The notes under the pieces are model-generated. The model saw only the letters and a list, made by a program, of their open reading frames with translations. It did not search any database and was not told where the DNA came from. This document shows, piece by piece, positions 1 through 64,000 of a stretch of DNA of 64,000 nt. The DNA lies in NCBI RefSeq assembly GCF_009914755.1, contig NC_060930.1; one strand, written 5' to 3'. The translations under genes were made by a program, and so were the position numbers. How positions within the stretch are numbered: position 1 is the first letter of the stretch; every line of letters begins with the position of its first letter. Source of the stretch: the human T2T-CHM13v2.0 reference genome, Homo sapiens.

Positions 1-1650
1 CCTCAAGGAAATAACTTCTCAGTGTTCCATCTGCTATTCTACTACTCCTCAGGGATTATTCAGGCCCCCTCCCTTCCCTACACATCAAGCTCGAGGATTT
101 GCCCCACCCAGGACTGGCAAATTAGCTTTACTCAACATGCCCCGAGTCGGATAACTAAAATACCTCTTAGTCTAGGTAGACACTTTCACTGGATAGGTAG
201 AGGCCTTTCCTACAGGGTCTGAGAAGGCCACCACAGTCATTTCTACCCTTCTGTCAGACATAATTCCTCAGTTTAGCCTTCCCATCTCAATACAGTCTGA
301 TAACAGACCAGCCTTTATTAGTCAAATCAGCCAGCAGTTTTTCAGGCTCTTAGTATTCAGTGAAACCTTTATATCCCTCACGGTCCTGCGTCTTCAAGAA
401 AAGTAGAATAGACTAAAGGTCTTTTAAAAACACACCTCACCAAGCTCAGCCACCAACTTAAAAAGGACTGGACAATACTTTTACCACTTTCCCTTCTCAG
501 AATTCAGGCCTGTCCTCAGAATGCTACAGGGTACAGCCCATTTAAGCTCCTGTATAGACGCTCCTTTTTATTAGGCCCCAGTCTCATTCCAGACACCAGA
601 CCGACTTTGACTGTGCCCCAAAAAAAATTGTCATCCCTACTATCTTCTGTCTAGTCATACTCCTATTCACCGTTCTCAACTACTCATACATGCCTTGCTC
701 TTGTTTACACTGCCGGTTTACACTGTTTCTCCAAGCCATCACAGCTGATATCTCCTCCTGCTATCCCCAAACTGCCACTCTTAACTCTTGAAGTAAATAA
801 ATAATCTTTGCTGGCAGGACTATGCTGAATCTCCTTAGGCACTCTCTAATCAGATATCCTGAGTCATCCCAATTCTTAGAACTTTTATACCTGTTTTTCT
901 CCTTCTGTTATTCCATTTAGTTTTTCAATTCATCCAAAACCGTATCCAGGCCATCACCAATCATTCTATACGACAAATGTTTCTTCTAACATCCCCACAA
1001 TATCACCCCTTACCACAAGACCTCCCTTCAGCTTAATCTCTCCCACTCTAGGTTCCCACACTGCCCCTAATCCCGCTTGAAGCAGCTCTGACAAACATCG
1101 CCCATTCTCTCTCCATACCACTCCCTAAAAATTTTCGCTGCCCCAACACTTCAACACTATTTTGTTTTATTTTTCTTATTAATGTAAGAAGTCAGGAATG
1201 TCAGGCCTCTGAGCCCAAGCCAAGCCATCGCATCCCCTGTGACTTGCACGTATAAGCCCCGATGGCCTGAAGTAACTGAAGAATCACAAAAGAAGTGAAT
1301 ATGCCCTGCCCCACCTTAACTGATGACATTCCACCACAAAAGAAGTGTAAATGGCCGTTCCTTGCCTTAAGTGATGACATTACCTTGTGAAAGTCCTTTT
1401 CCTAGCTCATCCTGGCTCAAAAAGCTCCCCCACTGAGCACCTTGGGACCCTTGCCCCTGCCCACCAGAGAACAACCCCCTTTGACTGTAATTTTCCTTTA
1501 CCTTCCCAAATCCTATAAAATGGCCCCACCCCTATCTCCCTTGGCTGACTCTCATTTCGGACTCAGCCCGCCTGCATCCAGGTGAAATAAACAGCCATGT
1601 TGCTCACACAAAGCCTGTTTGGTGGTCTCTTCACACGGACGCGCATGAAA
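1..1650 (+). mobile_element. HERV-H provirus #1, 3' part (integrase remnant, env-deleted 3' region, 3' LTR7); 5' part lies outside the window
   Basis: 1-1198 is colinear with 27945-29139 and 43421-44565; purine tract AAGAAGTCAGGAA precedes an LTR running TGTCAGGCC...GCGCATGAAA. Confidence 0.97.
1199..1650 (+). promoter_or_regulatory. LTR7 (LTR7up-like), 3' LTR of provirus #1
   Basis: TGTCAGGCCTCTGAGCCCAAGCC start, two ACAAAAGAAGTG blocks, TATAAAA, AATAAA, CATGAAA end. Confidence 0.95.
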
Positions 1651-1803
1651 CCGGCCTTGCAGAGAGTCCCTGTTTCCCTCTTTTCCTTTTCACCCAAGAA
1701 ACGCTGCCCTTCTCACCCTTCAAATAGTGTGCGAGCCTAATTTTTTGTGGTCGTGTGATGAGGACCCCATCTTTAGTTGAACTAAGGAAAGTGTCTTACA
1801 ACA
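1651..1803 (+). mobile_element. 3' end of an older ERV1-class LTR (MER50/MER51-like) into which HERV-H #1 inserted
   Basis: ...GCGAGCCTAATTTTTTGTGGTCGTGTGATGAGGACCCC...TAGTTGAACTAAGG...CTTACAACA resembles an ERV1 LTR U5 terminus ending in CA; family uncertain. Confidence 0.65.
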
Positions 1804-1991
1804 GAAGTGCCAGAGAGGTGGCCAGCTTGGTATAGAAGTGACCCTTGCTGCTATCCTGGAGGTCAGCTGTAACAGCGGAAGGGGTGGTGGGGCTTGTTGG
1901 GGCTTGAGAAGGCTGAAGACAGCCTGTGCCACACTGCCTGCTGTGATTTCTGAGGACCCAGAGTGCCATGAGAGATGATCTCCATCAATCA

Positions 1992-2375
<384 letters not shown>

Positions 2376-2519
2376 TCACTAATAATTAAATAAAAGAAGT
2401 TAAAGCAATAATGAGGTAGCTTTTAAAAAACCTGTCAGAGCAGTAAAGATTTAAAAGTTTAATAATACATGAGCTTGGTGCAGGTGTGTGAAGCAGGAGC
2501 TGTCACATCATTTTGGTAG

Positions 2520-3263
<744 letters not shown>

Positions 3264-4097
3264 GGTAGAAATTGGAATTTATACCATATTTTGGGAGAAG
3301 AATTTGGTGAAATCTATGATGAAGGTGTTGACCCAGCAATTAATTCCATTTCAAAAAAATTTGCAATGGGTATATTTGCATGTGTTTGCAGAAACGTAAG
3401 TACAAGGATTTTCACTGCACCATAGTTTATGATGGCAACAATGACAAAAGAAGAAAACAACTTATACTCAAGCAATAAAGGTTTGATTAATAAATTATGG
3501 TACGTACCAATTATACTGCTGTTAAAAAGAATGACGTGGATATAGTTATTTTGAAATACAAAGATCAATAAGCATATAAAGCAAAATGCAAAGCACAAGA
3601 TCATAGGAATAATATGCTTCTATTCATAAGGGTGTTTCAGAAAGGTGTTATGTGTATAGAGTATGTATATACAGGGAAAGTTCTGGAAGGATACCCAAGA
3701 AATCATTGAAGATGCTTCCTCTAGAGAATATAACTGAGGATCTGGAAGAAAAATCAGATTCACTTTTCATTAGCGCATGCTGGGAAATGTAAGCAAAGTC
3801 TCCAGGGAGGAGTCTCAGATCATGGGACTCAGTCAATGTCAGGGCCTAGGGAACTGAAAACAGAGGTTAGAACAGGGAAGCCTTCAAGAAAAGTTCAGTC
3901 TCTGATATAGAGGACAGAGTCACCAAGATGGAGAAAGACAAGATAGCAGGGGATGAAGGACAGCTGAGAAGAGGTAGGAATACACTGTTCTCAAGGATAG
4001 AGATGCTATATTAAGCACTAAGAGCCAGTTGTGACAAATGTCCAGAAATCCTTAATGAGCGATCCCAAGACACACAATGAGAAGATTGTTTCTCCCC

Positions 4098-4487
4098 AGA
4101 TAGGATTTGGATTTGTGTCTCCACCCAAATCTCATGCGGAATTGTAATCCCCAGTGTTGGAGGAGGGGCCTGATGGGAGGTGATTGCATCCTGAGGGCGG
4201 ATATCCCCTTTGCTGTTCTCATGCTACTGAGTGAGTTCTCATGAGATCTGCTTATTTAAAAGTATGGAGCACCTCCCCCTTGACTTTATTCCCCCTGCTC
4301 CAGCCATGGAGGACGTGCCTGCTTCCCCGTTGCCTTCAGCCATGATTTTAGGTTTCCTGCGGCTTCCCCAGCCATGCTTACTGTACAGCCTGCAGAACTG
4401 TGAGTCAATTAAACCTCTTTTCTTTATAAATTACCCAGCCTCGGGTAGTTCTTTATAGCAAGAACTATGCAAAAATGGACTAATACA
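4098..4487 (+). mobile_element. MSTA/MSTB-type MaLR solo LTR
   Basis: TTTGGATTTGTGTCTCCACCCAAATCTCATG...GGACTAATACA; 5-bp TSD TCCCC at 4093-4097 and 4488-4492. Confidence 0.9.
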
Positions 4488-6450
4488 TCCCCCTAAGGTT
4501 TATGTTAGGCATTTGCAGTTAGTACAGGGTTTACAGGTCTTAAGGAAGAGATGGTGTTGGATTACTCCCGTTTCCAGAAATGCAACAAAATAGAAAAGGT
4601 TTACTCCAGGAAGGGTTTTCAGGTGGAGGCATTAGAATGTTCTGGACATCTGGATCTACAATAAGCTAAAGTGGGAAGTCCTTACTCTCTAATGTTGCCT
4701 CTGAGTTTGAAGACAACACTCTATATGGCAATAGTGTGTGTTCAAAAATAAAATACCATTAACAGCTTGAAAATAGCAAAAGGGAAGGAAACCAAAGAGA
4801 ATGGGGGAAGGAACAGTCTATGAAAGTCTTCTTTAGACTCTATCATCATTGATACCCAGTTACAAGACAAACCACTTCTCAAAAGTGAGCAAATAATAAC
4901 ATTTTCTTACAATTTCGGTTATTCTTTCAAAGAAGAAAGAGGGAAGGAAAAATTAAGGGAATTTGTGGTGTGAGGCACACTTTTTGGCATAGGAGAACAA
5001 ACATATCTTGTTTTTTATATGCCTTGCTAATTATGTATTTTAAAATAGTGGCCCAAAAGTTAGAGAAATGAAATGAAAGTCAAGAAAATTGGAAAGGTGG
5101 AAAATTGGAAATGCTTCACACCAAGCAGTAATTCCTGTAGTTTGAGTTATATTACTTGGTTAAGAAGCTTAGGAAGCTTGGGTGACACTAAAGTAATAAT
5201 ATCGTAATAATGCTGGAAATAATAGTGCAGTAACAATGCTCTAACGATGCTGAAGTAATAATGCTGTAATGATGTGGATTAGCACTGTGGGTGACATGCT
5301 GAATATCAGCATCATTATAGCAAGGAAAAGCTTACTGTCGTATTGGTACAAAATAGGCACTCAAGTTTTAAATCAAATCAATGTTTACATTTTCTACGCA
5401 ATTAAAATGCAATTTTGGGGAGTGTACAATTCTATGAGTTTTTATACATAAATAGATTCTTGTAACTACCATCATAGACAAGATACAGAACGATTTTAGC
5501 ATCCTGAAGAGAACTTTCCGTCTGTCCTGGTGCATTTAGGCCCTTTCTCCCCCACCCCAACCCGTCTACCTCTTATGTGTCCTCTGTTCCTACATTTTTG
5601 CCTTTTCCAAAATGTCACATGAATAGATTCATATAGTATGTGCATATTTGAGGCTGGGTTCTTTTGCTTGCATAATATATCCTTTTTTATTTTTAAAAGA
5701 ATACTTCTCTTCGCTGACTACAAGACAAGGGAAGAGAGCAGGAAAGACTCAGGGACTGCAGAACTTACACAGATAGCATCTTGACATTCTAAAAGAAATG
5801 GAGAAATATATGAGGCATGCCTGCAACACTGTTTTCCTTCATGTAACAAGAGCTTCATCTATTTAAAGCATATGTATTCTGATTTGCCTTTTCTATTTTA
5901 AGCATGTTCAAATATATGTCCTCCAGAGGCATGATGGAAGAAAACTCACCTCCCTACAGACTTTCCTGAGTCTTTCGCATATGGAAATGCAATTATTCAT
6001 ATATAATTAAATTTTTTTTGTTAGTTGGGCACTGAGCTTTTTCTCTTGCTAGTGAGATAATCCTTGGCAGCACATTACCTCGTTTGGTGGAAAACTGCTG
6101 ACCTTCCAAACAGTCACAGGTTTATTCAGCACAGGTTTTTCTGCCTGCACAGCATACAGAGTTGCTGTGTATTGTGAGTTGAGTTGGATCTAGAGGAGGT
6201 GAGAAGAGGCATGGCTTGTATTTTGCTGCCTGAGGGACATTTACAGCTTCCATCAATGTGTGTCCACTTCCATTATAAGTAATATATTATCTTTGCACAG
6301 AGTTCTACTATTTCACATGCTGCAAACCATTATTTAGGGAGGGAATTAATATTATGCTTTGGAATTCTCACTGAAGTGAACACATTTAGCAGATAAAGGG
6401 TTTAATACTTGTTGATAAATAAAAGCAGTGACTACCATTTCCAGCTCTCC

Positions 6451-6490
6451 TACACACACACACACACGCACACACGTGCACACACACACT
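6451..6490. repeat. (CA)n microsatellite, imperfect
   Basis: ACACACACACACACACGCACACACGTGCACACACAC. Confidence 0.9.
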
Positions 6491-6965
6491 TTCACACTCA
6501 TATGTGTTGTGTAGGGGTTGGGGAGAAGTGGCTTGCAATTTTGGATAGAATAACCAGTTGCAAATTGGTTTGCTGTTGCGTTTTTAATAGTATGCAAATG
6601 TGCTGTGGGATGTATAAAATGTACCACTGAACCTAGTTAATACCTAAATGAGAGCTTGCTTGATTTCTTCAAGTGGTTAATATCAAGCTATTTGAATCGA
6701 TCCAGTTTGCCAATGGGCTCAATTCTGTACTTCCTAGGGGTTTCTTTAAAATGTGTTACAATTCCAAATGGATTTGTTTTCAGTTTTCATTTTCTATTGC
6801 ATTTCCTTTGAGGTTGACCGTGTTCTTTATTTGCTTATTAAAAACTTCATGTTTGAAATTATGAAATGTTTATGATTAAGAAGAAGACTAGTCCAATAAC
6901 TAAACAGAGCATTGAAACATATTTCTATCATCACTGTTATGCTGAGCATACTAGAAAACTCTTCA

Positions 6966-7305
<340 letters not shown>

Positions 7306-7659
7306 TTAGTGTTTCACACTGGAGAAAGAATAAAGTACTGTACTAAAGACTAAAAAATAGTAGACCATTGTCTATACCTCATTGGGCAAATGAAATTGAC
7401 TATATTTCTATTGGCTGGGAGACCCTCTTTTGCAGTTAGGAATGGTACAATGAAAGATCTGTTTTGAATTCTACATGTTCAGCTGCTGTCCAAACAGCCG
7501 TGAATGCTTATTCTTTGTGTGTGCTCTCATTACACCTTCAACATAGTCATAATCATTAATTTAATGCAGCTGCCTTTCCCTCAGGTGTCTTGGAAGACTT
7601 CAATGACAAGGACTTTTTTTTTCATTGTATGCAAAGGAGCTCAACCAATATTTGTTTGG

Positions 7660-7941
7660 CTTTTTTTAAGATGGTGTCTTACTCTGCCGCCCAAGCCGGA
7701 GCACAAGGGCACCATTTCGGCTCACTGCAACCTCCAGCTCCCAGGTTCAAGCAATTCTTGTGCCTCAGCCTCCCGAGTAGCTGGAATTATAGGCGAGTGC
7801 CATCGTGCCTGGCTAATTTTTTTTATTTTCAGTAGAGATGGGGTTTCGCCAGGCTGGTCTCACACACCTGACCTCAAGTGATCTGCCCTCCTTGGCCTCC
7901 CAAAGTGTTGGGATTACAGGCATGAGCCACCACGCCCGGCC
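7660..7941 (-). mobile_element. AluS
   Basis: antisense Alu ending GAGCCACCACGCCCGGCC. Confidence 0.93.
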
Positions 7942-8396
7942 TCAATCAATGTTTTTGAAAAAATGTTTATGAATTGAGGGCCATAGCTTTTCTAGACCTA
8001 AAAGATAATATATTATAGCACTGGAAATGAAGGTTTGGAGACCCGGTATTCTGTAAAAATAAGCCAGTCATTTCCAGATCATCCCTCCCTATTCCACAGA
8101 CAAGAATTTCTGAGAGGCCTCATCCAGCATCTCATGCCCTAGCAGCCCAGGCATCACCTTCTGAGAGTCAAATACTCACTTCTCTGCTCTGCCATGCATG
8201 CCCCTTTTGGAAGAATGCTGTCCTGAGCAGGGTAGTATTACATGCTCCATCCCCAAAGTAGAAAACCATTGAGGTGACAAAATGGTACTGCCATCCCTTC
8301 AGTCCTCACTAGGTAGGGCCATGATTGTTCCTCACAGAAATGGATGGCATTCCCCTCACCTCAGTATTGTGGCATATTTTATCATCTGGACCTCTA

Positions 8397-12935
<4,539 letters not shown>

Positions 12936-13889
12936 ATCCTTTTGGGTAAAGTTTGCTCTTACTTTAGGCCTGGGGAGAGTTCCCTTTGAGATGGTTTATC
13001 CCTATGTTCTGCTGAGTTGGAATGTCAGTTTTCCTGGAGTTTATGCAGCATGTAGAACATGGTATTTTTTGTACTTGTTCTTCCATTAAATTTCACATCC
13101 TGGAAACATGTTTGTCTGGATGGGATGTTTTCTTTGGTAGCAAAGGTGACGATATTTCAAAATTAAATTTTGTAAGATTTTCTGGTCTCAAATTAGTTTT
13201 CAATAGAAACCACTCCAGAAATGAAAAGGGCATGTGAACTAGTAATAAGTATTTGAGCGCAGCTATTTCAAGTTCATCTGGGGCTGCTGTTACAACTAAT
13301 TGTCAAAATATACCTTTGTTATTCTTTTTCACAAAACAGTTCCAATAACTGGAGTCTCAATTGGCAGTGGTTGAGCTCATGCTGATCTAAGACTTGGGAT
13401 ATTGTCACTGGAAATATAGTTGACAGCAATTACAGTATCTTTTCTTATTCTTTGTTGCCTTACTTCTCAAAGGGTAGAAAATAGGTCAGAAAAATAGACA
13501 AACCCAGGACACCTGTTAGAAATACAGAACCTCAGTCTCCATCACCCTCATCAATTCAATCAGAATCTTTATTTTAACCTGATTTACTGGTGATTCCTAT
13601 ACATATTAAAATTTTAGAAGGGCAGCATATTTATTCTTCTTTAAAACCACTCCCAGCTAATCTGGGCTGGCAGACTTTTTTCTGGAGTAAGAGTGAATTT
13701 GTAGAGATGTCACCAATAGTATTGTAATCTCACTGGAACAACTTTTCTTCTTAAACTTATTATGTAAAATCACCAAAAGTTTTATTCACTGTTTTCCTCT
13801 GACAAGATAATCATAAAGAATTAGTCTCCATTAGCAAATTATTGATGTTTCACAAGCCTTACATTTGGATTTGACTATGTATAGATACC

Positions 13890-15950
<2,061 letters not shown>

Positions 15951-16429
15951 TTATATATAGATGCTACTACATGTGCTTTGGTGAAGTCTGCACATATAAT
16001 TTAGATATAGATAATGAAAATAATTTTATAATATGCCTTTCAATTTAGAAAGGAATCATTTAAATTTTTTTGTGTACATCTTAGGTAGGGACTAAACTTT
16101 GCCCTGTGGGGCAGTGTTTAGGAGGTGCTCAACAGAGGCAATACAGCCCAAGTTGACTATTGAAAGATTACTTGGGGAAGGGTCAGATATGAAGAGAAGG
16201 TGACCATGTTTTAAGAAACCTCACATATTGTTAACATCCGTTCATGTGGAATAATAAATGTGTGTGTGGAGGAGATGTGTGAGGGGCTTTATAGAGTAAC
16301 GAGATTCATGAAAGTAAGGCCATCAAATTGTGAATGGCGCTATGTCATGGTGTTGGGATTCTAGGGGGAAAATGAGTGGAACTGGAAGCAAACTATTTCT
16401 CATTTAGATGCAGACAAATTTATAAAACT

Positions 16430-16710
16430 CTCTTTCTTTCTTTTCTTCCTTTCTTTCTTTTTTTTAATTTTTTTTTTTTTTTTTATTTTTTGAAAAGGAG
16501 TCTTGTTCTGTCACCCAGGCTGGAGTGCAGTGGCGCCATCTCAGCTCACTGAAACCTCCACCCCGACTGGTTCAAACGATCCTCCTGCTTCAGCCCCCTT
16601 AGGAGCTGGGACTGCAGGCTGCACCACCATGCCCAGCTAGTTTTTATATCTTTGGTAGAGATGGGTTTTCGTTATGTTGGCCAGACTGGTCTTGAACTCC
16701 TGGGCTCAGC
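16430..16710 (-). mobile_element. AluJ-like, partial
   Basis: CT/T-rich tail then antisense Alu stopping at CTCCTGGGCTCAG. Confidence 0.88.
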
Positions 16711-17499
16711 CACACAGTATCTGTTAGACTGTGCATAATCCAGCTAACATTTTCAGACTTCAGTATTCTCCACAGCTGACCAATAATGTTCATATGGGAT
16801 GTGAGTTGTATTAGATGGCTTCCTGGGATTTGTTAGCTTCAGGGTTTTTGATGTAATTCTGCCATGCATAATCACCATTCTCTTTTCAATTGCACAAAGG
16901 CCATTTTTCTGAGATTTCATGTAAAATTATGATGGTGGGTTTACAGAGATCAAAGAGTTATGAGCAAAGAGGGTGCCCAAAGAAATTACTGCTAGAATAA
17001 TTACTGTTGCTAACAGTACTGTAACTTAAAATATTTGTTCAAGCAACATATATTGAATGCCTTGGGTATGCTAGGCCTGGAGGTACAGAGTGAACAAAAT
17101 AGTTGTGTTTGGAAAATTATGATAAGTTAATGATAAGCCCTCTTAGTAGAGGGCTTATTTCAAGGAAGGACAGCAAGTACAAAATGTAAAACTGGTGAAA
17201 CTGAAAGAAGCCAATGTGATTGGAGTGCAGAGACTGAGGGGCTGGGTTGGGTAGGATTTGGCTCAGGTGCTAACCACAGCTGAGAGGGCAAGTAAGATGC
17301 AGTCTCAAAGTGTCCTTTGGGTTTAGCAACACTGTGGAGCTCAAGTGAAGTCCCTTTCAAGGAGCAGTGGTGGTGACAGCCACAGCAGAGTGGGTGGAGA
17401 ATTGTCCAGGAGATGAGGCCACAGATGTGGTGAGAATGAGCACCGTCTTGAGAAATTTGGTTATGAAAAGAAGAAAAGAGAGGGGAAAATAGATGGGGA

Positions 17500-17858
17500 G
17501 TGTTTAGGGCTGAGTGTTTGAGTCCCTCCAAAATTTATGTGCTGATATCCTACCCCCCAATGTGATGGTATTAGGAGGTGGAGACTTTGGGAGGTGATTA
17601 GGTCAGAGGGTGGAGCCCTTATGAGTGGGATTAGTGCCCTTATAAAAGGACCCCAGAGAGCTCTCTCACTCTCCTTTTCACAAGCAGACGCAGCAATCAG
17701 ACAGCTGTTTACAAACTAAGAAGAGGGTCCTCACCATGAACCTGACCCTGCTGGCATCCTTGTCTTGGACTTCCAATTTCCAAAACTGTGAGAAATCAAT
17801 GTTTGCTGTTTAAGCCACCAATTTATTGTATTTTGTTATAGCAGCCAGAGCTAGGACA
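17500..17858 (+). mobile_element. MLT1A-type MaLR LTR
   Basis: CCCCAATGTGATGGTATTAGGAGGTGG...GATTAGTGCCCTTATAAAAGG...TTGTTATAGCAGCC. Confidence 0.85.
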
Positions 17859-19569
17859 GAAATGAAATTGGTTGATTTTCTTTTCCCTTTCCTAATGGGA
17901 AAAGACAAAATGGAGAGGTTAAAGATGTAGAAGAGAGAAGGGATAGAATTCTTGATAGTTGACATATGGGATATGGAGCACAAGTAGATGAATTGGCCTT
18001 AGGTGAAGGGGACACTCCTCTACTGTAAACCCTGGCTGTATTATGCGGGGACAGGAAGGTTAGTGATATTCTGAGGTTTTCCTAATGTATCTCGAAAGAA
18101 ATGGGTTCCCTAGATGTCAAAGGGATGGATTGCATGAACAGCCTGTGTGAGTCACAAACCAACCAAGAACTGTGAGATTATGCCAGAGACACTGAGTCTG
18201 CAGTACTGCAGATATCCATGTGATGCTCTGAGAAGCCTAAATATTTGTTAACGTAGTTTGTCTTCTACAGAACATACAATGTTTTATTCATTATTGGTCT
18301 CCATTAGTCTGGAGACTAATACACTGTGGGCAGAGAGCTTGCACTAGCTCTATGGTAAAAATGCAGTTACTGATTAGGCTCAAGCCAACAGGATTATGAA
18401 AACTCAGGTAACTTGTAACGAGGCCTCTAATCTGGTGATTATAGGTCAGTGTCCTGTGATGATTTGAAGAAGGCATCGAAGGTCTGAGTTTCAAAGATCA
18501 TTCTTCTACATTTTTCCCCATTTTTACCTGATGCTCTCTTTTTAACCAGCCACCTTCATTTTCCTTTTCCCAGAGGTGCTCTTTCCTGCTACATTTGGAT
18601 ACAAGTCTCTGGTGGGCCCTGTTTGCCCAGATCCTTGGGCAAGTAAGTTTGACGTCAATTGATCTTAATCTCAGATGCCAAGTTTGTGCTAAGGTGTAAA
18701 CGACCCTTCAGTAAATTGACTAATCTTGTTGGGCATTGCCATAGTTATAAAATGTTAAGGAAGTAGAGGTTTTTGTTTGTTTGTTTGTGAATTTTTTCAA
18801 CAGAGAGCCTTTCAAAAGATGTCACAAAGATTAGGAAACATCTCCATCTGTTATGGAGTATGTTTTCTGTAATGATTCAGTTACCAAGACTACACTGGCA
18901 GCAAGAGTTCCTCTGTCTGGGTGATGCTGAAGGTCAATCTCTGATCGGTCCTCAGAAGCCTTCAAAGATCTTTGAAATGTTTTCTTAATGCTCCTCTCTG
19001 GCTCCTTAAATAATGATTGAGGCTTGGATTCTATTAGAGTGAGCAGGGACTCAATATGAAATTCTGCACCAGGCACACAGTTAATATAATTTATTTTATT
19101 TAGAATTCTGCTCTCTGTACGGTCTGGTTATCAATTCTCTTTTTCATGATTTGGCATTAATGATGGAAAGAACAAATTCAGATGTCCTTCCTCTTTGAGT
19201 GATTCACAGTGTGTTTTCTATTTCCATTGACAACCTTCTCAGTGTTTTGATAATAACTTCCTCAATAGGACACCAAAATTATGTGAATAAATGAAAAGAA
19301 TTCTTATAATCATAGAAGATAAATGAACTATCTGTACCATCAAACTACATTTAAATGTAAGGGCTAAAAATATTTTTAAGAATTAGGAAATCCAAGTGAA
19401 TCCTGATTTTTCCTTCTATGCCTTCCCCCCAACTCCAAAGTCACTTTTTAAATTGAAGTATGATTTATATATTATAAAATTAACCAATTTTAAGGAAATA
19501 ATTTGTCTTTATATTTTAACAAAAATGAAAATGTTAGAAGGTACAACCACTTATTAATATTTTTTTGAG

Positions 19570-20017
19570 AAAATAAGTCATTCTACCAAAAAGACACACG
19601 CACTCACATGTTCATTGTAGCACTAGTCACAACAGCAAAGGCATGGAATCAACTTAGGTTCCTGTCAACAGTGGACTGGATTAAGAAAAGTGATACCAGT
19701 CCTTTGCAGCAACATGGATGCAGCTGGAGACCATTATCCTGATTGAATTAACACAGAAACAAAACCAAATACTATATGTTCTCACTTTATGAGTGGGAGC
19801 TAAACATTGGATACATGTGGACATAAAGATGGCAACAATAGACAATGAGGACTACTAGAAGGGAGAAGGAGAAAGAGGTGCAAAGATTGAAAGCTATCTA
19901 TTAGGTACTATGATCACTACCTGGGTGATGAGATCATTCATATCCCAACCCTCAGCATCCTGCAATATACCCATGTAACAAACCTGCACATGTACTCCTG
20001 AATCTAAAATAAAAGTT
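19570..20017 (+). mobile_element. L1 3' end (L1PA/PB-like)
   Basis: GTTCTCACTTATGAGTGGGAGCTAAAC...AAACCTGCACATGTACTCCTGAATCTAAAATAAAAG. Confidence 0.9.
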
Positions 20018-20335
20018 GGCTGGGCGTGGTAGCTCACACCACCTAATTCCAGCACTTTGGGAAGCCGAGATGGGTGGAGCACTTGAGGTCAGGAGCTCAA
20101 GCCCAGCTTGGCCAACATGGTGAAACCCCGTCTCTACCAAAAAAATACAAAAATTAGCTGGGTGTGGTGGCATGCACCTGTAGTTCCAGCTACTTGGAAG
20201 GTGGGAAAATCATTTGAACCTAGGAAGTGGAAGTTGCAGTGAGCTGATATCGCACCACGGTGCTCCAGCCTGGGTGACAGAGTGAGACCCTGTCTCAAAA
20301 TAAATTAATGAATGAATAAATACATAAATAAATAA
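20018..20335 (+). mobile_element. Alu inserted in the L1 tail
   Basis: GGCTGGGCGTGGTAGCTCA start, (TAAA)n tail; TSD-like AAAATAAAAGTT / AAAATAGAAGTT. Confidence 0.93.
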
Positions 20336-20499
20336 AATAGAAGTTGAAGTTTTAAAAAATGTATTTTTTAATTGCACAAACACAAATATGGAATGAATTG
20401 AGAAAGCTATCAATATTTCTCCAAAGACATTAAACTCATACCACATTTTTCTTTCAAGAATCAGTTAATTCAATTTTATATCGAATTAACTGGGATAGA

Positions 20500-21300
20500 G
20501 AAAAAGATTATATATTGCCCACCTCATTTTATGAAATAAATATAATCCTAATATCAAATAGACACAGACAAGATGCCATAGAACAGTCTCACTTATATGT
20601 ATGTATGAAAAATTATAAACAAAGGATTGAATATAAATTAGTAGTTTGTAAAATAATGACCTGCCCTGTGCAATGGGATTTATTCTGGCAATATAATGGT
20701 GTTAAGTCTAATATTATAAAATTCACCACAAAAATAACATTACTAAATAAATTAGGAATGGGCTACGTTTATTTCAAAGTAGGTCGCATGAGTATTTGAG
20801 AGAATCTCATTTTTTGTTTAAAATAAAATAAACAAATTTCTTTCTAAAGTAAAAATGGAATAGCCCTTAATGTGACAAAGTATATCTATTTGAAATCAAC
20901 AACATAGAGCTTATTTAATGCTGAAACTCAAAAATATTTCCCTTAAAGCCAGAAATATATTGGGCAATCCCTTACCAATATTATTATTTAATAGCACTCC
21001 AGAATTTCTGGTCAATGCTATAGGACATGAAATTGAATCAATGGAAATACATGTTAGAAAAGATGTCTCAACTTTATTATTTTTGGATGACATTATCACA
21101 CACTTATCATACATTATCATAAATAGACAACTCAAGAGACTCCACAGAAAAATTCTAGGAATTAATTTTAAAGGTCAATGAAATGGCAGGGTATATGATA
21201 ATCACACCAAAAAAATCAAATGATTTGCCAGAAGTGAGTTTAAATATAAAAGAAACAGAAGTAGGACTCACAATTGCAATAACTATTAATATTTAAACTA
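20500..21300 (+). mobile_element. Highly decayed L1M ORF2 (RT domain) fragment
   Basis: ORF 20918-21181 GNPLPILLFN...TLLFLDDIITHL corresponds to L1 RT GCPLSPLLFN...LSLFADDMIVYL. Confidence 0.75.
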
Positions 21301-21453
21301 TCCACCAAAAATCTTGAGTAATAAATGATCAGTCATGAAATTCACAGTATTCTTAAGATACTCCCAAAGAAATAGTTGAGAAGTGCAGATTGTTCCAGCA
21401 ATGAGGTCTAGGAGGGGTGGGATGGTATGGAGTAGATAACATCCTCAACATGA

Positions 21454-21761
<308 letters not shown>

Positions 21762-23377
21762 TGAATTTGTAAGAGGTACAAAAGCGACTTTTTTCTAGGG
21801 ATCACTTCAAGAATTTATCAAACCATTTCAAACTTATGATCACACTTAAGTATAATTTGGTGAGAGCTGCCTCTAGTACTAATAATCTATCTCAGATGTA
21901 TGGTTATCTGATGGTCCAGCTTGATTTATGGACAGATTTAAAATGGAAGGAGCACAGAATTGGCATGGGATCAATGGCTGTGGGGTTTGGGTCATGTGCA
22001 TATGGGGGTTCATTATATCATTTTGTCTACTCCTGGGTGTGTTTGAAATTTTCTGTAATAAAAGATTAAACAAACAAACAAGACCAAAACAGTAGTTCTT
22101 AATACAGGCTCAACCAACACATAGAGGGATTTCAGTGGGGCCCAATAACCCTCCAGAAATTATTCGCAAAATGTTATATCTATGAGCATATGTACATTTT
22201 TTGAGGGAGGAGTTCCAAAACATGAATCAGATTCTTAGCAGTCTATTTTGCTAGAATGAACAATTGGAGTAAATAGGCTGCCTAACTGTTAGCCAAGATT
22301 CCATGAGGACCATATCTTGCAACAAATGTTTATAATAGAAATTGGGAAATAGAGATTTTAAAGCTATGATCCCTTGCAAAGACTCTGAAATACAAATGCC
22401 AAACCATTCTTGAAATCATTGCAGTAAAATAACTAATGATTGATAACCTAAGATTTTATGGGAAAACAGAGTTGGGAGGATTGAGGATGCAAGTGAAACT
22501 GTGAAAGTGACTATAATAAGTTGTTAACTTATAAAAACAATATAATTGGGGCAACACATTAAATAAAGCAAGTGAAAGTGAGATCTTATAAACCCATCTT
22601 TTAAATTAAAGACCTTATAGAATTAATTTCCATTTATTATTTCTAGCTCCAGAGAAACATATTCACCCTTTCCCATTGAGCTCCTTTCAAATTCATTTTG
22701 CTTTGCTGGCAATAATCTGCATTCTAAAAAGCTCTCCCCCTTTCCTGCCTCCCACTGCGTAGCTTTTCTCATTCTTGGCTCAAATGATCAAGACCTTTTA
22801 AATTTTGACACTAGAAGTTGTCAATTTCAACCTCCCAAGCCCACAATGTTCTAGAAACAAATAGAGTGAAATGGCATTAGTTAAGAATGTTTCAATACCC
22901 TCTCTTAGAAAAGACCCAGGTCTATGATGACTTTTTTCCCTCAACTTCCAATATATTATGCATGGTTTCACTAGAAAACTTGAGTTTCCACTCTGTCACC
23001 CACTTTGTCTCTTTTCCTTCTATAAGTAAACGATTTTTAATTAATAAACAAAAATCCAAAAGTACAGCTATGTGTTGATGATGGTAGATAATAATCACTC
23101 TGTGCCAGGCACTTTTCTATGTGCTTTGCATGTACTGACACGTACAATTCTCATACCAATGCTAGGAGGTGTGAAAAAATTATCTGAAACGTAGAAATAG
23201 GTAAAAAACCAAAACAAACAAACAAAAAACTGGGCTTTTTTTTCAGGGCATTGCTGAGCTTGCAGCTTTGATTTTCTGTTACCTGGACTATTTTACTACT
23301 CTGTAGATGCAGAGGTTAACATAGATTTGTGTCAAGATGTAGATAATTTCTATTAGGTCAGTGGGCCAGGTAGGTTT

Positions 23378-23379
23378 AT

Positions 23380-23414
<35 letters not shown>

Positions 23415-23425
23415 TGTGTGTGTAT
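23378..23425. repeat. (TG)n microsatellite
   Basis: TGTGTATGTGTGTG...TGCATGTGTGTGTATG. Confidence 0.92.
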
Positions 23426-23747
23426 GGTGTGGTGATAATCTTAAAGACTGTAGTTCATTGCCATCTTGACATTAACCAATTTTGCTCCTATCCCAGCAAT
23501 CTTATCCTAACATTTATTTATTAAATTACCTATAAATGCCTAGCTTCCCCAATGCCCTTTGAACCTGTTTTACTGTTTTCTCATTAATTAATGAGTTAAA
23601 CAAAACCTTTGACACATGTTCTTTTTTTTAACCTTTTAAAAAGCATACTCTAACACTAGGTATATTACATGATAACCTTTTAATGGTTGAATATTATTCT
23701 ATTTTATGAACTACAAACAATTCACTCAAGTTATTCCTCCATTATAG

Positions 23748-24200
23748 TGTCAGGCCTCTGAGCCCAAGCCAAGCCATCGCATCCCCTGTGACTTGCACGT
23801 ATAAGCCCAGATGGCCTGAAGTAACTGAAGAATCACAAAAGAAGTGAATATGCCCTGCCCCACCTTAACTGATGACATTCCACTACAAAAGAAGTGAAAA
23901 TGGCCGGTCCTTGCCTTAAGTGATGACATTACCTTGTGAAAGTCCTTTTCCTGGCTCATCCTGGCTCAAAAACCTCCCCCACTGAGCACCTTTCGACCCC
24001 GACTCCTGCCCGCCAGAGAACAAACCCCCTTTGACTGTAATTTTCCTTTACCTACCCAAATCCTATAAAACAGCCCCACCCTTATCTCCCTTCACTGACT
24101 CTCTTTTCCGACTCAGCCTACCTGCACCCAGGTGAAATAAACAGCCATGTTGCTCACGCAAAGCCTGTTTGGTGGTCTCTTCACACGGACGCGCATGAAA
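23748..24200 (+). promoter_or_regulatory. 5' LTR7 (LTR7up-like) promoter of provirus #2
   Basis: ACAAAAGA SOX-like motifs at 23835 and 23885, TATAAAA 24064-24070, AATAAA 24136-24141. Confidence 0.93.
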
Positions 24201-24202
24201 TT

Positions 24203-24220
24203 TGGTGCCGTGACTTGGAT
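24203..24220 (+). other. tRNA-His primer-binding site, one C>T mismatch
   Basis: TGGTGCCGTGACTTGGAT versus TGGTGCCGTGACTCGGAT, the complement of the tRNA-His 3' end. Confidence 0.95.
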
Positions 24221-24343
24221 CGGGGGACCTCCCTTCGGAGATCAATCCCCTGTCCTCCTGTTCTTTGCTCCATGAGAAAGATCCACCTACGACCTCAGGT
24301 CCTCAGACTGACCAGCCCAAGAAACATCTCACCAATTTCAAAT

Positions 24344-24352
24344 CCGGTAAGC
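24344..24352 (+). promoter_or_regulatory. HERV-H major splice donor (#2)
   Basis: CCG|GTAAGC about 145 nt downstream of the 5' LTR, the known HERV-H donor position. Confidence 0.8.
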
Positions 24353-24814
24353 GGCCTCTTTTTACTCTCTTCTCCAACCTCCCTCACTATCCCTCAACCT
24401 CTTTCTCCTTTCAATCTTGGCGCCACACTTCAATCTCTGCCTTCTGTTAATTTCAATTCCTTTCATTTTCTGGTAGAGACAAAGGAGACACTTTTTATCC
24501 GTGGACCCAAAACTCCGGCGCCAGTCACGGACTAGGAAGGCAGCCTTCCCTTGGTGTTTAATCATTGCAGGGACACCTCTCTGATTATTCACCCATGTTT
24601 CAAAGGTGTCAGACCACTCAGGGACACCTGCCTTGGTCCTTCACCCTTAGCGGCAAGTCCTGCTTTTCTGGGGAAGGGGCAAGTACCCCAACTCTTTCTC
24701 TCCTTGTCTCTACCCCTTCTCTGCTTTTCTGGGGGAGGGGCAAGTACCCCTCAACCCCTTCTCCTTCACCCTTAGCAGCAAGTCCCGCTTTTCCAGAGGA
24801 GGGGCAAGTACCCC

Positions 24815-25055
24815 AACCTCGTATCTCTGTGCCCCAATCCCTTATTTCCACGCCACAACCTCTTATATCTCTGCACCCCAGTCCCTTATTTCCACACCCT
24901 GACTTCTTATCTCTGCACCCCAATCCCTTATTTCCATGCCCCGACCCCTTATTTCTGTGCCCCGACCCCTTATTTCCATGCCCCGACCCCTTATTTCTGC
25001 ACCCCATCCCTTATTTCTGTGCCGCAACCTCTTATCTCTGTGCCCCAACCCCTTT
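24815..25055. repeat. ~21-22 bp tandem repeat array in the HERV-H leader
   Basis: about 10 units of CCCCTTATTTCYRTGCCCCGAC-like sequence. Confidence 0.88.
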
Positions 25056-25979
25056 TCCCACTTTTCTAGAAGGTAAGAACCCCCGAACCCCTTCCCTCCA
25101 TTTCTCTACTCTCTCTTTTCTCTAGGCTTGCTTCCTTCACTATAGGCAACTTTCCACCCTCCATTCCTCCTTCTACTCCCTTAACCTGTGTTCTCAAAAA
25201 CTTAAAACCTCTTCAACTCACACCTGACCTAAAACCTAAATGTCTTATTTTCTTCTGCAATGCTGCTTGACCCCAATACAAACTCGACAGTAGTTCCAAA
25301 TAGCCAGAAAACGGCACTTTCAATTTTTCCATTCTACAAGATCTAAATACTTCTTATCGTAAAATAGGCAAATGGTCTGAGGTGACTGACGTCCAGGCAT
25401 TTTTTACACATCAGTCCCTTCCTAGTCTCTGTGCCCAGTGCAACTCGTCCCAAATCTTCTTTCCCTTCCGCCTGTCCCCTCAGTCCCAACCCCATGCATC
25501 ACTGAGTCTTTCTAATCTTCTTTTTCTACAGACCCATCTGACCTCTACCCTCCTCGCCAGGCCAAGCTAGGTCCCAATTCTTCCACCCTATAATCTTTTT
25601 ATTGCCTCCCCTCCTCATACCTGGTCCGGCTTACAGTTTCCTTCCGTGACTAGCCCTCCCCCACCTGCCCAGCAATTTCCTCTTAAAAAGGTGGCTGGAG
25701 CCAAAGGCATAGTCAAGGTTAATGCTCCTTTCTCTTTATCCCAAATCAGATAGCGTTTAGGCTCTTTTTCATCAAATATAAAAACCCAGCCCAGTTCATG
25801 TCTCATTCGGCAGCAACCCTGCGACGCTTTACAGCCCTAGACCCTAAAAGGTCAAAAGGCCATCTTATTCTCAATATACATTTTATTACCCAATCTGCTC
25901 CTGACATTAAATAAAACTCCAAAAATTAGAATCTGGCCCTCAAACCTCACAACAGGATTTAATTAACCTCACCTTCAAG

Positions 25980-26306
25980 GTGTACAATAATAGAAAAAAG
26001 TTGCAATTCCTTGCCTCCACTGTGAGACAAACCCCAGCCACATCTCCAGCACACAAGAAATTCCAAACACCTGAACCACAGCGGCCAGGCATTCCTCCAG
26101 AACCTCCTCCCCCAGGAGCTTGCTACAAGTGCCAGAAATCTGACCACCAGGCCAAGGAATGCCTGCAGCCCAGGATTCCTCCTAAGCCGTGTCCCATTTG
26201 TGCAGGACCCCACTGGAAATCGGACTGTTCAACTCACCTGGCAGCCACTCCCGGAGCCCCTGGAACTCTGGCCCAAGACTCTCTGACTGACTCCTTCTCG
26301 GCTTAG
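25980..26306 (+). pseudogene. gag: HERV-H gag remnant, nucleocapsid with two CCHC zinc knuckles
   Basis: CYKCQKSDHQAKEC and CPICAGPHWKSDC (CX2CX4HX4C); upstream gag broken by stops. Confidence 0.93.
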
Positions 26307-26339
26307 CGGCTGAAGACTGACGCTGCCCGGTCGCCTCGG

Positions 26340-28510
26340 AAGCCCCGTAGACCATCAGGGACGCCGAGCTTTGGGTAACTCTCACAGTGGAAGGTAAGCC
26401 CGTCCCCTTCTTAATCAATACAGAGGCTACCCACTCCACATTACCTTCTTTTCAAGGGTCTGTTTCCCTTGCCTCCATAACTGTTCTAGGTATTGACGGC
26501 CAGGCTTCTAAACCTCTTAAAACTCCCCAAATCTAGTGCCAACTTAGACAATACTCTTTTAAGCACTCCTTTTTAGTTATCCCCACCTGCCCAGTTCCCT
26601 TATTAGGCTGAGACACTTTAACTAAATTATCTGCTTCCCTGACTGTTCCTGGACTACAGCTGTATCTCATTGCCGCCTTTCTTCCCAATCCAAAGCTTCC
26701 TTTGCGTCCTCCTCTTGTATCCCCCCACCTTAACCCACAAGTATAAGATACCTCTACTCCCTCCTTGGTGACCGATCATGCACCCCTTACCGTGTCATTA
26801 AAACCTAATCACCCTTACCCCACTAAATGCCAATATCCCATCCCGCAGCACGCTTTAAAAAGATTAAAGCCTGTTATCACTGGCCTGCTACAGCATGGCC
26901 TTTTAAAGCCTATAAACTCTCCTTATAATTCCCCCATTTTACCCATCCTAAAACTGCACAAGTCTTACAGATTAGTTCAGGATCTGCATCTTATCAACCA
27001 AACTGTTTTGCCTATCCACCCTGTGGTGCCCAAGCTGTACACTCTTTTGTCCTCAATACCTTCCTCCACAACTCACTATTCCGTGCTTGATCTTAAAGAT
27101 GCTTTTTTCACTATTCCCCTGCACCCCTCGTCCCAGCCTCTCTTCGCTTTCACTTAGACTGACCCTGACACCCATTAGGCTCTGCAAATTACCTAGGCTG
27201 TACTGCCGCAAGGCTTCATAGACAGCCCCCATTACTTCAGTCAAGCCCAAATTTCATCCTCATCTGTTACCTATCTCGCCATAATTCTCATAAAAACACA
27301 CGTGCTCTCCCTGCTGATCATGTCCGATTAATCTCCCAAACCTCAATCCCTTACAAAACAACAACTCCTTTCCTTCCTAGGCATAGTTAGTGCGGTCAGA
27401 ATTCTTACACAAGAGCCAGGACTGCACCCTGTAGTGTTTCTGTGCAAACAACTTGACCTTACTGTTTTATCCTAGCCCTCATGTCTGCGTGCAGCGGCTG
27501 CCGCTGCTTTAATAGTTTTAGAGGCCCTCAAAATCACAAACTATGCTCAACTCACTCTCTACATTTCTCATAACTTCCAAAATCTATTTTCTTCCTCATA
27601 CCTGACGCATATACTTTCTGCTACCCAGCTCCTTCAGCTGTTCTCACTCTTTGTTAAGTCCTACAATTATCATTGTTCCTGCCCTGGACTTCAATCCGGC
27701 CTCTCACATTATTCTGGATACCACACCTGACCCCCATGACTGTATCTCTCTGATCCACCTGACATTCACCCCATTTCCCCAAATTTCCTTATTTCCTGTT
27801 CCTCATCCTGATCACGCTTGATTTATTGATGGCGGTTCCACCAGGCCTAATCGCCACACACCAGCAAAGGCAGGCTATGCTATAGCACAAGCCACTAGCC
27901 CGCCTCTTAGAACCTCTCATTTCCTTTCCATCGTGGAAATCTATCCTCAAGGAAATAACTTCTCAGTGTTCCATCTGCTATTCTACTACTCCTCAGGGAT
28001 TATTCAGGCCCCCTCCCTACCCTACACATCAAGCTCGAGGATTTGCTCCCACCCAGGACTGACAAATTAGCTTTACTCAACATGCCCCGAGTCAGATAAC
28101 TAAAATCCCTCTTAGTCTAGGTAGACACTTTCACTGGATAGGTAGAGGCCTTTCCTACAGGGTCTGAGAAGGCCACCACAGTCATGTCTTCCCTTCTGTC
28201 AGACATAATTCCTCAGTTTAGCCTTCCCACCTCTATACTGTCTGACAACAGGTAAGCCTTTATTAGTCAAATCAGCCAAGCAGTTTTTCAGGCTCTTAGT
28301 GTTCACTGAAACCTTTATATCCCTTATGGTCCTCCGTCTTCAAGAAAAGTAGAATGGACTAAAGGTCTTTAAAAACACACCTCACCAAGCTCAGCCACCA
28401 ACTTAAAAAGGACTGGACAATACTTTTACCACTTTCCCTTCTCAGAAGTCAGACCTGTCCTCAGAATGCTACAAGGTACAGCCCATTTAAGCTCCTATAT
28501 AGACGCTCCT
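26340..28510 (+). pseudogene. pol: HERV-H pro-pol remnant (protease, deleted RT/RNase H, integrase)
   Basis: LINTEATHS (dead DTGA site, 26411-26437); YRLVQDL...VLDLKDAFFTIPL; LPQGFIDSP near 27203; no YxDD seen; many stops. Confidence 0.92.
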
Positions 28511-29139
28511 TTTTATTAGGCCCCAGTCTCATTCCAGACACCAGACCAACTTAGACTGTGCCCCAAAAAAACTTGTCATCCCTACTATCTTCTGTCTAGT
28601 CATACTCCTATTCACCGTTCTCACCTACTCATACATGCCCTGCTCTTGTTTACACTGCCAGTTTACATTGTTTCTCCAAGCCATCACAGCTGATATCTCC
28701 TGGTGCTATCCCCAAACTGCCACTCTTAACTCTTGAAGTAAATAAATAATCTTTGCTGGTAGGACTATGCTGAATCTCCTTAGGCACTCTCTAATCAGAT
28801 ATCCTGAGTCGTCCCAATTCTTAGACATTTTATACCTGTTTTTCTCCTTCTGTTATTCCATTAAGTTTTTCAATTCATACAAAACCATATCAAGGCCATC
28901 ACCAATCATTGTATACGACAAATATTTCTTCTAACATCCCCACAATATCACCCCTTACCACAAGACCTCCCTTCAGCTTAATCTCTCCCACTCTAGGTTC
29001 CCACGCCGCCCCGTAATCCCGCTTGAAGCAGCCCTGAGAAACATCGCCCATTCTCTCTACATACCACCCCCCAAAAATTTTCACTGCCCCAACACTTCAA
29101 CACTATTTTATTTTTCTTATTAATATAAGAAGTCAGGAA

Positions 29140-29591
29140 TGTCAGGCCTCTGAGCCCAAGCCAAGCCATCGCATCCCCTGTGACTTGCACGTATAAGCCC
29201 AGATGGCCTGAAGTAACTGAAGAATCACAAAAGAAGTGAATATGCCCTGCCCCACCTTAACTGATGACATTCCACCACAAAAGAAGTGTAAATGGCCGGT
29301 CCTTGCCTTAAGTGATGACATTACCTTGTGAAAGTCCTTTTCCTGGCTCATCCTGGCTCAGAAAGCACCCCCACTGAGCACTTGCAACTCCCACTCCTGC
29401 CCACCAGAGAACAAACCGCCTTTGACTATAATTTTCCTTTACCTACCCAAATCCTATAAAACGGCCCCACCCCTATCTCCCTTTGCTGACTCTCTTTTTG
29501 GACTCAGCCCGCCTGCACCCAGGTGAAATAAACAGCCATGTTGCTCACACAAAGCCTGTTTGGTGGTCTCTTCACACAGAAGCGCATGAAA
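29140..29591 (+). promoter_or_regulatory. 3' LTR7 of provirus #2
   Basis: direct repeat of 23748-24200, preceded by AAGAAGTCAGGAA. Confidence 0.95.
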
Positions 29592-30910
29592 ATAGGATAT
29601 TGAGTTTGGTTCCAATACTTTTTCCTTTTAAGAAAAAAATGATGTATATTCAATATTTTGTGGCTAAACATTTGCATTTGTTTAATTATAACACTACAAG
29701 TGGAATTTCTGGGTCAAAACTATTCGCATTTTAAAAACTTTAGGTCGACCTTGCTTGGGTATCATCCAGAAAGTTTGTATCAGTTTATACTTCAGCTGAA
29801 TATAAGGATGTCCACTTTCATTCATCAGATTTCTTTTATTTTCTGATTATTCCCATTATGAGTGACTCACACGGGTAATAAAAAAGGAGGAATTAATGAA
29901 AAAGTATAGTTAAAATTTTGAGAAAAGATAACATATTTGGAGATAATTTATTGCATTACATGTGAAGGGGAGATTATATGATTTGAAAGTAAACTGCATA
30001 GGGCTGACAATATTTAAACTGTTAGGAAATCTAACTAAGGTGCCCGGATGGCTGTTTAATTCTGCTTTGTGTAAAGATGGGGCAATGGATTATTTCGGAC
30101 AGGACAACATTTCCTTTCTCCCTCTCTTCCTTCTTTTCCAGAAAACTTACCTGGGGTTCCCCAAAACATAAATGAGTAGTTAAATGCTTATGTCATAAAG
30201 CATGACAACATTAATTTCAGTGTGGAAAATATTCACCTATTGTCTTGCACAAATAACCCAGAGATTATCCAATTTTAACTAATATAACTTTCTTTATATA
30301 AATATATTTTTCTAATAAAAGTTAAAACTTATTTTCTAAAGTTACAAAAGAAAAAAAGCTCAGTGAATTGAAAAATATTTTAGCAAATACATGTTTTGAA
30401 AAAGATATAACATGGTAATTTCCTTTATTTTATCCATATACAACTTAATTCTATTTACAAGGCATTAAGATGTAAATTCCTTAAACTTGTGATTTCTTAA
30501 AGTTAACTGAAAACAATACCTATAACATTCCTGCTATCTACTAATTTTACAAACTTTAAGTACTTTATATATATTTGTTTTAATATTTAATGAAGGATGT
30601 CAGTAAGTCCAGACAAAGTGTGGGTTACTAGAAATCTATTTAAGGCTCAAAGAACTAAGAGGAGGGGTGGGTCAGGGAGGATGAGGGGCAGATGCAGGGA
30701 GGAGAGTCCGCTGCTTCCAGAAACAAGTTAAATGTGTTCTTTTTTCTTGCTACTGAAGAATTTCCAATACAGTGAAAACATTGAAAACTTGTCTTGAACA
30801 CCTCTCAGCTTTCCATTTAGTTTCAGAGTGGACTCAAGTAGGGAGGAAAATACATACATATATATATATATATTCATTAATATACTTACTGAATATACAT
30901 ATCATGAATA

Positions 30911-30974
30911 TATATTAATGAATATACATATTCATGAATATATATATTCATGAATATGTATATTCATTAATATA
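30911..30974. repeat. Perfect 64-bp AT-rich palindrome
   Basis: TATATTAATGAATATACATATTCATGAATATA is followed directly by its exact reverse complement. Confidence 0.95.
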
Positions 30975-31742
30975 CTTAAGCTTGAATATGAGCTAACCCA
31001 TTCAGGGAAATGAAAAAGAAGATTTTGATGGTAAATTAGGCAGCATTGCCCCCAGTGTCTGGGATTCACGAGGAAGGTAAGAAGCAGGCAGAGAGGAGGA
31101 ACAGGGTAAGTAGGTGATCACTGAAGATTCCAGGGAGCATTGCTCTCATCTCTACAAATCTGTAACCTGACATCAGTCCTATGTTTGGAAAAAAAGCCAC
31201 CCTCATTATGCTATTCCAGCAACTATGAGTTATTCTTTTGTGTTTACTGAATTTCCACTAAAAGCACTTAGTTTTTTTCTATTCCTTAAACATGTTCCAG
31301 GTTTTCATAACCATTAAGGTGAGCAGTAACAAAAGGGTTACCAAAATTGTTAACCTTAGTACTCAAACATCCTGATGTTGTGGGATATTTACCAGACATT
31401 TACTTTAATGAGCCTAACTGCTTCAGCATAGGTTATGGGTGTCCTTAAAGAGGCCTTCTTGGAAATTAGCTTAAAAATATCATCTTTGGCAAAAGCGCCA
31501 GACCTCAGGTCTGAGATATTAAAGATTTCTAATCAAAGTATTTTAAGACAAAGAGACAAGTCTAGTCAGAAATTAAAACAGAGTTCAGAACAAAGCTTAA
31601 GTGGCAAAGAGAGTTTAGGGAATCAGCTTTATCCCTTCGGGAAAACAGAATTTTAGAACACATGAGCATAGCTTTAATGTGATTAATGAACAGATTAGGC
31701 CGGTGAGCAAACATGCATTGGGCTTTGGAAGTCATACCTTCC

Positions 31743-33284
31743 AGTGGCTTCACAGCTTACTTACACAGTCACAGTACAAGTTCCTGACCTATGCTAAGTA
31801 AAGAATGTCACTTTCTCACAGGCTCAGGAGCCCCAGTTTATCTTGGGACCTCAAGAGGAGAGTAATTTACCCAACTCATAAGTATTTGATGGCAACAAAC
31901 CATGGCTGGGCTTGGCTTTAAAACAGTCTTATCTGAGATTCCTTTTATGCAACGAAGTTCCATTGAAGCAAATTTAAAAAGCCTTTGTGAAAAATAGTTA
32001 TTCTTGCTGCACTTTATACAAATAATCAGGCCAAGTAAAAGACCAAAGCTTATTTTTGCAAACAAATCGGTCCTATTATGATTTGTCTTTAGTAAAAATG
32101 GGAGACTGGAAAGAGAAAAATTATGTTTCAAGAACTGTGGTACTCCTGTTATTAATTCTAAACTTATCAGTTGTTTTTGAGGTATTTTTTCTACAATTTA
32201 GACTGAGTCTGCTTATTCTTGTGAATCAACCAGTGATCTCTGGCTGCTGCCCAGAAGAAACAAGAGGGATGGGTAATGTAAAAATCTGGATCAATATTCT
32301 AATTCTGGGCATGTATTGGAATCAGCTAGCAACCCCATGTCAGTTTGGTGCCAACAGTTGATCAGTTCATGAAATGTCTTCTTATTTAGTTTATTTGGGA
32401 TAATTTTGCTTATTTTGCTTTACTGTTGTGGAATGTATTTGCTGTTGTACTCTTTGTGTAGGAATGCAAGATAAGCTTACTCAATGTTTTCTTAAATACT
32501 TAAATATCTTCCAGATATCACCTTTTGTTGGAACTCATGAGTTATGAATGGCCCTTGACATACCTATGCTTTCTGACTGAGCTTCTCTCTACTCTGAATA
32601 CAACAGACCCTAATAGTTAGGCAGGACTATCATTGCCCCTATTCAGCCTGAAGAAGTTACAGAAGATAGATCTTCATCCCTCTACAATCCTTAGGATTAA
32701 GGATTCCCTTGTAAAAGGGATGGGGGAAATAAGTCAGAGCTGGTTGAACCAGAGTGCCTCCATCTTGAATAGCGGCTGGGTAAAATAAGTCTGAGACCTA
32801 CTGGGCTGCATTCCCTAGAGGCTAGGCATTCTTAGTCACAGGATGAGAAAGGAGATCAGCACAAGATACAGGTCACAAAGACCTTGCTGATAAAACAGGT
32901 TGTGATAAAGAAACCAGCCAAAACCCACCAAAACTACAATGGTGATGAAAGTGACCTCTTGTCATCCTCACTGCTCATCATATGCTAATTATAATGTATT
33001 AGCACGCTAAGAGACACTCCCACCACCACCACGACAGTTTACAGATGCCATGGCAACATCAGGAAGTTACTGTATATGGTCTAAGAATGGAGGGAGGAAC
33101 GCTCTGTTCCAGGAATTGCCCACCCCTTTCCCAGAAAACTCATGAATAATCCACCCCTTGTTTAGCATATAATCAAGAAATAACTATAAGTGTGATTAGT
33201 CGGGCAGCCCATGCTGCTGCTCTGCCTGTGGAGTAGCCATTCTTTCTTTACTTTCCTAATATACTTACTTTCACTTGAAAAAAA
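31743..33284 (+). mobile_element. MER41-int 3' fragment plus MER41B-like U3-R, apparently a processed retrocopy
   Basis: MER4-group internal sequence, purine tract 32713-32731, LTR from ~32732 ending at 33277, A-run 33278-33284, 16-bp flanking repeat at 31727-31742 and 33285-33300. Confidence 0.85.
33107..33136. promoter_or_regulatory. Tandem GAS (STAT) motifs in MER41
   Basis: TTCCAGGAA (33107-33115) and TTCCCAGAA (33128-33136) both fit TTCNNNGAA. Confidence 0.75.
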
Positions 33285-33705
33285 GGAAGTCATCCCTTCC
33301 TCAGCAGCTCTAATTGCAAGTACCCTGTATACCTGAATTCCCAAGAAAAACATGTTAACTGAAGAAAGGGGGGCACAGCATAATGCCCCAAGCCTCTCCA
33401 TGTGATTTCCTTCAGGAAATCCCCTTTCCTTAAAGTTCACTGTTCACAGGAATCTGCTATTCGTGCTTCATTTCTCCACTCCCACAGACTAGCCCAGTGT
33501 TCCAGCCCACCTCTTGGGTATATAGTCTCAGGTGGGCCAGGCAGTCCCAGGAAACCCAGAGAAAAATTCTGGAACTGACAGTTTGGGGTCTGCTGGGTGT
33601 TGCTACTCAAGTGCCTGCCTGAAGCACAACTGCAGAACAGTCATAAGAAGAGAGACTCTGAGGAGATACTGGGCCAACTCAGGCTCCTGGAGGTTTTCTC
33701 TGAAT

Positions 33706-34021
33706 GGGAGGATTCCCCATGGATACCAAACCTGCTGATGCTCAAGTCCCTGATTTAAAAAATGTTGTAGTATTTGCCTATGACCTATACACATCCTTCT
33801 TCTTTCTTTAGACTTTAAATCATCTCCAGATTACTTAGAATACCTAATACAATGTTCATGCTACATAAATAGTTGTTACACTGTATTGTTTAGGGAATAA
33901 TGACAAGAAAAAAAATCTTCACCTATTCATACAGATGCAACCTCTCCCCGCCCAAGTAATTTTGATCTGTGGTTGGTTGAATCCACAGATATGGAACTCA
34001 TGGATATGGAGGGTGACTGTA
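33706..34021. mobile_element. MER2-like (TcMar-Tigger) DNA transposon relic
   Basis: GGATACCAAACCTGCTGATGCTCAAGTCCC...GTTGGTTGAATCCACAGAT...GGAGGGTGACTGTA. Confidence 0.8.
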
Positions 34022-34566
34022 TATACAAGTCGTCTGTACCCTGGGGGTTTTGCAATATAGTTATTTGTCCTAGGGTTAGTTAGGCCAGGAGAGAAGTGAT
34101 AGAAGTTGAGATCACTTGTCTCACTAACAATGTGTTTCTCAGTTTGTTTTCTTCTAGGTCAGACATCAGATTTAACTTTAGTTCTACACAGTTGGTCAAT
34201 TACTTAATTTCATGGTTGCCTTACACTATACTACCTTCCCAGTCATAAGAAACAATTGTGACAGAAGGAAACTGGAAACTAAATGGTACCTTTCAGATTG
34301 GAGTAGTGGAGAAGAGGACTGTGGTTGGAGGTTGAGGTCAAGAATCCAGAAGAGCGCCTCTGGTCAGTGCTAGCCAGGGGAATGTGCGGCCCCAGGCCAC
34401 CATGTGTGGAGGTGGTAAAGGATCTTGGGTAATCACCATGAGCTGGAGACAGACCTGGTCTCCAGGCTCTTCCCTGAAAGTCTTCTCTTCTTGCTTTTAA
34501 GATCTGATGTGACAACTGAAGAAAATGCCAAAGATGATTTCTTTTTCTAAAAAACACATATATATG

Positions 34567-34849
34567 CTTTTTGAGTCAGGGTCTCACTCTGTCACCTGGC
34601 TGGAGTGCAGGTGTGAGAACATAGATCACTGCAGCCTCAATCTCTTGGGCTCAAGTGATTCTCTTGCCTCAGTCTCATGAGTAGCTGAGATTGCAGGCAT
34701 GTGCCACAACACCTAGCTAAGTTTTATTTTTGTAAAGGTGGGGTCTCGCTATGTTGCCCAGGCTGGTCTTGAACTTCTGGCCTCAAGTGATCCTCTTGCC
34801 TCAGCCTCCTGAAGTGCTGGGATTAAAGGTACAAGCTACCTTGCAGGCC
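34567..34849 (-). mobile_element. AluJ
   Basis: divergent antisense Alu (CAGGGTCTCACTCTGTC, CTTGGGCTCAAGTGAT). Confidence 0.9.
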
Positions 34850-35699
34850 CAAAGATGATTTCTTTTGCTTGGGAGATTTGATGCAGAGGACATTTAGGGA
34901 GCTCTTTAAAAAACTGTAATATTAAAAAGATCTGAGACCCACTGCTTCCAAATCATGTTACTTCAGATATTGAAACTTGTGATTCTGAAATAACAAGGCA
35001 CAAGATAGGTGTAGCTTTCTGAACAGAAGGACACTGCCTTTTCAGAAGCTCTTATCCAAACTTAATTTGATTTTTCTACATGTTCCCTGGGTTCTTTTCA
35101 TTTCCCAGAAGCCAATTTCAGAGGCAAATGGTTATCTGCCAAATTCACTAGATTTAACAAATGTAATATAATTGTATAATCCTTCACTGTTTCCCAATTA
35201 CTTTTCTTCTTATGCCTCAGATTGCTGAAGGAGCCCATTTACTCATGACATTAGCTTGTTGATCTAAATCCTAGGCAACTTAGTTTACAAATAAATTGAC
35301 ATTTATAATCTTTTAATGTGATACTGCAAATGTAAGGCTAATATTTATCATGGCAGTAAGTATTTTAAGCACATCAGTTTGTTTCCAATTTCTTTTCTTC
35401 TCATTACTTCTTGGCCTGTTTTATTCTGACAGCTCTGATTATTGCATACTCTGCAGGGAAACTGTTTGCAGATGTATTTCCTAAGATAATTTCTAATCCT
35501 GGTCAGAAATATCAGATGATGGAATATGTAGATTTGAGGCCTTGTTTGGCATCAATGTGAATGTGAAGAGCAACTGATATATTTTTTGTACCAGTTCAAT
35601 AAGGACATGCATAAAATTAGCTTTAAAAATGTATATTATTAGCTTAAACTCCTAATGTTTGAAAAATAGGTGTTAAAATTGGTGGATTGCACAGCTGAA

Positions 35700-35900
35700 T
35701 AATACTAACAATAATAATAGTTCCATATCCTAAGAGTTGAAATAAGCTCTTTGCATTTACTCACTGAATCCTTACAACCCATTGCCAGGTGGATACTACA
35801 AATAAGAAAACTGAGGTTTAGAGGTTAAGGAATTCATCTAAATCACATAGCTAGAAAGAGGCAGATCCAAGGTTTGGATCTAGGTTTCTGATACCAATGC
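35700..35900. mobile_element. MIR fragment
   Basis: ACAAATAAGAAAACTGAGGTTTAGAGGTTAAG resembles the MIR core. Confidence 0.6.
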
Positions 35901-38234
35901 CTTCTATTTCCAGAAAGTCCTCTTAGCCAGATTTAGCATAATAAACATATGAACATAATCATACCTTTCCTTGACATGAACTAAATCTCATTCTTTAGTT
36001 TTCAAAATGTTCTCATTTCCTAATTGAAAATTCTCTCTATATGAATTACCATATATTATGATGTTTAGCCTCAAAGAAATAGGTTAATACATGGTACAGT
36101 TACTCAACTTGATATTCATAATGTTTTAAAGAAGCTCATAAATGTGTCTTGCAATATACCTAAATTCTAATTTGTGGTTATGAAAACATGATTAGACACT
36201 GAAACTACACTTGTGTCTATCCACCATCTAATTATTTCATTCTAATTCCTGGTGCTTGCAGTTGGTGTATATCACTTTATTTGTCATATGCCTGACAGAG
36301 TCCTGGGTAATTTTATGCCAAGGGTCAGGCATTTTTTAAATATGTCTTTGAAATCAAATCTAGTTCAAAGTCCTTTGAACCTTGATGGCTTAGTCAATGA
36401 ATGATGCTCCCCAGCCATTTGTAGAAAGATGTCCCTTAGGTAACATGTCTCCTAAATTCATTGTCAGCACAAACTGGTGATAATAATATGAACTTCTTAC
36501 TCCTTTATTTTCACTTTATTGTATTATTCCATCCTGGATTTCTGTATATCTTATTTATGATTCAAACATTAGTTGTGCCATTATTTAACTTGATTTTCTG
36601 GAACCATCTAGATTCTAAATGGTCTCATTTCCAATGAATCAGGTTCTAATTAGTTAATGGGAAGGTATCAGATTCCAAGTGTATGTGTTTTTAATCCCGA
36701 TTTTGATCCAGACATAGAATTTCATGTTTACATTCAGAAGAATAAAATTACTCCAGTCAGTGTTCAATACACAACACATTTCATTATGGTTTCTTTTGCT
36801 GCACTGATGTTCTGTGAATTTGTACATGTTTGATTTATTTTCAAGTCTTCCTCCAAGACCTTTTCTCATACCATTAAATCAAGGAACCATTGAAGAAATT
36901 CAAAAGATGACCCTTTGACTTTTCACTTTATTTTATATTATTACACTGCAATAAAGTATATTTTTAAAAAAGTAATATAGAAAAGAAAACCCACAGGGAG
37001 TATATCAAAATTGAATCTCATCTTCACAACTTCCTCAAGGCCAGTTTTCAACCGACATTGTTTTCACAATAAAGCAGTTGATTTCATATAACATCTGTCG
37101 CTATGGTGACAATAGGAGAGTGATAACTGGAAAAGCTAATAGGGCTTTTCTAACTTCCCTCCTGGAATATGTAGCTGATGTGGAAGCAACAGCAAGGCGA
37201 TCAGTAAAGGGAGAGGTCAGTGAACCCATCTGGCGAGGCATTGTCTGTTCTCCAAATCAAGAAGGACTAAGGCTTTTGTCAACCACCCTTCTCAAGAGTA
37301 ATGCTCATTTCTAGCCTTTCATCTGTTTTAGTGCCTGAATTCCCTGAGAAGAGGTCAGAAGTATAGCAATAAACATTGCTAAAAAGAACATAATGGTAGG
37401 AGAGAAAGAGGAATGGAGAGATGAAAGCCTAAGCAGCAATGTTAGGGCTTCAAATGATCTAAATTAAAGTAATCCCTGTGAGAAAGAAGATCACGGAGTG
37501 GGAATTTTATAAAGGTGTAAGTAGGAGGCAAAGAAGAAGGCATGGGAGGCATAGTTTGCTATCAGCCACATAGCAGTGAACACAGTCTGTGGGACTGACA
37601 AGTTTAAAAGCTTTAGCTTTTTTGTACAGTCATATACATGCATGTCTGGCTGTATAGGATTATATGGAACGATGATATAATTGCTGACAGGGGTTACCTT
37701 GGAGATGGTGTGTATGTGGGGAATTGAGGTGGCAGAGGGCAAGTGGGAATCAGGAAAAAATAAGATGAAGCATCTGTTTGATCATATTTATGAATGTTTG
37801 TAAGATTATCAAAAGGTATATTAAGAAATTAACTCCCCTTCAGACTTTTGAGCATCTTAACACAGACAATCCCTTGGGAATTGCTGAAAGAAGTTTTATC
37901 TAGGCATGTCAAGTGAGGGGCAGAAATGAACCAGAAGGTGGTAGACAGCTGTTCTATGTGGCCCTAGTCCTCAGTTCTCTACAATTTTCTTATTTATTTA
38001 ATTTTTTTTGCAGAAGTGCAGGGAATAATTTTCTAGAAAGGTAGCAAAACCAGAATTATACCCAAGAGTAGGAAACAAAATCATGGAGTTATTTCAGAAC
38101 CTATAAAAGCCCTCTTTTGAAACATATCTTGCTTATAGATGTCTAAAGTTTCATTTATAGTTAGGCAAAGGACGTAAATAGGTTTGAACTCATGGCCAAC
38201 TTCATTCTATTGGTTGTTTCTATCTAGTATGGCA

Positions 38235-38810
38235 TTCTAATTATTTATTGCTCTCTAACAAAACATCTCAAAACTTCATGGCTTAAAACAACAGTAGATA
38301 CTTTATTGTCACTCTTGGTTTCTGTAGGTCACGATTTCAGAAAGAGCTCAATTGTGCAATTCTGGTTCAAAGTCTTTTATGTAGTTCAGTCAGACAGTGG
38401 TTTGGTGTAGTGGGGTCTGCAGCAGCTGGGGGTTGGCATCTCTCTATATATGTATTTATAGATGTATACATATGTATATATACACAAATTTATTTATATA
38501 CACACATATATTATTTCTATAGGGCTAGCCTTCCTTACAGCATAGTGGCCTCAGGGTAATTGAACTGTTTACCTGGCAGCTAAAGACTTCAAGGGCATGT
38601 ATTTTATCCTTATGAGTGAGCATTTCAGGTAATAAGGAAAAAGCTGCATTATTTTTCATAACCTAATCTTGGGATGCCAACAGAGTTGCTTCTGCTATAC
38701 CCGGTTGGTTACAAGTGAGCCTCAAATCTGCCCACATTCAAGAGGAGGGGAATCAGACTCCACTTCTCAAAGAGAGAGTAGCAAGGTTCTAGAAAGCACC
38801 TGGGGTAGGA
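38235..38810 (-). mobile_element. Old MLT1-type MaLR LTR with an internal TA-rich tract
   Basis: TAACAAAACATCTCAAAACTTCATGGCTTAAAACAAC...CCCACATTCAAGAGGAGGGGAATCAGACTCCAC; boundaries approximate. Confidence 0.65.
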
Positions 38811-39251
38811 GGTACAGTTGCAGACGTCTTTGAGAAAAACAGTCTGTTACAGGTGTTTTACTGAGAAGAATTTGAAGCCATGCCATGTTGTATGGGGGTG
38901 CTATAATGTGCCAATGTGTGGGCATAGAGACATGTGGCAGGAAGTGTTGAGCAATGGGGGTCGTATTATGTGTTTTCTTCTCTCTAGGCCTTTTGAAAAT
39001 GAAGCTGCCCTTGCTAATGACTCCCATATTGATTTCTTCTTTGGCAGAACAGATCAAGTCTGCAAAAACAAGGCACAAAACAAAAACCATAAAACAAATC
39101 AAAACAAACAAACCCCTGTTACTAAATCCAGGGCAATGCAGAGGATGGAGCATAGGAAGAGATTATACATAAGTGTACAAAAAAAGAGTTCTAGAAAAAC
39201 AAACACAGGCAAAGGCTAGCTCTGAAAGATATTGGAACCTACAGTTGTAAA

Positions 39252-39704
39252 TGTCAGGCCTCTGAGCCCAAGCCAAGCCATCGCATCCCCTGTGACTTGC
39301 ACGTATAAGCCCAGATGGCCTGAAGTAACTGAAGAATCACAAAAGAAGTGAATATGCCCTGCCCCATCTTAACTGATGACATTCCACCACAAAAGAAGTG
39401 TAAATGGCCAGTTCTTGCCTTAAGTGATGACATTACCTTGTGAAAGTCCTTTTCCTGGCTCATCCTGGCTCAAAAGGCACCCCCACTGAGCACCTTGTGA
39501 CCCCCACTCCTGCCCGCCAGAGAACAAACCCCCTTTGACTGTAATTTTCCTTTACCTACCCAAATCCTATAAAACAGCCCCACCCTTATCTCCCTTCACT
39601 GACTCTCTTTTCTGACTCAGCCTACCTGCACCCAGGTGAAATAAACAGCCATGTTGCTCACACAAAGCCTGTTTGGTGGTCTCTTCACACAGACACGCAT
39701 GAAA
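39252..39704 (+). promoter_or_regulatory. 5' LTR7 (LTR7up-like) promoter of provirus #3
   Basis: two ACAAAAGAAGTG blocks, TATAAAA 39568-39574, AATAAA, ends CATGAAA. Confidence 0.93.
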
Positions 39705-39706
39705 TT

Positions 39707-39724
39707 TGGTGCCGTGACTCGGAT
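39707..39724 (+). other. tRNA-His primer-binding site, perfect
   Basis: TGGTGCCGTGACTCGGAT. Confidence 0.96.
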
Positions 39725-39847
39725 CGGGGGACCTCCCTTAGGAGACCAGTCTCCTGTCCTCCTGTTCTTTGATCCGTGAGAAAGATCGCCCTATGACCTC
39801 AGGTCCTCAGACCAACCAGCCCAAGAAACATCTCACCAATTTCAAAT

Positions 39848-39856
39848 CCGGTAAGC
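39848..39856 (+). promoter_or_regulatory. HERV-H major splice donor (#3)
   Basis: CCG|GTAAGC at the same offset as in #2. Confidence 0.8.
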
Positions 39857-41449
39857 GGCCTCTTTTTACTCTCTTCTCCAACCTCCCTCACTATCCCTCA
39901 ACCTCTTTCTCCTTTCAATCTTGGCGCCACACTTCAATCTCTCCCTTCTGTTAATTTCAATTCCTTTCATTTTCTGGTAGAGACAAAGGAGACACGTTTT
40001 ATCTGTGGACCCAAAACTCCAGCGCCGGTCACGGACTGGGAAGGCAGCCTTCCCTTGGTGTTTAATCATTGCAGGGATGCCTCTCTGATTATACACCCAC
40101 GTTTCAAGGGTCTCAGACCACGCAGGGACACCTGCCTTGGTCCTTCACCCTTAGCGGCAAGTCCCGCTTTTCTGGGGAAGGGGCAAGTACCCCGACCCCT
40201 TATCTCCTTGTCTCTACCCCTTCTCTGCTTTCCTGGGGCAGGGGCAAGAACCCCTCAACCCCTTCTCTCCTTGTCTCTACCCCTTCTCTGCTTTCCTGGG
40301 GCAGGGGCAAGAACCCCTCAACCCCTTCTCCTTCACCCTTAGCAGCAAGTCCCGCTTTCCTGGGGCAGGGGCAAGTACCCCTCAACCCCTTCTCCTTCAC
40401 CCTTAGCGGCAAGTCCCGCTTTCCTAGGGGGCAAGAACCCCCCAATCACTTATTTCCATGCCCCAACCTTTATCTCTGCACCCCAATCCCTTATTTCTGT
40501 GCCCCAACCCTTTCTCTGCTTTTCTGGAGGGCAAGAACCCCCAACCCCTTCTCTGTGTCTCTACTCTTTTCTCTGGGTTTGCCTCCTTCACTATGGGCAA
40601 GCTTCCACCTTCCATTCCTCCTCCTTCTCCCTTAGCCTATATTCTTCAGAACTTAAAACCTCTTCAATTCTCACCTGACCTAAAATCTAAGCATCTTATT
40701 TTCTTCTGCAATGCTGCTTGACCCCAATATAAACTCGACAGGAGTTCCAAATAGCCAGAAAATGGCACATTCAATTTTTCCATCCTACAAGATCTAAATA
40801 ATTCTTGTCGTAAAATGGCAAATGGTCTGAGGTGCCTGAAGTCCAGGCATTCTTTTACACATCAGTCCCTTCCTAGTCTCTGTGCCCAGTGCAACTCGTC
40901 CCAAATCTTCCTTCTTTCCCTCCCGCCTGTCCCCTCAGTCCCAACCCCAAGCGTCACTGAGTCTTTCTAATCTTCCTTTTCTGCAGACCCATCTGACCTC
41001 TCCCCTCCTCGCCAGGCTGAGCTAGGTCCCAATTCTTCCTCAGCCTCCGCTCCTCCACCCTGTAATCTTTTTATCACCTCCCCTCCTCACACCTGGTCCG
41101 GCTTACAGTTTCCTTCCGTGACTAGCCCTCCCCCACCTGCCCAGCGATTTACTCTTAAAAAGGTGTCTGGAGCCAAAGGCATAGTCAAGGTTAATGCTCC
41201 TTTTTCTTTATCCCAAATCAGATAGTGTTTAGGCTCTTTTTCATCAAATATAAAAACCCAGCCCACTTCATGTCTCATTCGGCAGCAACCCTGTGACGCT
41301 TTACAGCCCTAGACCCTAAAAGGTCAAAAGGCCATCTTATTCTCAATATACATTTTATTACCCAATCTGCTCCCGACATTAAATAAAACTCCAAAAATTA
41401 GAATCTGGCCCTCAAACCCCACAACAGGACTTAATTAACCTCACCTTCA

Positions 41450-41808
41450 AGGTGTACAATAATAATAAAAAAAAAAAAGTTGCAATTCCTTGCCTCCACT
41501 GTGAGACAAACCCCAGCCACATCTCCAGCACACAAGAAGTTCCAAACGCCTGAACTGCAGTGGCCAGGCATTCCTCCAGAACCTCCTCCCCAGGAGCTTA
41601 CTACAAGTGCCAGAAATCTGGCCACCAGGCCAAGGAATGCCCGCAGCCCAGGATTCCTCCTAAGCCGTGTCCCATCTGTGTGGGACCCCACTGGAAATCG
41701 GACTGTTCAACTCACCTGGCAGCCACTCCCAGAGCCCCTGGAACTCTGGCCCAAGGCTCTCTGACTGACTCCTTCTTGGCTTACCGGCTGAAGACTGACA
41801 CTGCCTGA
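41450..41808 (+). pseudogene. gag: HERV-H gag remnant (NC)
   Basis: YYKCQKSGHQAKEC (first Cys lost) and CPICVGPHWKSDC; frameshifted relative to #2. Confidence 0.9.
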
Positions 41809-41819
41809 TCTCCTCGGAA

Positions 41820-43930
41820 GCCCCATAGACCATCACGGACGCCGAGCTTTAGGTAGCTCTCACAGTGGAAGGTAAGTCCATCCCCTTCTTAATCAATATG
41901 GAGGCTACCCACTCCACATTACCTTCTTTTCAAGGGCCTGTTTCCCTTGCCTCCATAACTGTTGTGGATATTGACAGCCGGGCTTCTAAACCTCTTAAAA
42001 CTCCCCAACTCTGGTACCAACTTAGACAACACTCTTTTATGCACTCTTTTTTAGTTATCCCCACCTGCCCAGTTCCCTTATTAGGCCGAGATATTTTAAG
42101 CAAATTATCTGCTTCCCTATTCCTGGATTACAGCTGCGTCTCATTGCTGCCCTTCTTCCCAATCCAAAGCCTCCTTTGCGTCCTCCTCTTGTATCCCCCA
42201 AACTTAACCCACAAGTGTAAGATACCTCTACTCCCTCCTTGGTGACCGATCATGCACCCCTTACCATCTCATTAAAACCTAATCACCCTTACCCCACTAA
42301 ATGCCAGTATCCCATCCCGCAGCATGCTTTGAAAGGATTAAAGCCTGTTATCACTGGCCTGCTACAGCATGGCCTTTTAAAGCCTATAAACTCTCCTTAC
42401 AATTCCCCCATTTTACCTGTCCTAAAACCAGACAAGCCTTACAAGTTAGTTCAGAATCTGCGCCTTATCAACCAAATTGTTTTGCCTATCCACCCCGTGG
42501 TGCCAAACCCATATACTCTCCTATCCTCAATACCTGCCTCTACAACCCATTAGTCTGTTCTAGATCTCAAACATGCTTTCTTTACTATTCCTTTGCACCC
42601 TTAATCCCAGCCTCTCTTTGCTTTCACTTGGACTGACCCTGACACCCATCAAGCTCAGCAAATTACCTAGGCTGTACTGCCGCAAAGCTTCACAGACAGC
42701 CCCCATTACTTCAATCAAGCCCAAATTTCATCCTCATCTGTTACCTATCTCGGCATAATTCTCAGAAAAACCTACATGCTCTCCCTGCCAATCGTGTCCG
42801 ACTGATCTCTCAAACCCCAGCACCTTCTATAAAACAACAACTCCTTTCCTTCCTTGGCATGGTTAGCGTGGTCAGAATTCTTACACAAGAGCCAGGACCA
42901 CACCCTGTAGCCTTTCTGTCCAAACAACTTGACCTTACTGTTTTAGCCTAGCCCTCATATCTGTGTGCAGCGGCTGCCACTGCTTTAATACTTTTAGAGG
43001 CCCTCAAAATCACAAAGTATGCTCAACTCACGCTCTACAGTTCTCATAACTTCCAAAATCTATTTTCTTCCTCATACCTGATGCATATACTTTCTGCTTC
43101 CTGGCTCCTTCAGGTGTACTCACTCTTTGTTAAGTCCCACAATTACCATTGTTCCTGGCCCAGACTTCAATCCGGCCTCCCACATTATTCCTGATACCAC
43201 ACCTGACCCCCATGACTGTATCTCTCTGATCCACCTGACATTCACCCCATTTCCCCATATTTCCTTCTTTCCCGTTCCTCACCCTGATCACGCTTGATTT
43301 ATTGATGGTGGTTCCACCAGGCCTAATCGCCACACACCAGCAAAGGGAGGTTATGCTATAGTACAAGCCACTAGCCTGCCTCTTAGAACCTCTCATTTTC
43401 TTTCCATCATGGAAATCTATCCTCAAGGAAATAACTTCTCAGTGTTCCATCTGCTATTCTACTACTCCTCAGGGATTATTCAGGCCCCCTCCCTTCCCTA
43501 CACATCAAGCTCGAGGATTTGCCCCCATCCAGGACTGGCAAATTAGCTTTACTCAACATGCCCGAGTCAGGAAGCTAAAATACCTCTTAGTCTAAATAGA
43601 CACTTTCACTGAATAAGTAAAGGCCTTTCCTACAGGGTCTGAGAAGGACACCACAGTCATTTCTTCCATTCTGTCAGACATAATTCCTCAGTTTAGCCTT
43701 CCCACCTCTATACAGTCTGATAACAGATGAGCCTTTATTAGTCAAATCAGCCAAGCATTTTCTCAGGCTCTTAGTATTCAGTGACTGACTAATGGTCTAT
43801 TAAAAACACACCTCACCAAGCTCAGCCACCAACTTAATAAGGACTGGACAATACTTTTACCACTTTCCCTTCTCAGAAGTCAGACATGTAATGCTACAAG
43901 GTATAGCCCATTTAACCTCCTGTATGGATG
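41820..43930 (+). pseudogene. pol: HERV-H pro-pol remnant
   Basis: FLINMEATHS...PLLGRDILSKL (protease); QYPIPQ...SPYNSPILPVLKPDKPYKLVQNLR (RT N-terminus); stops and deletions. Confidence 0.92.
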
Positions 43931-44565
43931 CTTCTTTTTATTAGGCCCCAGTCTCATTCCAGACAAAAGACTAACTTCGACTGTGCCCCAGAAAACTTGT
44001 CATCCCTACTATCTTCTGTCTAGTCATACTCCTATTCACGTTCTCAACTACTCATACATGCCCTGCTCTTGTTTACACTGCCGGTTTACACTGTTTCTCC
44101 AAGCCATCACAGCTGATATCTCCTGTGCTATCTCCAAAGTGCCACTCTTAACTCTTGAAGTAAATAAATAATCTTTGCTGGCAGGACTATGCTGAACCTC
44201 CATAGGCACTCTCTAATTAGATGTCCTAGGTCCTCCCAATTCTTAGTGCTTTTATACCTGTTTTTCTCCTTCTCTTATTCCATTTAGTTTTTCAATTCAT
44301 ACAAAACTGTATCCAGGCCATCACCAATCATTCTATACGACAAATATTTCTTCTAACATCCCCACAATATCACCCCTTACCACAAGACCTCCCTTCAGCT
44401 TAATCTCTCCCACTCTAGGTTCCCACACCACCCCTAATCCCGCTTGAAGCAGCCCTGAGAAACATCGCCCATTCTCTCTCCATACCACCGCCCAAAAATT
44501 TTCGCCGCCCCAAGACTTCAACACTATTTTGTTTTATTTTTCTTATTAATATAAGAAGGCAGGAA

Positions 44566-45018
44566 TGTCAGGCCTCTGAGCCCAAGCCAAGCCATCGCAT
44601 CCCCTGTGACTTGCACGTATAAGCCCCGATGGCCTGAAGTAACTGAAGAATCACAAAAGAAGTGAATATGCCCTGCCCCACCTTAACTGATGACATTCCA
44701 CCACAAAAGAAGTGTAAATGGCCGGTCCTTGCCTTAAGTGATGACATTACCTTGTGAAAGTCCTTTTCCTAGCTCATCCTGGCTCAGAAAGCTCCCCCAC
44801 TGAGCACCTTGCGACCCCTACTCCTGCCCACCCGAGAACAAGCCCCCTTTGACTGTAATTTTCCTTTACCTAGCCAAATCCTATAAAACAGCCCCACTCT
44901 TATCTCCCTTCACTGACTCTGTTTTCGGACTCAGCCCGCCTGCACCCAGGTGAAATAAACAGCCATGTTGCTCACACAAAGCCTGTTTGCTGTTCTCTTT
45001 ACAGGGACGCGCATGAAA
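44566..45018 (+). promoter_or_regulatory. 3' LTR7 of provirus #3
   Basis: direct repeat preceded by purine tract AAGAAGGCAGGAA. Confidence 0.95.
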
Positions 45019-45346
45019 GTAAAGACTACAAAACCCTGATAATTTTTATATTTCCTTGGGATAGAGATTGTAGTGGGGGTAACCTTCTTAACCAAGAGAG
45101 AAGAAAAGCCATAAATAATACAAATTGACAGAATTTTTTACACAGAAATTAAAAGCTTTAGCACAGCAAAAGAAAACACAAAAACAGAAGACAATCAAAT
45201 AGATTGAGAGGAAACATTTGCAATACACATAACAAAGGATTGTATTGCAAAGAGCTTCTAGCAAATGTGCAAGCAAATTATAAACAATTCAGTAGAAAAA
45301 TGAGCCAAGAAAATCAGCAGTCAGGCCACAGAAAAGAGAAAATGTC

Positions 45347-45959
45347 TGTAGGGGAGAAAAAGTAATATCTTTTTTGCCCATCGCAAGGTTCACAGTTGAC
45401 ATCCCTATAACACAAGACAGATTAACAAGAGACAAGGATAACACATTTATTTAACCAAAGTTTTATGTGACACTGGAGCCTTAAAAATGAAGACCCAAAC
45501 ACCCAGGGAAGACTGTGCATTTCTATGCTTAGTCTGATGAAAGAAATAGTTGTGGAGATGTGGAGAAAGATAATTGGACAAAAAGAGATATTATCTAATA
45601 GTAATAAACAGGGGAGTGGAGTGGGGTGGAGGACTTAGCTAGGTCTGTTTATTCAGATTTTTTCCTGTGTCTCTGTATGATATCCCTTGTCCCCATGGGG
45701 CAGGACACCTGTCACATGAGGATCTTCAGGGGTGAAAGGAGGAAATCAGAGAGTGACCTTTGTAAGTTTTATAGCTTACTTTGTGGGATAGGAATTTTAG
45801 TTTCCATGACTTGCTTTAGGGGAGCAAGGATGGTGGGAGAAAGGAGGGCAAGAGAAGGTGAGAGACCTGCAGGCTTCTGCAGCCTCCAATCTCCTTCAGT
45901 CAAAATACTTAGCATGCCAAGGCACCATACTCTGGAGTATGGTGTTCTGAGCCCCGTCA
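45347..45959 (-). mobile_element. ERV1-class solo LTR (MER67/MER34/MER39 group)
   Basis: minus strand starts TGACGGGGCTCAGAACACCATACTCCAGAGTATGGTGCCTTGGCATG and ends CCCCTACA; family uncertain. Confidence 0.7.
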
Positions 45960-46061
45960 GGTTCAATAAATATATGAACTCTATTAGTCATCTGGAAAAT
46001 GCAAATTAAAATAAAAACAAGCTACCATTTTAAACTATTGGATTCCAAGTTAAAACATTGA

Positions 46062-46379
<318 letters not shown>

Positions 46380-46384
46380 TAATA

Positions 46385-46925
46385 TTGAAGTGGACTAAGC
46401 CACTCCAATATACGCTACTTTGGCAAAGGATTATTTTGAGCCTAAGACAACTGAGAAAAAGCAAAGCAAAGCTCTCTGCCCTTCCCTATTTGCCTAAAAG
46501 CAGGATACAAATTTGTTACAGTGTCTTCCTGCCCCTCTCTACCAGGAAGGACAGAATTTAATCATTGGAGACAACTCTAAACCTTTATCAGAGCATTAGG
46601 GGAATCTACTTAACAAACGACACTAACTAGTCTTTATCTTCCATTTGTTTCCGCCATATATTTGCCTTCCCACAACTTGGGGTCCTGGAGACTCAAACTC
46701 CTTTTCCTTTTCCTTGTCACTTCTCTAAAATTTTTTGTTCTTTTGTTGAGATGCTACTTAAGCCCAAGTTCTAACCACCCCTTTGAGTTACTCATTGCTG
46801 AGTGCTGTCATGTGTATGAGTGATGCACTTGCTAATAAACTTCTGTTTTACTCTAGTTCATCTGTCTTTTGTCAGTCAGTTTATAGCGCTCCAGCTGGAA
46901 AACCTAAAATGTTTCCTCCTTCATA
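46385..46925 (+). mobile_element. ERV1-class LTR (MER34/MER39-like)
   Basis: TTTGGCAAAGGATTATTTTGAGC...CCCTATTTGCCTAAAAGCAGGATAC...AATAAACTTCTG. Confidence 0.65.
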
Positions 46926-47482
46926 ATATCAAGTGCTGGCTTGGATGTGAAGAAGTCACACACATTGTGGGTTGCTTATAAATTGACATAGCTCATGCTG
47001 AAGTAATCTGGCATTTTTATGAAAATTAAAAATGGATATACTATGTATATATTTGAGCATATATTTGTAGAAAAATTATTTGCATATAAATTTATATATT
47101 AAAGAATGCTTATTGTGGCAATTTTCTTTTTTATAAAAACAAGAAAAAATGGAAGATCTTTCAATAAGGTAATAATTGCATTTTTTAAATTATAGAAATT
47201 TAGACTATAGAACACCGTGTAGTTAAGTAAAATAAAAAGGTATATCCCTACATGTTGTCTTAGTCATATATCAACATATAATAAAGTGGAAAAAGTTATA
47301 GAGTAATATGTATATATACATGCCTGTGTTTATAACATATGTAATATAAGGAAAATGAAAAATATTTGTTTGTATGATTATTTAAGTAAATGAAGAAGCA
47401 CAGATGAATTCATTTGAAATTTTCAGTGGGATTAACAAAGCTTTGTTAACACCCATTTGAGGTGATATTGGAAGGAAAACAA

Positions 47483-47798
<316 letters not shown>

Positions 47799-50221
47799 TA
47801 AACATCTTTATCTTTGGAAATGTTTCTGCTAGCAATGTATTATTGGTATCTGATCCAAAAGACTAAAGAAAATAAACGGCCATTACATGCGTTGGCTGGA
47901 CCAGTTCTTGGTACAAATGAATATCTGTTGAATGAATAAATGAGTGTCTTGGATCCATTGTCACACTTATGTATGTCTCTTTTTCCTGCATAGTGGGAGA
48001 TGATATTTCTACAGCTAAATCCATTTTAAAAATCAAGAATAATGCTTTTTGTTCTTTCCCAAGGAAGGTAGTTCTAGTACATCAAGTTCCTATTTTGATA
48101 ATTTAGTCTTATATAATTTCTATTTTCAAAATAATTCTGGTTAAAAAACAACAGCAAATATAAATGGCTCTATTGGTGCTTTATTTAGTTGGAAGATCAA
48201 AAATTTGCAGCCCAGTTTTTTCAAGTTGATTCAGTTCCCTGCCCAAATTGATTAGAAAAGTCTCATTTCATGCAATTACAGATCTTTATTGCCTTTCATT
48301 ATAGAATGTTTTCCTTAAGGAATAGCCAATTTTTGAGAAAGACTAATCTTCTGGAGTGATTTAAAAAATTGTGGCACCTCATTCTTTTGAAAATTGAATT
48401 TGAACAAAATCCAAGGACAGTTTAAAATTCAGCTTCCACTTTAGAGGACTTCATTTTAAGTCCATCAATGCCTATAAAGCATCAAGTAAAATTCTCTTTC
48501 TACTCATCATATTATCATCTGATTTCAACAATAGCTCAAATTTTAATAAAAATTTTAATACTTACATGATTATTATCTTTATTTGAACTAGATGGGCACT
48601 AACTAAACTTATTCCTAAGGGAGGAGAATAGAAGAGCCTCCTTCAACTTTACTGCCTCTTTCTCATGCATCCAAAGCTCCTGTTATGAACATTCCTGGAT
48701 TGTGAATTTGTTCTATAGCACACAGCAAACAGGAGCAGCGTCATCTCTGCATTTAACATATGAACATCTCTGCAGGTAACACGAACCACATGGATGAACC
48801 TGTGCCTCACCTCGTGGGCTGCTCTGTGACAGCAGAACACCCACTAGACAAAGAAGCTTCCCACCAACTTCTGCTTTTCCCAAAAGCAGAATGTCATAGA
48901 CTGGTTACCTGTGTACTATGCCCCTCAGGAAGGGAGAATTCACTTCATTCTTTTACCTGCAGACAGGTTGGGAGGGTTATGCAAGTCAGGGGCATATAGC
49001 CTGCCTGACAGAGGCAGAAAGACCTCAGGTGACTTTGAGAGTGTTTGATAACAGGAAATATGATAAAATGCAAGGGCTTCTGTGTAACTGGGAATTTTTT
49101 CAGAGTAGAGAGGTCTCAACCTAGAATGTCTACTCACCTAGTAAAGTGAAGAGACCTGCAGTCTTCCTCTGACAGTGACAGGCAACCTCTAGGAGGCACG
49201 GAGCCGAAGGGCAGACTGAGAACTGCGTAGTTTTCTCCAGGAACAGACATTTTTTCAGAGGGATTGGGACTCTGGGGGAAGCACTTTGATTAGAGAGTGA
49301 GATAGAGCACAGAAATCCAATTCATGCCATCTCAGCATGCAGGATCTAGACTTCGAACATTCAAGGGAGTCTGGAAGTGTTTGAATGCTGGTCTTGTCAA
49401 ATAATGAGGAACGACCATTCCAGCAAAGAGCAGTCTAAATAGAAGAGAAGCAGGACACAATGCAGATGCTAGACAAAGAAAGAACATCCAGATCAGACCA
49501 GGAAAAAAGATAATTCCTTTCACTCTATCCAGCTAATGATTTTACTAATCTCCAGTGAGGGAGGATTGAAAGTTAATAGAAAAACCACAGGAGATTCAAC
49601 TTGTAGTTTCAGTATATTAGCATATATATTCTTGCTAAAATTACTTCAGTTGCTTTCTATAATTCTCATTTCCCTTATGTGGCATTACACATTCTTATCT
49701 TCCCTCCTCAAAAGTAGATTAAGTGGAGGCTGTCTCAGTCTAGAGGGTTCTGTAGGTACTGAACACATTATAGAGAAATCACAAGATCATGCAGCTTGGT
49801 GCTTCAACAGATGCCTGACCCTACCCAGCCTGGGTGGATCCTTGGCACTACCCAGGGTTCCTCTAAGATGTGGCCACTATATGGCTCCTAGATCCATTCT
49901 TGACCTAGGTACATGGGCCCAGAGAGTGTAATTAAGTGATATAGTCGGAGGTGGTTATTACCTAGACAATACTAGCTAGTCAATTGAGGCAGTAAATCAT
50001 ACAGTTCAGTTAGAATCACACTTAGAATACCTTCTCTAAGGCAAGGTTTTAAAAACTTGCTTTTAATTTAAAAGGCTGACTTGGTGGTAGGTCTGGAGTG
50101 GAGCCCCAAAGTCTGCCTTTTATGTAAGAACCCCAAGGTGAATCTGATGTAGGTGGTCCATGGCTCTACTTTGACTTCCTGAGCTAAATGATTTGCTGAT
50201 TTATTAGACAGTAAACAATTG

Positions 50222-50397
50222 AGGCTGGGTGTGGTGGTGCACGCGTGTAGTCTCAGTTACTTGAGATGCTGAGGCAGGAGAATCGCTTGAGCTCAGCAGT
50301 TTGAGGCTATGGTGAGCTATGATTATGCCCACTTCACTCTAGCCTGGGTGATAGAGCCACACCCTGCTTCAAAAAAAAAAAAAAAGAAAAAAAAAAG
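50222..50397 (+). mobile_element. Alu monomer (FLAM/FRAM-like)
   Basis: single arm plus poly-A; TSD-like AGTAAACAATTGA / AGTAAACAGTTGA. Confidence 0.85.
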
Positions 50398-51999
50398 TAA
50401 ACAGTTGAAATTTCATGGCAGACATTTCCAGCCTATGTGTGTAGAAATGAGCTGAGATACAGGTGTTGTCAATAAGCAGTTTCTTTGGCCCAGTTGGCCT
50501 GGCTCTCTTTGGGCTGCTATAAGCACTTTCACACCGTGCAGAGATTTCCTTCTCGAGGAGATGCCAGATCAGACTGTTATAAACATAGAAAGGGGGAATG
50601 GGGACTTTCTTTCATAAGGATTAAAAATAATACTCCAAATTCAGCCTTCCCACAAAACCAAGTAAATCAATGTAAGTAAAGCTAAAATAGGCAGAAAAGG
50701 GCACCATTGCAATGGTTAAAAAAAAAAAAAAAAAAAAAAGAGGCTGTGGAAATAGTTGTGAAAAAGTCTGCAAAATGCATAGTAGAAAGAGAAGGGAAAG
50801 CCTTCTGGGTGCAATGGTAATTGAAGGCCTCCTTTCTCTTTACGGAAGGGTACCTGTTGTAGCCACGTGAGTTAACACCTTACAGAAGGCCTCAGCACTA
50901 GTGTGTTCTTCTTTCTGAGTATGTACTTAACTATAGGAAACAATTTTTTTGTGTGTGATTGCAGAAATAAGAAATCTGAGTTATTCCAAAGAGACTGAAA
51001 AAGGACCTGAGACAGGATACTTTGTGGAAATCACACTTCTCCTGGAGTTTGCCTACAATAGGATCTCAGAGATTCATCCCTGAACTCTAGGTTTACGGTG
51101 ACTTCTTTTAAATTGGCTTGCCTCCAAAAGAGAGTAACTCAAAGCTGAGTTTAAAATTCTTCCACCTCTTTCTTGATATCATTATTGATAAGGCCAAATC
51201 TTTGATGGCTATTATAACTCTGGCCTGGCTTAGTGAAATCTCGCAGACAACCTAAACCTCAACTGGAATGACTTGTTAGTAGTCAATACTTATTTCAAAC
51301 TTTAGATCCTCTATTCATTCTTTGGCGAGGACACTAATAAGATACAAGGAACAAGATGCAGTTAAAATAATGCAGGTGGGAGCTGGGGATATGTGGCCAC
51401 AATGCAAAACACAAGAAAATGTCCTGGCTCCTGACCTTGAGGATCTTAATGATCTACCTGAGATATCTCCGTGTCCACCCACTTCACACCTACAGGGAGC
51501 AAGCTCATTTCTGGGTACACACAGCAGACTCTTAATAAATATTGCCTGAAAGATAACGCTTTATCAGTATGAACTAAGAGTAGAATGAACGTTCATCTTT
51601 CTTTTGCATTCACCTCATCTCATTCCGTTTGTTTCAAGTCAGTTCTCCTGCTGGGAGAGGCTGCAGCACTCCTGTCTGGAGTGAGGGAGGGTCTGTTGTA
51701 GCACAACAGTTCCATGCTACTCCTTTGTCTGTTCATGTCAACAGTCTATGTATGGAGCACCTATGTTTAGGTGGCTGTGTTAAGCACCTTGGAGGTGGGA
51801 TGAAGATAAAGAGAGAAAAGCAACAGAGTCTCCTTTAGAGGGGAGGGCAAGATCTTGGTTAAAAACAAAAACAAAACAGGTTCTATCACTCAATGTATTT
51901 GTGATCACTTTGTAACACTTTTCTGAGCTCCAGTTTCCTCTCCTGTATAGTGGGAACAATATGTATTTCCATGGTGTCATAAGGGTCAAATGAAATAAT

Positions 52000-52135
52000 T
52001 AGAGTTGCAAGATTTAGCAAATAAAAACAGTGTAAATTATATTCCACCCAATATTTGGGACGTACAAAACAGTATTTATTGTTTCTTTAGAATTCAAATT
52101 TAACTGACATCATATATTTTATCTGGCATGCCTAG
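52000..52135. mobile_element. MER53-like hAT relic
   Basis: termini TAGAGTTGCAAGATTTAGCAAATAAAAA and TTTATCTGGCATGCCTA. Confidence 0.6.
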
Positions 52136-52958
52136 AAATAATGTTATGATAATAGTAGCCATTCTCTGAGTGCCTATTTCATGTGCCAGGCACCACTAGG
52201 TACCTAGATTACATTGGTTATAGTTCTAACAGCAGCTATTACTAACTCCATTTTGCATCTAGGATGTGGAAGTTTTCCAAAAACAAATAGCCAGTAAATA
52301 GCGGAGGCAAGATTCAAATTCACTTTATCATGCTGCTTCTTCAGGATATGAAAGCAATCTGAAACTAGAAAATAGCCTGGTATTTATGGTCTCTTTGTTC
52401 ATTATCTCTGTCCTGAGTACAGCAAAGGAACTGTGGAAAGTTATGGGAATGTGGAAGTTAAGAGTTTCCATCAAGTGTAGACAAAAGCCTGTATCTACTT
52501 CTCAACTTCCAGGAAATCAGTATTTCTACGGATACCAAGGCAAGGTCCATAAATGCTCTAAAACAACCCACAGTGTATGATGTGACATGTGGGATTATCT
52601 ATCCCAAAGCCCATGCCAGAGCAGAGATGTATTGACTAACTGGGCCTTAAAGTAAATTAGTTCTGTAAGCTACTTAATATGTCCCATTTTTGCTGTTAGA
52701 TGACAAAAGATTCAGCTTAGCCACCTATACTTCTAATCTTTAAAGTAAATTCAGAACTTCATTTATTCAAGCATTTATTTCATTCTCTCATCCATCCATG
52801 TGTCCATTCAACAAGCACTTATATAGTACTTTCTAGACATTGTTCTAAGCACTTTACAAACATTAACTTACTTAATTCTCATAATCGTCCTCTAAGTAGG
52901 TATTATTATTACCCCCATTGAAATTCGGAATGGTGACCCCAGATTCCTACTAGAACCT

Positions 52959-53622
52959 TGTGATGGCTCAGTGGCCCTCCAGAGATGTCCATGTCCTAAT
53001 CCTTGGGACCTATGGATATATTATATGACACACCAAAGGGATTTTGCAGATGTGATTAAGGTAACCGACCATAAAATCAGAAGTTTATCCTGGATTTTTG
53101 AGGTGGACCCAATCTAATCAATTTTGAGGTGGACCAATCTAATAAACAGCTGTGTTTAACAGCTATTAAACACAGAGAATGTTCTGTGACTGAGTTCAGG
53201 AGAGATGCAGCAGAAGCGGAAGTCAGAGAGATTAGAGGTGTGAGGGGGATGGGATGCACTGTTGCTGGTTTGAGGACGGAGGTTGCAGCATGATGGGTAG
53301 TGTAGGTGGCCTTACATTGCTGACAGAGGCCACATCTCCCAGCCAGTGAGAAGACGACAACTCAGCCAGCGAGGAAACAAGAATTCAGAACATGATTCTG
53401 CCAGCAACCTGCATCAGTTTGGTGGCAAATTCTCCCTCAGAGCCTTCAGATGAGAGCCTGGGCCAGCTGATACTTTGACGTCAACCTCTGGGACCAAGGG
53501 CAGAGGAATCCATTGAGCTCATGTGAACTTCTGGCCTGAAGAATCGCGGGATAATCCATTTGTGTTGTTTTAAGCCACTAAATTTGTGGTAATTTTTATA
53601 GCAGAAATAGAAAATGAATATA
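52959..53622 (+). mobile_element. MLT1D/E-type MaLR LTR
   Basis: GATGTCCATGTCCTAATCC...TTTGCAGATGTGATTAAGG...TTTAAGCCACTAAATTTGTGGTAATTT. Confidence 0.8.
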
Positions 53623-53889
53623 GACCATATCTCTTTAGGTTATTATTTTTTACATCCCAGTTTGATAGTCATGTCATCTTCCATTAGCCAGAGTATTTAG
53701 TTAAGCAGAATATTTCTTTCTGTACTGATTGTGCTGACCAGGTATATTTCGCATTGTGCAGTTGCAGAGGTTCCGTGCCCAATTCTGGGACTCACTCCTT
53801 GTATTCTTCATTTACCAGGAAGGGGAATAGGAGGCTCTGAAGGATGGAAGAGGGACAGGCTTTTCAAATATTGATTAGGAAAAGGCAGC

Positions 53890-54125
53890 AGGAGAGAAGA
53901 CTGAAAGCACAGACTCTCAGCCTGAATCTGGGCTTAAACTCCGGCTCTATTGCCTAGTAGCCATGTGGCTTTGGGCAAGTCACTTAACATCTCTGTGCCT
54001 TGGCTTATCTTCAAAATGCAGATGACGATCAGCATAGTACCTAGGGTTGCTATGATTAAGTGAGTCAAAGAATGCGGTGTGAGTATTGCAAGGATGATCT
54101 AAGTGTTCACTGTTATTATTGTCTC
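53890..54125. mobile_element. MIR
   Basis: TTGGGCAAGTCACTTAACATCTCTGTGCCT MIR core. Confidence 0.75.
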
Positions 54126-55049
54126 CATTGCAGAAGGGTTTCACAGAGAGGTGAAGATAGAAGCACACCAAATAAAGAAAAGCTCAAAAGGGTTTGCAAT
54201 CGGAGAAATGGAAATGAAAATAATAGTGAGATATCACTGTAAGCCAGTCAGATGGGCACAAATGGGGAAGCTAGACGATGTTGGTGTTGGAGAGGATGAG
54301 GGACATGGGCAGCACCCGCCTCACTGCAGTTGGGAGTGTGATCCGGGCAGTCATTCTGTTGAACAACCTGATACTACTGAGTCAAGGTAAAGATACCCTC
54401 TATGTCTTGGTTTGGGTTCTCCCAGAAACAGCTCCTTAGATAAGGATTTAAGTGGAAGTGGCTTATTCAGGAGATGATGCCAGGATATGCTGGTAGGAAG
54501 GGAAGGCACTCAATAAGGGCATGTTTTCAAGCAAGTTCCGCTGTGAGTCACTGGAGCTTAACTGGGGACTTCCAGGAGCAGGTGTAGAACAAGAACCTCC
54601 CAATTTTCCCATCCAAGAGGTGAAAGAGCTGGGGTATTTATATACAAGGCTCCTCATACATTGGCTCAGGGCTGCTGAGAATGAGAGTGCAGGTGCTCGC
54701 CGTTGGCAGTTAAGGAGGCCTGGCCTGCAATAAGACGATGAGATGTGGGTATGGCACTGATAGCGTCTACCCCCCAGGATGGCCTAGGAAATCCACTCAA
54801 GTATAAACCTAAAGAAATGATCACGACATTTCATTTGGGAGACATGTGAGGATGTTTGCAATGTTATTTGTGATGGCAGGAGTTCTAGGCAGGCTGGGTG
54901 ACTATCACTAGGAGAGTGAGTAGAATCCATGTGGGGAACGTGCACATGGGGTATTGTGCAGTAGTTAAAAGTAACAGATTGAGTTATACATAGCTACATA
55001 ATGAAGCTTAAAAATAATCCCAAGTGAGAAAAGAAACAGAATGAGATCT

Positions 55050-55130
55050 ATCACACACACATACACACTCTCTCTCTCTGTCACACACACACCCACACCC
55101 ACACACTCTCTGTCACACACACACACACAC
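55050..55130. repeat. (CA)n/(CT)n compound microsatellite
   Basis: alternating CACA and CTCT runs. Confidence 0.9.
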
Positions 55131-57019
55131 CCCAATGAAAATTTTGTAGCAATGCACTTAACAAAAAAAATCATGTACACATGTCAGAATGGTTTTTCAT
55201 AAAGGAGTGGAGGAAAAGCAGTTGGCTATGATACTAAGATAAAAAGTAATTAATTGATTTACTTTTTTTTAACAACACAAAAGGGGAACCCTGTAGAGAT
55301 CTTTGATGATAATGTGTTGTGAACTGAGTGTGAAGAATTCAACAATCTGCACCTCTCATCCCAGAGAAAACAATGTACACCAGTGATTTCTGATCCTGTC
55401 CATTTCTCTGAACTAAAGTGCTTGTTTGTTCATTTTCTAGAGTTTTACCTGCTTCTCAGTGGTCTATCCATTGCGTGAGGGTGGTGGCAGCAGAGAGGGG
55501 AGTGGAGGTTGCAGCCCTGACTGAGGCCCACTCTGATGGAAAGAGAGGGAATTCATCCAGAGACTGAGGTCAAGGTCAAGTTGGGGTGGAGTGGAATGGT
55601 TTCCTAGACATCCTGTCGTGAAGAAGACCAGACAGCCCATCGGGCTAAGGCTAGGCCAAGCCAGTGGAGCAGATGGGGTGATGCCAAGATAAGGAGGGAG
55701 CCAGGAAGGAGAACCAGGTTGTGACATTCCCAGACAGAGGTTAAAATGCTGGCTCTGTGTTCATGAAGCTGAGTGCCCAGGCAAAGTCACCAAGTGCCCA
55801 GGGAGATGATGCTTCAAATGCATTTTTACATGCTTTTTTTACCTGCCACTGCCAGATAATGGTAAGGATTTTTTTCTACCCTAATGAAGCTGTTAGAAGT
55901 ATTAACATTTATATAAAATAGTAAATAGAATTTGAAGGTGTCTATACTAAAGATGGATTGAATTTTGATTTTAATATAGTTTACATACCAACCATGGACT
56001 TGAGTTCCAGATAGGAATAATTATTTTTTGTATCGATCTCTTTAAATCTTAATTTTTCATTTAAAAAATCTTTTGGCACCAGTCAAAACCAACAACCTTG
56101 CCTTTTGTGATGTCCAGCAAGCACAGTGCAAATATGTAACAAATAAGTATTATGGAGTAGATGGTTTTGTGCAGCATGCATGAGAAATTCATTAATTTAA
56201 ATTTAATTTGAAAAACATAATGAATTCAAGGTACTATTCCCAGTGTAGTTGTGTAGATAAAGATTAAAAAGTCATAGTTTATAAAATTAATCTGTCTTAA
56301 GGGTATATTCTTCTGTTGGAAGTCAGGGGGTGTCTCAGGAACAGCCTACAATGGCAAGAAATTTTCAATAAGATGGATTTTTTTTTTAATCACACTTCCA
56401 GAAGAAATTTAGAAATAGGGCTTTTTCTCTAAGGCAATACCTAGAAAAAAATGATTTGACCAAGGGCTTAGAAAAATTAGCAGTGTTTGCAATTGGTTAC
56501 AGAGGTCTTATCGCCTATCACAGCTTGCTTAGCTCTCTTGAGTTGTATTTATAAAGCGTTCTGGCTGATCTACTTAGTTAGATGAACGGTAAGATTATTT
56601 TTGCCTTTTAGCTATGTGATGCTGAACTCTAATCAATTGAAATGCTTCACGGTGACAGAATGCCTTCTGTTTGCCAATGCAAAAAATCCTATTAAGTGGC
56701 AAATTATAAAATCTCCAAGTAGCATCCAGCTGAAATATTTGTTTGTATTTTCTATAATAGATCTTTCCTTTGAAGCAGCTGCTATTTCAAAGGAGATTGT
56801 AGGCATTTGAAAAATCTGGGTCACTCCTCATGCATTCCAGAAAGAAATCTGTGATAGACTAAGGCCTCAGGACCCATCTGTGGCTGTGTGGGAACTGTGT
56901 GGGGTTGTAAATAAAGCTGGTGGGGGGCCCAGAGCAGTTTTCAGGGCCCAACCCTCAGCGCCAGGATTTCTAAATACTGAAAACTGGATGGGGAAAAACT
57001 GAAAAATGGGGTCTTTAAA

Positions 57020-57441
57020 ATTTTTTTTAGAGACAGGGTATCCCTCTGTCACCCAGACTGGGGCACAGTGGTGCGAACATGGCTCACTGTAACCTTGAAC
57101 TCCTGGGCTCAAGTGATCCTTCTGCCTCAGCCTCCTGTGCAGCTGAGGCTACAGACATGTGCCACTATGCTGGGCTAATTTATTAAAATGTTTTGTAGAG
57201 ATGGAGTCTTGCTATGTTGCCCAGGCTGGCCTTAAGCTTCTGGGCTAAGTGATCCTTCTGCCTCAGCCTCTCAAAGTGCTGGAATTCAGGCACAAGTCAC
57301 TGCACCTGGCAGTTTTAAAAAATTGTTTGTAGAGAGGGGACCTCACTATGATGTCCAGGCTGGTCTTGAACTCCTGGCCTCAAGTAATCCTCAGCCTCCC
57401 AAAGCATTGTGATTACAGACATGAGCCCCTGTGCCCAACCC
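57020..57441 (-). mobile_element. AluJ plus an adjacent extra Alu left arm
   Basis: antisense AluJ 57020-57310 followed by a partial Alu monomer to ~57441. Confidence 0.85.
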
Positions 57442-57635
57442 TGAAAGACACAGTTTTTAGGTAAGTACATAATTAAAATGCTAATCGTATTCACATTAGT
57501 AATGAGGATTTTAATATTGAGGAAAGGATGACAAAGGAGTTGGGTCACATGGGAGGGTCATTGCACTCAGAGAATAATGTTTTTCTATCCTTAAAGAGTT
57601 GCATTAGCCTCTTTTTGGTTAAAAAAGTCACATCT

Positions 57636-57935
<300 letters not shown>

Positions 57936-59322
57936 TTCACATCCATATTTTTTAGGACAAAAAGTTGCTAATAACACTTACCTCTGATTGATAAGTAATC
58001 TGAGCTGCAGGAAGTAGGAGGTTTGCTCCCCTTTGGCGACCTCACCCACGTGCACACACAAACTCAGAGGCTCCCTGGGTACTTTTTACTTTCCTCTTTC
58101 TGTGTTTCCATGTTTTCTCAGCAGCTTTCCCTCCTTCTGTGAAGGAAAATTTCAGCAGGACACAGTCTGCCAAGCTAAGCACATGGCAGACAGTTGATAA
58201 ACTTCACTAAGATTTCAAGGAAGTGTGGGGAAGAAAATTTGTTGGATTTTCTTTAGACAGGAAGGAGAAAGACCAGTGAAAAGAAGTGGAAAAAAGAGAG
58301 AAATCCAAAAAGATGGTGGTAGGCTGGGATTAGGTTAAGTCAAAGTGCCCACAGGTACGGGTTGAAAAACATTTTGAAGATCTGCAGTGATTATTCTTCC
58401 ACTTAAAGTTATTTATAAAATTGTTTGATAAATTGGCTTTTCGGGTGCTCAAAAAATGGATCAACCCTTTTGCTTCTAGGAAGATGGAGTAGACATATTT
58501 TTCCCTATTCCTCTTGCTAAGTACAACTAAAAGCCCTGGATATTCTATTAATATATAAAACAAGCATAAGACGACTGTGAAAGGTGGGGAGAAGGCAGCA
58601 TACTGCATAGGGACCTCTGCACACAAGAAATGATACTGTGGTGAGTTCTTCAGGTTTTCTTTTTGCTTCATAAATTCCAGTCCAGAAGGTGAAGAAGCTG
58701 GCACTTTAGAAACGCCTGCTAGGACACATGAAACAGCCCTGATAAAAGCCCACACTCTCTAGCCAAAGAACCAGAAAAGGGGCAGCCTCGCAAAACAGGA
58801 AACGTTTACATAATGTCCACTCTACTCCAGCCAAACACCACAGAAAAATCTGTGGCCACACCCCCACCCACACCAGCAAAGTGCTAAGGGGGCATCCCGA
58901 CTTCTACTCTTGTCAATCTTTAAAACCCCAAGCGCTTCACCAAGGTGGTGTCAGAGAATGTTGGGTAGGGAACAAGGCTTTCATTCACACTGTGTGGTAA
59001 TGAGACCCCCTCACACTGCAGTATCCCTGAAGATCTTTGGGAAAGCTTAGACTTCCACCACAACCCAGCAGTGAAGAGGCGCTGCACCCGCCTCTGCTGG
59101 GGTGGTATCAGAGGAGGCCTGGTAGAGAGACAGGACTTCCACCACTGCCCAGCGGAAATGAGGTCACTCACTTCCTTGTGGGGTCAGTGGAAGCTGTATG
59201 GGAAGAAGTAATGAGGCATACAAATCCACCAGTTACAGAAGTATCTGTGGAGGCCTAGTGGGGAGCTAGATCTCCTGCCTCAGCCAGCAGTACAAAGAGA
59301 CCCCTTGGATGTCAATGGAGGC

Positions 59323-60321
59323 TGTTTTAGTCAGGGTTCTCCAGAGAGACAGAACCAATAGAACTTGTCTCTCTCTATATATATATAGAGAGAGAGCTAC
59401 AGAACCAATAGGATCTCTATAGGTTCAGTCTCTCTCTATATATCCTATATATATATATATATGTATGTGTATATATATATCCTATTTTTATATAAACATA
59501 GGATATATTTAAGTATATGTGTATATATATCATATATAGGATATATAAGTGTATATATACTGTATACATACTTATAAATACTATACTATATATAAGTATA
59601 TATGGATATATAATATATAAAATAGGATATATATAAATATAGGATTATATATCTATATGTTCTGTCTCTCTATATGTATCATATGTCTTCTAGGACATAT
59701 ATCCTAGAGAAAAGGATTAGAAGGGATTTATTAGGGGAATGGCTAAGTTGATTATGGGGGCTGAGAAGTCCCACAATAGGCCATCTGCAAGCCGGAGAAC
59801 CAGGGAAACTGGTAGTGTGGCTTGGTCCAAGTCTGGAGGCCTCAGAACCAGAGAAGCTGATGGTATAACCTCACTGGAAGGTTGAAGGCCAAGATCCTGG
59901 GGTGAAGGGGTACTGATGCAAGTCCCAGAGTCCAAAAGCCAGAGAACCTGGAGTTCTGACATCCAAGGGCAGGAGAAGTAGGGCATCTCAGCTTTGGAAA
60001 AGAGAGCCAGAATTCACCTTTCCTCTGCCTTCTTGTTTTACCTGAGCCCCCAGCTGATTGGATGGTGGCCACCCACATTGAGGGTAAATCTTCTCCACTC
60101 AGTCCACGGACTCATCTGCCAATCTACTCCAGAAACACCCTCACAGACACACCTGGGGGAGCCCAATCATTCTAATCAAATAACATACCACCTGGGTTTC
60201 CCTTTCAGCAGAAGAGGGATGAGCTCAATGTCTACTGAAGCATCGAGAATAATGTATGCTTTACCAGCTGTATGGGTATCCCTAAATCCTGTCAAATGGA
60301 CATCCAGAATCAACCATCACA
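59323..60321 (-). mobile_element. MLT2B/D-type ERVL LTR with an expanded TA-rich tract (59370-59710)
   Basis: TGTTTTAGTCAGGGTTCTCCAGAGAGACAGAACCAATAG...AACCATCACA; flanks GAGGC / GAGAC. Confidence 0.85.
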
Positions 60322-60554
60322 GAGACCAAGGAGGAAACTTAAACTTCCTCCCTTACCAGACAGTAATGGGGCAGAGCCTTCCATTGCCTTGCTAGAAGTG
60401 CATCAATGAAAGCAAGCTAAAATACAAAATTTAACTAAGATCTGGAGTCCTGTAACATAAAACCAGAAAAGTCCACATTTCAATTGATAATCACTCATTA
60501 TACCAAAAACTAGGAAGATCTCAAACGTAATGAAGAGAGACCATAAATAGATGG

Positions 60555-61014
60555 TGTATTAGTTTGCTAGAGATGCCATAACAAAGTATCATGGACTGGG
60601 TGGCTCAAACACATTTTTTACTGTCTAGATGCTGGGAAATCCAAGATCAAGGTACTGGCAGATTTTGTTTCCATGGAGGTCTCTCTCCTTGGCTTGCAAG
60701 TGACTCTTACTTGCTGTGCCCTCACATAGCCTTTCTCTGTGAGTGTGCATCCCTCATGTGTCTTTTCTTACAAGGACACCAGTTATATTGGATTAGAGTC
60801 CTGCCCTATTGGTGTAATTTGAATGTAATTACCTCTTTGAAGGTCCTATCTCCAAATACAGTCACATGGATTAGGGCCCACCCATATGACTTCATTTAAT
60901 CTTAATTAGTTCTTTAAAGACTCTATCTCCATGTACCATTACATTTTGAGGTATTGGAGGTTGAGAATTCAATATAAAAATTTTCAAGTGGGGGACACAA
61001 TTCAGCCCATAACA
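60555..61014 (-). mobile_element. MLT1B/C-type MaLR LTR
   Basis: TGTATTAGTTTGCTAG...GACACAATTCAGCCCATAACA; flanks GATGG / GATGT. Confidence 0.85.
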
Positions 61015-63309
61015 GATGTCTACAACAAGATGACAAAAATTTTAGAGTTATCTGACAAATATTTTACTGCCGCCATCATAAAAATGATTCAAAGTGCAAT
61101 TATGAACAAACCTGAAACAAATGAAAAAATTGCAGGTCTCTGCAAAGAAATAAAAGTCTCAGCAAAGCAATGCAAGTATAATGAAGAATCAAATGGAAAT
61201 TTTAGAACTGAAAAATGTAATAACTGAAATTTAAAATTCAATGAATAGGTTCAACAGCAGAGTGGGAGAGACAGAGGAAAGAATCAGTGAACTAAAGAGA
61301 GGACAATAGAAATTACCCAGTCTGATTAACAGAAATAGACAGGAAAAAAAATTGAAAGGAATCTCAGAAACCAGGGAGACTATAATAAAAGATGTAACTT
61401 TTTTTTTTTCCATTGGAGGTATGAAAGGAGAGGAGAGAGAGGCTAAAACTGAAAAAATAGTCAAAAAATAATAGCTGAAAATTTCTCAGATTTGGCAAAA
61501 GACATAAATCTATAGATTCCAGAAGCTGAGAAAACTCCAAGCAGGGTAAACCCAAAGAAATCCATACCATGACACAGCCTAGTCAAACTTCTGAACACTA
61601 AATACAAGTAGTAAGTTGTGAATGTGCTCTTCTGTACATTTTGCTTGTAGGAGGTTAGCCACGTAGTGGTTGGAAAATGCATGAACTCTGAGGTCGGGGG
61701 ACCTGGTTTTGAACCTGGGATTTGCTGCTTCCAACGTATTCATCATAGGGCAAATTACTAACTCTCTTTGAGCTTTGATTTTTCATCTGTAAAAAATGGA
61801 ATAATATGCTTCCCCTGCCCCCATGGAACTATGGTGAGAATTAAGTGAGGAAACATATGTAAACTCAGGCAGGATTTCTATGCTGTAGTCTTGAGACCAA
61901 AGTCTTTTTTCTTTGGGTAACCTCAGTTTTTGCTCCTTGGCCTTCACCTTATGGGATGAGACCCATTCATATTGTGGAGTACAATCTGTTTCACTCCAGG
62001 TCTACCCATTTAAATATTAACCACATCAGAAAGATGCCTTTACAGCAAAATGTAGATCGGGGTTTGACAGAACAACTGGGGAACATAGCCTCATCAAGTC
62101 AATAGATATAATTAACCATCGCATATAGAGAAATTAATTTTACGTTTACTGAGGTTGTATGCTTTTTAAATGTTCAAGATAAGTTTATTACATGCAAGTT
62201 TTCCAAACTAGGCAACTACCTGGGGGCATAGTAAACTGTCCAAAATTGAGATATTAAAATAAGTGATTCATTCTTGTAAACATTACAGAATCATGTACTA
62301 TTATCTTTCAGAAGTTCAACTGTATGGCTCTGCTGACCTCAGGTAACTGTCTACTGCCTGACTTACAGTGATGTCAAGGCCTGCAGATGGGGAGGCCTGC
62401 AGAGCAGCCTGTTGTATGCCTTGCAAAAATACTTGGTAGACAATTTATTTTTTCTCATACAAATGCACTGACCACTTAAGTTACGGTAGAGCCAATTTTG
62501 ATGTCTTCAGGTATGTAGGGAAGCATGTCTGGAGCTTGAGATGCCTGGCAATGCATATTTACATTTACTAAATTTAAATTATTAATTTATTTATGATTTA
62601 ATAGCATTTGTAGATCAGTGCCCTAGGCAGCTCTAGAGCCAACTTCGCCTAGAACTGGCTCTGTTGCAACATATGAGGTTGGCAAATCTGGCTAAAACAC
62701 ATCGAAGGTGACTATTTCCCGAGGAATTCTTTGTCCATGAGGGGACTTCCAAACCATGCCTGATTCACTTCACATCCACCTAAGCTGGAAGTCCTACACT
62801 CCTGGCCTGAGCAGAGGGAAATGCTTTGGAGACAGAAATTTAGACAGAGGAAGCCATTCGGAAGGAGACTCCAAGAAGCAATACTTTATTTTTGTCATTT
62901 AGATCTAGAAAAAGCCTTGACAAATATGAATGAGGTAATTTTAATGAAAGTTTGTGGTGACAAAAAATAATGAGAAAACCCAAATCATGAAAGAATATAA
63001 ATGAATCAATTTTATATGGCACAGATCAGAGTGTTTTCATAGTCATTTAATAGAATTGGGAGCTGTTTTAGAGTCAACTAATCCAGGCTCCTTGTTCTGA
63101 GCCTAGAGAGGGGCTGTGCTTGACAATTAATTAATTGATTGCTAAACAGTGGCCAAACCAAAACAAAGACCAGGTGTCACAGCTTCCAGCCCAGGGCTTT
63201 TTCTACCATATGTCATGTGAAATTATTCTTTAGTTCTATTCTTTTAGAGAATTCCTTTAAGACTCAGCTTTATAAAAATGCAACTTGGCTTCAAATTATA
63301 AAACTTTTG

Positions 63310-63735
<426 letters not shown>

Positions 63736-63789
63736 CTATTGGATCCCTAGAGTACATCAGCTGACCTCGAGGATGAAGCCTGTCCCTGA

Positions 63790-64000
63790 ACTCATTCATT
63801 CAACAAATATTTATTAAGCACTTACTGTGTGCCAGGTAGCATGCAAGGTACTGGGATTACAGACAATTAAGAGATGATTTTTGCTCCAAAGGGGCTTAGT
63901 TTGGTTGGGGAAAATTACAGGTAATCAGATACATTACAATGGTGGTATAGTTGGTGCTGTAATAGTGGAATAATATGAACAGAGGGCTCTAGACTCTAAA
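63790..64000 (-). mobile_element. L2 3' end
   Basis: CATTCATTCAACAAATATTTATTAAGCACTTACTGTGTGCCAGG. Confidence 0.8.

What the first reader, a model, noticed from the sequence alone, without database searches (positions are those of the whole stretch)
23748..23968. The U3 enhancer half of all five LTRs is nearly invariant while the distal half is diverged
Approximate hand counts: #2 5' vs 3' LTR differ at about 2 sites in the first ~220 nt but about 20 in the last ~230 nt; #3 5' vs 3' differ at about 5 versus about 20. The first 60 nt, including two CpGs (ATCGCA, CACGTA), are identical in all five LTRs. All five read CACGTATAAGCCC, whereas I recall TATACGCCC in the consensus. Neutral decay should be roughly even along an LTR. 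Inference: a conversion hotspot centred on U3, or constraint on the block carrying the SOX-like ACAAAAGA motifs. The TATAAG allele could be a locus-private marker of homogenisation.
Basis: partly seen in the sequence, partly recalled or inferred. Interest (0 to 1): 0.7.

Follow-up and report, generated by a model that had tools for sequence, protein, structure and literature searches.

The report
Neighbouring HERV-H enhancers swapped sequence
Separately inserted copies of a human endogenous retrovirus lying close together on chromosome 6 share rare DNA changes in the front (enhancer) half of their terminal repeats, likely because they copied short stretches from one another by gene conversion, a known process.

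Summary
In detail: five LTR7up-type LTRs of three separately inserted HERV-H proviruses differ at 8 columns in LTR positions 1-221 and 42 in 222-453. Part of this is family-wide. In 22 control proviruses, 5'/3' divergence is 2.65% versus 3.85%, mostly from CpG density. The cluster exceeds that: 0 of 4620 control quintets reach its ratio. The best explanation is ectopic gene conversion. A change at LTR position 62 matches only twice genome-wide, in the 3' LTRs of proviruses 1 and 3; both their 5' LTRs lack it. Provirus 1's 5' LTR, just outside the window, reverses the gradient (9 versus 7 differences) and lacks TATAAG. TATAAG is locally enriched (6 of 28 sites among 511 matching LTRs), not locus-private. 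Selection on the SOX block is unsupported. A general U3 hotspot is not shown: neighbouring proviruses elsewhere also share rare alleles, but along the whole LTR. Conversion between LTRs is known; four searches found no description of it for this cluster. Part of the distal excess is unexplained.

The parts
1199..1650 (+). P1 3' LTR (LTR7up type). Front half is of the P3-3' type; distal half keeps P1's own haplotype
   Evidence: 1 difference to P3 3' vs 9 to its own 5' LTR in 1-221; 7 vs 22 in 222-453
1193..1419 (+). Inferred conversion tract shared with P3 3' LTR (about LTR -6 to 221; one mismatch, at 160); carries 57A (1255) and 62C (1260)
23748..24200 (+). P2 5' LTR; 23748-23968 is the finding; 57A at 23804; ACAAAAGAAG motifs from 23835 and 23885; TATA box at LTR 317, AATAAA at LTR 389; primer-binding site follows
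29140..29591 (+). P2 3' LTR; 57A at 29196, 222G at 29361; rare polypurine-tract T at 29133, shared with P1 and P4
39252..39704 (+). P3 5' LTR; 57A at 39308; distal half nearer to P2 5' (10 differences) than to its own 3' LTR (20)
44560..44786 (+). Inferred conversion tract shared with P1 3' LTR; 57A (44622), 62C (44627)
44566..45018 (+). P3 3' LTR; 222G at 44787 shared with P2 3' and P4 3'; 11 rare non-CpG distal alleles
23748..29591 (+). HERV-H provirus P2, own target-site duplication (ATAG)
39252..45018 (+). HERV-H provirus P3, own target-site duplication (GTAAA); matches published 6q23.2_H3, a candidate provirus/solo-LTR dimorphism

Best explanation
The front halves of these LTRs share rare alleles across separately inserted proviruses, likely because repeated short ectopic gene-conversion events copied the polypurine-tract/front-U3 segment between neighbouring, over 90% identical HERV-H copies after insertion. 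Shown: three window proviruses plus an inverted fourth (P4, about 160 kb on) each have their own target-site duplication. P1 3' and P3 3' share a genome-unique allele that their 5' partners lack. P1's distal half still pairs with its own 5' LTR. P1 5' and the P4 5' stub lack 57A. Inferred: germ-line double-strand breaks in or near the LTR were repaired without crossover from a nearby paralogue, in several overlapping tracts of about 0.15-0.25 kb and in mixed directions (206A is in both P1 LTRs and in P3 3' and P4 3'; 57A is foreign to P1). The high distal 5'/3' divergence likely combines more CpG sites (9 vs 4), 5'-to-5' exchange between P2 and P3 that broke the sister pairing, and an unexplained private load in P3 3'. 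Meiotic versus early-embryo mitotic breaks is untested.
For: 62C pattern: 2 matches genome-wide, P1 3' and P3 3'; both 5' LTRs have A. P1 3' vs P3 3': 1 difference in 1-221, where 4 of 924 control between-provirus pairs have 1 or fewer (mean 9.7). P1 5'/3' share six rare distal alleles but differ at 9 front sites. 57A: 6 of 28 sites among 511 LTRs lie in this cluster. Polypurine-tract T: 3 of 13 sites are P1, P2, P4 (682 sites match the stricter any-base pattern). 222G: 3 of 22 sites are P2 3', P3 3', P4 3'. Longest identical runs for P1/P3 (165 nt), P2/P3 (143) and P2/P4 (185) lie in this segment. Homology and distance limits: a divergent-subtype provirus between P3 and P4, and an LTR7up-type provirus about 560 kb away, lack 57A and 62C. 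Generality: 11 of 25 neighbour cross-pairs share a rare non-CpG allele vs 68 of 916 distant pairs (7 of 19 without the two groups picked by likeness). The chr10 pair repeats the pattern (3'-3' front 2 differences; own 5' partners 10 and 10) and is a published recombining pair with 42 CNVs.
Against: One haplotype only, with no ape orthologues or population data, so direction, non-reciprocity and dates are not shown; duplication followed by deletion would leave the same trace. Outside CpG sites the front-half homogeneity is weaker (162 of 4620 quintets as low). Expected run counts assume uniform divergence, while the front half is intrinsically less variable. P2 and P3 carry 57A in both LTRs, as do four proviruses elsewhere, so its first presence in the cluster may be inherited. 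P2 and P4 share 7 rare alleles over 1.45 kb, which sibling insertion could also give. 5 of 11 usable neighbour groups share nothing, and only 1 of 25 neighbour cross-pairs has 2 or fewer front differences. No PRDM9-like motif lies in 1-221.
Confidence: 0.8

Rival explanations
1. Ordinary family-wide mutation gradient: the distal part has more CpG sites, so every LTR7up provirus shows this and nothing local happened.
For: Controls 128/4831 vs 195/5063 (p=0.0008); non-CpG 89/4659 vs 113/4667 (p=0.10); 16 of 22 pairs have distal > front; 4 of 22 pairs have 2 or fewer front differences.
Against: It gives a ratio near 1.5, not 5 (0 of 4620 quintets), and cannot place a genome-unique allele in two proviruses. 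It is a real contributor, not the whole cause.
Confidence: 0.04
2. Shared viral ancestry or local re-insertion: the cluster copies descend from one TATAAG-bearing parent, so they were born alike in U3.
For: Four proviruses elsewhere carry TATAAG in both LTRs; P2 and P3 do too. P2/P4 share 7 rare alleles upstream of the 3' LTR vs a control mean of 1.1.
Against: Reverse transcription gives both LTRs the same U3 (established retrovirology), yet P1 5' and P4 5' lack 57A, and 62C and 222G are in 3' LTRs only. P1's native distal-U3 alleles are absent from P2 and P3. Internal divergence among the copies is 4.5-9%. It may explain how 57A first entered the cluster.
Confidence: 0.08
3. Purifying selection keeps the SOX2/3-bearing enhancer block intact while the rest drifts.
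For: The 8-bp motif is needed for LTR7up promoter activity (PMC8912925, section 11); all seven cluster LTRs keep both copies; RefSeq enhancers overlap these LTRs (hub annotation).
Against: Selection does not create shared new alleles. The 3' LTRs are more alike (1-3 differences) than the 5' promoter copies (5-11). Motif conservation in controls is not significant (p=0.21).
Confidence: 0.04
4. RNA- or cDNA-templated conversion: abundant HERV-H transcripts, whose 3' end carries the polypurine tract, U3 and R of the 3' LTR, template repair of nearby copies.
For: Sharing is strongest among 3' LTRs and includes the polypurine-tract allele; the chr10 pair is also 3'-3'.
Against: Such a template runs to about LTR 410, but tracts stop near 221-228. 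It does not predict confinement to about 200 kb, nor sharing in the leader and between 5' LTRs.
Confidence: 0.04

Closest known systems
Non-allelic gene conversion among human LTRs (Trombetta et al. 2016, PMC4921805)
   Same: Patchwork LTRs, tracts up to 450 bp, linked donors favoured (part 1 and passages read).
   Different: That study concerns Y-chromosome LTRs typed in populations; 'LTR7' has 0 occurrences in it. Here the copies are autosomal LTR7up-type enhancers, inferred from paralogues in one haplotype.
HERV-H-mediated non-allelic homologous recombination (Campbell et al. 2014, PMC4195946)
   Same: Same family and homology range; its supplement lists P1-P4 as HERV-H, and its commonest CNV pair (10p14, 42 CNVs) is the chr10 pair that repeats the pattern.
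   Different: It reports crossovers (deletions, duplications); 'gene conversion' has 0 occurrences in the main text; none of its 27 chr6 pairs joins two members of this cluster.
Provirus/solo-LTR dimorphism 6q23.2_H3 (Thomas et al. 2018, PMC6298018)
   Same: Same provirus as P3 by length and by constant offset; candidate for 5'/3' LTR recombination in living humans.
   Different: Within-provirus crossover; the passages seen do not treat exchange between proviruses.
LTR7 block mosaicism (Carter et al. 2022, PMC8912925)
   Same: Exchange of LTR blocks, including the SOX2/3 block, between HERV-H lineages (sections 6, 9, 11, 14 read).
   Different: Framed as recombination between subfamilies that then amplified; here the exchange is between fixed neighbouring copies after insertion.
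Conversion between transposable elements rewiring regulatory networks (Fawcett and Innan 2019, PMC6598467)
   Same: Predicts the spread of motif variants among copies by conversion (part 1 of 4 read).
   Different: A review and hypothesis; no regulatory effect of the alleles here is shown.

Membership tests
HERV-H provirus | Paired LTRs with a target-site duplication, primer-binding site after the 5' LTR | tested here: met
   that the site matches tRNA-His is recalled, not tested
HERV-H provirus | Published annotation as HERVH at these places | tested here: met
   hg19 starts map to P1, P2 and P3 with one constant offset (873,313), and lengths agree within 1 nt
LTR7up subfamily | 8-bp AAAAGAAG motif in a duplicated block 2a/2b (also present in 7u1) | tested here: met
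   ACAAAAGAAG at LTR 88 and 138 in all seven cluster LTRs
LTR7up subfamily | Phylogenetic placement in 7up1/7up2 rather than 7u1 | not tested
   no subfamily reference set was used
LTR7up subfamily | African-ape orthology and stem-cell transcription | not testable with these tools
   P3 is marked 'MA' in the Thomas supplement; reading it as 'moderately active' is my inference from the main text
Non-allelic gene conversion | Rare allele shared between paralogues and absent from each one's own partner LTR | tested here: met
   62C; 222G in 3' LTRs only
Non-allelic gene conversion | Bounded tract, with native sequence and target-site duplications kept on either side | tested here: met
Non-allelic gene conversion | Dependence on homology and distance | tested here: met
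Non-allelic gene conversion | Non-reciprocal transfer with a known donor and acceptor | not testable with these tools
   needs orthologues or population haplotypes
PRDM9 recombination hotspot in U3 | PRDM9-A 13-mer motif (recalled) within the tract | tested here: not met
   no site within 1 mismatch in 1-221; one-mismatch sites in the distal half of 3 of 7 LTRs. Says nothing on extinct PRDM9 alleles
PRDM9 recombination hotspot in U3 | DMC1/PRDM9 peaks or linkage hotspot at the locus | not testable with these tools
   no maps available
Family-wide U3 conversion hotspot | Neighbour-shared alleles concentrated in 1-221 in other clusters | tested here: inconclusive
   9 of 14 positions, p=0.29
Purifying selection on the SOX block | Motif more conserved than flanks; promoter copies most conserved | tested here: not met
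   (motif test p=0.21; 3' LTRs most alike)

The most novel reading that the evidence does not exclude
Embryo-active LTR7up enhancers in HERV-H clusters evolve in concert: breaks at the open SOX-bound U3 in pluripotent, pre-germline cells are repaired from neighbouring proviruses, spreading enhancer alleles across a 200-kb domain. This would also produce part of the excess divergence of transcribed HERV-H that has been read as directional selection.
Probability: 0.15. Interest if true: 0.72.

Novelty: new member of a known kind. Interest (0 to 1): 0.42.

Why it matters
It is a clean locus-level case of one HERV-H enhancer half being overwritten by a neighbour's, with a genome-unique marker. It shows that 5'/3' LTR dating fails for clustered HERV-H: P2 and P3 look as diverged distally as unrelated copies. 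The small neighbour test suggests such exchange is common within about 250 kb. That bears on the reported fast divergence of transcribed HERV-H (PMC4477479, passages, whose authors already allow a contribution from ectopic recombination) and on read mapping and guide-RNA design at these enhancers. No functional effect is shown.

Tried and rejected
Locus-private TATAAG: rejected (22 of 28 sites elsewhere, 17 loci by my count). CpG gradient as sole cause: rejected. Segmental duplication of the cluster: rejected, since flanks and target-site duplications differ. P1 as parent of P2/P3: rejected, since P1's distal-U3 alleles are missing in them. The identity of P2 3' front half with a chr6 LTR 8.5 Mb away (L011) was not counted, because the panel was enriched for TATAAG. 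One search was mis-set by one base and is uninformative; one search repeated it correctly. A stretch expected to hold L011's 5' LTR held none. A C/G mismatch excess in P2+P3 distal halves (6 of 22 vs 11 of 126, p=0.02; vs all control sites p=0.10) is post hoc and kept only as a lead. The tract cannot be dated (95% interval 0.01-2.4% divergence). Rows dropped: 20 of 42 control pairs (other LTR7 subtypes, truncated or badly extracted) and 9 of 20 neighbour groups. Only the front 221 and 202 nt of the provirus 560 kb away were captured. Earlier scan findings were not available.

Full report
Anatomy. The window holds five LTR7-type LTRs: P1 3' (1199-1650), P2 5' and 3' (23748-24200, 29140-29591), P3 5' and 3' (39252-39704, 44566-45018). 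P1's 5' LTR lies about 4 kb before the window (locus L079). An inverted fourth provirus, P4, lies about 160 kb past P3; its 5' LTR is a 70-nt stub. Each has its own target-site duplication (P1 CTGGC/CCGGC, P2 ATAG, P3 GTAAA, P4 ATAAC), so these are separate insertions. A published table lists P1-P3 as HERV-H at one constant offset, with P4 and a fifth element between P3 and P4 (PMC4195946, supplement file 2). All seven full cluster LTRs carry ACAAAAGAAG at positions 88 and 138, TATAAA at 316/317 and AATAAA at 388/389. The 8-bp motif marks LTR7up and 7u1 (PMC8912925, section 11). Position 221 is therefore inside U3 (U3/R boundary inferred near 345).

The observation. The five LTRs have 8 variable columns in 1-221 and 42 in 222-453; P2 5'/3' differ at 2 vs 22, P3 at 5 vs 20; positions 1-61 are invariant.

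The right null. I assembled 42 control 5'/3' pairs, located by internal flanking patterns or a degenerate motif (with stretches from 26, 27, 29, 45). 22 had both LTRs near full length on P2 coordinates and were kept. Their divergence is 128/4831 (2.65%) in front and 195/5063 (3.85%) distally (p=0.0008); without CpG sites, 89/4659 vs 113/4667 (p=0.10); 16 of 22 lean the same way. Family CpG sites number 4 in front and 9 distally. So a 1.5-fold gradient is ordinary, and a front count of 2 is not rare within one provirus (4 of 22 pairs). Across three proviruses it is: of 4620 control quintets (mean 19.2 front, 30.1 distal), 5 have 8 or fewer front columns, 570 have 40 or more distal, and none has so low a front share; non-CpG, the figures are 162, 976 and 17 (gap columns excluded). 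The quintets overlap and the boundary is post hoc, so these are guides, not exact probabilities. Motif-based choice of some controls lowers their front divergence, which works against my reading.

Transfer after insertion. Both LTRs of a provirus are identical at integration (established; also stated in PMC6629862, part 1). P1 5' and P1 3' share six rare distal alleles and differ there at 7 sites, so P1's distal half is native. In front they differ at 9 sites, while P1 3' differs from P3 3' at 1; 4 of 924 control between-provirus pairs are that close. The two share 62C, whose pattern matches only these two places in the genome; both 5' partners have A. The tract runs from about -6 to 221 with one mismatch. 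TATAAG (57A) is at 28 of 511 LTRs that match the degenerate pattern; the exact 19-mers give 14 vs 128. Six of the 28 are in this cluster, including P4 3'; P1 5' and P4 5' have T. A polypurine-tract T is at 13 sites, three being P1, P2 and P4. 222G is at 22 sites, three being P2 3', P3 3' and P4 3'. The carriers differ from allele to allele, and 206A is in both P1 LTRs and in P3 3' and P4 3', which implies several events in mixed directions (inference). The longest identical runs for P1/P3 (165 nt), P2/P3 (143) and P2/P4 (185) fall in this segment; other runs lie in the leader and interior. The fifth element, a divergent subtype, and an LTR7up-type provirus about 560 kb away lack 57A and 62C.

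The distal half. P2 and P3 have 21 and 20 distal 5'/3' substitutions; 1 of 22 controls reaches 20, and it is itself in a cluster (p=0.03). P2 5' and P3 5' differ at only 10 and share a double change at 372-373 seen in 2 of 77 controls, which suggests 5'-to-5' exchange. P3 3' carries 11 rare non-CpG distal alleles against a control 3' mean of 3.4 and a maximum of 6 among 20, with no close donor in the panel (nearest 14 differences). This is unexplained. Promoter-associated early-embryo mutagenesis (PMC12658150, abstract only) or break-repair mutagenesis (PMC7615360, passages) are leads; the C/G excess here is weak and post hoc.

Generality. Of 20 neighbour groups elsewhere, 11 had comparable LTRs. 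11 of their 25 cross-pairs share a rare non-CpG allele vs 68 of 916 distant pairs; 7 of 25 vs 10 of 916 share two or more; without the two groups picked by likeness, 7 of 19 and 5 of 19. Cross-pairs within a group are not independent, and 5 of the 11 groups share nothing. Shared alleles lie along the whole LTR (9 of 14 positions in front, p=0.29), so a family-wide U3 hotspot is not shown. One group copies the chr6 pattern: on chr10 the 3' LTRs of two proviruses 167 kb apart differ at 2 front sites but at 10 each from their own 5' LTRs. By spacing and position this is the published 10p14 pair with 15 deletions and 27 duplications.

Selection. Motif sites differ at 5 of 440 in controls vs 88 of 4246 (p=0.21). 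The 3' LTRs are the most alike, not the 5' promoters, and selection cannot put one new allele into two copies. It is not excluded as a minor filter.

Known and new. Ectopic conversion among human LTRs and its distance dependence are published (PMC4921805, part 1 and passages), as are HERV-H crossovers (PMC4195946, passages and supplement rows), the candidate solo-LTR allele of P3 (PMC6298018, passages and one supplement row) and the idea that conversion spreads motifs (PMC6598467, part 1 of 4). Searches found no paper on conversion in this cluster or among neighbouring LTR7 copies; of their hits I saw listings only, apart from the papers cited. The library lacks most subscription papers, and bioRxiv supplements could not be seen. 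Verdict: a real, locally strong case of a known process.

Noticed in passing
L007, L008, L139, L140 (G000:C10, 6.63 and 6.80 Mb): Two proviruses 167 kb apart share 12 rare alleles over 1.45 kb upstream of the 3' LTR and near-identical 3' LTR fronts, unlike their own 5' LTRs; this matches the published 10p14 CNV pair.
   Followed up: partly
L103-L106 (G000:C1, 72.81-72.83 Mb): Adjacent proviruses: 235T and 269C are in both LTRs of one and only the 5' LTR of the other, whose 5'/3' divergence (10 and 20) is among the highest of the controls.
   Followed up: partly
L041, L143, L144 (G000:C5, 148.40 Mb): A 3' LTR of an inverted neighbour shares 3-4 rare alleles with the adjacent provirus.
   Followed up: partly
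L080, L049 (G000:C6, 132.699-132.704 Mb): P4 has lost all but 70 nt of its 5' LTR and about 600 nt of leader, yet keeps its target-site duplication.
   Followed up: partly
window 44787-45018: P3 3' LTR carries 11 rare non-CpG alleles, several of them C/G transversions, with no donor found.
   Followed up: partly
window 24311-24438 and the matching P3 leader: P2 and P3 share a 128-nt identical run and a rare allele (0 of 18 controls) in the leader, a possible further tract.
   Followed up: partly
L054, L055 (G000:C15, 86.30-86.32 Mb): One HERV-H provirus spans 14.5 kb (same target-site duplication at both ends), with TATAAG in both LTRs; the extra interior was not examined.
   Followed up: no
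L005, L003 (G000:C23, 93.14-93.15 Mb): An extra LTR lies about 10 nt upstream of a provirus's 5' LTR and is closer to that provirus's 3' LTR (4 and 4 differences) than to the adjacent 5' LTR (12 and 7).
   Followed up: no
G000:C13, 55.327-55.330 Mb: Two inverted LTRs 2.4 kb apart both match the rare 222G pattern; one was dropped as non-comparable.
   Followed up: partly
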